Part shown: piece after piece, positions 1 through 64,000 of the stretch
Layout: every line of letters starts with the position of its first letter
Position numbering within the stretch: position 1 is the stretch's first letter
Origin: Lepidodermella squamata
Taxonomy: Eukaryota; Animalia; Gastrotricha
DNA: 64,000 bases
Reading direction: 5' to 3'
NCBI GenBank assembly: GCA_047495785.1
Contig: JBLDXI010000032.1
Coordinates: forward strand, 868,001-932,000
Notes under the pieces: generated by a model
Databases searched by the model: none
What the model saw: only the letters and a program-made list of their open reading frames with translations
What the model was told of the DNA's origin: nothing
Program-made: the position numbers and the translations under genes

Positions 1-2955
1 AGCAATGATGAACAAGTGATGGAACGGTGCATATCTGACAAGCCAACTTCGGTTATCCTTGCTCGTGGCATCACTGAGTACATGACTGAACCAATTGTAA
101 GTGCCAAACAGCGGTTTAACTGTTTCTTGGCACCCGGATCGTATAATAACATAAAACTTGATGCGTCTGATTAACTAACTGAATTTCCCAAACTGTTACC
201 CGCCTTACAGCTTCGTGACGCCATCATTTCGTCTGGATACTATCCACGGGACATTCACGTTGCCCGACGGAGAACAGGTATGAATGCGAACGCTCTTCAA
301 GTGATCCTTCGATTTTACCCCTTGTTGAAAATGCGCAAGGCGAAGTACGCGGTTGGGCGTTTGTTGAGTTCTACAATGAAGACGACGGGCGATCATGGCT
401 AGAAGCTCATCAGGTAAAGTTTTTTCCTCGTATCGTGAACTTCATATAGTTGGTTTTTTTCCAGGGAACGTTCTACTTGAAAGAAATGAACGAAGATCGA
501 TTGAGTCTGCTGTATTGCAATCCATCAGAATCACCTTTTACTGGCGAAGCTGCCCCTGAAACGCGATCGAGCGATTGGAATTGCGCTAGGGTATATCAAT
601 TTGAGATTCTTAGCTTGCGTGGCTTGTTGCTTTGCAAATGATGACAGTGGCTATGCTAATACTGAGTTGGCATTTTTGCTGACAATGAGTTCAACCTTCT
701 CACACACTGATTGTAGCTGATGATGAATTTATTGATAATTGTATGTCACATTGGCTATAACAAATTTGCTCTACCCACAGTGCAACAAGTTCAATACATG
801 GCGCGATCAAGGTATTTGCTACCGATGCGGATCCCGGCGTGACGGCGGAACTGGAGCGCCATCTCGACCTGTTGAAAAGCCGACTTTTGATCGAATCGGC
901 CGATCCCCATGCAACAGTATGATTAAATCTCGGCATTTGATTAAAAATTGAAAATTGAAAATACCCACCTCCACGCAAATTTGCAGCAATTTTGATCCGT
1001 GAACTGGATACGAACACCATATCTGAACGTGCAATTAAAGCGGCGTTATACGAGCAAGTGCGAATTCCATCTTCGTCGATTCGCAGCTGTTTCATCATGC
1101 GAAATCCGCCGATTACTGACATGACGAAATCAGCAGATGCTTGTTACGCCTTTATCGAACTATCCTCAACCCACGAAGCAACTCAACTAGTCGATCGCTT
1201 GTCGTCAAAGTCGCTGATAATGGAAGGGAAACCGGTATAACTTCGACGAATTGAAGTTTTTATGCAGTAATTTATTGGTTTCAGGTGCCTGTTTCATTTG
1301 CCCGGTACCCTTTTACGACGATTATGGCTCATATTCATCAGTGGCTAGCCTCGGCTAGTGAAGCCGCCCAGCAACAGGCGAGTTCTTACGCGCCAACACA
1401 GGCCGATGTTACAAACGCGGCTGCAGCTGTTGCGATGAATGCGATGCAAGCCAGGCAGCAGGCTGAGCAAGAACGAGCTAAACGTCGAGCTCGCAGGCAA
1501 GAAAGAGACGACAGACGCCGCGATCGCGGTCGGTCTTCATCCGGGTCTGACTATTCATCCCGGTCTAATTCACCCCTCGCTGCTAGTGGTGGTGGCGGCG
1601 GCTTGGCTGAGGCAGCTGCTGCAGCAATTAGCCAACAATTCGGCGGTGGCCCGGCGAATGGTTCTTTCATCTATGACCAAAATAGCGGCTATTACTACGA
1701 CGCGTCTACCGGGTCGTATTTCGACCCTAAAACCCGTTATTTCTACTCACCTGGTCTAGCGAAATGGCTGATGTGGGACGCTAATTCGAACCAGTACGTG
1801 CCTGTCCCGTCTCAAGCAGAAACTGCTGTTGATAATTCAGCTGCTTTATCAGAAGAGGCGAGGAAAGAGAAGGAAAAGCGTGATAAGGCGAAGGAGGCGC
1901 GGCGGGTTCAAAAGGAGATGGAAAAATGGGCGGCGAATCAGTCGACCCCCACCCCGGCTGCTGCATCATCATCGTCATCAGCAGCAGCCCCGTCAAAACC
2001 TGCTGCCAGTCAAAATTCCGCCTCGACAGCCGATGCCGCGTTTGATTTCATGAAAAACGCCCCGGCTAACTCAACCGGGGTCGATCAAGGCGCTGTTCTC
2101 GAGAGTTCAGTGACTGATTTGCTGTCTCTTCAGGACTGGCAAACTTACATTTGTAAACTCTGCTCTCGAAAGCTGGCGAATGAAGACCAGTTGCGTAAAC
2201 ACTGCGTTCAATCTGAGCTTCACAGAACGAATGCGATGAAATGGTGTCAAGACCGCGGTTTAAATTCGCCCATGGCCGGGGTTGTGATTGATACAGTCGC
2301 TAAGGCGCTGGCTGAAACCGGGGCCGAACCGACCCCTGCGCCAGTTTCTACCCCTACTGTCGCTCCTGTGGTCGAACCACCTCTTGTCTACCGCGATCGG
2401 GCTAAAGAACGGCGTGATAAATTCCATCAGCCTGATCATCCAGTTGCTTCGTCTTCGTATAAAAACGACTACCCGTCATCGTCCTCTTCATCTCGGCGGT
2501 CGTATGATAACAGCCGGCGTGAACCCCCTGTTCCGAGCCAAGCAGTTTCGGTCGACCAACCGGTTGGCGGCATCGGACAGAAACTCATCGCTAAAATGGG
2601 CTGGCAAGGTAAAAAAAACGAAAATTCCTCCTTAAAATTCACTTTTTCAATCCGACGATCCATACACTAATAATACTGAGAATTTGCAGCCTTTCGTGAA
2701 TCAGATAAGATGAATTAGTTAGATCTGTGAACTTTTATTCGACCCTGTGAGTTGAAATCTAATTTGCATGTGTTTTTTCAAGGTGGAGGTTTGGGTAAAA
2801 ACGAGCAAGGCCGAGTGGATCCGATCGAAGCTGAACGACGCCAGTCTCGCGTCGGTCTCGGCACTTCTGGCGCAAGTTCGCGGGCAACTGAACAGTTGGA
2901 CTACCGCGAGGCAGCGAAACGAACTCTGTTCTCGCGATTTCACGAACTTCGATAA
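1..2955 (+). CDS. RBM5: RNA-binding protein 5/10-like splicing factor (5'-partial, multi-exon)
   Basis: Spliced reading gives RRM1 (exons 1-96, 211-277, 340-413, with GEVRGWAFVEF RNP1), a RanBP2 zinc finger (DWNCAR|CNKFNTWRDQGICYRC), RRM2 (ACYAFIEL), an OCRE domain (YDQNSGYYYDASTGSYFDPKTRYFY), a C2H2 finger (ICKLCSRK...KHCVQSELH) and a G-patch (IGQKLIAKMGWQG|GGLGKNEQG, intron 2609-2782). This is the RBM5/6/10 domain order. Stop at 2953-2955. Confidence 0.92.
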
Positions 2956-3210
2956 ACTTATTCTGGTTATGTGTTTTTGGCTGGTTTCTGTGTATAATCT
3001 GATGTGAAGTCGCTCTCTTGCGTAGTTTCGATTTCAGTCGTCGTAATGAAACATAATTATATCAATAAAATAATTATTCGTATGCAAGCATTGTTGTTTT
3101 ATTCTCAAAGCGAGGAATACCAAAGTCGTACAGAAGTCATGCAGAAAAATAATAGACGAAGCAAGATCAATCAAGCGTTATTGCTGAAAATAGCGTATGA
3201 AATAGACGGA

Positions 3211-5100
3211 TTAGGCACGCAAATCCACAACTTGAACATGTATATTCGAGTCCCAGAACACGCTGTCTGAGTCGCATTCGTCGAAAAGTGGTTCCCCTGT
3301 AGTGGTGCCAGCGTGAGTATGGAAACCGGTTTGATTACAGGCCGATACCACGTCGAGACCAGGATCTGTCAGCCTGAAAGTTCTGGTGTCTTCATATTTG
3401 ACACTGCATACGACAGCAACCGATTCTGAACAGAAATAATGTTATCATAATAGATAAAACGCCTCAATGTTATTTTTACCTGGAAGAAGGTGCTGATAAC
3501 CTGCATGTGTATGCAAATCGACAGAGCTGAGGAAGCAAGTTTGGCTTGGATGAGTCTAAAAAAGTATCGCAATTAGCCAACAAGACTATGATATGAAACT
3601 AAATCCAATATTTTATAAAAGCTCAGCGATCAAAGTGCGAAAATCATTGGTAATGCAAGCTAAATGCGAGGACCGACTCGGCTAGATTCTTCCACCGCTT
3701 GCCTCAGATCTCAACGAGAATGCAGCGAGGCACTCAATCGGATACCTGAGCCATGACGATGGAAAAATTTCACCAAGCCGACCTGGCCAAATGGCTGAAC
3801 ATTTCAGACCTTTTACTTCTCATCATCGATAATGCAAAATGATAATAAGAAATCAATTAGAACATACATGAATCCAGCCGACAACAATGACGTTCAGCTG
3901 GTCGGTCATCGCGAATAATTTCTCCTCATCTTCAGTGGTACACGAATCAGGAGTGCCGTGTTGCGGGGGCAATAGAACGTGGGAAACGCGCAATTCGTTG
4001 GTTGTGCTACATGAGGCTGGGGCGCACAAAATTCCGCATGTCTCCGTATCGCGTGACGTGTTGTTCAACGCAAGCCGAAGAAAGGTTGACGCCAGATCAC
4101 CGGGTAATACAATCTTGCGAAGGGTGAACATGGAAGAATGGTGCCGAGCCATTGGTTTGGAAGCCCGATCAACAGCAGGTGTCGATGTCTGCTCGGCAAG
4201 AGTGGGCGAAGGGACTTTGTTAGAGCTATGATGGAGGACGGTGCGGCTAGGTTCCACTGGCTCCGGAGTAGATATTTGAGTCGGTGCGGCTAAATTAGTT
4301 GGTGCCGGCGCCGTGGGGCGATCCTGATGGGTAGATCTGGCCACTCGATGGTGAGCTTCGGCGCGATCTTTGTGCACAGCGTATTGTTCCTCTTGTTCAA
4401 TCTGCTGAGCTATTAACGCCAAGCTATTAAAGGCGAGAGAGCAATAAAAACGCTAACCTAATACTGCATCATCATGGTGCTGCCTATGCTTCTGCGCTAT
4501 ATGCATCTTTTGCATCTGCTCGGCACGCTCTCGTTCATTTCGCGCGGCGGCTTCAGCAGCCTGAAGAGTAAACAGAAACATAAACCAGATTTGAGTAAAA
4601 ATTACAAGTGTCACCTCTTCCGCTGCTCTTTGCTTTTCGTCATCCTCAAATTTTCTCAGCAGCATAGGTTTTAGCCTTTCCGCCTCGTCCAGACTGTACA
4701 TGATGCTCTACAAATTGACAATTGAGAGTCTTAACGGCTCACTTTTCATCAGTCATTGTGACTTTACCCTAATGATGGACTTCTGTTCGGCGGCAGTAAG
4801 CTCCTTAAAGCTCGCATGCGGTTTTACCTTATTCAGATACAGACTGAAATTCACATGAAAACATTCAATTAGCAGGGGCAATAATATATCAACTTACTTA
4901 GAAAACTTGACAAACATATAGAAGGCCTCGTCGATAGCACCGTTGTCGGCTTTGAATTTTGCGGTAGCTATCATGTGATCAGCAGATCGAACATATCGAG
5001 TAACTTTGTCTTTTGCATTGAAAAGCCTAACTCCGTCCGCAGAGGCTTCTTCCACAACCTTCCTCAAGCGATCCTGGGCGTTGCGTATTTCGCAAAACAT
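3211..5100 (-). CDS. STAMBP: STAM-binding protein / AMSH-like JAMM deubiquitinase (multi-exon)
   Basis: N-terminal MIT/USP8-dimer-like helices ([13 protein letters not shown]...EAFYMFVKF), then the MPN+ domain ETCGILCA...[14 protein letters not shown]...GWIH|[26 protein letters not shown]|SVAVVCS...GFHTH...VVDLRA*. JAMM HxHx7Sx2D is intact. Confidence 0.93.
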
Positions 5101-6247
5101 GAATAAGGGCAATGTTACCAAAAAATAAAGCCTTGCTGGTTTTGCTTGACAGAAAACGCGAGCTCACCAAAACGAAACGTGATTCATCAAAATTTTGCCC
5201 GCCCAAAGTCTGTCAATAACGGGAATACCGGGTAATTTTAATACTGAATTTGATATGAAAAAAATAGAAACTATTTATAGAAATGCATTTTACAAGTTAT
5301 GGTTTAAAACGTCGCCGCAGCTATCAGTTTATTTTTTCAAAGATTTTCGCATTCACTGTCTTTGATTCAATTGCATTGAAGTAACCAGAATTATATACTT
5401 CCAATTTACACTCACCTGATTGGCTTCATTCTTTGTTATGATTGATGGTGATGCTTTCAGTTGGCATTCGGTCACAAATCTCTGCTAACTTTAAGGTTTA
5501 AGGTTTACGATGCGGATTGGTGGGTAACCGACGGATCCCTTTTGGGACATGTAGGGTCGTTAATGGTTGACCCCGTTATTGTTGACAAAATCATGTTACA
5601 GCGATGATACTAGCGAGCATACTGATTGTCTTGCTGTGCAAAACTGTGCAAGAATAAAACTGATCCAAATTAGTCCGTCGCGAGCGATAACACGGTGGTG
5701 GCTGTGTGTCAACGGTAACACTTGGTGGCAGGATCGGCATGCTTTAACACATTCGACATCAAGAACAGTTGAACTCTTTGAACTCTCAATTTGACCATTC
5801 TGACACAAGTAAGGAGCCCCGCAGTTTGACAGGAGTAGAAAATTTCAAGTTTTGTCTATACTTTATGCGTTTTGTGCGTATAAAGATTGAGTTGACATGA
5901 AAAACTTAGAAACTTGAACTTTATTGACGTGAAATCCTTTTATGAACGCTTCGAAAATTTTGGAGATTTATATATTTTTCTTAGCACTTAATGCATTCAA
6001 TAAAGTGTAAAACTTTTGCCTTCAGCAAAAACAGGCGATTGCGCAAGTGTCCAAATTAGTACATCATTGGCTTTAAGCTAAGGTCTTCCATATAAATTAC
6101 GTCAAAAATTACGGTTGTTTTGCAATCTTGGGCCACCTAGCGCATAATTCCACGGAAATAGGAATGTGTGCCTCCATAAATCCCTAATTGTGTCTCATTA
6201 CAGCGGGGCACTTCGCATCACTTTAAATAAGTCTTGTCAGAAAACCG

Positions 6248-6250
<3 letters not shown>

Positions 6251-6284
<34 letters not shown>
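6251..6284. repeat. (CA)17 microsatellite ~100 bp upstream of the GPCR-like gene
   Basis: Perfect CA dinucleotide run visible in the sequence. Confidence 0.95.
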
Positions 6285-6286
<2 letters not shown>

Positions 6287-6384
6287 GCCTTATAGCCCAT
6301 AGTACTTGAACAATTTCACTTGTGATCTCAATTTCAGAAATAATAAATAATATCGCATATAAAATCTGAGTTCGGCTATTTGAA

Positions 6385-7747
6385 ATGGTTTACAAAACAG
6401 TTGCAGAGACAGTTACCCTGATTATAGCGATTATCGCCAATTCCTTCGCGATGGAAGGCGTACTCAACGGCAAAATACGTCAGCGAAACTACAGACGCTT
6501 TCTCGCTAGTCTACTAGCCACAGGAATATACATTTGCGGGATGAGGGCTATATCCTTGCTGAGAACAACTTCATTCTCGTTTTTCATGGTTGATTCAAAA
6601 ATCAACAAATGCGCACACAGGCTGGAACATAGCTTCGTTATGGCCGGCTCTCTTTCCTTTCTCCTCAATCTCTGCGGCATGTATTTCGACCACTTCCTAT
6701 GCATCGCAAGCTTATTAATCTTGCGATTCTCAACAGTTTAATAATTTTCTATTTCACCAGGTTCATCCCCATAAATATAAGCTTATTATGAATTTCTTCT
6801 GGATAAAAAAGGCTCCCTTTCTGATAGCGTTGGGAGTCACATTAACAGGTAAGTGTCTTAATATTTGGTCAAGGGTTAGCTAAATCCTGACAATAGCCAT
6901 GCTTGATTACGCAATATTCACCGTCATAATTCCTAAAGCCAAAGTTGAATTTGCCCTGCCTGGTATCCCGATATCGATGGCGATTGCGTACTTGAACTGT
7001 GACGAGTCAGCTTTGGAGATGGACGGAGCTCAACTACAGCAACCCCAATCTATTTCGAAAAGTATCAACCACGGAGTTTTCCTCGTCGATCTCAACAGCG
7101 CCTCGTCTTTTCACGGAATTTTTAACATGACTGATTCTTGCCAGCTGAATATTTCCGCCGATGCTTTGTTAGAAATTTACCTGACTGCTTTGACGGATGA
7201 AAAATCTGGTTCGAGTATTAGCAACTGGAATTGGTGCTCCAGCTTTTCCCATATTCTCTACGAACACTCGCTTGAATTTCTTGATATGACTGTCACGTTG
7301 TTAGTCATGACGTTCATCGCTATTTGCCACTACTGCTTTCGTCGAGTTATCAAGCGGTCAAGTGGACGGACTAAAGAAAAAGTGGCTGAATTAAACAAAA
7401 CTACATCAATTTTGCTAATTACTTTCACCGTTGGCTGGGTACCATTTTATATTCACGAAATAATTATGACCTATCTAGTGCAAAACATCGCCTCAATGGA
7501 TGGTACGGGGCAGTTTATTAACACATATGCTATGACACTTCAAGATCTGTTGTACACCTTCTTCTTGTCGACCCCTGTCGTTATTCCGGTGATTTACGTT
7601 GCAAGAGTAAGAGCTGTTTCCCGATATTTGTCGGGAAAATATTCGTTTCTATGGTGTCGGCACGCTACTGCTGATGGGTTGTCTACGCCGGTATCATCTT
7701 CACTCGCAATCCCGTTACAAATTACAACAAGCAGCGGATTAGCTTGA
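6385..7747 (+). CDS. Divergent rhodopsin-family (class A-like) 7TM receptor; exons ~6385-6705, 6761-6848, 6897-7747
   Basis: TM1 IIAIIANS (GN-like), a Cys before TM3, a DRY-equivalent DHFLCI|VHPHKY, TM6 FTVGWVPF (CWxP-like) and TM7 VIPVIY (NPxxY-like). Seven hydrophobic segments after splicing; first intron needs a GC donor. Confidence 0.75.
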
Positions 7748-7879
7748 TAGAGCATCGCTCCAATCAGCATCTGGAATTGTCGACAGCTATAGTTACAATT
7801 GATTTTGCGATGATAAACAGTGATAGTGCTTGGTACAGATAATGAATGACTTTAAAGTATGCCCTTGATTTTTGCTGCT

Positions 7880-8390
7880 CGTACACATGGGTTAGTAATT
7901 AAACAGCTGATATTGGCATTTTCAGAGCTCAGAGCCCCACCTTTTCATACCATGCCGCTATTTCCTAAGCCACGTTCGCCGACATTCGGACAGTTGAAGG
8001 GTTTCGCAGAGCCCGAAGCTGAGCCAGAATTGACGGAACTAAAGTCAGCATGCGCGCTGTCATCCAATCGCCTGTCGTTGCGTGCATTCGCATATCACGG
8101 GCTGACCAATCGCATCCAAGAGCCAGTTTTTGCTGGGGACCCCTAGCAAACTAATAATTAACACTCCTGAAGAGTCAAGTTGGGCTAATTTAGACGCTCT
8201 AAGTGATCCCGGTGGTCGCCAAACGAGGTGGTCAAAAATGAAATACAAAAATGCGTTGGGAAGCGTTAACAAGAGAAGTATGTTTCAATTTGGGACACAA
8301 TTGAAGAGACTGCTCGTGATCGGACTAACTGGAGGGCCTTCATTTCGAACTTCTGTCCTTCCGGTTGCTGGGAACTGAATCTACTGGACT
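7880..8390 (+). mobile_element. Degraded 3' end of a non-LTR retrotransposon (RTE-like LINE ORF2 tail)
   Basis: Frameshifted pieces RLSLRAFAYH, PGGRQTRW and WDTIEETARDRTNWRAFISNFCPSG resemble the conserved RTE C-terminal motifs (RL.W.GH, GRP..RW, A.DR..WR.....C). Confidence 0.55.
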
Positions 8391-9481
8391 TCTTGTTCTC
8401 GCCGTCGTTCAAACTCAAGTAGGTACGCCTCGCCAACCCTAACAAATAAAAACAAATGGTACTTGTAATCCCGAAATAATCTTAAATTTTCATCTCATAG
8501 GAGAACACATGGGTGTGCTGTTTCTCAAAGCCGAAAATTTGTCGTCGTTTCCGATGTCATTTTTGCGACGTAATTACCTACTGGGTTAGACTTTTTGCCA
8601 GATTTTTACGAATCAGATTACATTTGAGGGTGATTACATATGAAACGGACGAAACACACTTAGCTGTATATGTGCGTGAAATTTAGCAGAGGACATTGGA
8701 CAATAAGTCGTCTTCGAATTAGCGCAAAACAGACGTTGATTCAAGTATTTAAGTAATCAATTGTCGTTCCGACAGATATGGTAGCATCGGACGAAGCGTT
8801 TGGACTCGGTAAAATTCGAAACTTCATTTGATGTGTGATGTAGCAAGAATGTAGCAGCGCCGAGCCCTTCAATAGACCGATGTTGCTTTTCCATAATTTA
8901 TTGTGAAATTTATTCAGGCGAAGCCACAAACGCAGGATTCAGGCCGAATCCTAGCAACAACAAGCAAAAAAGTCCAACAAGGCGTATGTAACTGTAAGAT
9001 AATAGCGCCTTTATTGTTTTTGATTGCGGCAGCCGTGTGCGAACTTTCAATCACTATTTTAAGGTTATCTATTATTTCGATATTGATAAAAGGCATATGT
9101 GAGAAATCGACTGGCTCACCTCCATAATTTGAATTCAAACATCATCAAAATTCATGTGTAAAACGAGTGCAAATGTCAAGGCTGATGATTAACTTCTGAA
9201 CATTAATTACCATGCTGAAATTCTCGTAATGACGGAGGGATAATATACTTCACGGTTTCATCAAACAGTAAAAAATATAAATAAAAAATCTGCCAATTTA
9301 AAAAAGGACGCTTGAGTCTCGTGCTGTCCCCGCGCGACGTTGAATTTCCCCGGTTATCTGATGTTATTGGGGCACACGCGATCTCAAGCTTCAGGCACGT
9401 GCCTCCTCTTGAATTTTCGTGCGCCATCAATCTAAAATTTCAGTAATTTCGAGCTGAAAAAAAATATTTCAAAGCCATAAT

Positions 9482-12116
9482 ATGAATTTGCCACAACAGG
9501 CTCTATGCTTGTGTGCTATTTATAATCTGCTATCTTACTACATTGTTTCATCGCAACGGGTGAGTAAAGGTAGCCCGGCGGAGGAGAACTCGAAATGGCG
9601 AAACGAGAATACATTTTTCACGCCTCCGCCCTGGCTAACAACAACGAAGAAGCATTATTTAAACATCAGAAATCAAGCCGATTCATCTGTCTACGACGTT
9701 TACCTACTCGTTGATCAGTACGGCTTTGCGAAAAGTGAACGCCACGCCTTGGGAAAATTCGTCGCGAAATTAGCCGATGACCTGGCGAGTGACGGCGCCC
9801 AGGTTGGGCTGTCGATTAACAGCCGGTATTTTATTAAAGCCAGCGAAAATGTTACGACTCAAATCGCTGCCGAGAGGAACATTCCACGAATTTACGCCTC
9901 GGTCGACCGGCTTGTCGAATATTTGTCCCTTGGACGAGACAAATCTACAGTTCCAGCTGCGATCGAATTTTTGGTTAGCCCTTATTTAAAAAAATTGAAA
10001 TTAATTTTTTTTAATTGAAAAATTAAAATTAAAATTAATTAAAATTAAATTAAAAAATTTTAAATTTAAAAGAAATTGAATGTTGAAAAATTAAAAAAAG
10101 TTAAATTCATTTTATTAAATCGTTTGAATTTTTTCTCCAATTCCAATTTTTTGTAGACTAGTGGACTAATGAGAGAGGAAAGGAATGAAAGCAGCAAGCT
10201 TATTGTTGTTCTAATAACCGCGATGCCGCTGTCTACCGAAGACGACTTGAACGATTTCTCATTTTCGGAAACTCTCGAGGTTTTGAAAGATCGATTCTCG
10301 GCGAAAATCGTCGTGTTAGCTGTTGGTCAAAAGCCGATTTTGGACCAGTACGACGATCTCGTCGATGCGCCGTGTTTAGTCATGCATTACGACAGTGCGG
10401 CTCGGCTGCTGGATCACACGCCGGTCGATGGCGCTGGCCATCTGTTGGGCGGTGTTGTTCACCTGTTGCTGGCGAATTTCGACCAGTCGAGCGATGATTT
10501 TTCGTCGATTTGCGTCGAATTAGCTTCGCTGGTTCGCTTTGATCCGTCTGCGGCTGGGCGTTTCAACTTGGCCGATGCAATTTACGCTCCTCCAACGACT
10601 ACTACGTAAGATTCTCACTGAAATTTGTCGAAATAATTTCAATTTCGGCTTTTCATTTTTTCATCATTAATAATACCCCTCATGGCCCTGGAATTTTCTA
10701 TCTTAGCTACATGGTACCATTAGCCAGCTAGACAACTTATCAATATTGGTTTCCAAGACTTCTAGTATTGAAAAAATCACTGATTTTTAAAATCGATAAT
10801 TGGAATAGATATTTTGGTGGGAGCTTCAAATTTATTGCTGGAACCTAATTTTAGGGTGTCCCATTCGGCGCTTCCTTAGCTTATATTCGAAATTAACATT
10901 CTCATGTGCTAAAATCTCAGGATCTTTAGTCCGAGATGTGTTAGCTACCTTTTTCAAATTTCGGATTCAAATTCATATTTTTCAAATTTTAATACAATTT
11001 AGTCATGAACTAAATGGGACAATTTTAATAGATTTGTGTGTGGTGACTTGAACTTGAAAGATTTAGACATTTTTTTCATGAAATTGGTAATTATTAATGT
11101 TTTAGTACGACCACTACGACTACGACAACGACCACTACTACGACTACAACAACCACTACCCCAACAACTACTACGCCAACTACAACTACAACATCGACGA
11201 CCACCCCTACTACGACCACAAGGACTACAACCACCCCTACTACAACGACCAAGACTACTACTACCCCGATTACAACTAGTACTTCGACCACAACTCCGAC
11301 GACCACAACTAGGACAACAACAACACCTACGACAACATCGACTTCAACCTCAACTAGCACCAGTACCAGCACTACGACATCGACGCCTTCAACTTCAACA
11401 ACAAGTATAAAATTGATATTTTTATCAATAATTTTTGAATTTTTTATATAATTTTGATTCACTATATTAATTTCGCATTCCAAATTTTGAATATTGCGTT
11501 AACTACAAAATATATTTCGAGAGAATTTTCGACGGTTTTTTTATTGAAAATTCAAATTCAAATTCAAAATAAATTCCGATAAATTTCTGCGGATTTAAAA
11601 AGTGAAATTTTGAAATTTACAATTTACTGTTTTAATTGCTAAATTTCGATTTTTTTTCTTTAAGCAAATGCAACGATTTACGACGATGAAGATGATATTC
11701 CGGTTGAAGACGAAGTGACACGTTTCCTGGAAACCGCAACGCACAACGTTCATTTCCGGCGCAACTTCGACACCACCCTGCTATGTTACCAATGCACCGA
11801 CTGCGAACAAGCGCCACCAAGCACGGACACGGCCGTGAAATGCGGTCACGGCCTCAACGACCCGTTCACGCATTGCTACGTGCAGCGGCGGGGTGACAAG
11901 TACGAACGCGGCTGCAATCATCGCGCCAATTTCGAGTGCGTCTCCTTCGATACGGGTGCCTTCGCGCAGTACTGCTGCAACACGCACAGCCTATGCAACG
12001 GCATTCTACCGGCTCCTGACGTCCGAATCCCGGCTAAATCGTCGAAATCTTCGCCAATCAAATTTAACCTATTAACCACCCTGGTCGCATTTCTATTGTA
12101 TTTATCATTCATTTGA
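9482..12116 (+). CDS. Secreted/GPI-type protein: VWA-like domain + Thr-rich mucin stalk + Ly6/uPAR (LU) three-finger domain; exons 9482-9973, 10157-10605, 11106-11404, 11665-12116
   Basis: Hydrophobic N-terminus; Rossmann-like strands YDVYLLVD, AQVGLSIN, KLIVVLIT, KIVVLAVG; a phase-consistent Thr-rich exon; LU pattern LLCYQCTDC...C...CY...RGC...C...YCCNTHSLCN; hydrophobic C-terminal tail LLTTLVAFLLYLSFI*. Confidence 0.8.
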
Positions 12117-12292
12117 GAAGAACTGGGAAAATTGACCTAGTTTCGGACAACTGGGTGGATCAGCGATTGTTTAGAAAAACTTCGGCAGCATTTCTGTTAA
12201 CTTATTTATCTTTTAACCCGAGCTCATATTATATGTTCATCGTTGTCCCAATAAAAAAACGAATGTGGTTTGTAAAAACATCGATTTTTATT

Positions 12293-15200
12293 TCAATTAT
12301 CCTCGCAACAAATCAAATCATCTTTACAATTGTGGTACCAAGGAATGTTAGCGTCGTTAAAGCTTTCGGCGTCACAATTTTCTAGTTGCCGCATGGTGTA
12401 ACGAAGAACTTTGTCGTAGCCTAGAAATTGAAAGTAGCCGAAAAATGGAACTCGGGCTAGCAGAAACGGGAACCACAAGTGGTCATCCGGCCACATGGTA
12501 TCAAATGGCAGCTTGTCGAGATCGGTCGAAAACCAGGCAGGCCTCATTTCTAAAATAAAAAGAGCAAGTTCACAGAGTGTTGAAATCGGTAGACCGCCAT
12601 AACAGCAAGCAAATACCCAAAATAGCAAACGCGACAAAACAGCAGAAACACGGTGCATCGTACCAAGTTTCCGCTGTTTTGTCGCGAAATAAAAAATTTG
12701 CTGTTTTGTCGCATTCGCTTTTCTGTGAAGATGCTGTTTTGTCGCCGTATCAGAACGGGAGCTATGAGTGGTTAAAAAATTTAAATACAATTTGAGACAC
12801 ATTATGCACACGATGATTCGTATCCATCTTAAAAGCTGCAAATGTTAATTTGAAAAAATGTCAAGGCCACTAAAAGCATTTTGAATTCTTCTCCTGTGAT
12901 TTCGAAGTTATTTTTATTCATTTTTTTCGTAGTTCCGACGAGCCGCCTCATTTCAATCTCACCGAGCCTCAAAAACCTCGAAAGCACTCTATAAGAATTG
13001 TAAACCCTTCTGGCTTACTTCTCTTGTAGGATTTATCGCGAGCTTGACCGATGTGTCTGATGCTGTGAAATTTGGTGTGTATGCTGCTTCTCGTTCGGCT
13101 TTGGAAGACTTTAAGGATTTGTTTTGTTCGCGAATATGCATCATTCAACCGTAATTTCTCTTGCTCTGAGGACATTTCATATGCATCGACAACTCTGGCT
13201 CTCGACCATTACCACAAATTGCATCAACGAACTCCGTTTTCTGCGACAAAATTTGCCGAAAGCTCCAAGCTCGTGGTGTCAAGCCACCTACTCAGGGCAA
13301 CCTAAGCGAAACCTATTTCGCGTAATATCCACTCTCCATCTACAGTTCCACCTTGTGAGGTTGGTCTCCTTCCTTGGATTAATTAGGCTGATGGCGAGCC
13401 CGCTGAGCTCTGGTGCAACTAATGCGAGATCGATACTCACTCGACCCACTGTTTTCAAGGAACTACACCAAGGAACACCAAGACGCGAAAGTCACAAAAA
13501 ACAGTTCAAGCTAAATGTTGGTCATCAGCTAAGCATGTATTTCGCGAAAAACATTCCACTGATACTTGCATGGCCGAATTCACTTCGTTATGTTGTATTG
13601 AAAGTTGACCGCAGTGTAAAGTGCACTTTCAATGCGACCGCTGCGTTGAAAGTGCACTCTAAACGCAAACATGTCGTTTAAAGTGTACTTTCAACATTGA
13701 AAGTTCACAGCAATATCAAACGTGATTGGTTGTGAGACGCAGCCAATTGATCAATAAGCGCGTTGATCCTTTGAAGCCGCTTGTCATCAACGTTGAGCTC
13801 TACGGCGGAAATTTCACGAAAGATCATAACGTCAACTTGCGATTCGTCATAACTCGGTTGCTTGTTCCACATACTTAGTGGAACCAACGAATCCACAAAA
13901 TCGCTATTGGCTGGACTAAATTAAGTATAACGCCTTAGATCTGGTTTTAGACAGCAGGCGGATTTTAGGGCGCTAGGCCGAAGGCCGTTGCGCTCTAAAA
14001 TCCGCCAGCTGGATGAAACTGGATCTCAGGCGTTGTACTTTTTAATACGTGTCTGAAATAAAATCCGCTGAGCAGGACAGATCAATTTCCGAGATTGTAT
14101 TTTTGGACGTGTCCAAGAAATGGCTCTCACAAAATGACACCGGCTTATTTAATGATTAGTCACCGTCGATTGTTTCCATGTTTTAAATCACATGTCCGAG
14201 TGGTCCGATTAAGACAAGGTTAAGCAGGCGGCATGTTGGTCTAGTGATAATGAAAAGCCCGCGCTTGGCTTAACTAGTCATCTCATTTGGCGTTTATTAA
14301 TTTTGAATGCTACCAGCTATTTTTCTCACATTTTGGCATTCAAATTTCGTTAATAATCGAGCGTCGTCACGTCATTCAAAGTGACCAAGATGTGCTACTA
14401 AAGTAAGTTTGACTCTTTTTCAAGCGTTCCCAGAAGAATCGATAGGCCTTATTTTGCTAAAATCAATCATTTCTTACTTAGGCAATAAGATTGGCCTGAT
14501 TTCAACAATTTTGAGAAATTTATCAGCGTTATTTTGCGCCGGTAAATTTCGATTTATTGATTACTATCGATTTGTTTAAATTCTGCGGTACTCACAGTAT
14601 AGCTGTATCGAGGGCTATGGGCTGATTTTCTTATACCCTATTGATTTGATTCTTAGTTTGCCCAAATTCCTTTTCGCGCGAAAATACTTGTCCAAACCCC
14701 ACTTTTCATTTGTCACTAATCGAACCAGCTGCTTCTTGTCATAACATCTGGTAAAAAAGGTTTTTCTCGAGATGTTTTGGGCTCTAAGACAGCGTGTCCG
14801 ACACAATGATGGATTAATTTCAGGCAGGCCGATTTTTGAAGTCAGGAAGGCAGGACATCAAAAAATCGGCCTGCCTGAAATTAATCCATCATTGAGCAGG
14901 ACGCACTGTCTGAAATTGGAGCGAAGGCGGATTTTATTTCAGACATGTATTAAAATTTGTTGAAGCACGCGATTGGTTAGATTTTCCAGCATCTTGGCAT
15001 GTTATTTCTTGAAAAGCAAAAAAAATCTCAGAAAAACGCTGCTCGGTCACCACGAGTCGAACCCGGGAAATTCAGGTCAAGAAATAACACGCTAAGATGC
15101 TGGAAAATCTAACCAATCGCGTGCTTCAACAAATTTTAGTCCAGCCAATAGCGATTTTGTGGATTCGTTGGTTCCACTAAGTAGGTTGTTAATCGTTACT

Positions 15201-16597
15201 GTTCTTTTGCCAGCTGGACTCCGGTAGCGATGGCGCATTCTCGTAAGACCTGTCGGCTTGCTCTCGTGTTGCAATTTACGTCCCGTTTCTTTCTAGATGC
15301 CAGCCTTGAAATTCCCACCGGAACCATTGTGAACAAGCTCGCACCATCCCCATTGCCACCAAGAGAGCCGTTGTTGCCGTAAAAGTACATGGCGTTGGCT
15401 GTAATCTTGGCTGCTGTCTATACGCACCCAAAATTGTGACTCTAAATGGCTTACTCGTGGCGTTGAGTGCACTCGAGAGCAGTCATTTTGCCAAATTGCT
15501 ATCAAGTCGAAGGTAGCAATGGATATATGTCGAAATAATGTGTTTCATCGCTCTACCAGATTTCGGATTTTTAGTCCGTTTCACTCGGATATATTATCAT
15601 CTCCATGTTCGGAGCTATTCGCCGATTTGTTTCTTCGATACTCGCAGAATTTCCAAAGCACAAGGCCGAATAGTGACGAATCTTGCGTGCTAATAGTCGA
15701 CGGACATATCAGCCATTTTTCCGTTGCGGCCCTTACAATTTGGAGTACGGTGTTTCATCGCTCTTCTGGATAAACAATGCAAACTTAGGTCCTTTTTCGG
15801 CCATTCAACATTCTTAACGCTAAAATTTCCTACATCGCTCATTTATTATAATTTCCGTGTTCGGAGACCTTGTATTTGAAAATGGGCTGTTTATACTGCC
15901 CCAGAAAAGACAATTATTGACAGGTTTATTGCGAAACGGACAAATCCTTGACGCTTCAGGTTCGTATTATTCAATAGCCTGCAGGCAAAAATCGGCGGCA
16001 TTCTAATATCCTCAAAAAAACGCCCACAACCGAAACGGGAAATTTAGACAGGTGCGGATTTATTGCTATTTGCCTTCCGGGAAATTCCGTAAACACTTGC
16101 CCTCAGGAAGTATTTACGCTTATAAAACAAAATCGATACATTTTGGAACTTGTCCAATATTTGGACGATTCTAGATATTTTAAAGATCGAGAAATTTGAT
16201 GGCGAAAGCGACTTACCATCGGACTCAGTGACAATCCCTGAGTATTTATCAGTCGTGAAAACGTGAACATCCATCCAAATAGGATCTCCAACAAATTCAA
16301 AATGAATCCGGCCAACTTGCTGCATATCCTTCTCTTCAACAATCAGCCCAGATTCTTCATGAAGTTCCCTGAAAATTCGAAAAAAATCACAAAATCCGCC
16401 TTAATTTTTCGCTGATCACACCTTATCGCAGCTGCTTTAATCGTTTCCTGAGGTTCAACTTTACCGCCGAAACCGTTGTACCTCCCAGCTCCAAAGCCGC
16501 GTTTTTTCATGCCCAACAAAACTTCTTTCCGCGTGGCATCTTTAAACGCGAAACACAGCGTTAACGTCTTCAAGGTTGGTCTTATCGAAGAACTCAT
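12293..16597 (-). CDS. NUDT1: Oxidized purine nucleoside triphosphatase MTH1 (Nudix); exons 16597-16422, 16368-16217, 12549-12293
   Basis: [34 protein letters not shown]|ELHEESGL (Nudix box GX5EX7REUXEEXGU), FEFVG..MDVHVF, ESD|EMRPAWF...[17 protein letters not shown]...FFGYFQF are MTH1 signature segments. Intron 2 is ~3.67 kb. Confidence 0.95.
12588..12750. repeat. Small inverted-repeat (MITE-like) element built of GCGACAAAACAGC motifs
   Basis: One forward copy (~12632) and three reverse copies (GCTGTTTTGTCGC ~12673, ~12700, ~12733) inside NUDT1 intron 2. Confidence 0.55.
13597..13705. repeat. Cluster of palindromic TTGAAAGTGCACTTTCAA-type motifs
   Basis: AAAGTGCACTTTCAA, TTGAAAGTGCACTCT, AAAGTGTACTTTCAA and TTGAAAGTT repeated within 110 bp. 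Confidence 0.6.
13872..15183. mobile_element. 1.3-kb non-autonomous fold-back DNA element with ~48-bp perfect TIRs, TA at both ends, nested hairpins and a tRNA-like B box
   Basis: TACTTAGTGGAACCAACGAATCCACAAAATCGCTATTGGCTGGACTAAA (13872-13920) is the reverse complement of 15135-15183. Internal hairpins at ~13927-14037, ~14790-14910 and ~14952-15138, plus an IR pair at ~14042-14068 / ~14927-14953. Confidence 0.88.
15600..15750 (+). mobile_element. pogo/Tigger (DDE_1) transposase remnant
   Basis: [10 protein letters not shown]...[14 protein letters not shown] matches the LLIxDGHxSH motif around the second catalytic Asp of pogo/CENP-B-like transposases. No full ORF. Confidence 0.6.
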
Positions 16598-17628
16598 CAA
16601 AAGCCTATTTCAAGAAAACACAATTTCTCAAGTAAAAAAGTTTTATTAACCAACGATAGACTCGTTTTTTTTCCAATCGATCCAACTTGTAGCTATGTAA
16701 TAAATAGACTCTTGTGAACAACAAATCGTCTTCCCTCGCTTCGATATTTCGCACGGTAATCATTATATGTATACAAAAGGCAAATAGCTAGGGCGGCGGT
16801 ATATGCGATGCTTTCGCTGTTCGAGCAACATTCAACAGAGATAACAACACCATTTCTGATCATCGATTATGACTGAGACAGGGTGTTTGAATCTTGCGAA
16901 TTGAGAGGTCATATAATAGCAATAATTACAATAATATCGACAACAAGAACGAAAAAGAATGAAAACGAAAGAGTGGCGAGGTGCTCACGCCTTTTCAAGT
17001 CGTTTCAAATTGTACATTGATAAAACTTGCGTAAGTGAATTGATTAATTATAAAAGAGAACCAACCAACGGCTGGGTTTTCGAGGGAAAGAAATGAGAGA
17101 GAAGCAGAGACATGGACTTCCCGACGTCATCGAGTTGAATGATTGATAGAAAATACTAATTGAAATATATTATGATAAAACAATGTTTTTACATTTTTCA
17201 AAACATTCGCTAATCAAATAATAATAATAATAATATTGATATTAAATAAATTAATGAGAAATTTATTACACGTGACACATAAAACAGCCGTGTCATAGAA
17301 AAATTTTGATCAGCCTTAAACTAAGACCCAGAATTTTTAATTAGGGAATCGAAAATAAAATAAAAGTTGAGAAACAAAAAATTTAAAATTGTTGAAATTT
17401 AAAAAAATCAAATTTTTGGAATTTCGAAATTTCTGAAAAAAATCAGAAATTTAAATTCGGATTTTTTATATTCTCATCATTTTTTATTTTGAATATTTAA
17501 ATTTTTTAAATCCCAAATTTCAAAGTTAATATACTGATTTTTCTAAAAATTCTGGAGTGTTTGCTCTGATCGAAATTTTTCTATGAAAAAAGGAGAAAAT
17601 AGCTAGGCAGCTATAGTAAGGGTGAAAC

Positions 17629-20600
17629 TCATAGCACAACAGCGCCTTGCCGCGGCAACTGGCGCCTCGGTTTATTCGCATCGTCGATAAGGCCGGGCTG
17701 CATCGGAAGCTGGTTCATAGCCGGGTTGTACATGCCGCCGCCGCCTGCCTGCTGCTGGCGTTGATGCGGTATTAGAACACCCTGCGGCTGCGCGTGCTCT
17801 CTGATGGGCGGCCGGTCGTCGCCAAACTCCTGGCTCAAAAACTCGTGCTTATCCTGACCGGAAGGTATAGCCCGCGGGACATTGGCGCCCATGTGCTGCT
17901 GCTGCGGATTCATCATCATCATCATCCCACCAGCCGGGTTCATCGCCATTTGCTGGCCCATTTGCTGCATTTGCATCTGCATCTGCATTTGCATCTGCAT
18001 GAGCTGTTGCGGTGTCATTTGCGTAGGGATGATGCCGGGTCGTAGGGCCGGATTGCCGCCCGGCATCATCGGCAGCCCAGGTTGTTGCGGTAAATTAGCG
18101 AACGAGCCTTGCGGCGCAATGGCGCCCGGGAATGTGCCGCGATTCGCCGCCGCCGCCGCTGCTGCTTGAGCCAACGCCGCTGCCGGGTTTCCAGTACCAC
18201 CCGCTGTCAAATGTGCAGCCGCCTTAAATTAACGAAAAATAAAAGAAATAAAATTAACATAAAAGGGTACATATCAAACCATAACTATCGCAAACAATAT
18301 CAGGAATTAAGCTTCAAACCCAACTAAAAAGATCAGCGAAATTATTCGATTTTTCTTAAAATTTTGCGTTTATATTCAAAATCCGCCGGGGTGGGTTGAA
18401 TACAATGGGGTATTGGGCTAATCCTCGTCATTTTCTTCGTCTTCGTCACGTGGAATCGGAATGTTGTGCTTCGATTTAGGCCGTTCAGTTATTCCAGTTT
18501 GCTTCTTCAGCCAATCTACATCTACGCCCAACTTCTCTAGAGCCTATATGGGGATATTGTGAAAACACATTTGTATTGAAAAATTGAAGAAAAAAGCTAA
18601 ACAATATTATTTTTTCATTTGATTGCATCAACATTTGTGTCGAAGTTATCAAGCACGAAATTTGCAGAAATTTCAGCAATAGATTCTAATTTGAGAGAAT
18701 GAAGACAAGCATTCAGATTTTGCTTTTAAGGGCGCAACTAATTAGACAGAAACCATTTTTTACCATCTTTGGTGTGATCAGAAAATTTCTCTAAATAAAA
18801 TGAAGATCAATGCGTTTTTTCATCTGTCCAAATTATCGAAAGATAAACCTGAGAAATTAAACAACAAAATATTTGCGAAACACAACCTATTTTTACTGCA
18901 AAACACATATTAACATATAATATCCGTTCTTTCAGTCTGATTCCGGATGTGAATGTTTTCGCAAAACTGTCAAACGACTTTCCTTTTCTGCCATTCTAAT
19001 AAATACCCTGAGCGAATTAAGAGACAAATTATGAAGTGGATCCCAGATATAAATTTTTCCACTGAAAACTGACCGAAATTTAGAATTCGAAAAAGTTATT
19101 TAATAAGATGGAATTCAGATAAAAATTTTAACAGAATGTCGAAATACTATAAAATTACTATATTTTATAGTATTTCTTTTTTTACTTAACTATAAAATTA
19201 TATAGAATTACTATAAAAATATTTGAAAACTGCAATAAAAAAATAAAAAAATTACAAATCACTTCACCAATTTAGGATGGATTTTTAGTTAGAACGGTTG
19301 ATTAAAAATATCCTGCAAATTTGAATTTTCAAAATTTTTCAAATTATATAACACATTTTTCATGAGGCTGTCGAAAATAGCCAAAAATTCGAGGGCATTC
19401 TTTCATCAATTTTGAGTTAAGATTCCCCCTTTGCTTGATATTTAGACGAAGAAAATTGATGAAATTTGACATACCGCTGCTGCAGCAGCAGCTGCCGCCT
19501 GAGCAGCCTGTTGCTTCATGAGCGCGGCCGCTTCAGGGTGACTAGCCCGCCAGTAGGCCTCCAAGAACTCAGCGAGATGCTCGCACGCATCTTCAAGTTG
19601 ATTCTCATCGAGCACCACGTCGAACATTGTCGGATTGCATTGAGCCAGTTTTTCAGCCGCCACCAGCTGCACGTTCATGTTACGCGCCTGCGACTTGCCG
19701 CGGCTCTTAATCAGCCGCTGTAACACCTTAGGCGAGGTAATTTTCACGTAGACCAGAATCGGCGCCAGTGACGTTTTCTGCAACTGGCTCGGGTGGTTGA
19801 TTGTATCGCAGTCGAGTACGACTAGCTGCATGCTGCGCGCCAGTTCGAAGATGCGCTCGATTTCGGCCTGCACTTCGGCCATACTCGAGTTTCTCGCGTT
19901 TCGGTCGAGTAGAACGCGCTTGTTCTGATTGTTGAGGACGCTGCGCTTAGCCAGCGATATGTCCGTTGTTACTCGTGTTATTGTCACGCGGCCTTCGAAT
20001 CGCCGTTTCACAAAGTCGAACAAGGCTTTCTATAATTGAAAATAACAAAAAATCAAAAACTGAAACAGATTTCCTAAAACTTCGATAGATCGAACGCTAA
20101 TTGAATTTCTCAAATTTGTCTCCTATTTCAAATGAGTTTTTCCTCGTCACGGAGACTGAATTCTCAGCAATTTCCTTTTATTTCAGAATTTTTTTTCAGA
20201 AATTAACTAGAACTTGAGTAAGGAGTAGTAAGGATAAAAAGTACGAACCTGCATCATGTCTGTCACTTCGAAGCCTTTTAGCGAAGGTCCGATAAGGCAC
20301 AACGGACGCATGTTTGGAACAACCTCGTACGGCGGCACGTTGGCTCCTTTCTTGAAGAAGGTCTTCTTCGCAGCAGCTGAGCCACCTTTCGCACCGTTCT
20401 CACCCTCGCCGCCCTCGCCACCACCGGCGGCTGGGTCTGACGCGGCCGTGTCGCCACGGGCCAGTTTCATACGGCTGCCGCCGGCTGACGAACCGCCGGC
20501 CGCTGCTGCGGCTTGACGGATCATTTCGAGGCGGGCGGGCGATGGCACGAAGCCTAACTCACAGCCCTCTTTCACGAGCCGCCCGATCCACCAATTATTG

Positions 20601-23050
20601 CTAAATTTCTCCTTTATGTGCAAAAACTCGCGAACACCGAACGACACGCCCATTCCTAAAATTAAATCAGAAAATATTTAAGAAAAACCGGGTCAAAACC
20701 GTCTTTGTTCCCCATTATTAATTCATTTCAATATTTCTTCTATGTAATTTGTACACAGAAATATCTAAAATCAGATTTTGAGAAAAGGCCTAAATACCCA
20801 AAAATCGAACCCAACATGAAGCGAATGGGATACAAATTATCTTCTTGGTTTCAAATTTCAAAAATATAAATTTGTTTTCTCATTAATTTTCTGCGATTTC
20901 CAGCAAACTTTCAGGTCAAATTAAGTCACTCTATTCCACTATTTCTTTCGTAAATAGTTAGAGCTCCTAGGGCTCAATCCCATGATTCCATGCAAAAAAT
21001 CTGCAGTGACAATCAACAGAAAGGCACGATGGATTTAATTTGATTTTTGATAAAATTTAGCGAGATAAGGCTTCCTTTTAACTCAAAAAGGACCAGAATG
21101 ATGATTCACAAAAAAGGACGCATGAAGAAAGTAGAACGGTTGATAAAATTTAAAATATCTGATTGTATTTATGATTGAAACTAGGACATTTTTCCTAGAA
21201 GACAAAAAATCAAAGAAAAAATGAGCAGCGTCCGCTGTCTGTCCGAGCTGAATTCTCATTTTTGGTTAATTCGGCATTGGAAACTAAGCTTGAATTTCGA
21301 TTTAAATACAATCCAACCGCGTGAGAGACATTCTTAGATTCCGGTCACAAAATTCCTTAATTTTCGCAACTGCTGAATTTCAATGTAGATAGCCTTCCAA
21401 ATAAGAAAAATCATCGCCGAAAATTGGCTCATTCAATTTCTATTATATTGAGCGGTTCTTTCAAGAGAAGGTATCAGAGAATGAGACGTATCCCCATATC
21501 AAAAAATTAGTTAATTGTGACCCCGGATTCCGGGATAAGTGTAAGTGAGCGTCTGTGATTTCAATGCTGCTGAGCTATACAAAGCCTATTATTACAATTA
21601 TTATTAATGAGTGTACATTTAAAAAATTTCACTGCAGTGAAGAGGAGGTCAGGATTAGATCACTTGGCTCATTGGCTTAAAATTCCTAGAATTACCCAAA
21701 TTTTAGAATTTTAGAGCAAATGAATCCAACTTCAATCAGCGACTAATTTTGAAAATAATAATAACCTTTGATAGGCACGTCGTCGTCTGTGGAAGCATCG
21801 TAGGCAACGTTGGTTCGAACGGCGAAAGCGACTGGTTTCGCCCTGGCTCGTTCCAACTGGGTACTCGCCTGCTGTTCAATCTCTCGTCGGCCTCCTCCAC
21901 TCGTGGCGCCGTCATTGCCAAAATTTCCGCCACCACCACCGCCTCCAAATAAATTGTCATCGCCGCCTAAATCTACACTCGACGGGTGGCTATCAGCGGA
22001 ACCCTGAAAAAAATTAATCAAAGAAAAAATTAAATAAGGAAAACGAATTGTAGGTGAAATCCAAGCGGTAAATTCTGAATAAACGTGTTAGCAGCTGCGG
22101 TGCTATGTTAAATGATTCTGATCTGCTCATTTCGGGGCACAAAAGCCGTGACTAACCGCTTGTTCACCCAATTTAGGCGTGTCTTTAGACGAGCTTTTCA
22201 TTGCCAGTAGTCACTCATTTGACTCGGACAGAAACCAGAGATAAAACCGTTCTCTTCGTTAAATGCATCAACGTGTCTATACAGGGATGGCATGAAACAG
22301 AAATCCAGAAAATTTTGCTTTCTGAATAAAATAAAAGGGAAAAAATCAGTGGCTTATTGAGGAATAAGTGACAGCTTTCATCTAATAGGCGATAATGTTT
22401 TTTCGACTCAGTTGATTTGGCAGGATGAAAGAAGTGTGGTATTAATAACTGGCATCTAAGAATTTTCGCCTACGAATATTTGTATACACAATATATATTT
22501 ATAGTGCGGTCAATGTTGTAAAATTCAGTATATAAGGCCAGCGCATGCAAGGCGCCTCAATACTCGATGTGGTACATGCAAATATATAAGGCAAAGATAT
22601 AATATATGTAAAACACAGGGCACGTATTGGAAATTTCTAGCTCGCGCAGGCAAGTACTATCAAAAAATCGATTAAAACGCCGTCGTGCATAAACACATAG
22701 TAATGATTTTTCTAATAAAATATTGCGCTATTTTTTCGGCTTACAATGCGTGATGTGCATATCATTGAATCGAATCCCACTTGGGACACAACATAACAGA
22801 GCTAACTGACAACAGAATAGCCGTAAAAACAACAATAAAAAGGTGCCAGTTTTTGCTATAAACACGCGGGGGTGTAATTTGTGACTCAAGTGTCACATCT
22901 CTTGAGTAATGCAATTATTGACGTATTTTGCGGGGCCAATTTATCCGGAAAAAAAATCAACCGGCATGCAAAAACCACGGCAACACTTGCCTGTCTAATC
23001 ATGTATGACGTAGATGAGTCCGATAGTGAGGCATCGTGCCTTAGACCTTT
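17629..23050 (-). CDS. CACNB: Voltage-gated calcium channel beta subunit (SH3 + guanylate kinase-like); exons 23050-22991, 22003-21766, 20655-20249, 20029-19475, 18222-17629; first exon(s) not located
   Basis: SYMIRQ|[58 protein letters not shown]...[14 protein letters not shown]|[56 protein letters not shown] are near-invariant CaVbeta motifs. Confidence 0.96.
18418..18543 (-). CDS. Candidate alternative terminal exon of CACNB ([41 protein letters not shown])
   Basis: TAG acceptor at 18544-18546, phase 0 matching the donor at 19474. Open 42-codon frame with coding-like composition inside AT-rich intron DNA. Confidence 0.55.
   Translation of the reverse strand, partial: ALEKLGVDVDWLKKQTGITERPKSKHNIPIPRDEDEENDED
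21443..21590 (+). repeat. Dispersed ~147-bp repeat, copy 1
   Basis: ATATTGAGCGGTTCTTTCAAGAGAAGGTATCAGAGAATGAGACGTATCCC...GTAAGTGAGCGTCTGTGATTTCAATGCTGCTG is nearly identical to 24778-24924. Confidence 0.9.
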
Positions 23051-24777
23051 CTGGAAACCGACCGTTCTACCCTTTATTTAGGTACAGAGAAAAAAATCAA
23101 TTTCAATTGCACTCGATAAAAGGAGAATACAAATACGAGCTGTCATGCCAAAACGATAATTTTTTCGTATAATATAACTTACATGAGGAGCGCTCATGAT
23201 CGCGTTTAGTTCGTAAAAAAATTTGCGCTAAGACAAATTACATTACAGGCCGATAAACGTCGGCGCTCTCTAAAATTAGGGTCGAACAAATAATGGAGAA
23301 ATTAATCGAGTACAAAACAAAAGTTATCGTTTCGTTTCATGTTCCACAAAACTCAGGTAGAAAAAAATTAGGGAGTAATGAGGTTGCTGGCCATCCCTTT
23401 TCTAGAAGTAGCGACCAGTGCAGAGGATAGGAAGAAGAACACGAGAAAAAAAGAGCTAGAATAAGGCAATAAATGTATTATATGGCAAGCAGATTTACGA
23501 AGCAAGTGGCGGCTGCTGAAGGCAGCAAGAAGCATAGCATTAAGCCTATATACAGATATATAAATTCTATATTAATGCTGCAGCTACAGCATCACTATAG
23601 AAATGCGCGCAGTTCTTCGGTAGATGCGTATATAGCATTATTGTGCGATGCGTATAGACAGGAAGGAGGAATAAGGCAGCGGAAGCCATCGCTCTATGGG
23701 AATGATATATATTGAACGTTTCATACCATACTTGAATTCACACCAGTGTACAGCATATGGACTAGCGCCGTCGTACTCTGAACATGTACTTCCAGGCTGT
23801 TGAAAAGCCCAGCCCGGCGTCAATCAACGGTTACGCAGTGCCTCATACAATATTATACTCCCCGGTTTTATTATTATCATTATTATCATTATAACCATCT
23901 TTATTGTGTAATAATAGGTAGCTTCATTTATCGGACCGGCGGCTAAGAAAACGCGCACTTCTCCTCTAGGTTAACGCTCGAGCAGCCGACGGCGGCCGCA
24001 GATACGGATACCAGGTAACCGAACAGCCGCTATCACGTGGTAAATCATTGGTGCGCAGACAATAATTCCGACACACCCGGGATGTTCGCCGATCGAGGTT
24101 AGTAGGTGCGATGTAGTGTAATTTGCGCTGTGTATATGCGTAAACACGCAGGAATTTCTTTCGCAACACTGTGCGTCAAGCAGCATGCGTTTGTTTCCGT
24201 AAAAAACCATCGAATATTATTTTGTTTACATGGCAACTAATTGAATTAGCGAAAAATTGGTCAGAGTTATATAAAACCATCGTTAGTTTGTTTGCCCGGC
24301 TGCAATTTCAGCGTAATTTGCAATGTCCAAAATAAGGAAAAATATATATAAACTTTCGCGATTGAGAATATTATACGCCGAAAAATCCAATGATTACCTG
24401 TAATATCGAATATCGAATCGTGCCAGGTTCAGTCCAATCAACCAAACGTTAATTTCAAGAATCAATAAATGGTGAATGACGCGCGTAATCTTTTTATAAC
24501 TACTAGGCCTGAAAATAAATAAAATAGTAAGCATTTGTAAACAAAAATTAAAAACATGTAATATGTAGTGCAAGAATTGACGATCCTGTGAACCTTGACG
24601 CATAGTGGTTTCGGCAAATAGAATAATTCTCGAATTGGATGAGCACAATAGAGTGCGCACTGCCCTACTAAAGAGATCGCAACGTGCGAACGAAAGGCGA
24701 AGGGGACCCGTCGCCTGCTTCACTCGCGCACGATATGATGGAACAACAGCAAGTAGGTAACATATTTTTCAAATTCT

Positions 24778-24924
24778 ATAATATTGAGCGGTTCTTTCAA
24801 GAGAAGGTATCAGAGAATGAGACGTATCCCATATCAAAAAATTAGTTCATTCTGACCCCGGATTCTGGAATAAGTGTAAGTGAGCGTCTGTGATTTCAAT
24901 GCTGCTGCGCTATACAAAACCTAT
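24778..24924 (+). repeat. Dispersed ~147-bp repeat, copy 2 (same orientation)
   Basis: Near-identical to 21443-21590. Confidence 0.9.
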
Positions 24925-26312
24925 GGTACTGTTTATTCCTTAACGTGTAAATCATACCTCAAAAAAATTTGGTATAGTTATAGATATCAATGAATTCCAT
25001 CCTTTCATCAAAAAACTGTTTCGATGCGATGTACAGTTGCTGAGATATCGCGCATCTAAGTTTCGAAAATGTGCGCGTGTTCAAAGCCTAGCGAGTCAGA
25101 TAAAGCGGGTACCTTGCTGCGCCACTCGGACCTTGTCCAACGATAGCGCGCGCTGATAAAGGATAACAGGCAGTGCTCACTCCATCGCTATTTACAAACA
25201 AGAGCGATGTGATCATTTGATGATGGCGTATAGCTCTACACTCCGAATACTTTCACCCCGATTCCTTTCACCCCCGCATCGTGTGAGAAATGAGGATGAT
25301 TAGACGGTAGCCCACGAATTACGTTCATAGGTCACAGCGCCTGGATTGGGTACATAGTTGTCGATGGCTCACGATCATCGTCTCTTTCTTCGGGCAGAGC
25401 TCCAAAAAGACGGTAATATAGTAATTAAATTACGAGACAGATTCAGAGGCTCAGCTGATAGGGTAACAAGATTTGATGAGTTTCCTGCGATTTGTCTCGC
25501 TAATCTCACGTATTTTGATTGTTGGGGGGTCGCTGGGCCATTTAGATCCTAATTTTGTAGGAAAATTCTTTTAGCCCATTCAAATTGCCTGTAATCTACG
25601 CGAGTAAGGAGTCAAAATGACAGCCATGTCATGTTTTTGTAATGGAAGGCAAGAGACAGTTTCTAAAATTGTCTGACCGGTTACGAGACAGAAAACCACT
25701 TTTTGGAGCACTGTCTTCGGGTTTCACACCATGAGGAACGGGACCTCCATATACGACAAACGAAAGCGAGAGCCGAGGTCACGTGTCCCAAAAATTTGAA
25801 TATTGCGCAGCAAAGTCGTGACCTTTAAATAATATTTAGATAACTTAATCAACTGAAAGATTTGTTATCACCAAATACAAAAAACTCGAATATGAATTTT
25901 TCAAACAAGCCGCGCTGCAAGTCAAAGGCCGATCTCGATGCCGGTCACCTGCCAGAAAGCGGCATGTCACATGACCTAAGCCCATGTCATGCCAGGAGTT
26001 CCCACGTCAATCTAGCGTCATCGCTTAGTGCTCTTTGTGATCTAATCGGCATCTTCGAATTTAAACTGCTCTTTTGGCTATTGGTGTAACTAAACGCGGT
26101 TGTTTTCGGTGGTTGTAAGCCATCAGCTGATGGCCGAAGGCCGAGTCTGATCTTCTGGTCTTAGTTGTTCATTTTCTACTCTGATTGCGAACTGCATATT
26201 TTTGATGGCAGCCAAGATCGTTACTTTTTTCTCAGATTCTGTATTCTGTAATATTATCGCTACACTTCCTTGCCGCTAGGATTCATCTTGAAAGTTGAAA
26301 ATAGCAGTTTTC

Positions 26313-28085
26313 ATGGTTGGCAGGAGGCCAGTTTTGTCTATTTGCTACCGCAATGCCTCCGCCCTGGCCACGCTGAAAAATCGGGGTGCAATAACTAAAG
26401 TCATCCCTGGAGATTTGTAAGTTAACAGTGAACGTTAAGTTCCATTTATCTTTATTTGTCATACCAGCGAGCCAGAAGTTGATCGATTGTTTTCTTCGCC
26501 GCAATGCTTTTATTGTGGCTTCGACCCTACTGCGGTCAGTAAAAACTGTTGCTGACATTTCATGTCAATTCTACTATGGCATTTCCCCTCAGGATAGTCT
26601 TCACGTTGGACATCTTGCTCCTATAATGCTTTTGTTTCGTTTGCAACGTTCTGGTCACAAGCCTATTGCGCTGGTAGGTTCCCACGAGGACTTTTCGTTT
26701 ATTTACTGTGTATACCGATAGATAGGAGGTGCCACTGCTTTGATCGGAGATCCCACAGGTCGAACCACTGGTCGCAATCCTCTATCTTTACTTACTGTGG
26801 CTGACAATGTAAAGTCACTACGTCAACAAATTGAGAAGCTTGAGCAAAATCACGCCGAGTACTTTTGCAATTTTTCCAGTACGATCCCCAAGCTGAAGTA
26901 TTATCAAACCCGCTTTCTAAACAAATTGCTGATATTAGTTTGTCGACGGCAGGGTTGTCGATAATCTAGAGTGGTACCAAGAGAAGAAAGCGCTGGATTT
27001 TCTAGTTGAAACAAAAGGCTTAGTCAACATGGCTGATCTTTTGAAGAAGGACAGGTAATATTATTGCGAGTAGATTGGTCAACTTAGTGAGTTTTGATTA
27101 GTGTAAAAGAACGTCTTCAAACTGGTCAGACGTTGTCATTTGCCGAGTTCTCATACCAAATATTCCAAGGCTTCGATTGGCTTCATCTGTTCAAGAAATA
27201 TCGCTGCATTTTGCAAGTGAGCATATAATAGTTGCTTGAGTTTCTGAATATAATTATCTGAATGCCAGGTCGGTGGTCATGATCAACTTGGTAACATTAT
27301 GACAGGTTACGAAATGGTTAAAAGAGCAACTGGGACTCGCGTTTTTGGTTTGAGAGATATATTTGCTGCGAAATGGTCTAATCTACTTGTTTTACATCAG
27401 GTGTGACGGTTCCGTTGGTGAAATCTTCAACAGGCGATAAATTGGGCAAAACGGCTGGAAATGCCATTTGGCTCGACGCAAACAAAACATCCCCATTCGA
27501 ACTATTCCAATACTTTTTCCGACTCCCCGATGCTGATATGCCCACGATGCTTCGCGTTTTCACATTCATGTCCGAGTCTGAAATCGACGATTTGTTGAGT
27601 GAACATAAGGTTTTGTCTTTAACATAGCGTTACCAATGTTTGAGGTTGGTTTATGTGTTCAGAGGCAACCAGAACTGCGAAAAGCTCAACGCCATTTGGC
27701 GAAATATATTACGAAGTTGATTCATGGTGCTGCTGGAGTTGATTCTGCCGTCACTTGTAGTGAAGTGTTATATTCAGGCTCCGCATCGGCCCTAGCGTCG
27801 TTATCAGCCGCCGAAATTTTGCGGCTATTCAACGGAGTTCCGCTTGTTGAACTGCAATTATCACCTGAAATGACTGTGTTAGAACTCGCGACCCGAGCCG
27901 GTTGTTTTGCCGACGCTAATATTGCCGAAAAGTCTATTCGAGATGGTGGTTTTTCGATAAACCATAGAAAGGCTATCAACCCTAATCAATGTCTCATCGC
28001 GGGTGAACACATTTTACTCGGTAACAACATGTCCCTGCTTCGTGTGGGGAAGAAAAATTTCTATCTAGTCTCTTGGCGTTCATGA
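26313..28085 (+). CDS. YARS2: Mitochondrial tyrosyl-tRNA synthetase (many short introns)
   Basis: Arg-rich transit-like start [14 protein letters not shown]; FYCGFDPTA|DSLHVGH (HIGH); [13 protein letters not shown]; [17 protein letters not shown]; Q|[10 protein letters not shown]; [12 protein letters not shown] (KMSKS); [10 protein letters not shown]; C-terminal S4 domain ending [12 protein letters not shown]. Confidence 0.95.
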
Positions 28086-28132
28086 ACTAAAATAGATAAC
28101 GAAATTTGAATTTATTATAGATTTTTATTAAA

Positions 28133-30094
28133 ATGGATCACGTGGAACATGTGACCGGAGAAGCTGCGGCGACTTTGCCGTATACGATTGTTTTACACGC
28201 GATGACTCGAATTATGACTTTTGTCCTCAATTCCGCCCTAATTCGAATGGTTAGCCATGAAGCGCTTGGTCTAGCTAATGTTCGATTAATGCTTCTATAC
28301 TCGACCATATCTTCGATAGTTAAAGAGCCGTTTCGTCGAGCTCTACCGGCCGGAGAGTCGCAAATTGAGAATGAATCGCGGAAAATTAACCAAAAAAGTT
28401 GGGCGATAGTCCGGACAAACTGGTTATGTCCTGCTCTGGCCATAATTGTCGGTCTCCCGTTAACTTTTGTTTGGCTATACTTGCTAGAGGAGCCGCCTGA
28501 AGTTTATAAAGGAACTTACTTTATTTCCACAATCTTGTTCGGATTGGCTGCTATAGCCGAGGCGGTGGGTGAACCAGCTAGCACCGCCGCCCATCTCGCC
28601 TCAGATTTTCGGCTGAAAATTAAGGCGGAGGGAGTTTCAGTCGGAGCAAGGACTGTTCTTACCGTTGCCCTTGTTTGGTTTTGGGCCCCTGATGCGAATG
28701 GCCAACAGAGCTGTGCCGGTTGTGAGTTGTACGGGTTTGCCCTGGCTCAATTTTTATCCTCGGTAATTTATTCCGGTTGGCTGTGGCTATCAGCCATGCC
28801 TTTATTTCGGTCTGAAATGAGAGCCTCAAAGGAAAAATCGGACGAATCTTTCTTCGAACCTGGATATCTACGCCTCATCGGGTCCTTCTTAGCTCACTCG
28901 GTTATTAAACAGCTGCTTACTGAGGGAGAGCGCTATGTTATGACTATAACTGGTTTGTTGAATTTCGCGCAACAAGGCGTTTACGATGTTGTCAATAATC
29001 TCGGATCTCTGGTCGCTCGGTTGGTTTTCCTGCCGTTGGAAGATACGTCCTACCTGGTCTTCTGCCAAATGCTGGATCGCAAGCACAAATCTAATATCGC
29101 AGAACTGCCCAGCAAGGTAAATTTTAGTAAATTCTCGAGTAGATTATTGGTTGGTTGGTTGACAATTTCGAAGCCGGGTTTTTTATGGAAAATTCGCGAA
29201 AAAATCCAAAACAAGCTAAATATTTTGTAAATTGAGGGAAATTCAAACCCTGGAAATTTTGATTTGGTGTGACTCTTTGTAAAATTTGAAATTTTAGTCG
29301 ATTGTCCTGATCACTCGAACGCTTTCAACTACCATAAAAGCATCTCTCCTAGTCGCATTTGGTTGTGCAGTTTTCGGCTGGATGTACAGCGATATTGTTT
29401 TGATCGCCTATGCCGGCCAATCTTTCGTAAACGATTCAGAAGCCATTCCACTCCTTCAATTATTCTGCGTCTACACGATATTCCTCGCATCAAATGGCAT
29501 CACGGAAGCATTCGTCATGGCTGGAATGTCGCAGGTTGACCTCGATTGGCACAATCTTTTCGATATTGGAGTCTCAGGTAATAACCAAAACTATATCAAA
29601 AGAATCCTCCTTAAACATGATATTTACGAGCAAAATATTTTTTTGAAAAATTCCTCCTTAATTGTTGCAATTTTACAGTTTTGTACACTGGCGCGACTGT
29701 TTTTCTCGCAAATCGTTTCGGATCTGTGGGTTTCATATACGCGAATATGTTCAACATGTTCTGCCGAATCGGCCATTCCGTTCATTGGATCGATCATTTC
29801 TACGCTAATTCCAATTTCACGCCACTCCGGTCTTCTATTCCATCTATGACGGTTATCGCAAGCTTAGCCGGTTTTTTCGCTGTTGGAACGGCCTTAAACA
29901 GCATTTTCCCGGCGATTCTCACGCGATTTGCCTGCGGTGGTGTTCTAGGACTCATGGCGTTGGGCGTTTACTACGTAATCGAGAAGGCTGATTTGCGTTT
30001 TATTTACGAAATGGTCGCTAACAAAAAGAGCAAAGCTCAGGAAGATGAGGACGAAAAAACTGAAAAATCTGCTGAAAAAGACAGAGACCTGTGA
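28133..30094 (+). CDS. RFT1: Man5GlcNAc2-PP-dolichol translocation protein RFT1; exons 28133-29116, 29298-29577, 29679-30094
   Basis: RIMTFVLN..IRMVSHEALGLANVRLMLLYSTI...KEPFRRA; SVIKQLLTEGERYVM; QQGVYDVVNNLGSLVARLVFLPLED; FLASNGITEAF; GSVGFIYANMFNMFCRI are RFT1 hallmark motifs. Confidence 0.95.
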
Positions 30095-30401
30095 TTATTT
30101 GAAAAAGAGTATCTTCATTCATGTCCAAACGATCTTTCTCGCGAATTTCACTTGTATCATAACATGCATTGAAAATATATTTATTGGGATTGTGTATTAA
30201 TGATTATATTAAAACTCCCAGAGAGTGGGTTATCACTTTGAAAAATCCATGTAGCTATTGTAATAATTTTTTGTGGTGACATTTCGCCATGATTAATATT
30301 TATTTACTTGTTTACCATTGGGAAATCCTAATGAAAAAAATCACAATTTTTAACTGATGGTTAGGGATTTTTATTATATATGAAATAGCTCGAAGTTTTG
30401 C

Positions 30402-33400
30402 ATGCTGTTCACCGGCGAGAACAGCTTGTTGCCTATGATCTTGAAATACGCTCAACCGATTCTCAGATGCTGCTGCTGTCCATTGCTCCTGGTTTCTCGC
30501 TGCCTTCGATCTGTAACTCGCTTGTATGCTAAATTATTTCGGCCGTCTTTCCTAGTCGCCTTGGTACTGGTTACACTAGTATGGGGCGAATGGTTTGTCT
30601 ACTGGCGCGCGACTTCGGACTGGTACACGCAGATTTCGCTACATGACGAGCAGAACGCGGCAAATAATTCGATCAGAATTTTGTTCGTCAGCGATCCTCA
30701 ACTTGTAGGGTGAGTAACATTTTGCATTTTGCATATTGAAGTGCTTAGCAAGCATAACGAGCAAAATTGTCTATGTAGAGGAACTCGAATTTCACCAAGT
30801 CTTGTGGTTTCCAAATTTTTGGAAAATAATAAAAAACAGCAAAATTATGAATTTGAAAGCCAAAAATAGTATGTGCCTGGCCTTCAGTATAGGTTAAGAC
30901 GCCGTCCAGTACGGAAAGTCTAGGGCCGCGCTTTTTGAATACCATCGCAAATTGTGAGCGAACATGCTTTGGGTGATGATTTTATTGAGGTATGTCAATA
31001 CGCCGACGAATCGTCTTCATCCTAGTAAGTCACCCCATCAAGAACTAGGCCCCGGAGAGTGTTCGGAGAGTTGATTCTTAGCTCCACATCTGAAGTGTGG
31101 GTAGGAAAACGTCGTGTCCATGCTTTTAGTTTTATTTTGCTCCATATACATGATGCACATATGTATGTATCTATCACATAGATACTAGTTAATTATATGT
31201 AACAGTCATATATTGGACGATCAGGAGCTAGGGACACTTATGCGCCCTGTCCTTTGAAACCAGACGTGATTGATCCCATTTAGTCGACTGTCTTTCTGCA
31301 ATGTCGACGTCACGGATAGATCGGCCGCCGAAGTTGAAATCGTCCGCGAATGTGCATGTCTCTGGAGGTCTGCAGTTGGCTATAAGCTTGGTCGAGGCCA
31401 AACTAACTACCTGAAACTACGATTTGTTGCTCGGACACAGCTGTTTAGATAATAATGGCTTGAATGTTCCAAAGTTTTCATTTACCAATAATAACACCCG
31501 TCGTACACTTCATCAATTTCATTTCAATCGTTTCATATAAAACATTCAATGATAATGGTTATGAACTGTTAAATTGTTTATGATATACAAATTTCTTGGT
31601 GGCTTCCATTAGCAACGATGTTCGGTTCAGATGGCGGTTCAGTAGGTAATCACTCATTTTTACGCTGAGATATCGTTGTCGAAGAAGTTCATCTTTTTCG
31701 GGCTCGATTAGGAGAGCCGATGATTTTGTGGAATTTCCTGAAGCTGGTGACACGATTAAGCAGAGTCAAGTCCTTGATTTTAGACTTCGCGGCATTAACT
31801 GTTACTGCTACTGAGCAGAATTTACTGGTTAAGCTGTTGCAGAATCACTAGAATTGCTGATGCCTTCATGATCGTCGTAGTTGCTAAACGAGCAGCGAGA
31901 TGTAGCAGGAGGCAGCCATATAGATAGTTTGAGAAATCGTTTAGCAGCAATCAAGTGGCAACAGGTCATCCAAAATGATGCTGGGATTCCACTCGAGCAA
32001 GTTTCATCGTGCATATTAACGGAATAAGCCTTACAGCCATTTGGATTCTTGACGTCATTAATCTCATCGTGCCACGACCAATTCTCGATTTTCAGAAAGC
32101 TCTTGTTCTTTTTTCAGTGGTTTTTCAAAGCGAAGTCAGTATGTTTTGCAAACAGAATACCCCGGGAAGGCTGGGTCAGCTACGGCTGTCATTGAAATAA
32201 CGCCCTTGCGCAGCTCGACCTCGACGATTAATTGATCAGTCATTTCCATTGTGAAGTCTAAAAAATATGTAAAACCTATATTCCGCGGCTCTACTGTATT
32301 GATTATGCTAGACGGGCATCCTCAGCTTCCTCATCCGGGCCAACGCGAGAAAATAGCATAAGTTTCATACAAATATTGTAAAGAAGTTCTAATATGTTGG
32401 GGCAAATATTGCCGCTTGCTAGGATTGCTATCGAGCAATATTTTTGTTTGACGTTCAACTTCGAGACAATAATGATCATAATCCGAAATAAATTATGTCA
32501 AACAATTCCTTAAGTTTGGAATCTGTAGAGAAAAACTGCTCCAGCCAATAACTGTTTCTTAATAACCATGATCGTCAAACATGCACAAGACCGAAAGATA
32601 TCATTGCATTTGAGTAACTTGGTTATAGATTTTATAAGCTGTTGCTAACATACAGCAAGTCTCGGCTTTTCTTATGTGTCCAAATCTCGTGATAATTTCC
32701 GTCGACAATAACAAACAAGATTCTTACTGATCTTTAAGCCGGCCGCTGTAGTTTTGACAGAGAAACCAATCGGACCGAGGTTCTTCAATTGAGGCAATTG
32801 AGGTTTCTAATTAGTGGGATTTGAAAGAAAATTTGAAAAATGTTAAATTTTGTTCTCTTGACGTTTTTAGTGACGTGAATGAACCACCGTACGTTGGAGT
32901 ATTCACCCGCTGGGACGCTGACCGATTCCTGCGAAAGACATTCACGCCAGCGTTCGAAATCGCGCGACCCCACGTTGTGATATTCCTCGGCGATCTACTC
33001 GACGAGGGCGGCATAGCCAGCAACGAATCCCTCGCGCGTTACGGCCGTCGATTCGAGTCGATTTTCAGCCCGAGACGCAATAAGCTCAAAACTTCAACCG
33101 ATTCAAGTCAAAACGCGCACAAGGCGGAATTCGTGGCGTATTGGGGCGATAATGACATTCAGATGCAGGACGAATTGATCTTGGAGTGGTACGCTAGATA
33201 TCGGAGAAGAATCCTGTTAGAAGCTCTGTCACTCGGGCTCGATTTTTTGGACGTTGCCCCTTGTCGGCAGTTATTAGGCGGGTCGATTTTATTACGGCAC
33301 TACGACCCGTTGTTGACTAATCCGAAAAATTCCCTCGACCAGGGTTGCTCAGATGAAAGTTACTTCCACCCAGCTCGCATTATGATGGATCAGTTACCGG

Positions 33401-35636
33401 CGAGTGAGGCGAAAAAATTCGATAAAATCAAAGACTTTGACAGTGGTGGTAAGACGTTGTTCAAAATGTTGATCTCGCACTATCCGATGATTGGGCCTTG
33501 GGTCAACGCGGAAGTGGATTTTCCGACGCAAGGTGCTATTCGCAATTTTGCGCCGCAGATGGTTGTTGCCGGGCATACGCATGGTTCGGTCATGATGTGG
33601 TGCAATAATTGTCTAGATCCTGGGGATGATTCATTCGTGCCTGCCTATGGGTAAGTAATCTCACTTTTCAATCAACAACCTTCGTTTGGGGCGAGTTGGG
33701 CAGTGAAAAAATTACCCCCTGATTTTATTGCATTTTACACGTTTCCAAGGGTCCTGATTACGAAAATGCATGCAGGTTTGGGGCGAATTGGACATTTTGC
33801 CTCGTGCATTAGGCCTGTGGGTAATTTCTAGAAAAAATTCCAAGTCACTTTACCGTATTTAAACCATCATAGCGTTGCCTGCTTCACATGGTAACTTGAA
33901 TACAGCTGCAGAAATTCCGTTATTCATTGCAAAACATGTTCATATCAGGCATGTTATTATATTGCCAACTATCTCATCAAAATCTCTCAATATCACAACC
34001 ATCGGCCTGAAAAAATATAAAGCCAGTTTAATGTCAACAGCAAGGACGAAAGACAGTTATTGTTGTCGAAAGCGGTAGAGTAACCCATTTATACAGTCAA
34101 TTTTAATTTGAGGCGGAGAGCCCCCTGCTCGTGCGAAATTGTTTCTTACTGCGGTAACACACATAGATTGGAAGCATTGTTCCATCGGCTGCTCCGCAAA
34201 ACATCAACGAAATGCTGCCTTTCGATGCATTAATCAACTCGAAGTGTTTAGTGTTTCTTCGAAAACGAACGTTTTCTTGACAGGATCGTCGGTGACGTTC
34301 TTTTCGTCGAAATTTAAAACGTACCAGCAAGCATCAGCACCAGCAAGGTTTGACTCGAGATTTTCGTTAAATCCATTCCAGCGGTTATCCCGGTTTCCCG
34401 ACCCTAAAAGCTAGGTAGGAAGCTCCAGTGACTGACTTTTCGTAAAAATACGGACCAATAACTCGATCGCCCCATATACCGCACCATACCATCACCGATT
34501 CTGCGGCTGCATCGTTAATGTCCGTGTAGTTGTTTTGTGGATTTGTCCGTGTAATTCCGTCTATTCACTAGCCCATTGGTTCGAAACATGGCCTCATCTC
34601 TGACCAAAATATTCTGCAGAAACTCACCCAGCTCGTCTTCTCAGTAACAACATCCAGTAACAAAAATTTAGCCACCGCTGATAATCATCAGGGTCCAATC
34701 TTAAGTTGATCACACAGGGTGGAAATTATCGTGATTTCAGCGCAAATCGGAGCAGGTTGACAAGATTTTCGTCCGTTAGTTTCGAACGGTTTGTAGTTTT
34801 GATTAGAGCAAGAGTGGAAAAAACCCACTTCAAAAATCCACGTAGATCCGATAGCGACCAAAGCCTTAATGGCATCAATCAAAGAGTTTTAAAATGTGAA
34901 AAACCTTTCCTATAAAACTGGAAAAATTGATAAAAAGTTGAGAACTGACACGTTCCGCCCAGGGAGAGGTGTCGGATTTTGCACCACGGCGCGTTGACCT
35001 CGACGAGCTCGCCCGCAGGATCTTCGCGTCCATAAGCTAACACCGAATTCGTCCTGGTAGAAGTACTGATTGTTAACGCGGAAAGCGCTAAATCAGTTTG
35101 CGTATGCGATTCGGTTTACGATGACGTCAGGCCGGTTCCTGTCTGCTGGGCAGCCAGCATTGCTTTGAATTGTCGATGATCAAGCTTGCTCTCACCACGA
35201 ATTTCGAAGGATGTAGCCTCGAAGCTTGAAAGAAAACGTAGTGCCTTGGATAACTCTTCGTCCTTTACAGACCGTTTTTTTACAAATTTTCTCCATTTTC
35301 AGTTATCAACCTGTGACCTATGGCGATAAACCCTACGTACTGCCCCTCCCGCATCCGGGCAAAAACGACGCGCCCCAGCCGCACATTGTCGTTCCAACAT
35401 GCAGTTACCGCATGGGCGTGCCTGAGACTGGCTACGGTGTTGTGACGCTCAACGCAGCCGAGCATACTATGACGTATTCCGTGTTCTGGAACCCGCATCG
35501 ATACGTCGTTCTCGGTGTCTACGTCTGCATTTTGATACTGGTCGGCCTGCGCCTGATAGCTGCGCTGTTTTTGGCGTATGAAAACGGCTATTTTACCGAT
35601 TTTATGTCTGTGAAAAAACGACTCTATAATCCGTGA
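30402..35636 (+). CDS. MPPE1: Metallophosphoesterase 1-like (MPPE1/PGAP5/Cdc1 family) membrane protein; exons 30402-30709, 32871-33650, 35303-35636
   Basis: N-terminal TM; ILFVSDPQLVG, RWDADRFLRKTF, PHVVIFLGDLLDEG, GDNDI, LISHYP, AGHTH, VPTCSYRMG; C-terminal TM. Calcineurin-like motif order. Orthology within the MPPE1/Cdc1-like paralogs is uncertain. Confidence 0.85.
33685..34620 (-). mobile_element. Degraded pogo-family (DDE_1) transposon in MPPE1-like intron 2
   Basis: Frameshifted VLNFDEKNVTDDPVKK and INASKGSISLMFCGAADGTMLPIYVCYRS match the NxDETN..DDP and ISxMFCGxAxGxxLPxYV motifs of pogo-like transposases. TIR-like TTGGGGCGA(G/A)TTGG(G/A)CA occurs at ~33687 and ~33778. Confidence 0.75.
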
Positions 35637-35867
35637 ATTTTTATTATAATGTTATGACACATAATTTCTACTGCGATCTTACTTCTTATATACAATGAGA
35701 TTTTCATTTATTCTACCTCTGCTGATTGTTCCTCCACGGTGTTGCAAACACGGAAATAAAAAGCATGTGAACTGTTTGACAAATTTTCGTGTTTTTTGGC
35801 TCCTTCAAGTTCATGGGGCATTTTCGTGTGTCGAATAACAAACAAAACGATTCCAGAGATGCCGATG

Positions 35868-37006
35868 TACCGTAACGGTCCCTAACTTTGGACAAAACAC
35901 ATTTTTTAATTTTTAAAAATTAACCTTTCGCCTGAAAAATTGGGAGAAAAATGCGAAACCTCGGGGCGAAGATTCTGGATCGACAGGTAAATGTTGAGAA
36001 ATTTCGGAGCTCACCTTGATTTTTAAGAAATAGATTAAGAAACCTCTAAATTTGGACAGAAGGGCCCAAATTTGGACACCTCATTTGCATATGCTAATTA
36101 GAACTTACGCTAATTGTATTTCATGTTGCGCAATTTTTCTCTTTTTTTTGAAAAGCGATTTTGCCAACGATTTTAGACTAGAATAATGCTACTACCGATT
36201 TTAATCAATTATCGTCAAAACTAATGCAGATAAACGCTATACATCCGGCTTTAATACCTTTAAAGGACCATGATTTTTCTGAGAACCATGATAAACCGGG
36301 TAAAAATGTCTCTTGCTTGAAAAGTAGACAGAGTAATATCAATCAGGGGTTAAACCACGGTTTGAGTGAGTAATAAAGTTTCTTTATCCCTGAATCCTAC
36401 CTGAATCTATCGGAGGGGGATTTTCATTTGTCAGAACCATTATCATGCTCTCTAGCCAGAATGATGAAGCAGCGTAATGTGCTAAGTTGCACAACCTGGC
36501 AGGCCGCAGACTAGGTTTCGTGCTTTAGCTAAAATTTCAAGGTTCCAGCAATGTATAGCCATCCTTTTTAAAAACTCACCAAAAGCATACGTTTCATTTG
36601 CATATGCATACAGAAAAAAATAGCATTAAAAGCGTCCAAATTTAGAGGCAAAATTCAATTTCACCTGTATCGAAATTGGCTCGTTTATCCGCCGAGATTT
36701 TTTTACAGTATTTAGTTCAGGTAAAACCATGTGAGCAAAACAATTTTCAGCCCCAACCGTTCACAGGTGAGCGTTTGGCAAGGGGGGTCCCAAAACACAT
36801 TTCTGAGTGATCGAGCGTCGGCGATTTTTCCCAAATCGATGGTATATGGAAGTATTGCCAAATTTGGTACCGATGGAAAGCCCAAAAGGCGAGCTATTTT
36901 TCAGTGCGATTTGCCTCTTTGTATCAGTTGTGCACAAACAGATATTCAAGGCCAAAGCTCAGAGCGTCCACATTTAGGGTGTCCAAATTTAGGGCGCGTT
37001 ACGGTA
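35868..37006. mobile_element. ~1.14-kb MITE with ~25-bp TIRs and TA target duplication (Tc1/mariner-pogo type)
   Basis: Left TA|CCGTAACGGTCCCTAACTTTGGACA; right end reverse-complemented TA|CCGTAACGCGCCCTAAATTTGGACA. Internal AAATTTGGAC copies at ~36048, ~36067, ~36635. Confidence 0.8.
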
Positions 37007-39982
37007 TGGCATAAAAGGGCGTTTCTCCGATTTTAGTCATGTTTGGATAATAAACCATAAAAACAACGAAATAAGCGAATGACAAAGCCCCAACTAGAGC
37101 GATTAGGTGTTCTACTTGTTTTGATCAAAACCAAAACAAAAATAAAGCACAGTCTTCCCCTTTCAAAACAAATAAAACCAAAACATGATTGAATCAAAGC
37201 AAATATTTTCAAAGCTTTTTTTGCCCTTCAAACTGTCAAAACTCAAAACAAATCAAACCAAATCCCTATCACTGATAGCCAAGCGACGGAGTTACACTTC
37301 ACGAATTTATATCGCGGAGATGTTACCGCACGCGTATCAGGCCTACGCCATGGAAAAGCAGCTGTCCGTTATTCAAATTCGCAGGATTCCACGTGCGAGA
37401 TAGAAAAACGTAACATTACATGAAAGTCACGTTTAACTGAAACGTAGCCGGTTTTGAAGCGTATCAAGTCATTAGAAAAGTGCTGTCAGTGGTCGTCAGG
37501 TGACTAGCTTCAGTCGAAATTTATTGTATTTTACGTATAGGAAAAGGCCACCGAGGGCCCGTGATTGACCTAAGCCACCGATTGCTAATCAAAATTCACC
37601 CGCATAGCTGAAATTGGCAGCTTCGCCAAGTTGGCACAGATTCCAAGTTCCAAGCTCCCAACAAAATTCAAAAAGCAATTTCGGATCGCGTTTGGTGGAT
37701 TATGAGCTTTTCTATGGCTTCCGCATTGAACTTATGGCTTTATGGACCTAAAATTCCCTGTAAGGAAAATTACCCGATTAAGCGTTTCCACCAGGATGGT
37801 GCCATTCAACCCCAAAACTTGAAAAATGCTATTTTAAAAAAATGTGAAGTTTTTGCAAAAATGGCATGCAGCATTTTCACCACCAGTTTTTCTGCTCGGA
37901 TCCGATTCTAACGAGAATTTCATTGAAGTTTACCGCTCACAAGATCTATCGGATGGTGAAAGCCGCTTCAAAATATTCCTCCTGGTTAAGGAGATAATAC
38001 AATATTGCGAGGCAAAAAAAATATTGTTTGTACTTAACTTGAAGTCGGAAATCCGTAATTTTACTCCCTTTTTGCTGCACTTATTTCGCCAAAAAATGGA
38101 ATCCGTTATACGTTATACGGTCTCTCGCTCTTCTGCCTTTCGATATCATGTGCGGCGCCGTTGTTATAGAACCCAGATTCGACCTCAAAGTCATATCAAG
38201 TGGTTTTTAGCTGAATATCGCGTGGCTAGCTTCGAATACATCATTCGTTCAAACCACTTAAAATTGTCAAAAGGGTTCAATTTTTTAATCGAGGAAAATT
38301 CTCGAATTGAAATCTGTAGCTGATCGAACTGATTGAGTAATGATTATGCTTGTCATTTCCGAATATTGATTATATTCGATTCATTTTATGACAATATTTC
38401 TTTGAACTGGATACACGACAAGAGATAACGGAGTAACTGTTGGAGTGATTTTTATTCTTCTAACACAACAATAATATACCAACTCTCCTCCTGTTACCGG
38501 ATCCAAGTTTGCGGTTAGCTGAGCCAAATTAGCTGTTGCGGAACTAAAGTTTGGAATTTTTATTTGGCCTGAACCCACTTCGCGGAACTTCCAAGAGTTA
38601 TGATTATTGACCATAATAATTCTGAAATATATTCTCATCATCAAATTAAGCGCAAAAATCTGTGTAAGACGAAGTTTTCACTTCAGAAATCAAATTCGTA
38701 GAAATATTTGAAAAGTGACATTTAGGCACATCAACATGCAAATTTGGTTCTGCTACAGCAAATTTGGCTCCATTTGGATAAATTAATTTCTATTCATAGG
38801 TAAAGTTTAAGTGTACTAAACTCGCACTGCACATTGCACTTAGTCCTGAATTGGTGAAGCTCTTATTATTCCTAGAAATATTTTGCGATCCATTCATTTC
38901 CAACTGAACCGAAAATTGCAATAATCAGGGTTGATTAGTCACCCTATTACTTAATGGTAGTTTTCGCTTTCAGATCAAAGTCCATCGATTTTTTTACAAT
39001 TTTTGGTATTTTTCATCAAAAAAGTCTTGATAGAAACCAGTGAAAGCAAAACAACTATTTTTAAGTTATTGCTTCATCGAGGAAATCATTTCGATTGAGC
39101 CTATCCTAATTTGCCGCCGAACAGTTGCCGCCAGTTCCTAGTTCATTGGACAAGTTATTTTCGCGGGGTTCAAACTTGACCCGGCGAGTGGCTCATGGTG
39201 TTCCGATTTCCGATTAAACCTAGAAACGCGCCTATTACTGCGCCGATATCTTGTTGTTTGTTTCTTTACCAGACTGAGCTTGTGCCTCCAGACTGGGGTT
39301 TATAAAGCGCGCGCCTCTTTTCCGCAGACAGCGTTACGCAACGCATCGTTTAAAAGAGCTGAACATTACAAAGAGAAGTACCTCACAAACGCAAAAACCA
39401 TCGTGACAGAGGAAATATTTTAGAATTATATAGGTATATGTAGAATCGAAAGACATGAGCAATTCAAATTCTACCATAGTGATCGGTATATTTTATCGAT
39501 AGTTCATAACATAACTGCTGGGACGCTTGTATTATTGTGGGAATTTTTAATTGATATTTTTTAATACAATTAAAAAATTTAAATTGTTTGATATATTTGT
39601 TTAAATTTTTTTCCAATTTTTTTTCATTAATTTTTTTATTAAGATAACGCACTCGATCCTAATATCCAGTGTATCCTGAAGTAAATTCAATGTCCATTCA
39701 GCACATCTTGAAACCACACGAGATATAAAACATTTCATTGAAAAAACAGGCACGAGCAACGCAGCGGCGCTGAACTGAAAAGCGCGCCTATAAAATTGAA
39801 ACGCGTGTAGATGAGAGCTAACCCTATTGTTATCGCGAGCAGCGCGCCAGTTGGTCAATTTGATTTTCCGCGAAATTTTTCAATGAACTTGTGCAAGAAC
39901 TAACTCGTGATCATAGCTCAGTGTTTTAAATTTTAGCCCTTTTCTATCGTTGAATTTTACACATTTTAACTACATAGGTCTA

Positions 39983-42900
39983 ATGTATATGCAGTTCCTC
40001 TGCCTATTGTTGACCCTGGCAGGGTCATGCTGGGCGGCCGAGGACCGCCTCGACGCTGCTCACGTTGTTTTTATCATCGACCCGGTCGACCTATCGCCGT
40101 CTGACCAGACCAATGTCCTAGCTTTCACACGGGAAGCCGCGCGATCGGCGACTAAAAAAGGCGCCAATGTCGGACTTATTGTCGCCGATGATACTTATTT
40201 CACGGATGAGAGCGATTTCCGCAGCATGACCGGATCTAGGCGCATGGACCGTGTCAATCTGTACCAAGTCCAAGCGGAGCGGACTCTGAAAAATTTCAGA
40301 ATGCCAGCAGACCAGCTTTCAGTCTTACCCGACTCGCTTCGCATGCTCGTAATTTGTGAACAATTTATTTTTTTCAAATTTTACTAAAATTTTAATTTCA
40401 ATTTCAAATGTTTAGAATTTCAAATTTTTCAATTCTCGAATTGAAATGATATGAAAATCATTTTCAGCAATTAGGAATTTATTAATTTGATTTCAAAAAT
40501 TTCGATTTTTGGGGCTGTTCACAAACTATTCGCAATAATATATGAAAAGTACTACACTAATAATAATGCAGTACATTTATTATTATTAGTGTAGTACTTT
40601 TCATATATTATTGCGAATAGTTTGTGAATAGACCCTTTTGAAATTTTTAATTATTTGAAATTAATTCAAATTTTTTTAATTTCCTCAATTTTTTACTTCA
40701 ATTTTTTTTACTGTGATTCAGGGCCGCAGGGTGTCTTTTATGAAAAATAACCCTAATGTCATCGTGATCCTGATCACCGGCGCCCAGCGGCTCGATTTCA
40801 TCGCCCTTGGCAACGCTTACCTCGACATTCAATCTGAAACCACCATCCGATATGGCGCCGTTGTTATCGGAAGCAAACTCAGCGTCGACGATTTCGCCTC
40901 CCTCACCGAGTCGCCGTGTCTGGCGATGCAAGTCGCCTCGAGCGATCAGCTGGTCGCCGAGATGAAGCACCAAGCTCGCGTTGCAGTTTTGGTTCGCCGA
41001 CTGACCCGCGCTGTCGATGATCTCGACAACACCGAACGACTTTGCGCGTCGATTGAGGGCGAAACTCAGCAAGAAGTGGAACGCATGACATCTGTCCAAA
41101 ACGAGGACAATCTGGAGGAAATGCAGGAAGAGAAGAATAACGATCAAGTTGAGGAGGAAAAGAAGGAACAAATCGAAGATGAGACCACAACTCCTCAGCC
41201 TGATTCTGAAACCGTTAACACCCGTACTCAATTTGAAGAGGAAACCATGCGGCAAATCGAAAAAACCGAAGGTATGGGTTAAAATGTTCAAAAAGGCTCA
41301 AAATTAAACTTGAAATTTCAAGAATGTTGCAGACAATTTTCAATAATTTTTCGAATTTTCGAATTTTTTTAATTATTCAGATTTTGAAGCGATCAACAAT
41401 TTTCAAAATTTAAATTTTTAAATTTTACTTAAACAATTTTTTTTTAATTTTAATTTACTGTAATATTTTAAATGAAATTTTCTTTTGAATTGAGGTCAGG
41501 GAACCCAGTCTAAGGATCCGTTGGTGTGCTTCCGCTGCGACGGCTGTGGCGAATCGAGCCCTGACCCGCGTTCGGTCATTAACTGTGCCGAATCAACGTC
41601 ATGCTTCACCGCCCGTGTCGGCTTTGGCGCCGATGCTGTGTATGTCCGCGGCTGCGAGGCGAAGTGTTCTGACGTTGACACCCCGGTGCTGAAGCGCATT
41701 TGCTGTAACGAAGGCCGCTGCAACGGTGCCGCTCCGCCCAGCTTCACCGGCAAGGCGCCGAAGAAGTCCGAGATCAAGGATCCTATCCGGGCGCAGAAGG
41801 TCAAAGAAGACAAGAAGATGATCAGGGGTTTGTTTATTTCAAAATTTGGTAATATGAAATATGAAGCATGGGTGACCATGGGTGACCATGGGGGATCATG
41901 GGTGACCATGGGGGATCATGGGTGATTTTGGGTGACTTTGAGTTACCTTTGATGATTTGTGCAATCACTTTAATTTCGAAGGATTCGGGTGACTTTGGGG
42001 GATTCTTAGGCGATTCATAGGGTAACCTTGGGTGATCTTGGGTAACTTAGGGTGATTTGGGTGCTGGGTGTATCGGGAGTATCTTGGACTATTGGGATTT
42101 TTCGGGAGATAATGGGCGACCCTGGGTTATCTGGGTGATCAAAGGTGATCAAGGGTGATCGTTGATCGTGTTTGAGAGGTGACTACTTGTAATTGGGCCA
42201 TATTCTCTTGAACCTCAAGGATTCTCTCAAGGGTGATAATGGGTGACCTCTCACAGCTGAGCGTTGACTTAACGACCTTTTATGTTGGAAGATACAGGTA
42301 TCAATGAGATTGTTTTTGCAGAAAACAAGATCAACTGGCCGCGAGAGATCACCTCGACCTCTACCCAGCCAACTACTACAACCACGCAAGCCGTGACGGC
42401 CCCGAGCAACCCGATGAATGTCCTAGTCTGCTACCGATGCGACGGCTGCTCCGAGGAGGCACCCAGCTCGCACCAGGCTACTCGCTGCGGCGACGCTGAG
42501 AAATACTCGTGCTTCACGTCTCGTGTGGTCGAGGGCGACAAGGTCACTTTCGTTCGTGGTTGCGAGGTCAAGGACAAGTGCTCCAATGTCGATTCGCCTT
42601 TGATGAAACGCACATGCTGCAATTCAAACATCTGCAACGGTGCATTCGGTACGGTTAACCTTTTTCTATAACATCAAGTTACTCGGCTGTTATACATTTG
42701 AGCTTTCTAGATGATTTTGGATGCTCAGGAAATAGGTCAGGTTTTAAGGATTTAGAGCTTCGCTAAGGGCTCAAATCGAATTTGTTTGCGATAACTATTT
42801 TTGAAGTTCGGACGTCCGGAAGTCCGGTTTCGGGCTTCACGCCATAGTTCCAGGTTAGCTCCTGAGTTCTGAAGGGTTTTCGGATCCATAATGTCGCGGA

Positions 42901-45900
42901 ATGCCCAGAAATTAGAATCTGGGTAAAGGTTCAAAGTTCCAAGTCTCAGGGAGTGGGGCTCAGGGATCGGGTTCAGGTCTCGGGGTTCGGAAATACAGAT
43001 AGTTAAAGGTTCAGGATTTTCGATGAAGGGTTTTGCCCGGGCTCCAACAAGGCTCAAGGTTCAGGACTGGTCCAAGTTCCAGTTATCCATTTTTTAGGGG
43101 TTTTCGAAGCTTGGAATTCCGGATTTGGGTTCGGATTTTAGGGATTCAGGGTTCAAGGTTAGGGATTCCAGCTTTCAGGGTTTGGGTATAGGGTTCCGGG
43201 TTTCCAGCTTCCTTGTGTCACGATTTTGGGGTCAAAGTTTCACGTTATAATTTCGGAGGCTCCAAATGTACTAATATTGAGTTTATTTTCCGTAACCAAG
43301 GTGACCAAAGTGCGGTTGTCAAACGCTCGACGACCACTCCAAGAGCCGAGCTGCAATCATACAGCGCCCTGACCTGCTACCGCTGCGACGGCTGCGGCGA
43401 ATCCGCCCCTGAAAGCCACCAGGTCCTAAAATGCGGCGACATCAACAAATACTCCTGCTACACGGCCTTTTTCGAAGGCACCTACGTCCGCGGCTGCGAG
43501 CTTAAGGGAAAATGCATTGAAGTCGACTCGCCCTTGCTGAAGCGCACCTGCTGCGACTCGACCATGTGCAACGGCGCCGTAAGCACCCTGCGCACGACGA
43601 AGAAGTCATCGAAAACCACAAAACCGACTACTCCAGCTGTTCCATCGACAGCAGGCCCGACCATCCCGCCGATCGATCTCGCCAAGAGGCTCGTCGGGGA
43701 CATTGTCGATGCCGAGGTTAACCGGCCGTTCGCCAACGTTGAGCTGTACGTTGTCATCGACTTCGCGAATCTCACCAGCCCGGCTGATATGGAGGTCGTC
43801 AACTTCGGCAAGAAGTTCGCCGTTGAAGCGGCGATTCTTGGCGCTGAAGCGGCGCTGTGCAACGGCAACCGCATTCGCCGCGTCTCGCCCTACCAGATCT
43901 ACGTTGCGTTTGAGAATGCGAAGAAGCGCCCGACTAATGATGAAATCGTTCGTCGATTCGATAGCGAACTTCACATGGAGCCGGTTAAGGTTCAGCAGAA
44001 GGTTCGCATTCATCAGTATGTTACGACTACCCAGGCTCCGAAGAGCACCTCGACATTGCCGGAAAGCTTCAGTGAATTGGTAAGCACTTCATTTACGACT
44101 CAGCTAGTGCAGTCAAAAAATCTAGAAAAAACTTTGAACTTCGAAAATAATTTCGTACGGAAAACTGCTTAATTGCGGGTTGATGAAATTTAAAAAATAA
44201 ATTGAAATTTTGAAATTAAATACGCTAAACTGAAAGATGGGTGATCTAGGGTGATTAGGTAAATTTCGTACCCTTAGATAACCTTGGGTCTCTTGGAATT
44301 CCGAGGATCATGGGTCATTTTGGGTCATTTTTTACCTTGAATCAGCATTATAAAAACTTGAAAAATTTGTTATTTTTATTAGAATAAATTGTTCAAAAAC
44401 ACTTCAATTTAAGGTTGGAGAAACTGATGGACAGAAATCTCACAAAACCCTAAAATTCAACCTTAATTTTTTTCAATTCTGAAATTCAAAAATTTTGATT
44501 TAAAAATTTAATTCGAAAAATAGGAACTAAGATTGTGAAGAAAAATTGGAACTAAAATTGGAGAGCTCAAAAAATCTCTATTGTACCTAACTCCATTTCA
44601 GTTTTCGAATTTTTTCCGTAATGTCCCAAACGAAGGAATTCAAGGATATATTTTCGACGGGTTTTGATGCTTTGATCTGAAAATCCACCTTAATATTGAA
44701 ATTGTTAATCAAACGCTGAGTAGCCTAACGGTTGAAATGTGGATTTTCCGGAAATTTGTAAGGCGAGTTTGGTGGAACTTCAAATTTCAAAAGGGAAACT
44801 TTCAAAAAGCTCTGAAAAGATTCTGTACAACCAGTTCATCCAAAAAATTTCGAGCAATTATTGGAGAATGAATGAAAACTTCAAGCACTCTCTCCACTAA
44901 TTGTTTGCATTATTTTGAGTTTTGAAATGAATTTCAACTTTTTAGATTTGAAATTTTTGAATTTTTGCAATTTGAATTTCGAAATGGATTTCTTGAAGTT
45001 TGAAGTTTGAATATTCTGAATGCTGATTTTTATATCTTTTATCAGGCCGACAAGCTGATTCTCACGCAAGACCCTGCCTCTCACCGCGATTTGTTCATCG
45101 TTTTCCTCACCGCAGCTGAAATGACGCAAACCGGCGCGATGAGCATGTGGGATAGCCACGAAAAGATCTCCGAACTGAAGCCTCACTACCTAACGCTGAT
45201 GCTCGGCAAGAAGACGGACGCCGAGTCGTTCATCGAACTGAACGAGAACAGCGAAAACCCGCGCTGCATGGTCATGCGCTTCGAATCTATGCCGAAGCTG
45301 TCGGCGGCTGAGGTTGAACTGTCCCGCCTGCTGGTTGAAAGCGTCGACTACGTCCGCGCCCACGAAACCCTATCGACCTTCCGCTGCGGCCACGAACCCG
45401 CTGCTCCAGTCACCCGAGCCAGGGCGACTACGACGACGACCACCCCAGAGCCTGAGGAGGAGCCGGAACCAGTCGAGCAAGATGAGGAGGGTACCAAGGT
45501 CGGCCCTGTTCACGTGATGACCAAGCCGGAAGACCCGACCCAGGTGCTGATTGTCGAGCCTGAGGCCGAACCTCAAGCTAAGCCGGAGCCGGAGCCTGAG
45601 GTTGAACTTCATACCAAGAAGACGGTGGTTGAAATTGAAGTTGTCGATAAGAATGGCGAGGCGATTGAGAAGATCGTTGTTGTTCCTCGCACGAAGCCTG
45701 ACCAGGAGGAGGGTGAGAAACCGGAGGATCTTGAAGATGCTCGCCGTGTTGTTGTCGTGGTCGAGGAAGAGCCGATGGCTAAGAAGGGCCATGGCCACAA
45801 GGAAGAGGTCGAAAAGATCATGGAAGGCCTCGAAGAGCCTCAAGCAAAGGGTTAGACAATTTAAATTTCAAATAATAATTTCAAATTTGAAAATTCGAAA

Positions 45901-47483
45901 ACTTTGAATTTGAATTTTAATACATTTTATTTTATGAAGTTTTTAAAATTTTAAAAAATCTTTAAAATTTCCAGAATTCTCAAAAATGCCACATTTTTTC
46001 CATTATTTTATTTGCTAATTTTTTCGTAATTTCTTTCGTAGATTCGCATAAACCTGAGACCGTGGTCATTATCGAGCCCGAAATGGAGGAGGGTCACGCC
46101 GGCGATATGGCCCATCCCAAGAAGCATGCTAAGAAGCACGTCAATCACGACGAGTACGACGTGGCGGAAACTCATGATGAGCACGTCAAGCGTGAAAAGG
46201 CCGAAAAGCTGCACAAGCAGCAGATTGCTCACGATGAGTACGACGACCAGCATGGCGGCAAGAAGGAACAGGTTGAACAGGTTGAGAAGAAGGAGGAGAA
46301 GCCTGCTGAGGAGGAAGAAGAGCCGGTTGCCAACAAGCCGACTACCGAAACTCCGAAGAGTAAGCTAAATTTGAACTATAGTTTCGAAGTACCGAAAAAT
46401 TGGAAACTAGTCAACATCGAATTGTGGTTTTTAATATCCGAAAAGTTTAGTTTTTCAAATTTGTTCGAAGTTTTTTTTGAGAAAATATTTCATTTTTCTT
46501 ACTTCGAAACCATCCTTTCCATTTGTGCCCGAAATTTTAGGAGATAATCATTTCGAGTTCTTCCCCTATCAACATGAACTTCGATAGAGAAAAATTCGAT
46601 TATTATGAATTCTAAAACCCCATATTTCTATCATTCACCGTTAAGGAGAAAATCTAATTTCAAGTGGGTCACGTGACCATGCGTAATGTCACACCTGAGT
46701 GATTATCTCGAGAACATTGATAGATAAGAAGCCGCTCTCAAAGAAAAAGTTAATCACCGTAATGAGATCTACCTATTAATGCCTTCAATATGGTCCAAAA
46801 ATTGACGCTTCGGTGGATTTTGTTAACAATCCCACTGGTCACCCTATAGGATAAAAAAATCGATTTTCGGAAATCAAAATCAATAACGCGATAAAAGCAT
46901 TTCCATTTTTTCAATTCGGACTTTTCTAATTATTTAAGGTGGCTTGTCTAATTTGGCCGCCGGTTTCGGATCTATATTCAATATCTTTTCCTCGGATCCA
47001 ACTGTAGAGCCGGCGAAGAAGCATGACAAGCACGACCACAAGCACGACCACGATCACGCTGAAGCCGCGAAACCCGACGATGCCACCACCACCACCACCA
47101 AGTCATCAACCGAAGGCCGCCTGTTGTGCTACAAATGCGACCACTGTTCGGCTGACCAGCCATCGTCCGACTCGATTGTCGAGTGCGGCAGCGGCAACCT
47201 GACGTCGCCGAACCGTGGCGTCTGCTTCATCCAACGCATGGGTGACAAGTACTCGCGCGGCTGCATCGAAGGCTACGAGTGCCTCGAGACAACTACGCCC
47301 GAGCTGACCAACTTCTGCTGCAACTCGCATAGCCTGTGCAACGACGTGCTGCCGCGGTCGATCGCCGCCAAGGTCGACGCGAAGAAGAAGTCCAAAACGG
47401 CGAAGTCTGCAAGCTCCGCCCCGGTTGCCAACGCTATGGTCGCTGTTGTCGTTATTTCTGGCCTTGTCGCCATGATTCTGTAA
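39983..47483 (+). CDS. Large secreted/GPI-type mosaic protein: SP-VWA-like-acidic-LU-LU-LU-VWA-like-E/K/H-rich-LU-hydrophobic tail; exons 39983-40348, 40722-41271, 41495-41827, 42322-42648, 43301-44079, 45046-45850, 46042-46359, 47008-47483
   Basis: Signal peptide MYMQFLCLLLTLAGSCWA; VWA-like strands HVVFIID/ANVGLIV/VIVILIT and ELYVVID/LFIVFLT; four C(Y/F)xCDxC...C(F/Y)...RGC...C...CCxxxxCN LU modules; phase-consistent splice sites; C-terminal AMVAVVVISGLVAMIL*. Confidence 0.82.
40512..40635. repeat. ~124-bp near-perfect palindrome (hairpin/MITE) in an intron
   Basis: TTCACAAACTATTCGCAATAATATATGAAAAGTACTACACTAATAATAA is mirrored by TTATTATTAGTGTAGTACTTTTCATATATTATTGCGAATAGTTTGTGAA. Confidence 0.92.
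41868..42250 (+). repeat. Degenerate G-rich ~10-bp minisatellite (GGGTGACCAT/GGGTGATCTT); related tracts at 42830-43210 and 44238-44335
   Basis: ATGGGTGACCATGGGTGACCATGGGGGATCATGG... decays into GGGTGA/GGGTTC variants. Confidence 0.7.
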
Positions 47484-47839
47484 TTTGACACTATAAGTTA
47501 TATAGCCAGCTTGAAATCAAATCGAAAAATCTCAACCTACTTATTCAAGCTCTGTCGAAAAATGAATATTTATTGATCAAATTTATCTGTCAACATTTCT
47601 GGTGAATATTATTATTGCCGTGTCAATCGTGTATTTTTGATGCGTTTAAAGCATACTATATTATTTATTTCGCATATTATTGCCGGATGTTTTCTGCAAT
47701 AAAATTGAGCTCATCTCGATGTTGTATTCATCTGCCGATAATTTTTTCCACACCGCAAAATAGTGAGAAATAAATTTCCTTTATAAAGGATCACGAGCTT
47801 ATGACCTACGTTGCCTACCTGCTATCATGAGACGAAATA

Positions 47840-48372
47840 TTTAGCCGAATAAAGCGCTGTCTATTGGCAGCTCGAAATGACGAGGTCGATTTGTTGAACG
47901 ATTGCTTCTTATAAAGGATACTTATGCCTCAGAAGGAATTAGCATACATACGTATACTTGAGCGCCGATTCCGTTGTTAATCCGAATCTGCGGCAATTCC
48001 ATCCTACCGAGTTGCTCAATACCTCTCCGTGTTGGTTCTGAAAGTGGGTACCCCATCGCATTCTGTTGAGAAATTCGGCCCTGCGTCAGATTTATGCAAT
48101 GGAACGAGATTATCTATGTTCAGCGATTGCGACACAACGTTATTGAAGGCAAGATTCATACTGGAAGCTTTGCTGGGAAAATTGCTCAGATCCCACAAAT
48201 TCCTCTCATCGCTGATCAGGATGGTAAACCTGTTGTCATTCGTCAAATGCCCGTCCGATTAGCCTTCAGCTGCTCAGTAAACAACTGCCAGGGTCAGGCT
48301 TTCCATTTTGGTCTGTTCCTCAAGCAGTGTGAGGCTTTTTCACACGATAAACGTTATGTCATTCGCGTGTGA
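47840..48372 (+). pseudogene. Helitron RepHel (PIF1-like helicase C-terminus) remnant
   Basis: Frameshifted RCLLAARNDEVDLLND, YLSADSV, HPTELLN, LKVGTP, LCNGTRL, NVIEGKIHTG, IPQIPL, RQMPVRLAFSCSVNNCQGQ, FSHDKRYV are colinear with the Helitron helicase consensus (RQFPVRLAFAMTINKSQGQ, FSHGQLYV). Confidence 0.9.
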
Positions 48373-49186
48373 CTGACCCTCGCAATTTATTTGGCATGGA
48401 TAGTTCATACCGTTCATTACAGTATACTATTAAATTTGAATATGATAAACAAAAATTATCAAAAATGATTAAACTGACACCTACACGCAATTTATCAGTA
48501 TATAAAACATGCGGCACCGCTTGAAAATCCTGATAAATTTGTAATTTCTGATAAAATATACGGCACCAAAGCTTCCCGCAGCAAAGTGTTATTTTTCTGC
48601 TTCCTTAATGATTTTAGCATGTACAACGTTGCTTCTGCGTTTCAGGAATTCAAGAATTCGCCATTTATCAAACCGGAAGTGGAAAAAAATCGGCCCGTAG
48701 GAATTCGCTTTATTTTTGGAAACACCTGAAATAACTGCGAGTATTAAGTATAAAAGATCAATATTTGAAGGGATAATTAAGCTCCAATAATTGGCAAGAT
48801 GATACAGTAATACCACTGGTCTCAAACGAGCAATAAGTAATCGCGTAGAAGTATAATCCATCAAATCAACATCGAATTAATTAAGGTAGATCGATCAGAA
48901 CTGAAAATCAGTTTTTTATAGTTGAAGAGAGAATTGAGTTTCGAAATGCGAACCAGGCTTGGACATCAAAACGTAACGCGTTGCCGCGCAAGGGAAAATA
49001 ACCAAGACCTTAGTTTAGAGGCAAATTTATAAACAAACAAATCGAATGAAATTTCAGCTATACAAAAACGACCGCAGTAGGTTAAAGTAGCGAGCGGCGG
49101 AAATCAGTGAAAAAACGGTAAAAAATCGGAAACATAATGTCTTCTCACACATTTTGAATATAGTCGCGAAATTTAGAAAAAACGTA

Positions 49187-49768
49187 GCATTATACTCCTG
49201 TTTTGCAGGTCAAAGGTCACACGTGCACACGTGATGAAAACGTGTGATCAAAACACTAAACTTTTAAGTTGTTGCTTGTTGTTAAGTTGGTGGGGGTTTC
49301 GTCATTTCGTCATTTCGTCAATTCGTCACTTTGAAAAACTTCCAAAAGACCGAAAAAACTTACAAAAAATAAAAAAAATGATATGAGCTGGAGTCGAACT
49401 ATCAACCTCTGGTTTCGAGTGCTAGTGCTGGAACCACTAAGCAAGCAAGTTGTCTTAAAATCGTGTGCATCGATCTTGTTGAAGTATGCTTTAACTGGGG
49501 CCTATATCAATTGATTCTAAGACGGGTCCCATGTGTCTCCTGTGTGGTTTAGTGGTTCAAGCTATAGCTCAGGAAACCAGAGGTTGATAGTTCGACTCCA
49601 GCTCACAACATTTTTTTTTATATTTTTTTTTCATGGTGACGAAATGACGAAATGACGAAACGACGAAACTACCACACTAGCAACAACCTAAAAGTTTAGT
49701 GTTTGGATCACACGTTTTGATCACGTGTGCACGTGTGACCTTTGACCCGCAAAACGGGAGTATAATGC
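49187..49768. mobile_element. 582-bp fold-back element with two divergent tRNA-like cassettes, flanked by a GTA direct repeat, inserted in the recombinase 3' end
   Basis: GCATTATACTCCTGTTTTGCAGGTCAAAGGTCACACGTGCACACGTGAT... (from 49187) mirrors ...ATCACGTGTGCACGTGTGACCTTTGACCCGCAAAACGGGAGTATAATGC (to 49768). Arms ~250 bp around a ~100-bp spacer. GTA at 49184-49186 and 49769-49771. Confidence 0.9.
49538..49619 (+). ncRNA. tRNA-derived Pol III-type cassette (A box, B box, T-run); inverted twin at ~49371-49445 on the minus strand
   Basis: A box TGGTTTAGTGG at 49545-49555 and B box GTTCGACTC at 49590-49598 (45-nt start-to-start spacing as in tRNA positions 8 and 53), then T9 at 49611-49619. Stems pair poorly, so this is not a functional tRNA. 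Confidence 0.6.
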
Positions 49769-51211
49769 GTAGGCATGTTCACTTGGGGCAATGTATTGCT
49801 CGTAGGTTGCAGAAGCCACGCCTTCCGAATGATGTAAAAACCTATCGATTACCAGCTGCATTGTTCCGGGTAAGCCTGGAATGTTTTGATGGCGAGACGT
49901 AGTTTGCATCATCCTTCGCTGCATCGAAAAATGAAATGCTGGGAGAGCTGGTCTTTCTTTGACCGGCATGGAACGAACGAAATCGTCCCAAAGTACACTC
50001 ACGTGATAGGACAGATGCTGAAACCGTGAGCCATCTTGACGGAGTAGAACGTATTTCGCGCTGGTCGCATCAGCCGGCTTTGGACGATACTTGTTCAGGT
50101 ATTCCTCGTATAGTGCCATCAGTTCCTCATCAAGAGTGACGTAGGGAAAGCACCGTTTGCCGTACTTCGTCTCCAACACGTGTATGGTAGTTGTTCCCGG
50201 GATTTCTGACTTCCGGTTCTCGTATTCTCGCATTGTCATGCCGATGATGCTAGTAGGACGACACCCGTTCAACGCATTCATTTTGACGGCGATTAGAGCG
50301 ATGCGATAAACGTAGGGAACAGATAGTCCAGCCTCTTCCAAGCCTGAAATCGAGTCTCGAATGAAATTGGCGTATTTTGGTGCGGTGAATATTGTAACTT
50401 GGTCGTTAGTTCGTTTATGTTTCAATTGGGCGCTTGCCAAAGACCGCTGTTTGTTCAGCATCAAAATTCGCGGATTCAGGCATTCCTTGACTATACTGTC
50501 ACATGCGGCACGCTCCTCGTCAGTCACTTCTCTCCGATTGCACAAAAATCCGTTCCTGTACATGAGTAGAAAGTCCCGTACAGCCGCCAACCTCATGTAA
50601 GAGGTGTGAGGTGAAACTTTAGTCACCTTTTTCCACCTGCTGGAAACGACATCGGAACTGGCGAAATAGTCGTACCACAACTCGTTATTAAAGACGTCGG
50701 ACATAGTTTTCATTCCAGCTAATTCAAGCGTCATTTTCAAATGAGAGGAACGCGAAGAAACCGTTCGACTGTTTCGTGGTTCTTGAAGCTGTTCAACCAT
50801 GTAATCAGGATCGCCGTACCTTTGCTTGAGCAACAACAATCTCTTCTCCTCCGATTTAGACGAGGAAAATGACTGTATAGATGTGCCAGATTGTTTTTGA
50901 CGTTTGCTAGAACTGCTATCTTTAGGGCGAAACTCCGGTGTTAGAACGGCTTCTACAGCAGGCCCTCGAGCAGAACGAGATCTTGAAGCACGCGTCGTCA
51001 TTGGAGAAACGACGGATTTCGGCACCACAGTTGGTTTAACGGATCGAGACCGTGATTTGCGGCTGGTTGATGCTTTTGGCGAGTCACACTTCTCCGAATT
51101 GTGAACGGAGGATGTTGAGACATCACGTGATGGCCGCGAATTTTCGTCGCTTCTCCCCGACAGCTGAAAATATCTTGAATCGTTAATTTCATCGAGTGAA
51201 TCACTCGGCAT
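49721..51211 (-). CDS. Tyrosine recombinase (lambda-integrase fold, Crypton-like), 496 aa, intronless ORF
   Basis: Catalytic residues in order: NALNGC-R-PTSIIGMT (R), IHVLET-K-YGK (K), FHFSMQ-R-RMMQT (HxxR equivalent), RFLH-H-SEGVASAT-Y (H/W and Y). Helical core-binding-like region upstream and an S/R-rich disordered N-terminus. Confidence 0.85.
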   Translation of the reverse strand: MPSDSLDEINDSRYFQLSGRSDENSRPSRDVSTSSVHNSEKCDSPKASTSRKSRSRSVKPTVVPKSVVSPMTTRASRSRSARGPAVEAVLTPEFRPKDSSSSKRQKQSGTSIQSFSSSKSEEKRLLLLKQRYGDPDYMVEQLQEPRNSRTVSSRSSHLKMTLELAGMKTMSDVFNNELWYDYFASSDVVSSRWKKVTKVSPHTSYMRLAAVRDFLLMYRNGFLCNRREVTDEERAACDSIVKECLNPRILMLNKQRSLASAQLKHKRTNDQVTIFTAPKYANFIRDSISGLEEAGLSVPYVYRIALIAVKMNALNGCRPTSIIGMTMREYENRKSEIPGTTTIHVLETKYGKRCFPYVTLDEELMALYEEYLNKYRPKPADATSAKYVLLRQDGSRFQHLSYHVSVLWDDFVRSMPVKERPALPAFHFSMQRRMMQTTSRHQNIPGLPGTMQLVIDRFLHHSEGVASATYEQYIAPSEHAYALYSRFAGQRSHVHT

Positions 51212-52762
51212 CTCCGCTGAATTTGATTCGCTGAGATCAAAGCTTTCTCCGAGTTGCTGTTAATCGAGTGCTCGTCATTTGAGTCGAGATGAGCAGGCGT
51301 TGAACACCGAACAGGATTATTCCCCTTTGAAAATTTCCAGTTTTAATTTACGCTTTAATCCGGTAAAATTTAGAAAATCTAATTTATTTTATGAAGAATT
51401 CGAAATTTACCTGTAACTGAACCTGATCCGCATCGGCAGCTGCTGCTACCACCAGAAATTGTGATCGAAGCTTGGCGTTCGAATCTTTCACTCGGATTCA
51501 CTCGGATTCACTCGCATTGGCAGAAACTACCATCTTTAGATGATGAGGCTAAGTCGTGATTTGAAGCTGTTTTGCACCGACAAATGCTGTCGTTTGCTGT
51601 CATAAATGAGCGATAATCAGCATGCCCCTGATAATTCGTTGAGTTGATGGCTTGCGATGGGATCGGAGCGAGTAAGATTTCAGCTTTAGCCAGTTCGAAA
51701 GCATTAGGACCATGAGCCTTAGCGCGAATGCAGTAATTCATTATGTGACGCTTGAGAATCTTGGACGAATATTTTCGATGGCAGAATACTCGCGAACCGC
51801 ATTTCTCTTTATTCGATTCCGTCGCTTATACGGGAGATGAGCCGCGAAACGACCATTGCTCGAACGACTGGGCTCTCGAGAATCGAATGGAGAAGAAGAA
51901 ATTTTCATTGATTAGCCGAAAAAAGTCGTATTTAAAATCTAAGGGGAAAAATAGTAATTATGAGCATAGCATTTTATTTCGAGATACCCTTGAGCTAAAA
52001 AAATGTTCCGATATACATAAAAACCAGTGGAACAATGTTCTACGCGGGCGGGAGAATCTCGAGATAAAAGAAACAAAGCATTAGTGATGGTTAAAAACGT
52101 GATATTGAGTAACAAGCGGTAGAGTTAAATGTTCAATTATTCGGGCTAATAATATTAAAAAACAGGGGCGACCGCATTCATTTAAATTTTGATTTAAATA
52201 AAAAACCTCATTTTAAATATTGGTCGTAGTGCAATCTCATTGGTAATGCCGCTTCTACAGGTCATTCAACATTCAAAGTTTGGCGGTTTTTCGATCGAGA
52301 ATTTGCGGAAAAAATAAGATCCAACCATTTTTACGACAAATTTCTAGTTAACATTCCGCCTTATTTAAATTAGAACCTAAGATGAGCCAATAATAGCTTC
52401 TGAATTTGCTCGTAAAATATCCCTAATTCGCTAATTATATTTTTCAGCTAAAAAAATAAGCTTTTTTAATTAGAGGCGCAATTTTTCGAATTTAAAAAAA
52501 ATTGCAAATCGATTCGTTGGCGCTGAAAAATTCCTGCTAGTCTCTCGCATAAAATAACGCAAACTTCCGTTCACCTTACTAGTGGTTAGTATTTGATACG
52601 AACAGAAAAGTTGAGAAGAATGACCAGGCCGATTCGATCAGTTTTATAAGGAAAATAAGACAAATTATTAGAAACTAATCATTTTCGTCTCCTGGCAGAA
52701 ACACGCTTCCCACAATTTCCACATCCCACACAGCTTTGTTGCTGTTCTTCAGGAATCTTGTC

Positions 52763-53777
52763 TCAATTCAAATCAGTCGATTCAGATGGGAAGTGAACAG
52801 TTTTGTTTTTCTTGAATGTTCTACGCACGGCCAATGAGAAAGTAGACCAGAAAAGGGCCACAACGTTGCCGAAGTAGTAGAAGCACATGAAAGTTTTCAG
52901 TCCGAAGGTGAGAAACAGAATAATATAACGTAAACTAATCGAGACTGTGTAATAATCGAGGTAAACATATGACAATATTTTCCCAAGCCAATATGAAACT
53001 ATCCGCGTGTAAAATAATTCCATGAGTAAGTTAATTACCACCGCTAGAAACCCGACCTGTGACTCCTTGTAAATCGCTAAAATAAGAAGTGCAACTTGAG
53101 GAATGTAGTGCGTAGCAGTAAAAACTGGTTCGAACTCGTAAAATGGCCAGAAATGGCACACCAGAAATTGAAAAAGACGAAATTTACTGAGATATTTGAA
53201 AATACCCGACGCAATTTGCGATGCTTTAGTTCCAGCAGACCGATAGGATTCAAGATCAAATAAGCTTTCAGATAGTGCGAAACTCGAAATATTTGTGGCT
53301 AAATAGGCGCATATAGGGCGAATTACGCTAAATGCTGTAGCCCAAGTTCTGATATTATCTTCTGGAAGCTCGAGAACGCAAGAAATCGAAGAGCAAGAAT
53401 TTTTCACGAGGCAACCTAGCATCTTGATAGACAACTCGTCCCAGACTACCGTCGAGAGAGGCCATTCGCAGATTTTTTCAGCTTAAAAAAATTGATATTT
53501 AGAATTTCAATCGAAATTTAAACACTCACCTGTCGAAGTGAAATTAGCTATGCATGAATTCGTACCGAATTTGTACGATTTGTAGTACTGCATACCAGTG
53601 ATCAGCTCGAACGTTTCCGGGGCTTGATTATTGGTGTGGTCAGACGTGTCCCTTTTTCTGATGACATGGTCGACAGCATCATCGTCAAGCTTGAACAGGT
53701 CGAGCAGATGAAACTCTTCGGCAGCAGGATCACGAGTGGCCAGCCATGGCGAACAGAAGCAACAATCCCGGCAACAT
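52763..53777 (-). CDS. Orphan multi-pass membrane protein, probably frameshifted near the signal peptide; exons ~53777-53530, 53482-52763
   Basis: Signal-like MLPGLLLLFAM is out of frame with the downstream DPAAEEFHLL...IRKRD...SCIANFTST|AEKICEWP reading, which splices into the 223-aa ORF with Cys-rich luminal part and ~5 hydrophobic helices. Confidence 0.55.
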
Positions 53778-54227
53778 TATTTTTCAAGAGAAAAACAGTC
53801 TAAAAGGAAAAAACACTAATTAACAACGCCTTGGAATCATTAGAAAATTTGGAAATTGATTTATATTGCCTCAGATTAATTTGTAGATCAGATAAGCAGT
53901 TATATTACATATAATGAATCTATTGTTTTGCACCTGCATAGAAATTCATAGATAGATTGAGCTATGCTTTTTTCGCCTTGTTATAATATTGATTAGCCTC
54001 AAATGTTCACTATATAATCACGATATTTAGGCCGAGGTCAGATGATTCTTCCGAGAAGAATACCGCAAAAGATTGCCATTAGGAGATGAGCCAGGTAGAT
54101 TTCGGCTGCCATAGTGACGTCGGTTTTTGAAGTTGGCGCCGTTAATCTAAATAGAGAAGTGTCCATGTTAGAATAACGTAATAGCTCGGAAGCATTCATG
54201 ACTAAAAAATATTAACAAAAAATAACT

Positions 54228-54545
54228 TTAGCATCTTGAATGAATTATATCGGAATTGGAGCGCCTGTCCAACAAGCGATGTCCGCCGGTGGCTTTCTTG
54301 CATCGAATACGTTGGCAGAAACAAGCAAACAACACCGCGGCCATTGCGATTAAGGTGACAACGAAGCAAATAATTACGACTTCGTAAACGTGGGTGTCAC
54401 ACGAGAAAGTCTTGGGGAAAAAAGAGGAGCTATCGCTTTGATTACGAGGTGTATCGGCGATTGACGGAGCCGAACTGTTTTTCAAATCGCCAACAGGGCT
54501 ACCGGCGAACCAGGCGGAGGGATTGAAGGGATTAAAAACACGCAT
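54228..54545 (-). CDS. Small single-pass membrane protein (105 aa), unknown
   Basis: ATG-initiated ORF with one TM (VVIICFVVTLIAMAAVLFACFC) followed by Cys/basic juxtamembrane residues. No family recognised. Confidence 0.4.
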   Translation of the reverse strand: MRVFNPFNPSAWFAGSPVGDLKNSSAPSIADTPRNQSDSSSFFPKTFSCDTHVYEVVIICFVVTLIAMAAVLFACFCQRIRCKKATGGHRLLDRRSNSDIIHSRC

Positions 54546-55104
54546 CGCAGATAACAGTTATTATTTACGCCGGTCTGAATCAATAGCAACTGCGACGGAT
54601 ATTCTATTAATTACAGGAACAGAGTGTCTAAATAACAGGTGAACAATGCGGATGTGCAACGTTTTCTGACTTTTTGAAAATTTCCGACTCACCTGCTGTC
54701 ATGATAGGTGTACTTAGAGTCTCGTTATACCGCGTAATGATAGTGCGCGTGTCGGCCGAAGCGGCCTGCGCGCTTCCTCGGTGTTGCGTCTTTTGAGTAA
54801 TGAGACGTCTGTCTTTCGTGCGCGCTCAAGTCGCCGCCCGCCGCGCCGATTACGCGGACTTTTTCGCGCTTATACCGCTATCTGTGTTATTCAATACTTG
54901 ACCGGCCGCCGGGGGCCGCTGTTCAATGTGCGCCGCTGCTTTCGTGTGCTTATTAGCAAACCAATTGAATATTTCGGGAGTGAAAACATTAAAAAAAATG
55001 AATCAAAATTAACCGTAATTAATATACAATGTCTCAATTTTTATTGTTTCATTGACCCAATCAATAAATTCGAATTAAAAATAATTTCCGCGGCACATTG
55101 AGAG

Positions 55105-55146
55105 ATGCCGCAGAGGTGCCGCAGTGGTGCCGCAGTGGTGCCGCAC
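55105..55146 (+). repeat. Short tandem repeat, (GGTGCCGCAGT)-type unit x4
   Basis: GATGCCGCAGAGGTGCCGCAGTGGTGCCGCAGTGGTGCCGCA. Confidence 0.85.
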
Positions 55147-55357
55147 GGTTTATCAGACCACATTGAGATACGGCCTCAAGCCCCGGGTCGGAGGGGCCTT
55201 TTACTAACTTATCTTTTCTGCGTTCTTGCTTGCAGCATTTCACCCTAGTGCTCGATAAGATATAGAAAATAAACATCTAGATAAGCACCTGCTCTGTTCG
55301 CCCCGACAGTCTGTATTTTTGCTGTTTTGCGGTGCTCACAGTTTATGCTCGAGGAGA

Positions 55358-58300
55358 ATGGTCCAAAGGTTTCAATCATTCGGTGAGTTAACCAAAATCA
55401 GATGCCTGGGCAGTGGCGCTTTCGGATCTGTTTGGCACTGCAAGGCTAAAGACGATATCGCGGACTACGCTGTTAAGGTGGTCAATCTCAGCGCGACTCG
55501 ACGAAATTATGAGCAGAAAGATCGGATTATGGCTGAGAAACTAGTCAAATTGGCCCGCAATGAGGTTGTTTGGTCATAATACAATAAAACAACCGTTACT
55601 ATGGATTCATTCTACCAGCATGTCAAGCTGCAAAATTTGAGGCACGCAAGCATAGTCGCGCTGTACGGAGCGTTTGAAGGTTAGGTGAAGACTTGGAAGA
55701 TTAATAGTAGAAATCCATCACATTTTTCGAAATGTTTTCCCAGATCTTTTGTTTGAAATTGATGATACGAACCAAAACAAGAACATAATATGGCACGTGG
55801 ATGACGAGATGTACTACCTCGTCACAGAGTTCTGTCCTGGCGGAGATTTGGAAGCTTACACTAAACAAACCAAACAAAACAATGAAACTATTGCAGAAAC
55901 GTTTTTAACGCATTTGGCCCGCCAATTAGTATCGGCCGTAGGCTGTCTGCATCAATGTGGAGCACTCCATCGGGATATCAAGCCAAAAAACATTTTCCTA
56001 TGTGAAGATGGGAAAACTGTCAAATTGGGCGATTTTGGATTCGCGAAAATCTACAATGGGTGAACATTTCCTGCATTGCACCTGCGATAACGGCTTATCG
56101 TATTACTTTTCAGCTCGTCAAGCAGTACGACCTTTGGACTCGGAACGCCGATTTACGCCGCACCCGAAATTTTTAGTAAGGAGCAGCACTCACCTGCCAG
56201 TGATTGGTGGTCTCTCGGGGTCACGTTGTTCGAAGTGGCCTATCTTCGCCTACCTGTAAATAAAAAATAAAAAATGCAAATCATAATTGATTTTCATAAT
56301 TTTTACAGTTCGAAACAACTTCTGATATTATTAGGTACGTTAAAAGACCTGTACTGCTCTTTGAATATCCTCAATAAGATTCATATCTGAACAAGACTTA
56401 TGAAAGATTTTTCTAACAATTGATGTATCTTTCTTATTAAGGGAATCAGCGCAGCCAAAATTCGACGATCTCAGATTTTCGCAAGACTTCCGGAACTTCT
56501 TGCTATCTATGCTACACAAAAACAGATCAAGAAGAGCTAACGTGGAGGAATTACTAGCCAGCCCTTTCTTGACGTCGAACCTACGAAGAGGGAATACATC
56601 CAACCCATCGAACAATACCAGCACTGCAATCGATTCTGAAGCGGCGTTGAAAGTGAGCTAATACATTGATGATATATTGCGGTAAACATTTCAACATTCA
56701 AACTGTTACCACTCACAGCTGCTATTTAAATACTCAAGGCAACGAAAAATGCTGCCGGAAATTGTGAAGTTGCTGAACAATAGTCAATTGGATGTAAACA
56801 GTAGAAACGACGACGGCTTCACGCCATTGATGATAGCCGCGCAAGAAGGATTCCACGAATTTATGAAGCCATTGGTAGAAAAAGGGGCCAACGTCGATTT
56901 AGTGGACGAGCTTGGCAGAACGTCGCTCTACATAGCTGCTAAAAATGGTCATTTCAAAGTTGTGCAAGTTCTTGCCACAGATTTAAGAGCGAATGTCGGA
57001 GCAACTGGGGACGGCGGGGCGTCGCCGTTATGCATCGCCGCAGAGAACGGTCACTTGAAACTCGTGAAGCTCCTTGCTCGCGAATTCGAAGCCAACGTAA
57101 ATGCTGCAACAGATGATGGTGCTACGCCGTTATACGTCGCTGCTCAAAATGGTCACTCAGAGATCGTGAACCTTCTCGCAGGAAACTTCGAAGCAGATGT
57201 GAATGCACCGGACAAAAATGGTGTTACGCCGTTACACTTAGCTTCATATAGTAACGACTTGGAAGTAGTGAAGCTTCTCGCTGGAAACTTCAATGCTAAC
57301 GTAAATGCTGCAACGGATGATGGTGCTACGCCTTTATACATAGCTGCTCAGAATGGTCATATCGAAATCGTGAAACTTCTCGCTGGAGACTTCCAAGCCA
57401 ATGTGAATGCAGCGAACAAAAATGGTGTTACGCCGTTACACTTAGCTTTGTATAGTAACGACTTGGAAAGTGTGAAGCTTCTCGCTGGAAACTTCAATGC
57501 TAACGTAAATGCTGCAACGGATGATGGCGATACGCCTTTATACATCGCTGCTCAGAAAGGTCATTTGGAAATCGTGAGGCTTCTTGCTGATGAATTCAAA
57601 GCCGATGTGAATGCAACGAACAAAAATGGTGTTACGCCTTTACACGTCGCTGCTCAGAAAGGTCATTTGGAAATCGTGATGCTCCTCGCTGATGAATTCA
57701 AAGCCGACTTTAATGTGACGACGAATAATGGTGGTACGCCGTTACACATCGCTGCTCAAAATGGTCACTCAGAGATCGTGAACCTTCTCGCAGGAAACTT
57801 CAAAGCAGATGTGAATGCAGCGAACAAAAATGGTGTTACGCCGTTACACTTAGCTTCATATAGTAACGACTTGGAAGTAGTGAAGCTTCTCGCTGGAAAC
57901 TTCACTGCCAACGTAAATGCTGCCATGGATGATGGCGATACGCCGTTATTCATCGCTGCTCAGATTGGTCATTTGGAAATCGTGAGGCTTCTTGCTGATG
58001 AATTTGAAGCTGATGTGAATGCAGCGAACAAAAATGGTGCTACGCCTTTATACGTCGCTGCTCAGAATGGTCATTTGGAAATCGTGAGGCTCCTTGCTGA
58101 TGAATTCAAAGCTGATGTAAATGCTGCCATGGATGATGGTGCTACGCCTTTATACGTCGCTGCTCAGAATGGTCATTTGGAAATCGTGAGGCTCCTTGCT
58201 GATGAATTCAAAGCTGATGTAAATGCTGCCATGGATGATGGTGCTACGCCGTTATTCATCGCTGCTTACAATGGTCATTTGGAAATCGTGAGGCTCCTTG

Positions 58301-59653
58301 CTGATGAATTCAAAGCTGATGTAGATGCTGCAACGGATGATGTTGCTACGCCTTTATACGTCGCTGCTCAGAATGGTCATTTGGAAATCGTGAGGCTTCT
58401 TGCTGATGAATTTGAAGCTGATGTGAATGCAGCGAACAAAAATGGTGCTACGCCGTTACACGTCGCTGCTCAGAATGGTCATTTGGAAATCGTGAGGCTC
58501 CTTGCTGATGAATTCAAAGCTGATGTAGATGCTGCAACGGATGATGTTGCTACGCCTTTATACGTCGCTGCTCAGAATGGTCATTTGGAAATCGTGAGGC
58601 TTCTTGCTGATGAATTTGAAGCTGATGTGAATGCAGCGAACAAAAATGGTGCTACGCCTTTATACGTCGCTGCTCAGAATGGTCATTTGGAAATCGTGAG
58701 GCTTCTTGCTGATGAATTTGAAGCTGATGTGAATGCAGCGAACAAAAATGGTGCTACGCCGTTATACGTCGCTGCTCAGAATGGTCATTTGGAAATCGTG
58801 AGGCTCCTTGCTGATGAATTCAAAGCTGATGTGAATGCAGCGAACAAAAATGGTGTTACGCCGTTACACTTAGCTTCATATAGTAACGACTTGGAAGTAG
58901 TGAAGCTTCTCGCTGGAAACTTCACTGCCAACGTAAATGCTGCCATGGATGATGGCGATACGCCGTTATTCATCGCTGCTCAGATTGGTCATTTGGAAAT
59001 CGTGAGGCTTCTTGCTGATGAATTTGAAGCTGATGTGAATGCAGCGAACAAAAATGGTGCTACGCCGTTACACGTCGCTGCTCAGAATGGTCATTTGGAA
59101 ATCGTGAGGCTCCTTGCTGATGAATTCAAAGCTGATGTAGATGCTGCAACGGATGATGTTGCTACGCCTTTATACGTCGCTCGCTGCTCAGAATGGTCAT
59201 TTGGAAATCGTGAGGCTTCTTGCTGATGAATTTGAAGCTGATGTGAATGCAGCGAACAAAAATGGTGCTACGCCTTTATACGTCGCTGCTCAGAATGGTC
59301 ATTTGGAAATCGTGAGGCTTCTTGCTGATGAATTTGAAGCTGATGTGAATGCAGCGAACAAAAATGGTGCTACGCAGTTATACGTCGCTGCTCAGAATGG
59401 TCATTTGGAAATCGTGAGGCTCCTTGCTGATGAATTCAAAGCTGATGTAAATGCTGCCATGGATGATAACGATACGCCGTTATGCATCGCTGCTCAGAAT
59501 GGTCATTTGGAAATCGTGAGGCTTCTTGCTGATGAATTCAAAGCCGATGTGAATGCAACGAACAAAAATGGTGCTACGCCGTTATGCATCGCTGCTCAGA
59601 ATGGTCATTTGGAAATCGTGAAGCTTCTGGCTGGAGGCTCAATTCCGATGTGA
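55358..59653 (+). CDS. Ser/Thr protein kinase (NEK-like) fused to ~28 ankyrin repeats; exons 55358-55564, 55619-55679, 55744-56059, 56114-56255, 56309-56334, 56442-56652, 56720-end; 4-bp frameshift at ~59181
   Basis: GSGAFG, YAVK, NE|[27 protein letters not shown] and the subdomain XI Arg are all intact and splice in phase into 34-aa GxTPLxxAAxNGHLEIVxLL repeats. TCGC is duplicated at 59177-59184. Confidence 0.9.
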
Positions 59654-59670
59654 ATGCAGCGAACAAATTT
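56800..59670 (+). repeat. Coding tandem array of 102-bp ankyrin units with very high internal identity
   Basis: Repeated GCTGCTCAGAATGGTCATTTGGAAATCGTGAGGCT...GCTGATG. The block at ~57810-58050 recurs at +1020 bp (~58830-59070). Confidence 0.95.
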
Positions 59671-60730
59671 TATCACTTCCAGAGCTCTATACCACGTTGA
59701 TTGATGAATTAGTTAATTAGTTGATGAATTGATGAGATGAGTGAGTACAATACAAATTCCAGCATGAACGCCGTCAGCATTATCAGTAGAATGATATCAT
59801 GATAATTTTTATATTTTAGGACCTCTATGTGTTGCAACCCATGGATCTTGTTTTCTGTAATGTCCTGATTTTTCACTAAAAGCTGCGCAGATCAAAAAGC
59901 TGCTGACCTAATGCGGTGAAGCCATATCGCCTTAACACTTGGATACCTTAAGAAAGGTCCGAATCACTTTTCACGTCTCGTATGTACGCTCCTCCCAAAG
60001 TTGCCCAAGGTTCAACATAAAGGCAGTGTTTTCTGATGTTTTGTGCTCCGATTCAGGTCAATGATATCCGTTTTCTACCGATAATTTATCTAATTAGGCC
60101 ATGAAATTCTGTAGATCCTCAACGCGACCAAGCTACTTATCGCCATCATAGATCGCCATCAAATTAAAGCCAGAATAAATAAGCAAAAACTTTCAACTTT
60201 TATTGTAATTTTTTTCGTCACATTTTTAGCTTGAGCAAAAAAGAGCATTTTTAGGAAATGAGCGAGTATAATAATAGCAATAATAATAATAATAATAATA
60301 AAATGACGCGTCCTTGCACGATATTACAACAATAATCACTGCCAGCAGGTGCTTAGCAACAGCGACAATAAACAACAATCGTTATTTACACAGCAAGAAA
60401 GAAACAAAACAAATCCGGAAGCTGCGACTTTTAATTGAGGTGTTAATTAAATTAAAAGCCGCGAAAAAAAGCGCCACGCACTTCTTGTTATCGTACAATA
60501 ACATAGATATTGCCCGAGCATGATGATGACAAGATTAGGAAAGAGGAAGAAGAAGAAGTCATGGTTTATAATAGAGGGTGACTGGAAAAGAGAACAAGCG
60601 AATTCTAAGCTAAAATTTGAGCTGCTATCAGTTCTAACATTTCAAGGTAGAAAAAGCGATATACGTTGAGATTGTCAACATATACCCTATAATAATATAA
60701 TTTTTTTTAATAATTACTTAATAATTTTTT

Positions 60731-63700
60731 CTACACCGATTTCGAAGTATCCTCCGCGATTTGCTTATCTGTCTGCGGTTGAGCGAATCCGAAAAGTGTG
60801 ACATTCACGCTTGGCTGAATCAGGGTGGCCGGGTCGAGGGGTACGAGTTCGCCGAACGACAACGGTTTAGCCGGCATCGGGTCGAATAAAATCGATCTCA
60901 AATCGTTGCCCTGGCTATTCTGGCCCTGTTCCGACGATGTTTCCTCCATTATCTCCTCGCCTTCCTCGTCCTCGGGATTTCCAATCAACGCGTATTCGCC
61001 ATCCCCAGACGTGAATGACTCATCGATAACAATTCCGCCGAAATTCGCCTGAGTTGTAGTCGTCGATGTTGTTGTCGTTGAAGTTGTAGTGCTACTTTCC
61101 CGCTCCGTCGTTTTATTTTCAACATTTTTCAACTCAGACCGATGCGTTAAATCTTCATCGACAACCAGCATGAACTCGCCACTTTCAACCGCCGTCTCCT
61201 GCTGCTTCGATTTCGCCTCAACCGTTGACATAGCCGCTGAAAACACGGCAATCGGGCTTATCGAGCTCGTTTCTTCCGTCGTATTCTGCTCAATTGTCGT
61301 TAAGGTGGAATTTTCTAAAATGTCCACCTTAATAGTAGTCGACTCAATCGCTGTAGTCGTAGTTGTAGTAGCTTCAGTTGTTGTTGTAGTCGAAGTTATC
61401 GGCTCTTCCGTCGTCTCCAATTTTTTCGAAATAGGCGGCTCGACAGTTTTCGCTGTAGACACCCTGAGGATGTTCATCAAATTATTTTTGCGCCTATTCG
61501 CCTTTTTCAAATGCATGAAATTCGAATGATCCGGCTCGTTGATGTGTGTTGGCTCGTGAATTTCGTAGCGTAGCCAAAATCCGGCGTCTTGTTTGTTGAA
61601 GTCCGAGTGGAACCGGACGCGGAGCCGGCGGCCGCGGAGGGTGAACGGGGCGGGTAGGGCCTGGCCGCAGAGCCGGCGCCGGCCGTTGACGCCGATGACG
61701 GTTGATACGACGTCCGAGTTTTCGTTGATCATAACGCCGAATTTGTCGATGTTTTCCAGGGTCATGTCGTGGTCGTCGATTGGGATTTCGTAACCTTCGT
61801 TCGGTGTCGCGAGGCCGATTTCGACGAAATCGTACGGGCATGTCACTTGGCCGGTCGATGAAGCGTAACGGCCTTCGACTTGGAAGTGCATGAATGAAAC
61901 CGTGATGAGCTAAAAAAACACAGAAAATCACAATAATTTTAAGATTTCCTTTCGAGACATCTTTTAGGGTATCAAAACTATTGAAAAACGTAATTTTTCC
62001 AATATTAGTGATAACGCCGGCTTTTCAAAGAGATGATTAGACCTCGCACTGAAACTCACAATTATAGCAAATTTTATGGTAATTTACTTGGATTTTTTAG
62101 TAATTAAATTCCGAATATTCTGAAAAGGCAATTTTGGGCGAATCTATGATTGAAAATTAAGTCCTTATATGGTCGAATTCGGTCAAGCTAATCGAATTGA
62201 TTTTTCTCCAAGGAAATTCCGAATTACATTGGGAATTTCGAAAATATATGTGATTAGTTACTAATATTAATTTTTTGAAAAATGTCCCAATTTTTGAAAC
62301 TTGAATGAACTTGGGAATAGACGAATTTTTTCAGGGAGCTCGAAAACTTTCTAAAGATGAGCTTGAAAAATTCTACAGATGGTTAAAAAGTTTAAAGTTT
62401 AGAATCGGCGATGAATCGTGAGCCTATTCAACAACAGCGAAGTACGGAGGGAATTTTTCCATATTTTTATACTCGAAACGGCATTCCACAAGAAAATTCT
62501 AGATTTTGCGAGTTTACAGTTCATTTTAGGAAAAAACGGGATCTTTTTGTTTCTTGCTTATAGTTAGCCTTGTACATAGATAAGCCGGGAGCTTAGGAAC
62601 AATTTCAAAGCTTTTCGAAGTGAACAGAATTAAATAGAAATCGAACTTGAAGCTTGAAGCCTCAAATGAATCATAAGTCATTTTGAAATAATTGGGAAAT
62701 TTGCATTTTCAATCGCATTTTAAAGGGCGATAAATTCCTAAGTTCGATAAACAAATAAATTACCGCTGGGTGATCAAGTCCAGGGTCGACAATCCAGCCA
62801 CAATTGCTGTTCGGTGGATAAGCGTCTTGACCAAAGCTAAAAAGAAAGTCATTTTCTATCTTTAAAATCCTGAAATTTAAAAAATAATCTTACTTCGGGC
62901 TTCTAATTTCGCCATTCTTTTCGTGAAGAATCTGAGCCGTGCCTTCGCAGCCTGGGAACGGTAGAACAGCCGTATATTGAACGCGGAATCCTCGTCGCTC
63001 GCCGGAGAAATCGGACCGGAAAACCAGCAGTAGGGTATTCTGAGACGCCCGAATCGCCAGTGGCATGTTACCAGGGCCGCCCGAGCCGCAATACCGGCCG
63101 TAAGACCGCGCATCATCCGATGTGGCACCCTCGAAAATTTCAAGAAAATCGTAAGAACAACGCCGGTGGCCGTTGTAATTGTTGTTATTCACTCCATTAG
63201 GGGCATTTAGACCGTTTCCGAACGACGGCTGTTGGCCATGAGATTCAATCTAAGCCAAAAAGTTTGTAAAAAAGAATGCTCGAAAATAAAATAATTGAAA
63301 TTTACATCAAAATCGACGAAGGACAGCGATACGAAAAACGAATCTGGAACTCGGATCAGCCATCGGCACTTGAAAAAAAAAAAATAAATATTAAGTTAAA
63401 TTTGAAAAAGAATTGAATTAATATTTATAAAATTTTCTAATTTTTTGTAAATTTTTTGTAAAATTCAATTACCTCAGCATTAGATGGGTAACGTCCGTAG
63501 CCGAAATTAGGTGAAATAATTTCGCCAGTCCTTCCTTTGAGTTCCATAATACCACCATCGCAGCCTGGGCTAGCAGAAACGATCGAGTAGTTGGCTGAGA
63601 AGCCGAAATCTTCGCGGCTAAGATCGGACTGGAAAACGACGAAGAGGTAATTTGAAGCGGATCGGATGGGCACCTTCGGCAGGGCGCGACCACAGAAGCG

Positions 63701-64000
63701 ACCGACAACGGGCGCTGTTGGATCGCGGCCATCGAAAATTTCAACGTAATCGAAGGTGCAGCCTCGAGTTTCCAATCTGGAAAAAATCGAATTAAAATTA
63801 AAAATTACTTCAAAATTTAAAAAAAAATATTTTCAATTTTAAAATGTCCCAATATCAAAAATTCATAATTTCAAAAAATCCAGCTTAATTTTGGTTTTTT
63901 TCAAAAAATTTCAATTTTTAGTTGCATCAATTTACCCATATTCCAGACGAAGTTCTTCGAATTCGAATAACACTACTCGACCACGAGGCGCCGTAATAAG
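60731..64000 (-). CDS. Multi-CUB-domain secreted protein (cubilin/tolloid-like CUBs) with Thr/Glu-rich C-terminal tail; 5' end beyond window
   Basis: CUB motifs CTFDYVEIFDG...GRFCG...VVFQSD, GEIISPNFGYGRYPSNAE|CRWLIRV, CSYDFLEIFEG...GRYCG...FRSD, YPPNSNCGWIVD, CPYDFVEI...RLCG...VRFHSD; stop at 60731-60733. Confidence 0.88.

Follow-up and report, generated by a model that had tools for sequence, protein, structure and literature searches.

A tyrosine-recombinase (YR) gene of Lepidodermella squamata ends inside a long palindrome, and the locus raises the question of whether this palindrome is a transposon insertion or a switch by which the enzyme exchanges its own C-terminus. We analysed a window of 64,000 nt (contig JBLDXI010000032.1, positions 868,001–932,000, forward strand); all coordinates are positions within it (Table 1). 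The locus is very probably explained by insertion of a young fold-back transposon at the 3′ end of the YR gene carried by a decaying Crypton-like element, with no switch involved.

The palindrome exchanges the recombinase tail

The YR ORF terminates in ...APSEHAY-ALYSRFAGQRSHVHT and a stop, and the minus-strand frame from 49186 to 49145 on the far side of the palindrome translates to YVFSKFRDYIQNV and a stop. The insertion exchanges the last 12 YR codons for 15 palindrome-encoded codons, with the stop lying inside the arm. The junction falls 11 codons past Tyr470, the sole Tyr of its segment that stays aligned throughout the wider YR family, in agreement with the sequence-only reading, which had counted the same distance from its putative catalytic Tyr.

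The tails of two paralogues (..DHAF-IFAKFNSFMRS, followed by a stop, and ..EHAE-IFLKFKEFLSS..) and of a metagenomic relative (..QHAQ-VFKVFQKFF..) align without gaps with ..EHAY-VFSKFRDYIQNV and its stop. The pattern ..HAx-[VI]F.KF.., found in paralogues and metagenomic relatives, resumes exactly at the displaced VFSKF of the window. The gapless alignment of the paralogue tails identifies the displaced 12 codons as the ancestral tail. Excision of the insert and one repeat rejoins the frame, as claimed earlier.

Of the ~16 residues that make up the conserved C-terminal helix, 12 are replaced. The new tail opens with A-LYSRF, resembling the old VFSKF, with a one-residue shift and with the first third of the helix alone being mimicked. 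Up to residue 481, the window copy keeps every position conserved among the paralogues. Judged from the sequence, the predicted catalytic residues are left untouched by the insertion, and a protein with the palindrome-encoded tail could still be made from the open 496-codon frame. We infer that the tail swap led to loss of YR function.

Table 1 Features of the recombinase locus and its host element (window coordinates).
Feature	Position	Strand	Remarks
YR ORF, 496 aa	49721–51211	−	Open throughout
YR residues 482–496 and stop	49721–49768	−	Encoded by right arm of palindrome
Displaced ancestral C-terminus (Y)VFSKFRDYIQNV and stop (stop 49145–49147)	49145–49186	−	Still in frame; homology to paralogue tails
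Fold-back (MITE-like) non-coding transposon copy	49188–49767	.	580 bp, near-perfect palindrome
Left 5-bp target-site duplication (TSD) CGTAG	49183–49187	.	
Right 5-bp TSD CGTAG	49768–49772	.	
Remnant of upstream zinc-finger-type ORF, host element	51508–51908	−	tblastn with paralogues, three-frame translation
Membrane-protein gene, host element	52682–53434	−	48% identity to gene adjoining the C43 YR copy
Small ORF with one hydrophobic segment, possibly second cargo gene of host element	54228–54545	−	Assigned by position
Putative upstream end of host YR element	55089–55157	.	AGAGGTGCCGC ×4 array, then GGTTTATCAGA; by analogy
Putative downstream end of host YR element	48490–48570	.	GCGGCACC/CGGCACC motifs and TCTGATAAA, inverted relative to 55136–55157

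The palindrome belongs to a young fold-back family

The outer arms of the window palindrome (49187–49279 and 49676–49768) show 94% complementarity, with further segments inside them stretching the symmetry to ~250 nt per arm around a loop of ~108 nt. As single-stranded DNA, the palindrome has a folding energy of −209.6 kcal/mol, compared with −64.3 ± 5.7 kcal/mol for shuffles (z = −25). Each arm carries a fourfold array of the 8-mer TTTCGTCA and a tRNA-like segment; a search with ARAGORN of the palindrome and one related fold-back found no tRNA. The only ORFs inside are chance ORFs of 40–51 aa. A far sub-threshold Rfam match to MIR5048 (28.8 bits versus 160) was read as a generic long-hairpin artefact.

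The palindrome matches at least 16 full-length copies on different contigs at 87–97% identity. The terminus CATTATACTCCYGTTTTGCAGGTCAAAGGTCAC occurs 50 times genome-wide, compared with zero for a control pattern, in inverted pairs ~540–590 bp apart. Palindrome copies have the terminal sequence CATTATACTCC in common and diverge from their consensus by 1.2–7.2%, the window copy by 1.7%. The true termini of the family, CATTATAC...GTATAATG, correspond to 49188–49767, and the direct repeat flanking the window copy is therefore the 5-bp CGTAG rather than the 3-bp GTA given by the sequence-only reading. The reconstructed empty site is identical whichever repeat is taken.

TSDs at the other copies, which that reading had proposed to tabulate, are mostly short and variable in sequence: the TSD is 2 bp long in 13 of the 16 independent copies (TT, AA, TG, TA, AT, GA, GT), 3 bp in another and 5 bp in the window copy, and one diverged copy lacks it. 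With lengths of 2, 3 and 5 bp seen, the window copy is the outlier of its family. The family is thus young, dispersed and MITE-like, with common terminal inverted repeats (TIRs), TSDs of variable sequence at unrelated sites, multi-copy dispersal and no coding capacity, and the suggestion of a MITE insertion into the gene is supported.

Two indels, of 10 nt and 24 nt, distinguish the arms and can be used as orientation markers. Their placement relative to the spacer is the same in all 13 independent full-length copies of the one assembly, and an alignment-based count over these copies found no spacer inversion. Because the first ~79 nt of the two arms are identical, inversion of the palindrome would leave the recombinase tail unchanged, much as had been predicted. 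When the YR and membrane proteins were compared with the flanks of all other palindrome copies by tblastn, only the 15 palindrome-encoded residues matched, and blastn with the palindrome as query found no match in the YR paralogue loci (93 kb).

Search for an autonomous partner

No transposase-encoding element tied to the palindrome termini was found among longer elements, solo termini and places with DDE_Tnp_4. The C3 copy contains a P-like element that is nested in it and has TIRs of its own and an 8–9-bp TSD, the C36 copy contains a nested LINE reverse transcriptase (RT) fragment, and the 2.16-kb C73 element (interior about 1.85–2.16 kb) contains no recognisable domain. Solo termini on C25, C30 and C11 have host-like ORFs alone nearby. 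DDE_Tnp_4 genes are numerous in the genome, and none of their 57 places lies near a known palindrome terminus. A 3.1-kb element bearing palindrome-type ends is located at C33:407908-411034. The Mirage (CMC) and ISL2EU (PIF/Harbinger-related) groups are described as having 2-bp TSDs.

Fold and relatives of the recombinase

An AF2 model of the C29 paralogue, based on an alignment of 24 sequences, reached a pLDDT of 90.3; a model from a 3-sequence alignment (pLDDT 52) was discarded. The top Foldseek matches were Cre, XerA, Tn1549 Int, XerH and TelA, with a probability of 1.0, and alignment with Cre, XerH, Tn1549 Int and lambda Int in VIA-align gave Z scores of 11–13 (12–13 over ~270 residues). 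Structural alignments to DNA-bound Cre end at model residue 346, short of the Tyr segment. The model points to a two-domain fold of the Cre/Xer/Int superfamily. The putative catalytic residues R318 (CRPTS), K349, R433, H461 and Y470, assigned by alignment pattern and not by superposition, are present in both the window copy and the paralogues. The family does not conserve the His that lies three residues ahead of the second Arg.

At the sequence level, Pfam assigned neither PF00589 nor DUF3504 nor any other family to the window YR or its paralogues at E ≤ 1, and two relatives had sub-threshold PF00589 matches (E ~ 1e-3). The family profile matched the solved XerA (E = 2.7e-4) and, more weakly, Tn1549 Int and XerD; a three-sequence profile against the PDB and a word-based protein search with the YR found no match. 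Relatives number 19 among 1.84 billion representative proteins, and in those at ~20% identity the tail helix is conserved along 16 residues. Looking up the clusters of the relatives led only to ENA/Logan metagenome contigs. The nematode SL1 leader was looked for as well and is absent.

In Cre/Xer/Int enzymes, the helix after the catalytic Tyr contacts the partner subunit. The swapped segment resembles Cre helix N and the tails of XerC/D and lambda Int in being the last helix after the Tyr-bearing segment. The earlier placement of the junction in a subunit-contacting C-terminal helix holds as far as a Cre/Xer-fold helix after the Tyr is concerned.

The host element appears to be decaying

The zinc-finger ORF upstream of the YR changes frame near 51795, between ..NGRFAAHLPYKRRNRIKRN and VFCHRKYSSKILKRHIMNYC.., and the membrane-protein ORF has a premature stop at 52763, inside the alignment, with the conserved Cys-rich tail continuing in the same frame. 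Owing to these two lesions, the host element looks dead and decaying. It is single-copy and thus shows no sign of recent activity. Its putative upstream end was placed as in Table 1 by analogy with the terminal CTCGACACC arrays of the C7, C60 and C43 elements, and its end repeats, GGTGCCGC, are unlike the TTTCGTCA of the palindrome.

The three sister elements C7, C60 and C43 are ~5.1 kb long and 99.9% identical, with different flanks. They end in ACTCACTCGACACC/GGTGTCGAGTGAGT with CTCGACACC arrays, their ORFs are a YR fusion and a membrane protein, and neither a TSD nor the palindrome is present in them. Crypton DNA transposons are described as tyrosine-recombinase transposons (Goodwin et al. 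2003; Kojima & Jurka 2011). The three sisters are, likewise, multi-copy YR-encoding DNA elements without RT/RNase H or TSD. The host would be a Crypton-like YR element, and Pfam gave no support for sequence kinship of its YR with DUF3504 (no match at E ≤ 1).

The host element has in common with Cryptons a YR with a predicted Cre/Xer fold, the lack of an RT nearby, multi-copy sister families and the absence of a TSD. It differs in a YR without Pfam match and with so few relatives, a zinc-finger-type N-terminal ORF, membrane-protein genes and short inverted ends with 9–11-bp repeat arrays; terminal repeats are absent from the animal Cryptons described (Kojima & Jurka 2011, PMC3212892).

Chance insertion versus a recombinase substrate

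The sequence-only reading had also considered that the palindrome is the YR's own substrate, whose excision, insertion or inversion toggles the C-terminal tail as a regulatory switch. The junction does lie within the helix after the catalytic Tyr, which is partner-contacting in Cre/Xer/Int, removal of the element and one repeat restores the frame exactly, and the new tail starts like the old (LYSRF versus VFSKF). However, dozens of unrelated sites without a YR in the vicinity carry the palindrome, which is absent from every other YR locus examined (93 kb), and its dispersed, YR-independent distribution already largely refutes a switch. The spacer is not inverted in any of the 13 copies and inversion would not alter the tail, the end repeats of the YR element and the palindrome differ, the host element carries two further lesions, and the active sister elements make no TSD. 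We therefore regard such a switch as extremely improbable. That reading had itself named what would refute it: a palindrome widespread at unrelated sites, with a DDE partner and with no other YR copy carrying it. This is what we found, except for the DDE partner. A milder possibility is that the insertion was tolerated or exapted, so that the YR with its new tail is expressed and active or partly active, the palindrome mimicking the start of the old helix. The intact 496-codon ORF, the paralogue-conserved positions kept to residue 481 and the likeness of A-L-Y-S-R-F to V-F-S-K-F are consistent with this, but the helix is conserved over 16 residues and mimicry is limited to its first third with a one-residue shift. 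In the single-copy host element, the partner ORFs are broken and there is no sign of recent activity, and a 580-nt perfect hairpin would probably destabilise the mRNA. Retained function of this kind is unlikely.

The fold-back family might instead be a non-autonomous Crypton-type element, moved in trans by a genomic YR and landing in a YR gene by chance. The empty search for a DDE partner, the variable TSD length and the fact that several families of YR elements in the genome have short subterminal repeat arrays, as does the palindrome, would fit such an origin. Yet the flanking repeats differ from copy to copy with no fixed core, from which staggered cleavage and repair would be expected rather than fixed-core recombination. 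The young YR elements examined lack a TSD and have ends unrelated to the palindrome, and Cryptons are described as lacking TIRs, with terminal direct repeats fixed at 4–6 bp or absent (PMC3212892). Mobilisation by a YR is thus quite unlikely. That one of the unusual YRs of this genome mobilises the family, making the landing in a YR tail helix a real enzyme–substrate relationship and not chance, we hold to be very unlikely; cited for it are the tRNA-like Pol III-type modules in both arms, the 8-mer arrays, the atypical 2-, 3- and 5-bp duplications and the lack of a detectable transposase partner.

In the explanation that we prefer, a non-autonomous 580-bp fold-back transposon landed in the YR 3′ end, duplicating the 5-bp target CGTAG. 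It would have been moved in trans by an enzyme making short staggered cuts, usually with a 2-bp TSD, presumably a cut-and-paste (DDE-type) transposase encoded elsewhere in the genome. With the host element itself decaying, the event would be the insertion of one transposable element into another without a regulatory role.

Relation to known systems

The palindrome resembles MITEs and fold-back elements (Drosophila Foldback-like, Stowaway/Tourist-type) in being small and non-coding, with long TIRs and subterminal arrays, and in its dispersed copies with TSDs; such elements often cause gene truncation. It differs from them in TSDs that are mostly 2 bp and variable, with 3- and 5-bp exceptions, and in the tRNA-like segment of each arm. 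The fim switch, Hin/Gin and shufflons likewise have an inverted repeat beside or inside a recombinase gene, whereas the palindrome is a mobile family at dozens of loci, observed in a single orientation and with a product unchanged by inversion.

As found, the locus is of minor importance: another gene has been truncated by a MITE, in this case the recombinase gene of a decaying mobile element. It removes a tempting 'self-regulating recombinase' from the candidates and puts on record a young fold-back family whose 2-bp duplications are unusual. It also provides a clean natural allele in which a member of a rare Cre-fold recombinase family has its C-terminal helix swapped and the ancestral tail kept alongside; this allele could guide a test of the role of the helix in assembly.

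Structure of the fold-back and its reading-frame junction

The recombinase frame runs into one arm of a long inverted repeat (table). Symmetry reaches ~250 nt per arm via inner arm segments around a ~108-nt loop, and the folding energy of the palindrome as single-stranded DNA is -209.6 kcal/mol, where shuffled sequences give -64.3 ± 5.7 (z = -25). The minus strand immediately past the left arm encodes YVFSKFRDYIQNV*. Re-deriving the inverted repeat, the ORF end and the past-arm translation reproduced the coordinates, frame arithmetic and both tails of the sequence-only reading; of its limits for the element, 49187-49768, each lies one base outside the true terminus placed by family flank alignment.

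Each arm also carries an outward-facing tRNA-like segment, with TAGTGG.. and AGTTCGACTCC motifs and a T-run after it (49380-49440, minus; 49545-49625, plus). This arrangement resembles a decayed Pol III cassette; neither ARAGORN nor Rfam called a tRNA in the palindrome.

Features of the fold-back and its host element (window coordinates)
Feature	Position	Strand	Remarks
Long inverted repeat	49187-49768		outer arms 93 nt, 94% complementary
Recombinase ORF, 496 aa	49721-51211	minus	enters right arm; terminates ...APSEHAY-ALYSRFAGQRSHVHT*
Zinc-finger remnants of host element	51508-51908
Membrane gene of host element	52763-53434
GGTGCCGC-type array	55101-55145		putative host element end
GCGGCACC motifs	48510-48568		mirror the GGTGCCGC-type array

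A dispersed fold-back family

Copies and paralogues were sought across the genome (121 Mb, 151 contigs), which lacks the nematode SL1 leader. At least 16 full-length palindrome copies, 87-97% identical, lie on different contigs, with fragments besides. Flank alignment defined the termini as CATTATACTCC...GGAGTATAATG, and a 33-nt terminal pattern was counted 50 times genome-wide, versus 0 for a control. Divergence from the consensus is low, 1.2-7.2% (window copy 1.7%), indicating a young family. Four TTTCGTCA repeats occupy each arm; the array recurs in related fold-back families, which also match the terminus over its first 9-19 nt.

Scored relative to the family termini, 13 of 16 independent copies lie between 2-bp direct repeats whose sequence varies (TT, AA, TG, TA, AT, GA, GT); the others show 3 bp (ATG), 5 bp (CGTAG, the window copy) and, in one diverged copy, none. 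The 3-bp duplication GTA proposed earlier is the middle of CGTAG. Variable-sequence duplications point to staggered cleavage and repair; their variation in length among copies is unusual.

A sister fold-back of ~480 bp on contig C73 (stretch L047:2851-3330) has the same architecture, with CACGTG-type ends and TTTCGTCR arrays, and each arm holds a segment with a canonical GGTTCGAATCC T-loop motif. Beside this cluster, a run of ~27 G faces a C-rich run (L047:2740-2799), forming a G/C homopolymer palindrome.

The displaced tail is the ancestral C-terminus

Paralogues of the window recombinase are 49-52% identical to it. The intact paralogue on contig C29 ends ..SAPTDHAF-IFAKFNSFMRS*, three copies that are 99.9% identical to one another, on C7, C60 and C43, end ..SPQEHAE-IFLKFKEFLSS..., and a metagenomic relative has ..SPKQHAQ-VFKVFQKFF.... 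These tails align without gaps to the rejoined window tail, ..APSEHAY-VFSKFRDYIQNV*, which identifies the 12 codons at 49148-49183 as the original C-terminus and makes the reconstruction of the empty site exact.

The palindrome-encoded tail (49721-49768, minus) opens A-L-Y-S-R-F, which a one-residue shift brings close to the ancestral V-F-S-K-F and the paralogues' I-F-A-K-F. This likeness is probably chance, and might soften the insertion's effect.

Fold of the recombinase

Pfam and word-based searches returned nothing for the window recombinase, and 1.84 billion representatives, searched with a profile, yielded just 19 relatives, all on metagenome contigs. A 24-sequence profile best matched XerA (E = 2.7e-4), followed by Tn1549 Int and XerD. 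An AlphaFold model of the C29 paralogue from this alignment (pLDDT 90.3) resembles Cre, XerA, Tn1549 Int, XerH, lambda Int and Flp (Foldseek probability 1.0), with structural alignment (VIA) giving Z 11-13 across ~270 residues. Judged by this predicted fold, the window protein is a tyrosine recombinase. Its Arg, Lys, Arg, His and Tyr positions are retained in the alignment, with Tyr470 the catalytic candidate.

The model's last helix (residues 357-372, ..DHAF-IFAKFNSFMRS) recurs in every full-length relative (HAx[VI]F.KF, QAGxAxW, HMGAAxW), and the insertion junction sits past its fifth or sixth residue. The earlier placement of the junction, 11 codons after the putative catalytic Tyr in the C-terminal helix, therefore holds. 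By analogy with Cre/Xer/Int biology, the tail swap would harm recombinase assembly.

A distant recombinase branch, ~30% identical (L030, L032-L034 and L036, on contigs C29, C1, C31 and C17), appears intron-split. Ahead of its catalytic Tyr stands Gln instead of His (ALVQSEPTGE.VYT), and the branch may therefore be catalytically altered.

The host element and its sisters

The three near-identical copies delimit a sister unit of ~5.1 kb (C7:1514301-1519428, C60 and C43; stretches L049/L025, L050/L026 and L051/L027). It begins ACTCACTCGACACC... followed by an array of CTCGACACC repeats, and ends ...GGTGTCGAGTGAGTTATATATTGATA, where a 14-nt inverted match lies. Flanks differ among the copies, with no target duplication around them. 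A membrane-protein gene lies upstream of a 725-aa zinc-finger-recombinase fusion ORF, which in the C43 copy is shortened by an in-frame deletion of 111 codons. These three elements moved recently.

The window host element, a single copy in the genome, is arranged likewise, which suggests a unit of ~6.6 kb with putative ends enclosing the palindrome. Its zinc-finger ORF shifts frame at 51780-51800, between conserved NGRF..RNRIKRN and VFC..KRHIMNYC blocks, and a stop (52763-52765) precedes the membrane gene's conserved Cys-rich tail, which continues in frame. Both changes could be real decay; assembly errors are less likely.

Candidates for the mobilising enzyme

Elements longer than the palindrome (2.2-3.1 kb; C73, C33:407908-411034 and C28:1627801-1628735) have the same terminus, TTTCGTCA arrays and a 2-bp duplication, and are candidates for a decayed partner. 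The interiors analysed gave no recognisable domain beyond one sub-threshold DUF7833 match; the ORFs of the C73 element (L047:4030-6187, 2.16 kb, TA duplication) matched none. DDE_Tnp_4 (PIF/Harbinger-type) transposases match in at least 57 places on many contigs, including sets of identical copies, so the genome hosts active cut-and-paste families with short duplications; none of these places lies beside a known palindrome terminus. The Mirage and ISL2EU groups typically produce 2-bp duplications, and those of the fold-back family offer a lead towards such an enzyme.

Two copies contain other elements. A LINE reverse-transcriptase fragment lies in the C36 copy, and part of a P-like element, with TNP-like RNase H and GTP-binding domains, in the C3 copy. 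This P-like element (L039:2870-5219), internally deleted, was rejected as the partner since it is a nested insertion with its own ATAGACATAATATCAG inverted ends and 8-9-bp duplication.

Origin of the insertion

The sequence-only reading left two alternatives: a MITE hit the gene, or the palindrome is the recombinase's own substrate and toggles its tail. No link between the palindrome and recombinase genes appeared elsewhere: blastn found no palindrome in the recombinase paralogue loci (93 kb), and tblastn of all flanks of other copies, for recombinase or membrane-protein genes, matched only the 15 palindrome-encoded residues. The arms are distinguished by 10-nt and 24-nt indels, whose placement relative to the spacer is constant in 13/13 independent full-length copies, with no inversion; one duplicated copy pair is without the 24-nt block. 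Inversion had been expected to leave the tail nearly identical, and the consensus arms are indeed identical over their first ~79 nt. Either orientation thus gives the same tail, and an inversion switch would alter nothing. The observations that reading had named as telling against a substrate were made, apart from a DDE partner, which was not found.

That a tyrosine recombinase moves the fold-back family is likewise disfavoured. The duplications vary, and the end motifs of the sister unit and window element show no likeness to the palindrome's. Published Crypton features tell against it too: Cryptons lack inverted ends and have short direct repeats that are fixed, or none (PMC3212892). Dispersal, target duplications at unrelated sites and absence from other recombinase loci all support the first alternative: this is an ordinary insertion, in which a young fold-back MITE entered a recombinase gene carried by a different mobile element that is itself decaying.

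Follow-up and report, generated by a model that had tools for sequence, protein, structure and literature searches.

In animals, DNA elements with a stand-alone tyrosine recombinase (YR) are seldom found and little understood. Cryptons are low-copy elements of this kind that lack terminal inverted repeats (TIRs) and sometimes carry a second ORF (Kojima and Jurka 2011, PMC3212892). In the known Crypton domestications (DUF3504), most catalytic residues have been lost (PMC3212892). A survey of 34 nematode genomes detected no Crypton; the YR elements reported in nematodes are PAT-like or DIRS-like (PMC4157794). The locus described here lies in the window, i.e. the whole 64-kb stretch of DNA that was analysed. 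With about even confidence, it is read as a damaged copy of an undescribed, low-copy, Crypton-like two-gene YR DNA element.

The recombinase ORF and its relatives

The recombinase is encoded on the reverse strand by a single ORF, which has one copy within the window. Its features are as follows.

49721..51211, reverse strand: main ORF, 496 aa, ATG start; YR core lacking the zinc finger
Residues 1-124 of the main ORF: Ser/Arg/Lys-rich low-complexity linker
Residues ~125-300 of the main ORF: helical core-binding-like domain
Residues ~300-480 of the main ORF: catalytic domain
50260-50258, reverse strand: R318, in NGCRPTS
50167-50165, reverse strand: K349, in ETKYGKR
49927-49925, reverse strand: S429 at the position of the HxxR His, in SMQRR
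49918-49916, reverse strand: R432, in SMQRR
49831-49829, reverse strand: H461, in LHHSEG
49804-49802, reverse strand: Y470, in SATYEQY

The ORF exists exactly as given in an earlier sequence-only reading, which had called it a tyrosine recombinase with R, K, R, H and Y catalytic positions and a replaced HxxR His. Each of these points was borne out. An exhaustive HMMER search returned ten relatives, and R318, K349, R432, H461 and Y470 are invariant in every row of the family alignment that covers these positions. With an overall identity of only 23-45% among family members, this conservation is far above chance. At the HxxR His position, S429 of the window ORF corresponds to S, G, Q or N in all relatives and never to His; the R-H-R-Y tetrad keeps its two Arg and its Tyr but lacks the His throughout the family. 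A minority of bona fide YRs likewise lack the HxxR (His-II) histidine, so that its loss does not exclude activity.

The structural evidence depends on the family alignment, with which AlphaFold (AF2) yielded a model with a pLDDT of 77.4 and a pTM of 0.63; the single-sequence model of the window ORF was unusable (pLDDT 33). All matches among the best 50 listed by Foldseek against the PDB are YRs, including XerH, Tn1549 Int, XerA, Cre, Flp and lambda Int. The alignments span about 370-400 columns and cover both domains (best E 1.8e-4, probability 1.00), at an identity of 11-14% to prokaryotic and phage YRs. In a viral structure library, the named matches are integrases, VLF-1 or YR-domain proteins. 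The comparison with known YRs thus returned the DNA breaking-rejoining fold. Similarly, the family profile matches XerA (4a8e) at E=4e-4 with the catalytic residues in register, those of the window ORF included. By its predicted fold and conserved active site, the 496-aa ORF encodes a very divergent YR.

Sequence searches were less productive. Family member P0007 matches the phrog_1 integrase at 3e-9, and one member matches PF00589 (Phage_integrase) at 0.0014. The window protein alone has no Pfam, NCBIfam or PDB match at E<=10, and a single-sequence PHROGs scan and a phage tblastn search gave nothing useful. None of the 11 members matches the Crypton-derived Pfam domains DUF3504 and DUF3435 at E<=1. 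The resemblance to animal Cryptons that the sequence-only reading had suggested was not supported, the only domain affinities being the weak ones to Phage_integrase and phrog_1; close membership in a described Crypton family was likewise not found. A chance or decayed ORF with superficial motif likeness, encoding no functional recombinase, would fit the empty single-sequence searches, the poor single-sequence model and the missing HxxR His. It is contradicted by the family-wide active-site conservation, the profile and structure matches and the open frame of 496 codons, and is extremely improbable.

The YR family is small, undescribed and eukaryotic. All eight relatives that were looked up lie on short contigs of eukaryote-like character from a small number of environmental assemblies, in naively gene-called metagenomes, which suggests that the annotation of masked eukaryotic genomes may systematically overlook genes of this type. 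Among 1.84 billion representatives, no annotated proteome contained a homolog, although repeat masking could also hide transposable element (TE) genes. A word-based protein search found nothing with the single sequence and only P0007 again with the alignment, and pattern scans of JGI metagenomes and IMG/VR with sub-family alignments found no loci. At least seven deeply divergent paralogous lineages are present in assemblies of apparently one biosample, which may represent one source organism or several. L016/L017 is a 5'-truncated fragment copy of the family. The relatives' YR genes contain introns, and satellites and a DDE_1 fragment are found near them on their contigs. The satellite arrays flanking relatives were rejected as terminal repeats, as they are mutually unrelated and absent from the window. 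Near-identical contigs are re-assemblies of the same organism (0-7 differences), and dN/dS derived from them is therefore uninformative.

Damage at both ends of the window copy

Complete family members carry an N-terminal CxxC..H..C zinc finger, which is detached from the ORF in the window. The 3' end of the coding sequence (CDS) is interrupted by an insertion. The features concerned are listed below.

51511..51825, reverse strand: detached 5' exon or exon remnant with the zinc-finger motif (relatives-only HMM, tblastn)
51487..51518, no strand assigned: 10-nt tandem repeat, 3.2 copies, TGAATCCGAG on the gene strand; overlaps the stop codon of the zinc-finger frame
49187..49768, no strand assigned: foldback (palindromic, MITE-like) insertion of 582 bp inside the 3' end of the CDS
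49145..49186, reverse strand: original 3' end of the CDS, now displaced; past the foldback and one copy of GTA, the frame resumes as VFSKFRDYIQNV and then stops

The zinc-finger motif of the window (KCGSRVFCHRKYSSKILKRHIMNYC, about 51804-51730) has Cx5C as its first Cys pair, compared with CxxC in the relatives. An HMM built from the relatives only matches the segment at E=3.6e-5. It is the best or second-best tblastn match of P0001 and P0002 and lies inside longer weak HSPs of P0003 and P0008. No in-frame ATG precedes it, the frame is closed by a TGA at 51510-51508, and stops occur in all frames between this exon and the main ORF. A further N-terminal candidate, an "NGRF" motif that precedes the zinc finger in a different frame, was discarded as not significant (E about 7). 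An upstream spliced extension (intron 51410-51325) had been proposed as out of frame and hence as a sign of incipient decay. The frame was confirmed, but other candidate GT..AG pairs exist that would join the zinc-finger exon to the main ORF in frame, and the splice argument alone is therefore no proof of decay.

The arms of the foldback are about 81% identical over ~250 nt, including mirrored (TTTCGTCA)4 arrays, and the insertion is flanked by a 3-bp direct repeat, GTA, at 49184-49186 and 49769-49771. Its junction lies 11 residues past the catalytic Tyr (Y470), and the last 15 codons and the stop of the window ORF come from it. The displaced VFSKFRDYIQNV resembles the C-termini of relatives (QVFNVFSNFF.., QVFKVFQKFF..), and removal of the foldback restores a family-like C-terminus in frame. 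With its inverted arms, flanking duplication and restoration of the host sequence on removal, 49187-49768 fits a non-autonomous element of the foldback/MITE type; it has no second copy in the 64-kb window. The palindrome might also have been the element's own recombination site or a substrate of the telomere-resolvase type. This was ruled out, since the 3-bp duplication, the restored family C-terminus and the lack of anything similar in the relatives mark it as an unrelated insertion. A tRNA-like look of its inner arms was not upheld either: ARAGORN found no tRNA, and the sole Rfam match, a miRNA hairpin far below threshold, reflects the long hairpin.

The gene had been called apparently intact. 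This is accurate for the catalytic core but overstated for the gene as a whole, which has lost its C-terminal tail to the foldback and is separated from its zinc-finger exon. The suggestion that this copy is starting to decay fared better, as damage at both ends is what is expected of a decaying TE copy. With its tail replaced and its zinc-finger exon carrying an altered Cys pair and no start codon, this copy has probably lost its autonomy.

Partner gene, surroundings and nature of the unit

A second gene is found immediately upstream of the YR gene, and a TE remnant lies beyond its 3' end.

52763..53600, reverse strand: partner gene (5' limit provisional) encoding an orphan Cys-rich multi-pass membrane protein (tblastn, family alignment)
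48029..48372, forward strand: Helitron helicase remnant, frameshifted and 5'-truncated (Helraiser residues 1370-1453, E=3.1e-10)

The partner protein is marked by conserved cysteines and by a WAxxFSxI(K/R)PxCAxL motif, and its C-terminal part contains about four hydrophobic segments. It has no Pfam, PHROG or PDB match. Its gene contains one canonical 48-nt GT..AG intron (53529-53482) and matches the gene upstream of P0001 in L001/L002 (tblastn E about 4e-32). The linkage is seen at the window locus and at a minimum of three divergent relatives (P0001, P0003 and P0004), usually with the two genes adjacent and on the same strand. It is kept although the partners share only 31-45% protein identity. 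The membrane-protein gene precedes the YR gene in three of the linked loci and follows it in one (P0004); in L001 the two genes are 78 nt apart. P0007 and P0008 are exceptions, with no partner gene in the 2.7-3.5 kb that precede the YR gene. Both genes have short host-like introns at lineage-specific positions and a host-like GC3. The sequence-only reading had seen no RT, RNase H or other transposition gene nearby; this was correct for RT and RNase H and overlooked the conserved partner.

The Helitron remnant, which also has a weak Pif1_2B match, lies about 0.8 kb past the 3' end of the YR gene and is neighbouring TE debris outside the recombinase unit. The unit is confined to about 8-9 kb between host genes, with an ORF ending at 47483 on one side and kinase exons from 55319 on the other. 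The window is animal DNA of an invertebrate type and does not look human: its genes are compact, with ~48-nt introns, and encode OCRE, Cav-beta guanylate kinase, Rft-1, CUB, 7tm_1 and JAB domains. Pfam scans of the ORFs between 47.5 and 56 kb found no RT, RNase H, gag, polB or capsid, and none of these is found on the relatives' contigs. No long terminal repeats and no inverted terminal or split direct repeats were found flanking the window unit or its relatives.

The YR gene thus stands alone without RT or RNase H and is not part of a DIRS, Ngaro or PAT structure, as had been concluded earlier for DIRS and Ngaro. It could still be a solo recombinase left behind when a DIRS, Ngaro or PAT-like YR retrotransposon lost its gag, RT and RNase H, an origin that would be favoured by the PAT/DIRS-type YR elements known in nematodes and by the lack of Cryptons in the 34 nematode genomes. 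No RT, RNase H, methyltransferase or gag is found in the window or beside about eight relatives, however, inverted terminal and split direct repeats are missing, and the zinc finger and membrane-protein partner recur without RT in every lineage examined. Such a remnant is very improbable. It is about equally improbable that the unit is a piece of a larger virus-like or giant element (a Maverick-like or Starship-like element or an endogenous large DNA virus) whose virion or envelope would contain the membrane protein. Nudivirus VLF-1 and YR proteins of giant viruses do occur among the many integrases in the viral structure library, and a Cys-rich membrane protein would suit this origin. These structural matches are unspecific, with identities of <=14%, and the pattern scan of IMG/VR gave no match. 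The stretch between the bounding host genes also contains no viral gene such as capsid, polB or packaging ATPase.

The two-gene arrangement could equally be an operon or a case of microsynteny conserved in the host. If the pair had been domesticated, a recombinase-derived nuclear protein and a membrane protein would have been kept as neighbours (e.g. in an operon) and would have expanded as an ordinary gene family in a poorly sampled invertebrate lineage, with the window holding a paralog that is being lost. The persistence of the arrangement between such dissimilar partners points in this direction, as do the canonical, short, lineage-specific introns, the host-like GC3, the single-copy locus between ordinary host genes and the close spacing in L001. 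Domestication is nevertheless regarded as a lesser possibility. All five catalytic residues are strictly kept, which is not the case in the known DUF3504 domestications. Truncated copies, TE- or satellite-rich surroundings and the permuted gene order of P0004 also argue against it, and disruption at both ends is unexpected under host selection. The lack of a homolog in annotated proteomes points the same way, with the reservation that masking could hide TE genes as well.

A damaged copy of a Crypton-like element better accommodates the divergent paralogous lineages, the truncated L016/L017, the TE-rich surroundings, the linkage to a partner and the lack of RT and RNase H, all of which are element-like. 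Both gene orders would arise if a circular form were opened at varying points. By analogy with known YRs, the zinc finger and the core-binding domain would bind the element ends. Y470 would act as the nucleophile on the DNA and become joined to it through a 3'-phosphotyrosyl link, and the transition state would be stabilised by R318, K349, R432 and H461. The element would then be excised as a circle by two ordered strand exchanges that pass through a Holliday junction, and could reintegrate at short matching sequences; any role of the partner protein in this process is likewise putative. Several observations weigh against the element reading. One window copy and short contigs yielded no element ends, terminal direct repeats, empty sites or near-identical dispersed copies, DUF3504 and DUF3435 matches and the tetrad His are missing, introns and GC3 are host-like, and P0007 and P0008 have no nearby upstream partner.

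Comparison with known recombinase systems

The family is too divergent for Pfam, yet its nucleophile and transition-state residues are complete without the HxxR histidine. Its repeated linkage to an orphan membrane protein indicates either a small YR element of a new type or a recombinase domestication not seen before. Should it prove active, such a compact recombinase of eukaryotic origin, with a zinc finger as targeting module, might be of use to tool developers. More tentatively, the family may represent a new superfamily-level lineage of eukaryotic YR DNA elements, in which a compact two-gene module combines a zinc-finger YR without the canonical HxxR histidine with a Cys-rich multi-pass membrane protein and a circular intermediate underlies the permuted gene order, in an animal lineage without reported Crypton-type elements.

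The best structural and profile matches are prokaryotic and phage YRs (XerA/XerH/XerD, Tn1549 Int, Cre, lambda Int; PF00589, phrog_1), which share the core-binding and catalytic fold with R-K-R-H-Y in register. The window family differs from them in being eukaryotic, with introns in the relatives, a long low-complexity N-terminal linker, a zinc finger and a small or polar residue in place of His-II. DIRS, Ngaro and PAT elements are likewise eukaryotic mobile elements that encode a YR, but their gag, RT, RNase H, methyltransferase and inverted or split direct repeats have no counterpart in the window or near the relatives. The DUF3504 genes (KCTD1, ZMYM2-4, QRICH1, WOC) similarly combine a YR-derived domain with zinc fingers in single-copy, intron-containing animal host genes. 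Most catalytic residues are lost there, in contrast to the strictly kept R, K, R, H and Y of the window family, which has no DUF3504 match and carries a zinc finger of a type other than MYM.

Crypton DNA transposons (Goodwin 2003; PMC3212892) share with the window family a stand-alone eukaryotic YR gene with introns and without RT or RNase H, an apparently low copy number and lineages that diverge deeply. Cryptons lack TIRs and long terminal repeats, and no long repeats were found flanking the window unit. A second ORF and an added DNA-binding domain are also present in some Cryptons. Cryptons have terminal direct repeats of 4-6 bp, a feature for which the single window copy offers no definable ends. 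The window family departs from them in having no detectable affinity to DUF3504 or DUF3435, in lacking the His of the R-H-R-Y tetrad, in its N-terminal CxxC..H..C zinc finger in place of GCR1_C, and in a second gene that encodes an orphan membrane protein and not a C48 peptidase.

The recombinase family and its active site

49721-51211, minus strand: tyrosine recombinase (YR) ORF of 496 codons, starting at the ATG at 51211
Catalytic positions of the encoded protein: R318, K349, R432, H461 and Y470

The ORF is present as one copy only within the 64-kb window. Searches with the protein alone, run up to E<=10 against Pfam, NCBIfam, PHROGs and PDB sequences, had no match, nor did a word-based protein search; an AlphaFold model from the single sequence could not be used (pLDDT 33). 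An exhaustive HMMER search of residues 125-496 against 1.84 billion cluster representatives returned only 10 relatives (best E 3e-30, 38% identity). The family alignment shows the motif series NAxxGxRPS / VxGxK..P.VS / YxxxRP / FxFxxQRxxxQT / LxHxxxxxxxxY. In the PDB, the family profile matched the archaeal recombinase XerA (4a8e, E=4e-4), with the beta-hairpin Lys, Arg-II, His-III and Tyr in register, and more weakly the Tn1549 integrase. One family member matched PF00589 (E 0.0014), and P0007, one of the related database proteins (P0001-P0008), matched the PHROG integrase family phrog_1 (3e-9).

With a 13-row family alignment, AlphaFold gave a model with pLDDT 77.4 and pTM 0.63. The PDB matches listed by Foldseek (best 50 of at least 500) are all YRs, among them XerH, Tn1549 Int, XerA, Cre/Tre, Flp, TelA, XerD and lambda Int, and thus include Cre and lambda Int, with which comparison had been proposed. 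The alignments of these listed matches span ~370-400 columns, taking in the core-binding and catalytic domains. Named matches in a viral structure library comprise integrases, VLF-1 and giant-virus YR proteins, and point to no particular affinity.

The five catalytic residues are invariant across all relatives covering them, at an overall identity of just 23-45%. The position of the HxxR histidine (His-II) is S429 in the window protein and S/G/Q/N in the relatives, with His in none. Its fold and its active site, except for the absent His-II, place the family in the YR superfamily. The sequence-only reading, which had recognized a YR with R-K-R-H-Y and a replaced HxxR histidine, is borne out by profile match, fold and invariant active site; the replacement is a family trait and not a lesion of the window copy.

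The two ends of the window gene

51825-51511, minus strand: open frame with a zinc-finger motif at ~51804-51730, upstream of the YR ORF and in a different frame
51487-51518: 10-nt tandem repeat, 3.2 copies, exactly on the stop ending the zinc-finger frame
49187-49768: foldback (palindromic, MITE-like) element of 582 bp with mirrored (TTTCGTCA)4 arrays in its arms

The gene had been described as apparently intact. This did not hold at either end, as the zinc-finger frame is detached upstream and lacks an ATG, and a foldback replaces the C-terminal tail.

An N-terminal CxxC-x12-H-x4-C motif is found in five relatives in the family alignment. An HMM built from the relatives alone matches the corresponding window segment (E=3.6e-5), which is also the best tblastn match for P0001, the second-best for P0002 and part of longer weak HSPs for P0003 and P0008. 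Its first cysteine pair is Cx5C, versus CxxC in the relatives. No in-frame ATG precedes the motif, and the frame closes at a TGA on the 10-nt tandem repeat, possibly a slippage product that contributed to the disruption. Between the zinc-finger exon and the ATG of the YR ORF at 51211, each of the three frames is interrupted by stops. As had been claimed, the intron put forward earlier (~51410-51325) is out of frame; several other GT..AG pairs are frame-preserving, e.g. candidate donor 51530 with acceptor 51217. The window exons were searched separately by reference, unjoined.

At the 3' end, the foldback covers the terminal 15 codons of the YR ORF together with its stop, and these 15 codons recur inverted in the far arm of the foldback, outside any gene. 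GTA is present on either side of the palindrome (target duplication). Past the foldback and one GTA copy, the frame reads ...EHAY-VFSKFRDYIQNV-stop, which resembles ...QHAQ-VFNVFSNFF.. and ...QHAQ-VFKVFQKFF.. of the relatives; the present tail, ALYSRFAGQRSHVHT, does not. Given the GTA flanks and the family-like tail reappearing beyond the palindrome, the MITE-like element has replaced the native tail, starting 11 residues past the catalytic Tyr. In YRs, protomers contact each other through their C-terminal tails, so the replacement may impair the window copy. No second copy of the foldback was found in the window, and a tRNA-derived origin was rejected by ARAGORN and Rfam.

The partner gene and the genomic surroundings

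52763 to ~53600, minus strand: partner gene, encoding an orphan Cys-rich multi-pass membrane protein, directly upstream of the YR gene on the same strand, with a 48-nt intron at 53529-53482
48029-48372, plus strand: Helitron helicase remnant, frameshifted and 5'-truncated, ~0.8 kb past the 3' end of the YR gene

The partner protein carries a WAxxFSxI(K/R)PxCAxL motif and cysteines that are invariant, and its C-terminal part has about four hydrophobic segments; it has no Pfam, PHROG or PDB match. Homologs are encoded 78 nt upstream of the P0001 gene (E ~4e-32), upstream of the P0003 gene (contig L005) and downstream of the P0004 gene (L006/L007). A further one probably lies upstream of P0006, since contigs L014 and L011 parallel L005; none is found within 2.7-3.5 kb upstream of P0007 and P0008. 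With four database proteins from the same samples, the partner family matches the YR family in rarity. A 237-nt segment inside the partner gene (L006 3174-3410) is missing from the otherwise 99.7% identical L007, either an indel polymorphism or an assembly difference.

All eight relatives looked up come from short contigs (1.4-6.3 kb) of a few ENA and Logan assemblies with a common biosample label, solely naively gene-called metagenome contigs. Judging from a canonical short (~53-nt) GT..AG intron in the P0001 gene, which is absent from the window gene, a second exon in the P0008 gene and a GC content of 34-41%, these contigs appear to be eukaryotic. Contigs of different assemblies are 99-100% identical to each other, which points to one organism sequenced repeatedly and holds no dN/dS information. 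At least seven deeply divergent YR lineages occur in these samples (P0001-P0004, P0006-P0008), as does a 5'-truncated fragment (L016/L017) that retains only ~100 codons from the 3' end of a P0001-like gene, at 75-78% nucleotide identity. No further family members emerged when JGI metagenome contigs and IMG/VR were scanned by pattern. The restriction to metagenome contigs may stem from repeats being masked when eukaryotic genomes are annotated, so that absence from annotated proteomes says little about the true distribution.

The surroundings of the relatives are repeat-rich (L002 4387-5136, L010 583-1173 and 5158-5458, L001 1-120, L012), and contig ends hold unrelated satellite arrays with units of 53, 171, 175 and 40 nt. 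On L012 (5765-6277, minus strand), P0008 has a pogo-like DDE_1 transposase fragment beside it.

The window itself is animal chromosomal DNA, with neighbouring genes encoding OCRE, Cav-beta-type guanylate kinase, Rft-1, CUB, rhodopsin-type 7TM, JAB/MPN and protein kinase domains. Its genes are compact, with confirmed introns of ~48-56 nt. It has no human or vertebrate look, and its style of intron may point to a nematode-like invertebrate. In the Helitron remnant, ORF 48094-48369 matches Helraiser transposase residues 1370-1453 (E=3.1e-10), and the adjacent frame gives a weak Pif1_2B match. The YR-partner unit lies between host-like genes, with a Cys-rich ORF that ends at 47483 on one side and kinase exons from 55319 on the other. 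Any element can thus measure ~8-9 kb at most, too little for a giant or virus-sized one, and a fragment of a large virus-like element is unlikely, also in view of the IMG/VR scan. The same applies to a remnant of a DIRS/Ngaro/PAT element: no RT, RNase H or gag is found in window ORFs at 47.5-56 kb, in line with the earlier reading, or near the relatives on their contigs, and the YR-partner pair in the window has no long repeats, direct or inverted, at its flanks.

At 55319-59667 (plus strand), the kinase exons (Pkinase 2.7e-20) give way to a long ankyrin array without introns (102-nt period, ~26 copies, 80% identity), broken in frame near 59141-59226 into 825-aa and 170-aa ORFs. The Cys-rich ORFs 43213-44172 and 46944-47483 (plus strand) are paralogous, share a CY.CD.C... 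pattern without a Pfam match and appear Ly6/uPAR-like; very Glu/Lys/Pro-rich ORFs lie between them (45007-46547). Short GC-rich tandem repeats with a CATGGGTGAC-type 10-nt unit (41867-41936, 42020-42062) fall where the window is richest in GC (42-44 kb, GC 0.51).

Mobile element or host gene pair, and comparison with Cryptons

Domestication, with the two genes retained by the host in microsynteny, would account for the conserved adjacency of YR and partner, the canonical, lineage-specific introns, the host-like composition (GC3 of both genes inside the host range) and the single copy amid host genes. We nevertheless consider it doubtful, because catalytic residues, lost in the known Crypton domestications, are retained in this family, and because the window copy is disrupted.

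To the reading of the window copy as a damaged, undescribed, low-copy Crypton-type YR DNA element, with a module of zinc-finger YR and membrane protein, we give an even chance. It is favoured by the strictly conserved, complete nucleophile and transition-state set, the many divergent lineages and a truncated copy within one sample set, surroundings rich in TEs and satellites, a gene order that is permuted, as would fit a circular intermediate, the lack of RT, and damage to the window copy at both of its ends. The family is predicted to work like other tyrosine recombinases. By analogy, the zinc finger and core-binding domain would bind the sites, and Y470 would form a 3'-phosphotyrosyl intermediate, helped by R318, K349, R432 and H461. 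Two strand exchanges via a Holliday junction would then excise a circle for reintegration.

The module of YR and membrane protein is undescribed in the literature searched. A likeness to animal Crypton-like YRs had been suggested; it was not recovered. With no affinity to DUF3504 or DUF3435, no complete R-H-R-Y tetrad and no defined ends, membership of the family in Cryptons proper is not established. No Crypton was found in 34 nematode genomes (Szitenberg et al., PMC4157794). Described Cryptons are low-copy elements without TIRs, with 4-6 bp direct repeats at their bounds and at times a second ORF (Kojima and Jurka, PMC3212892).
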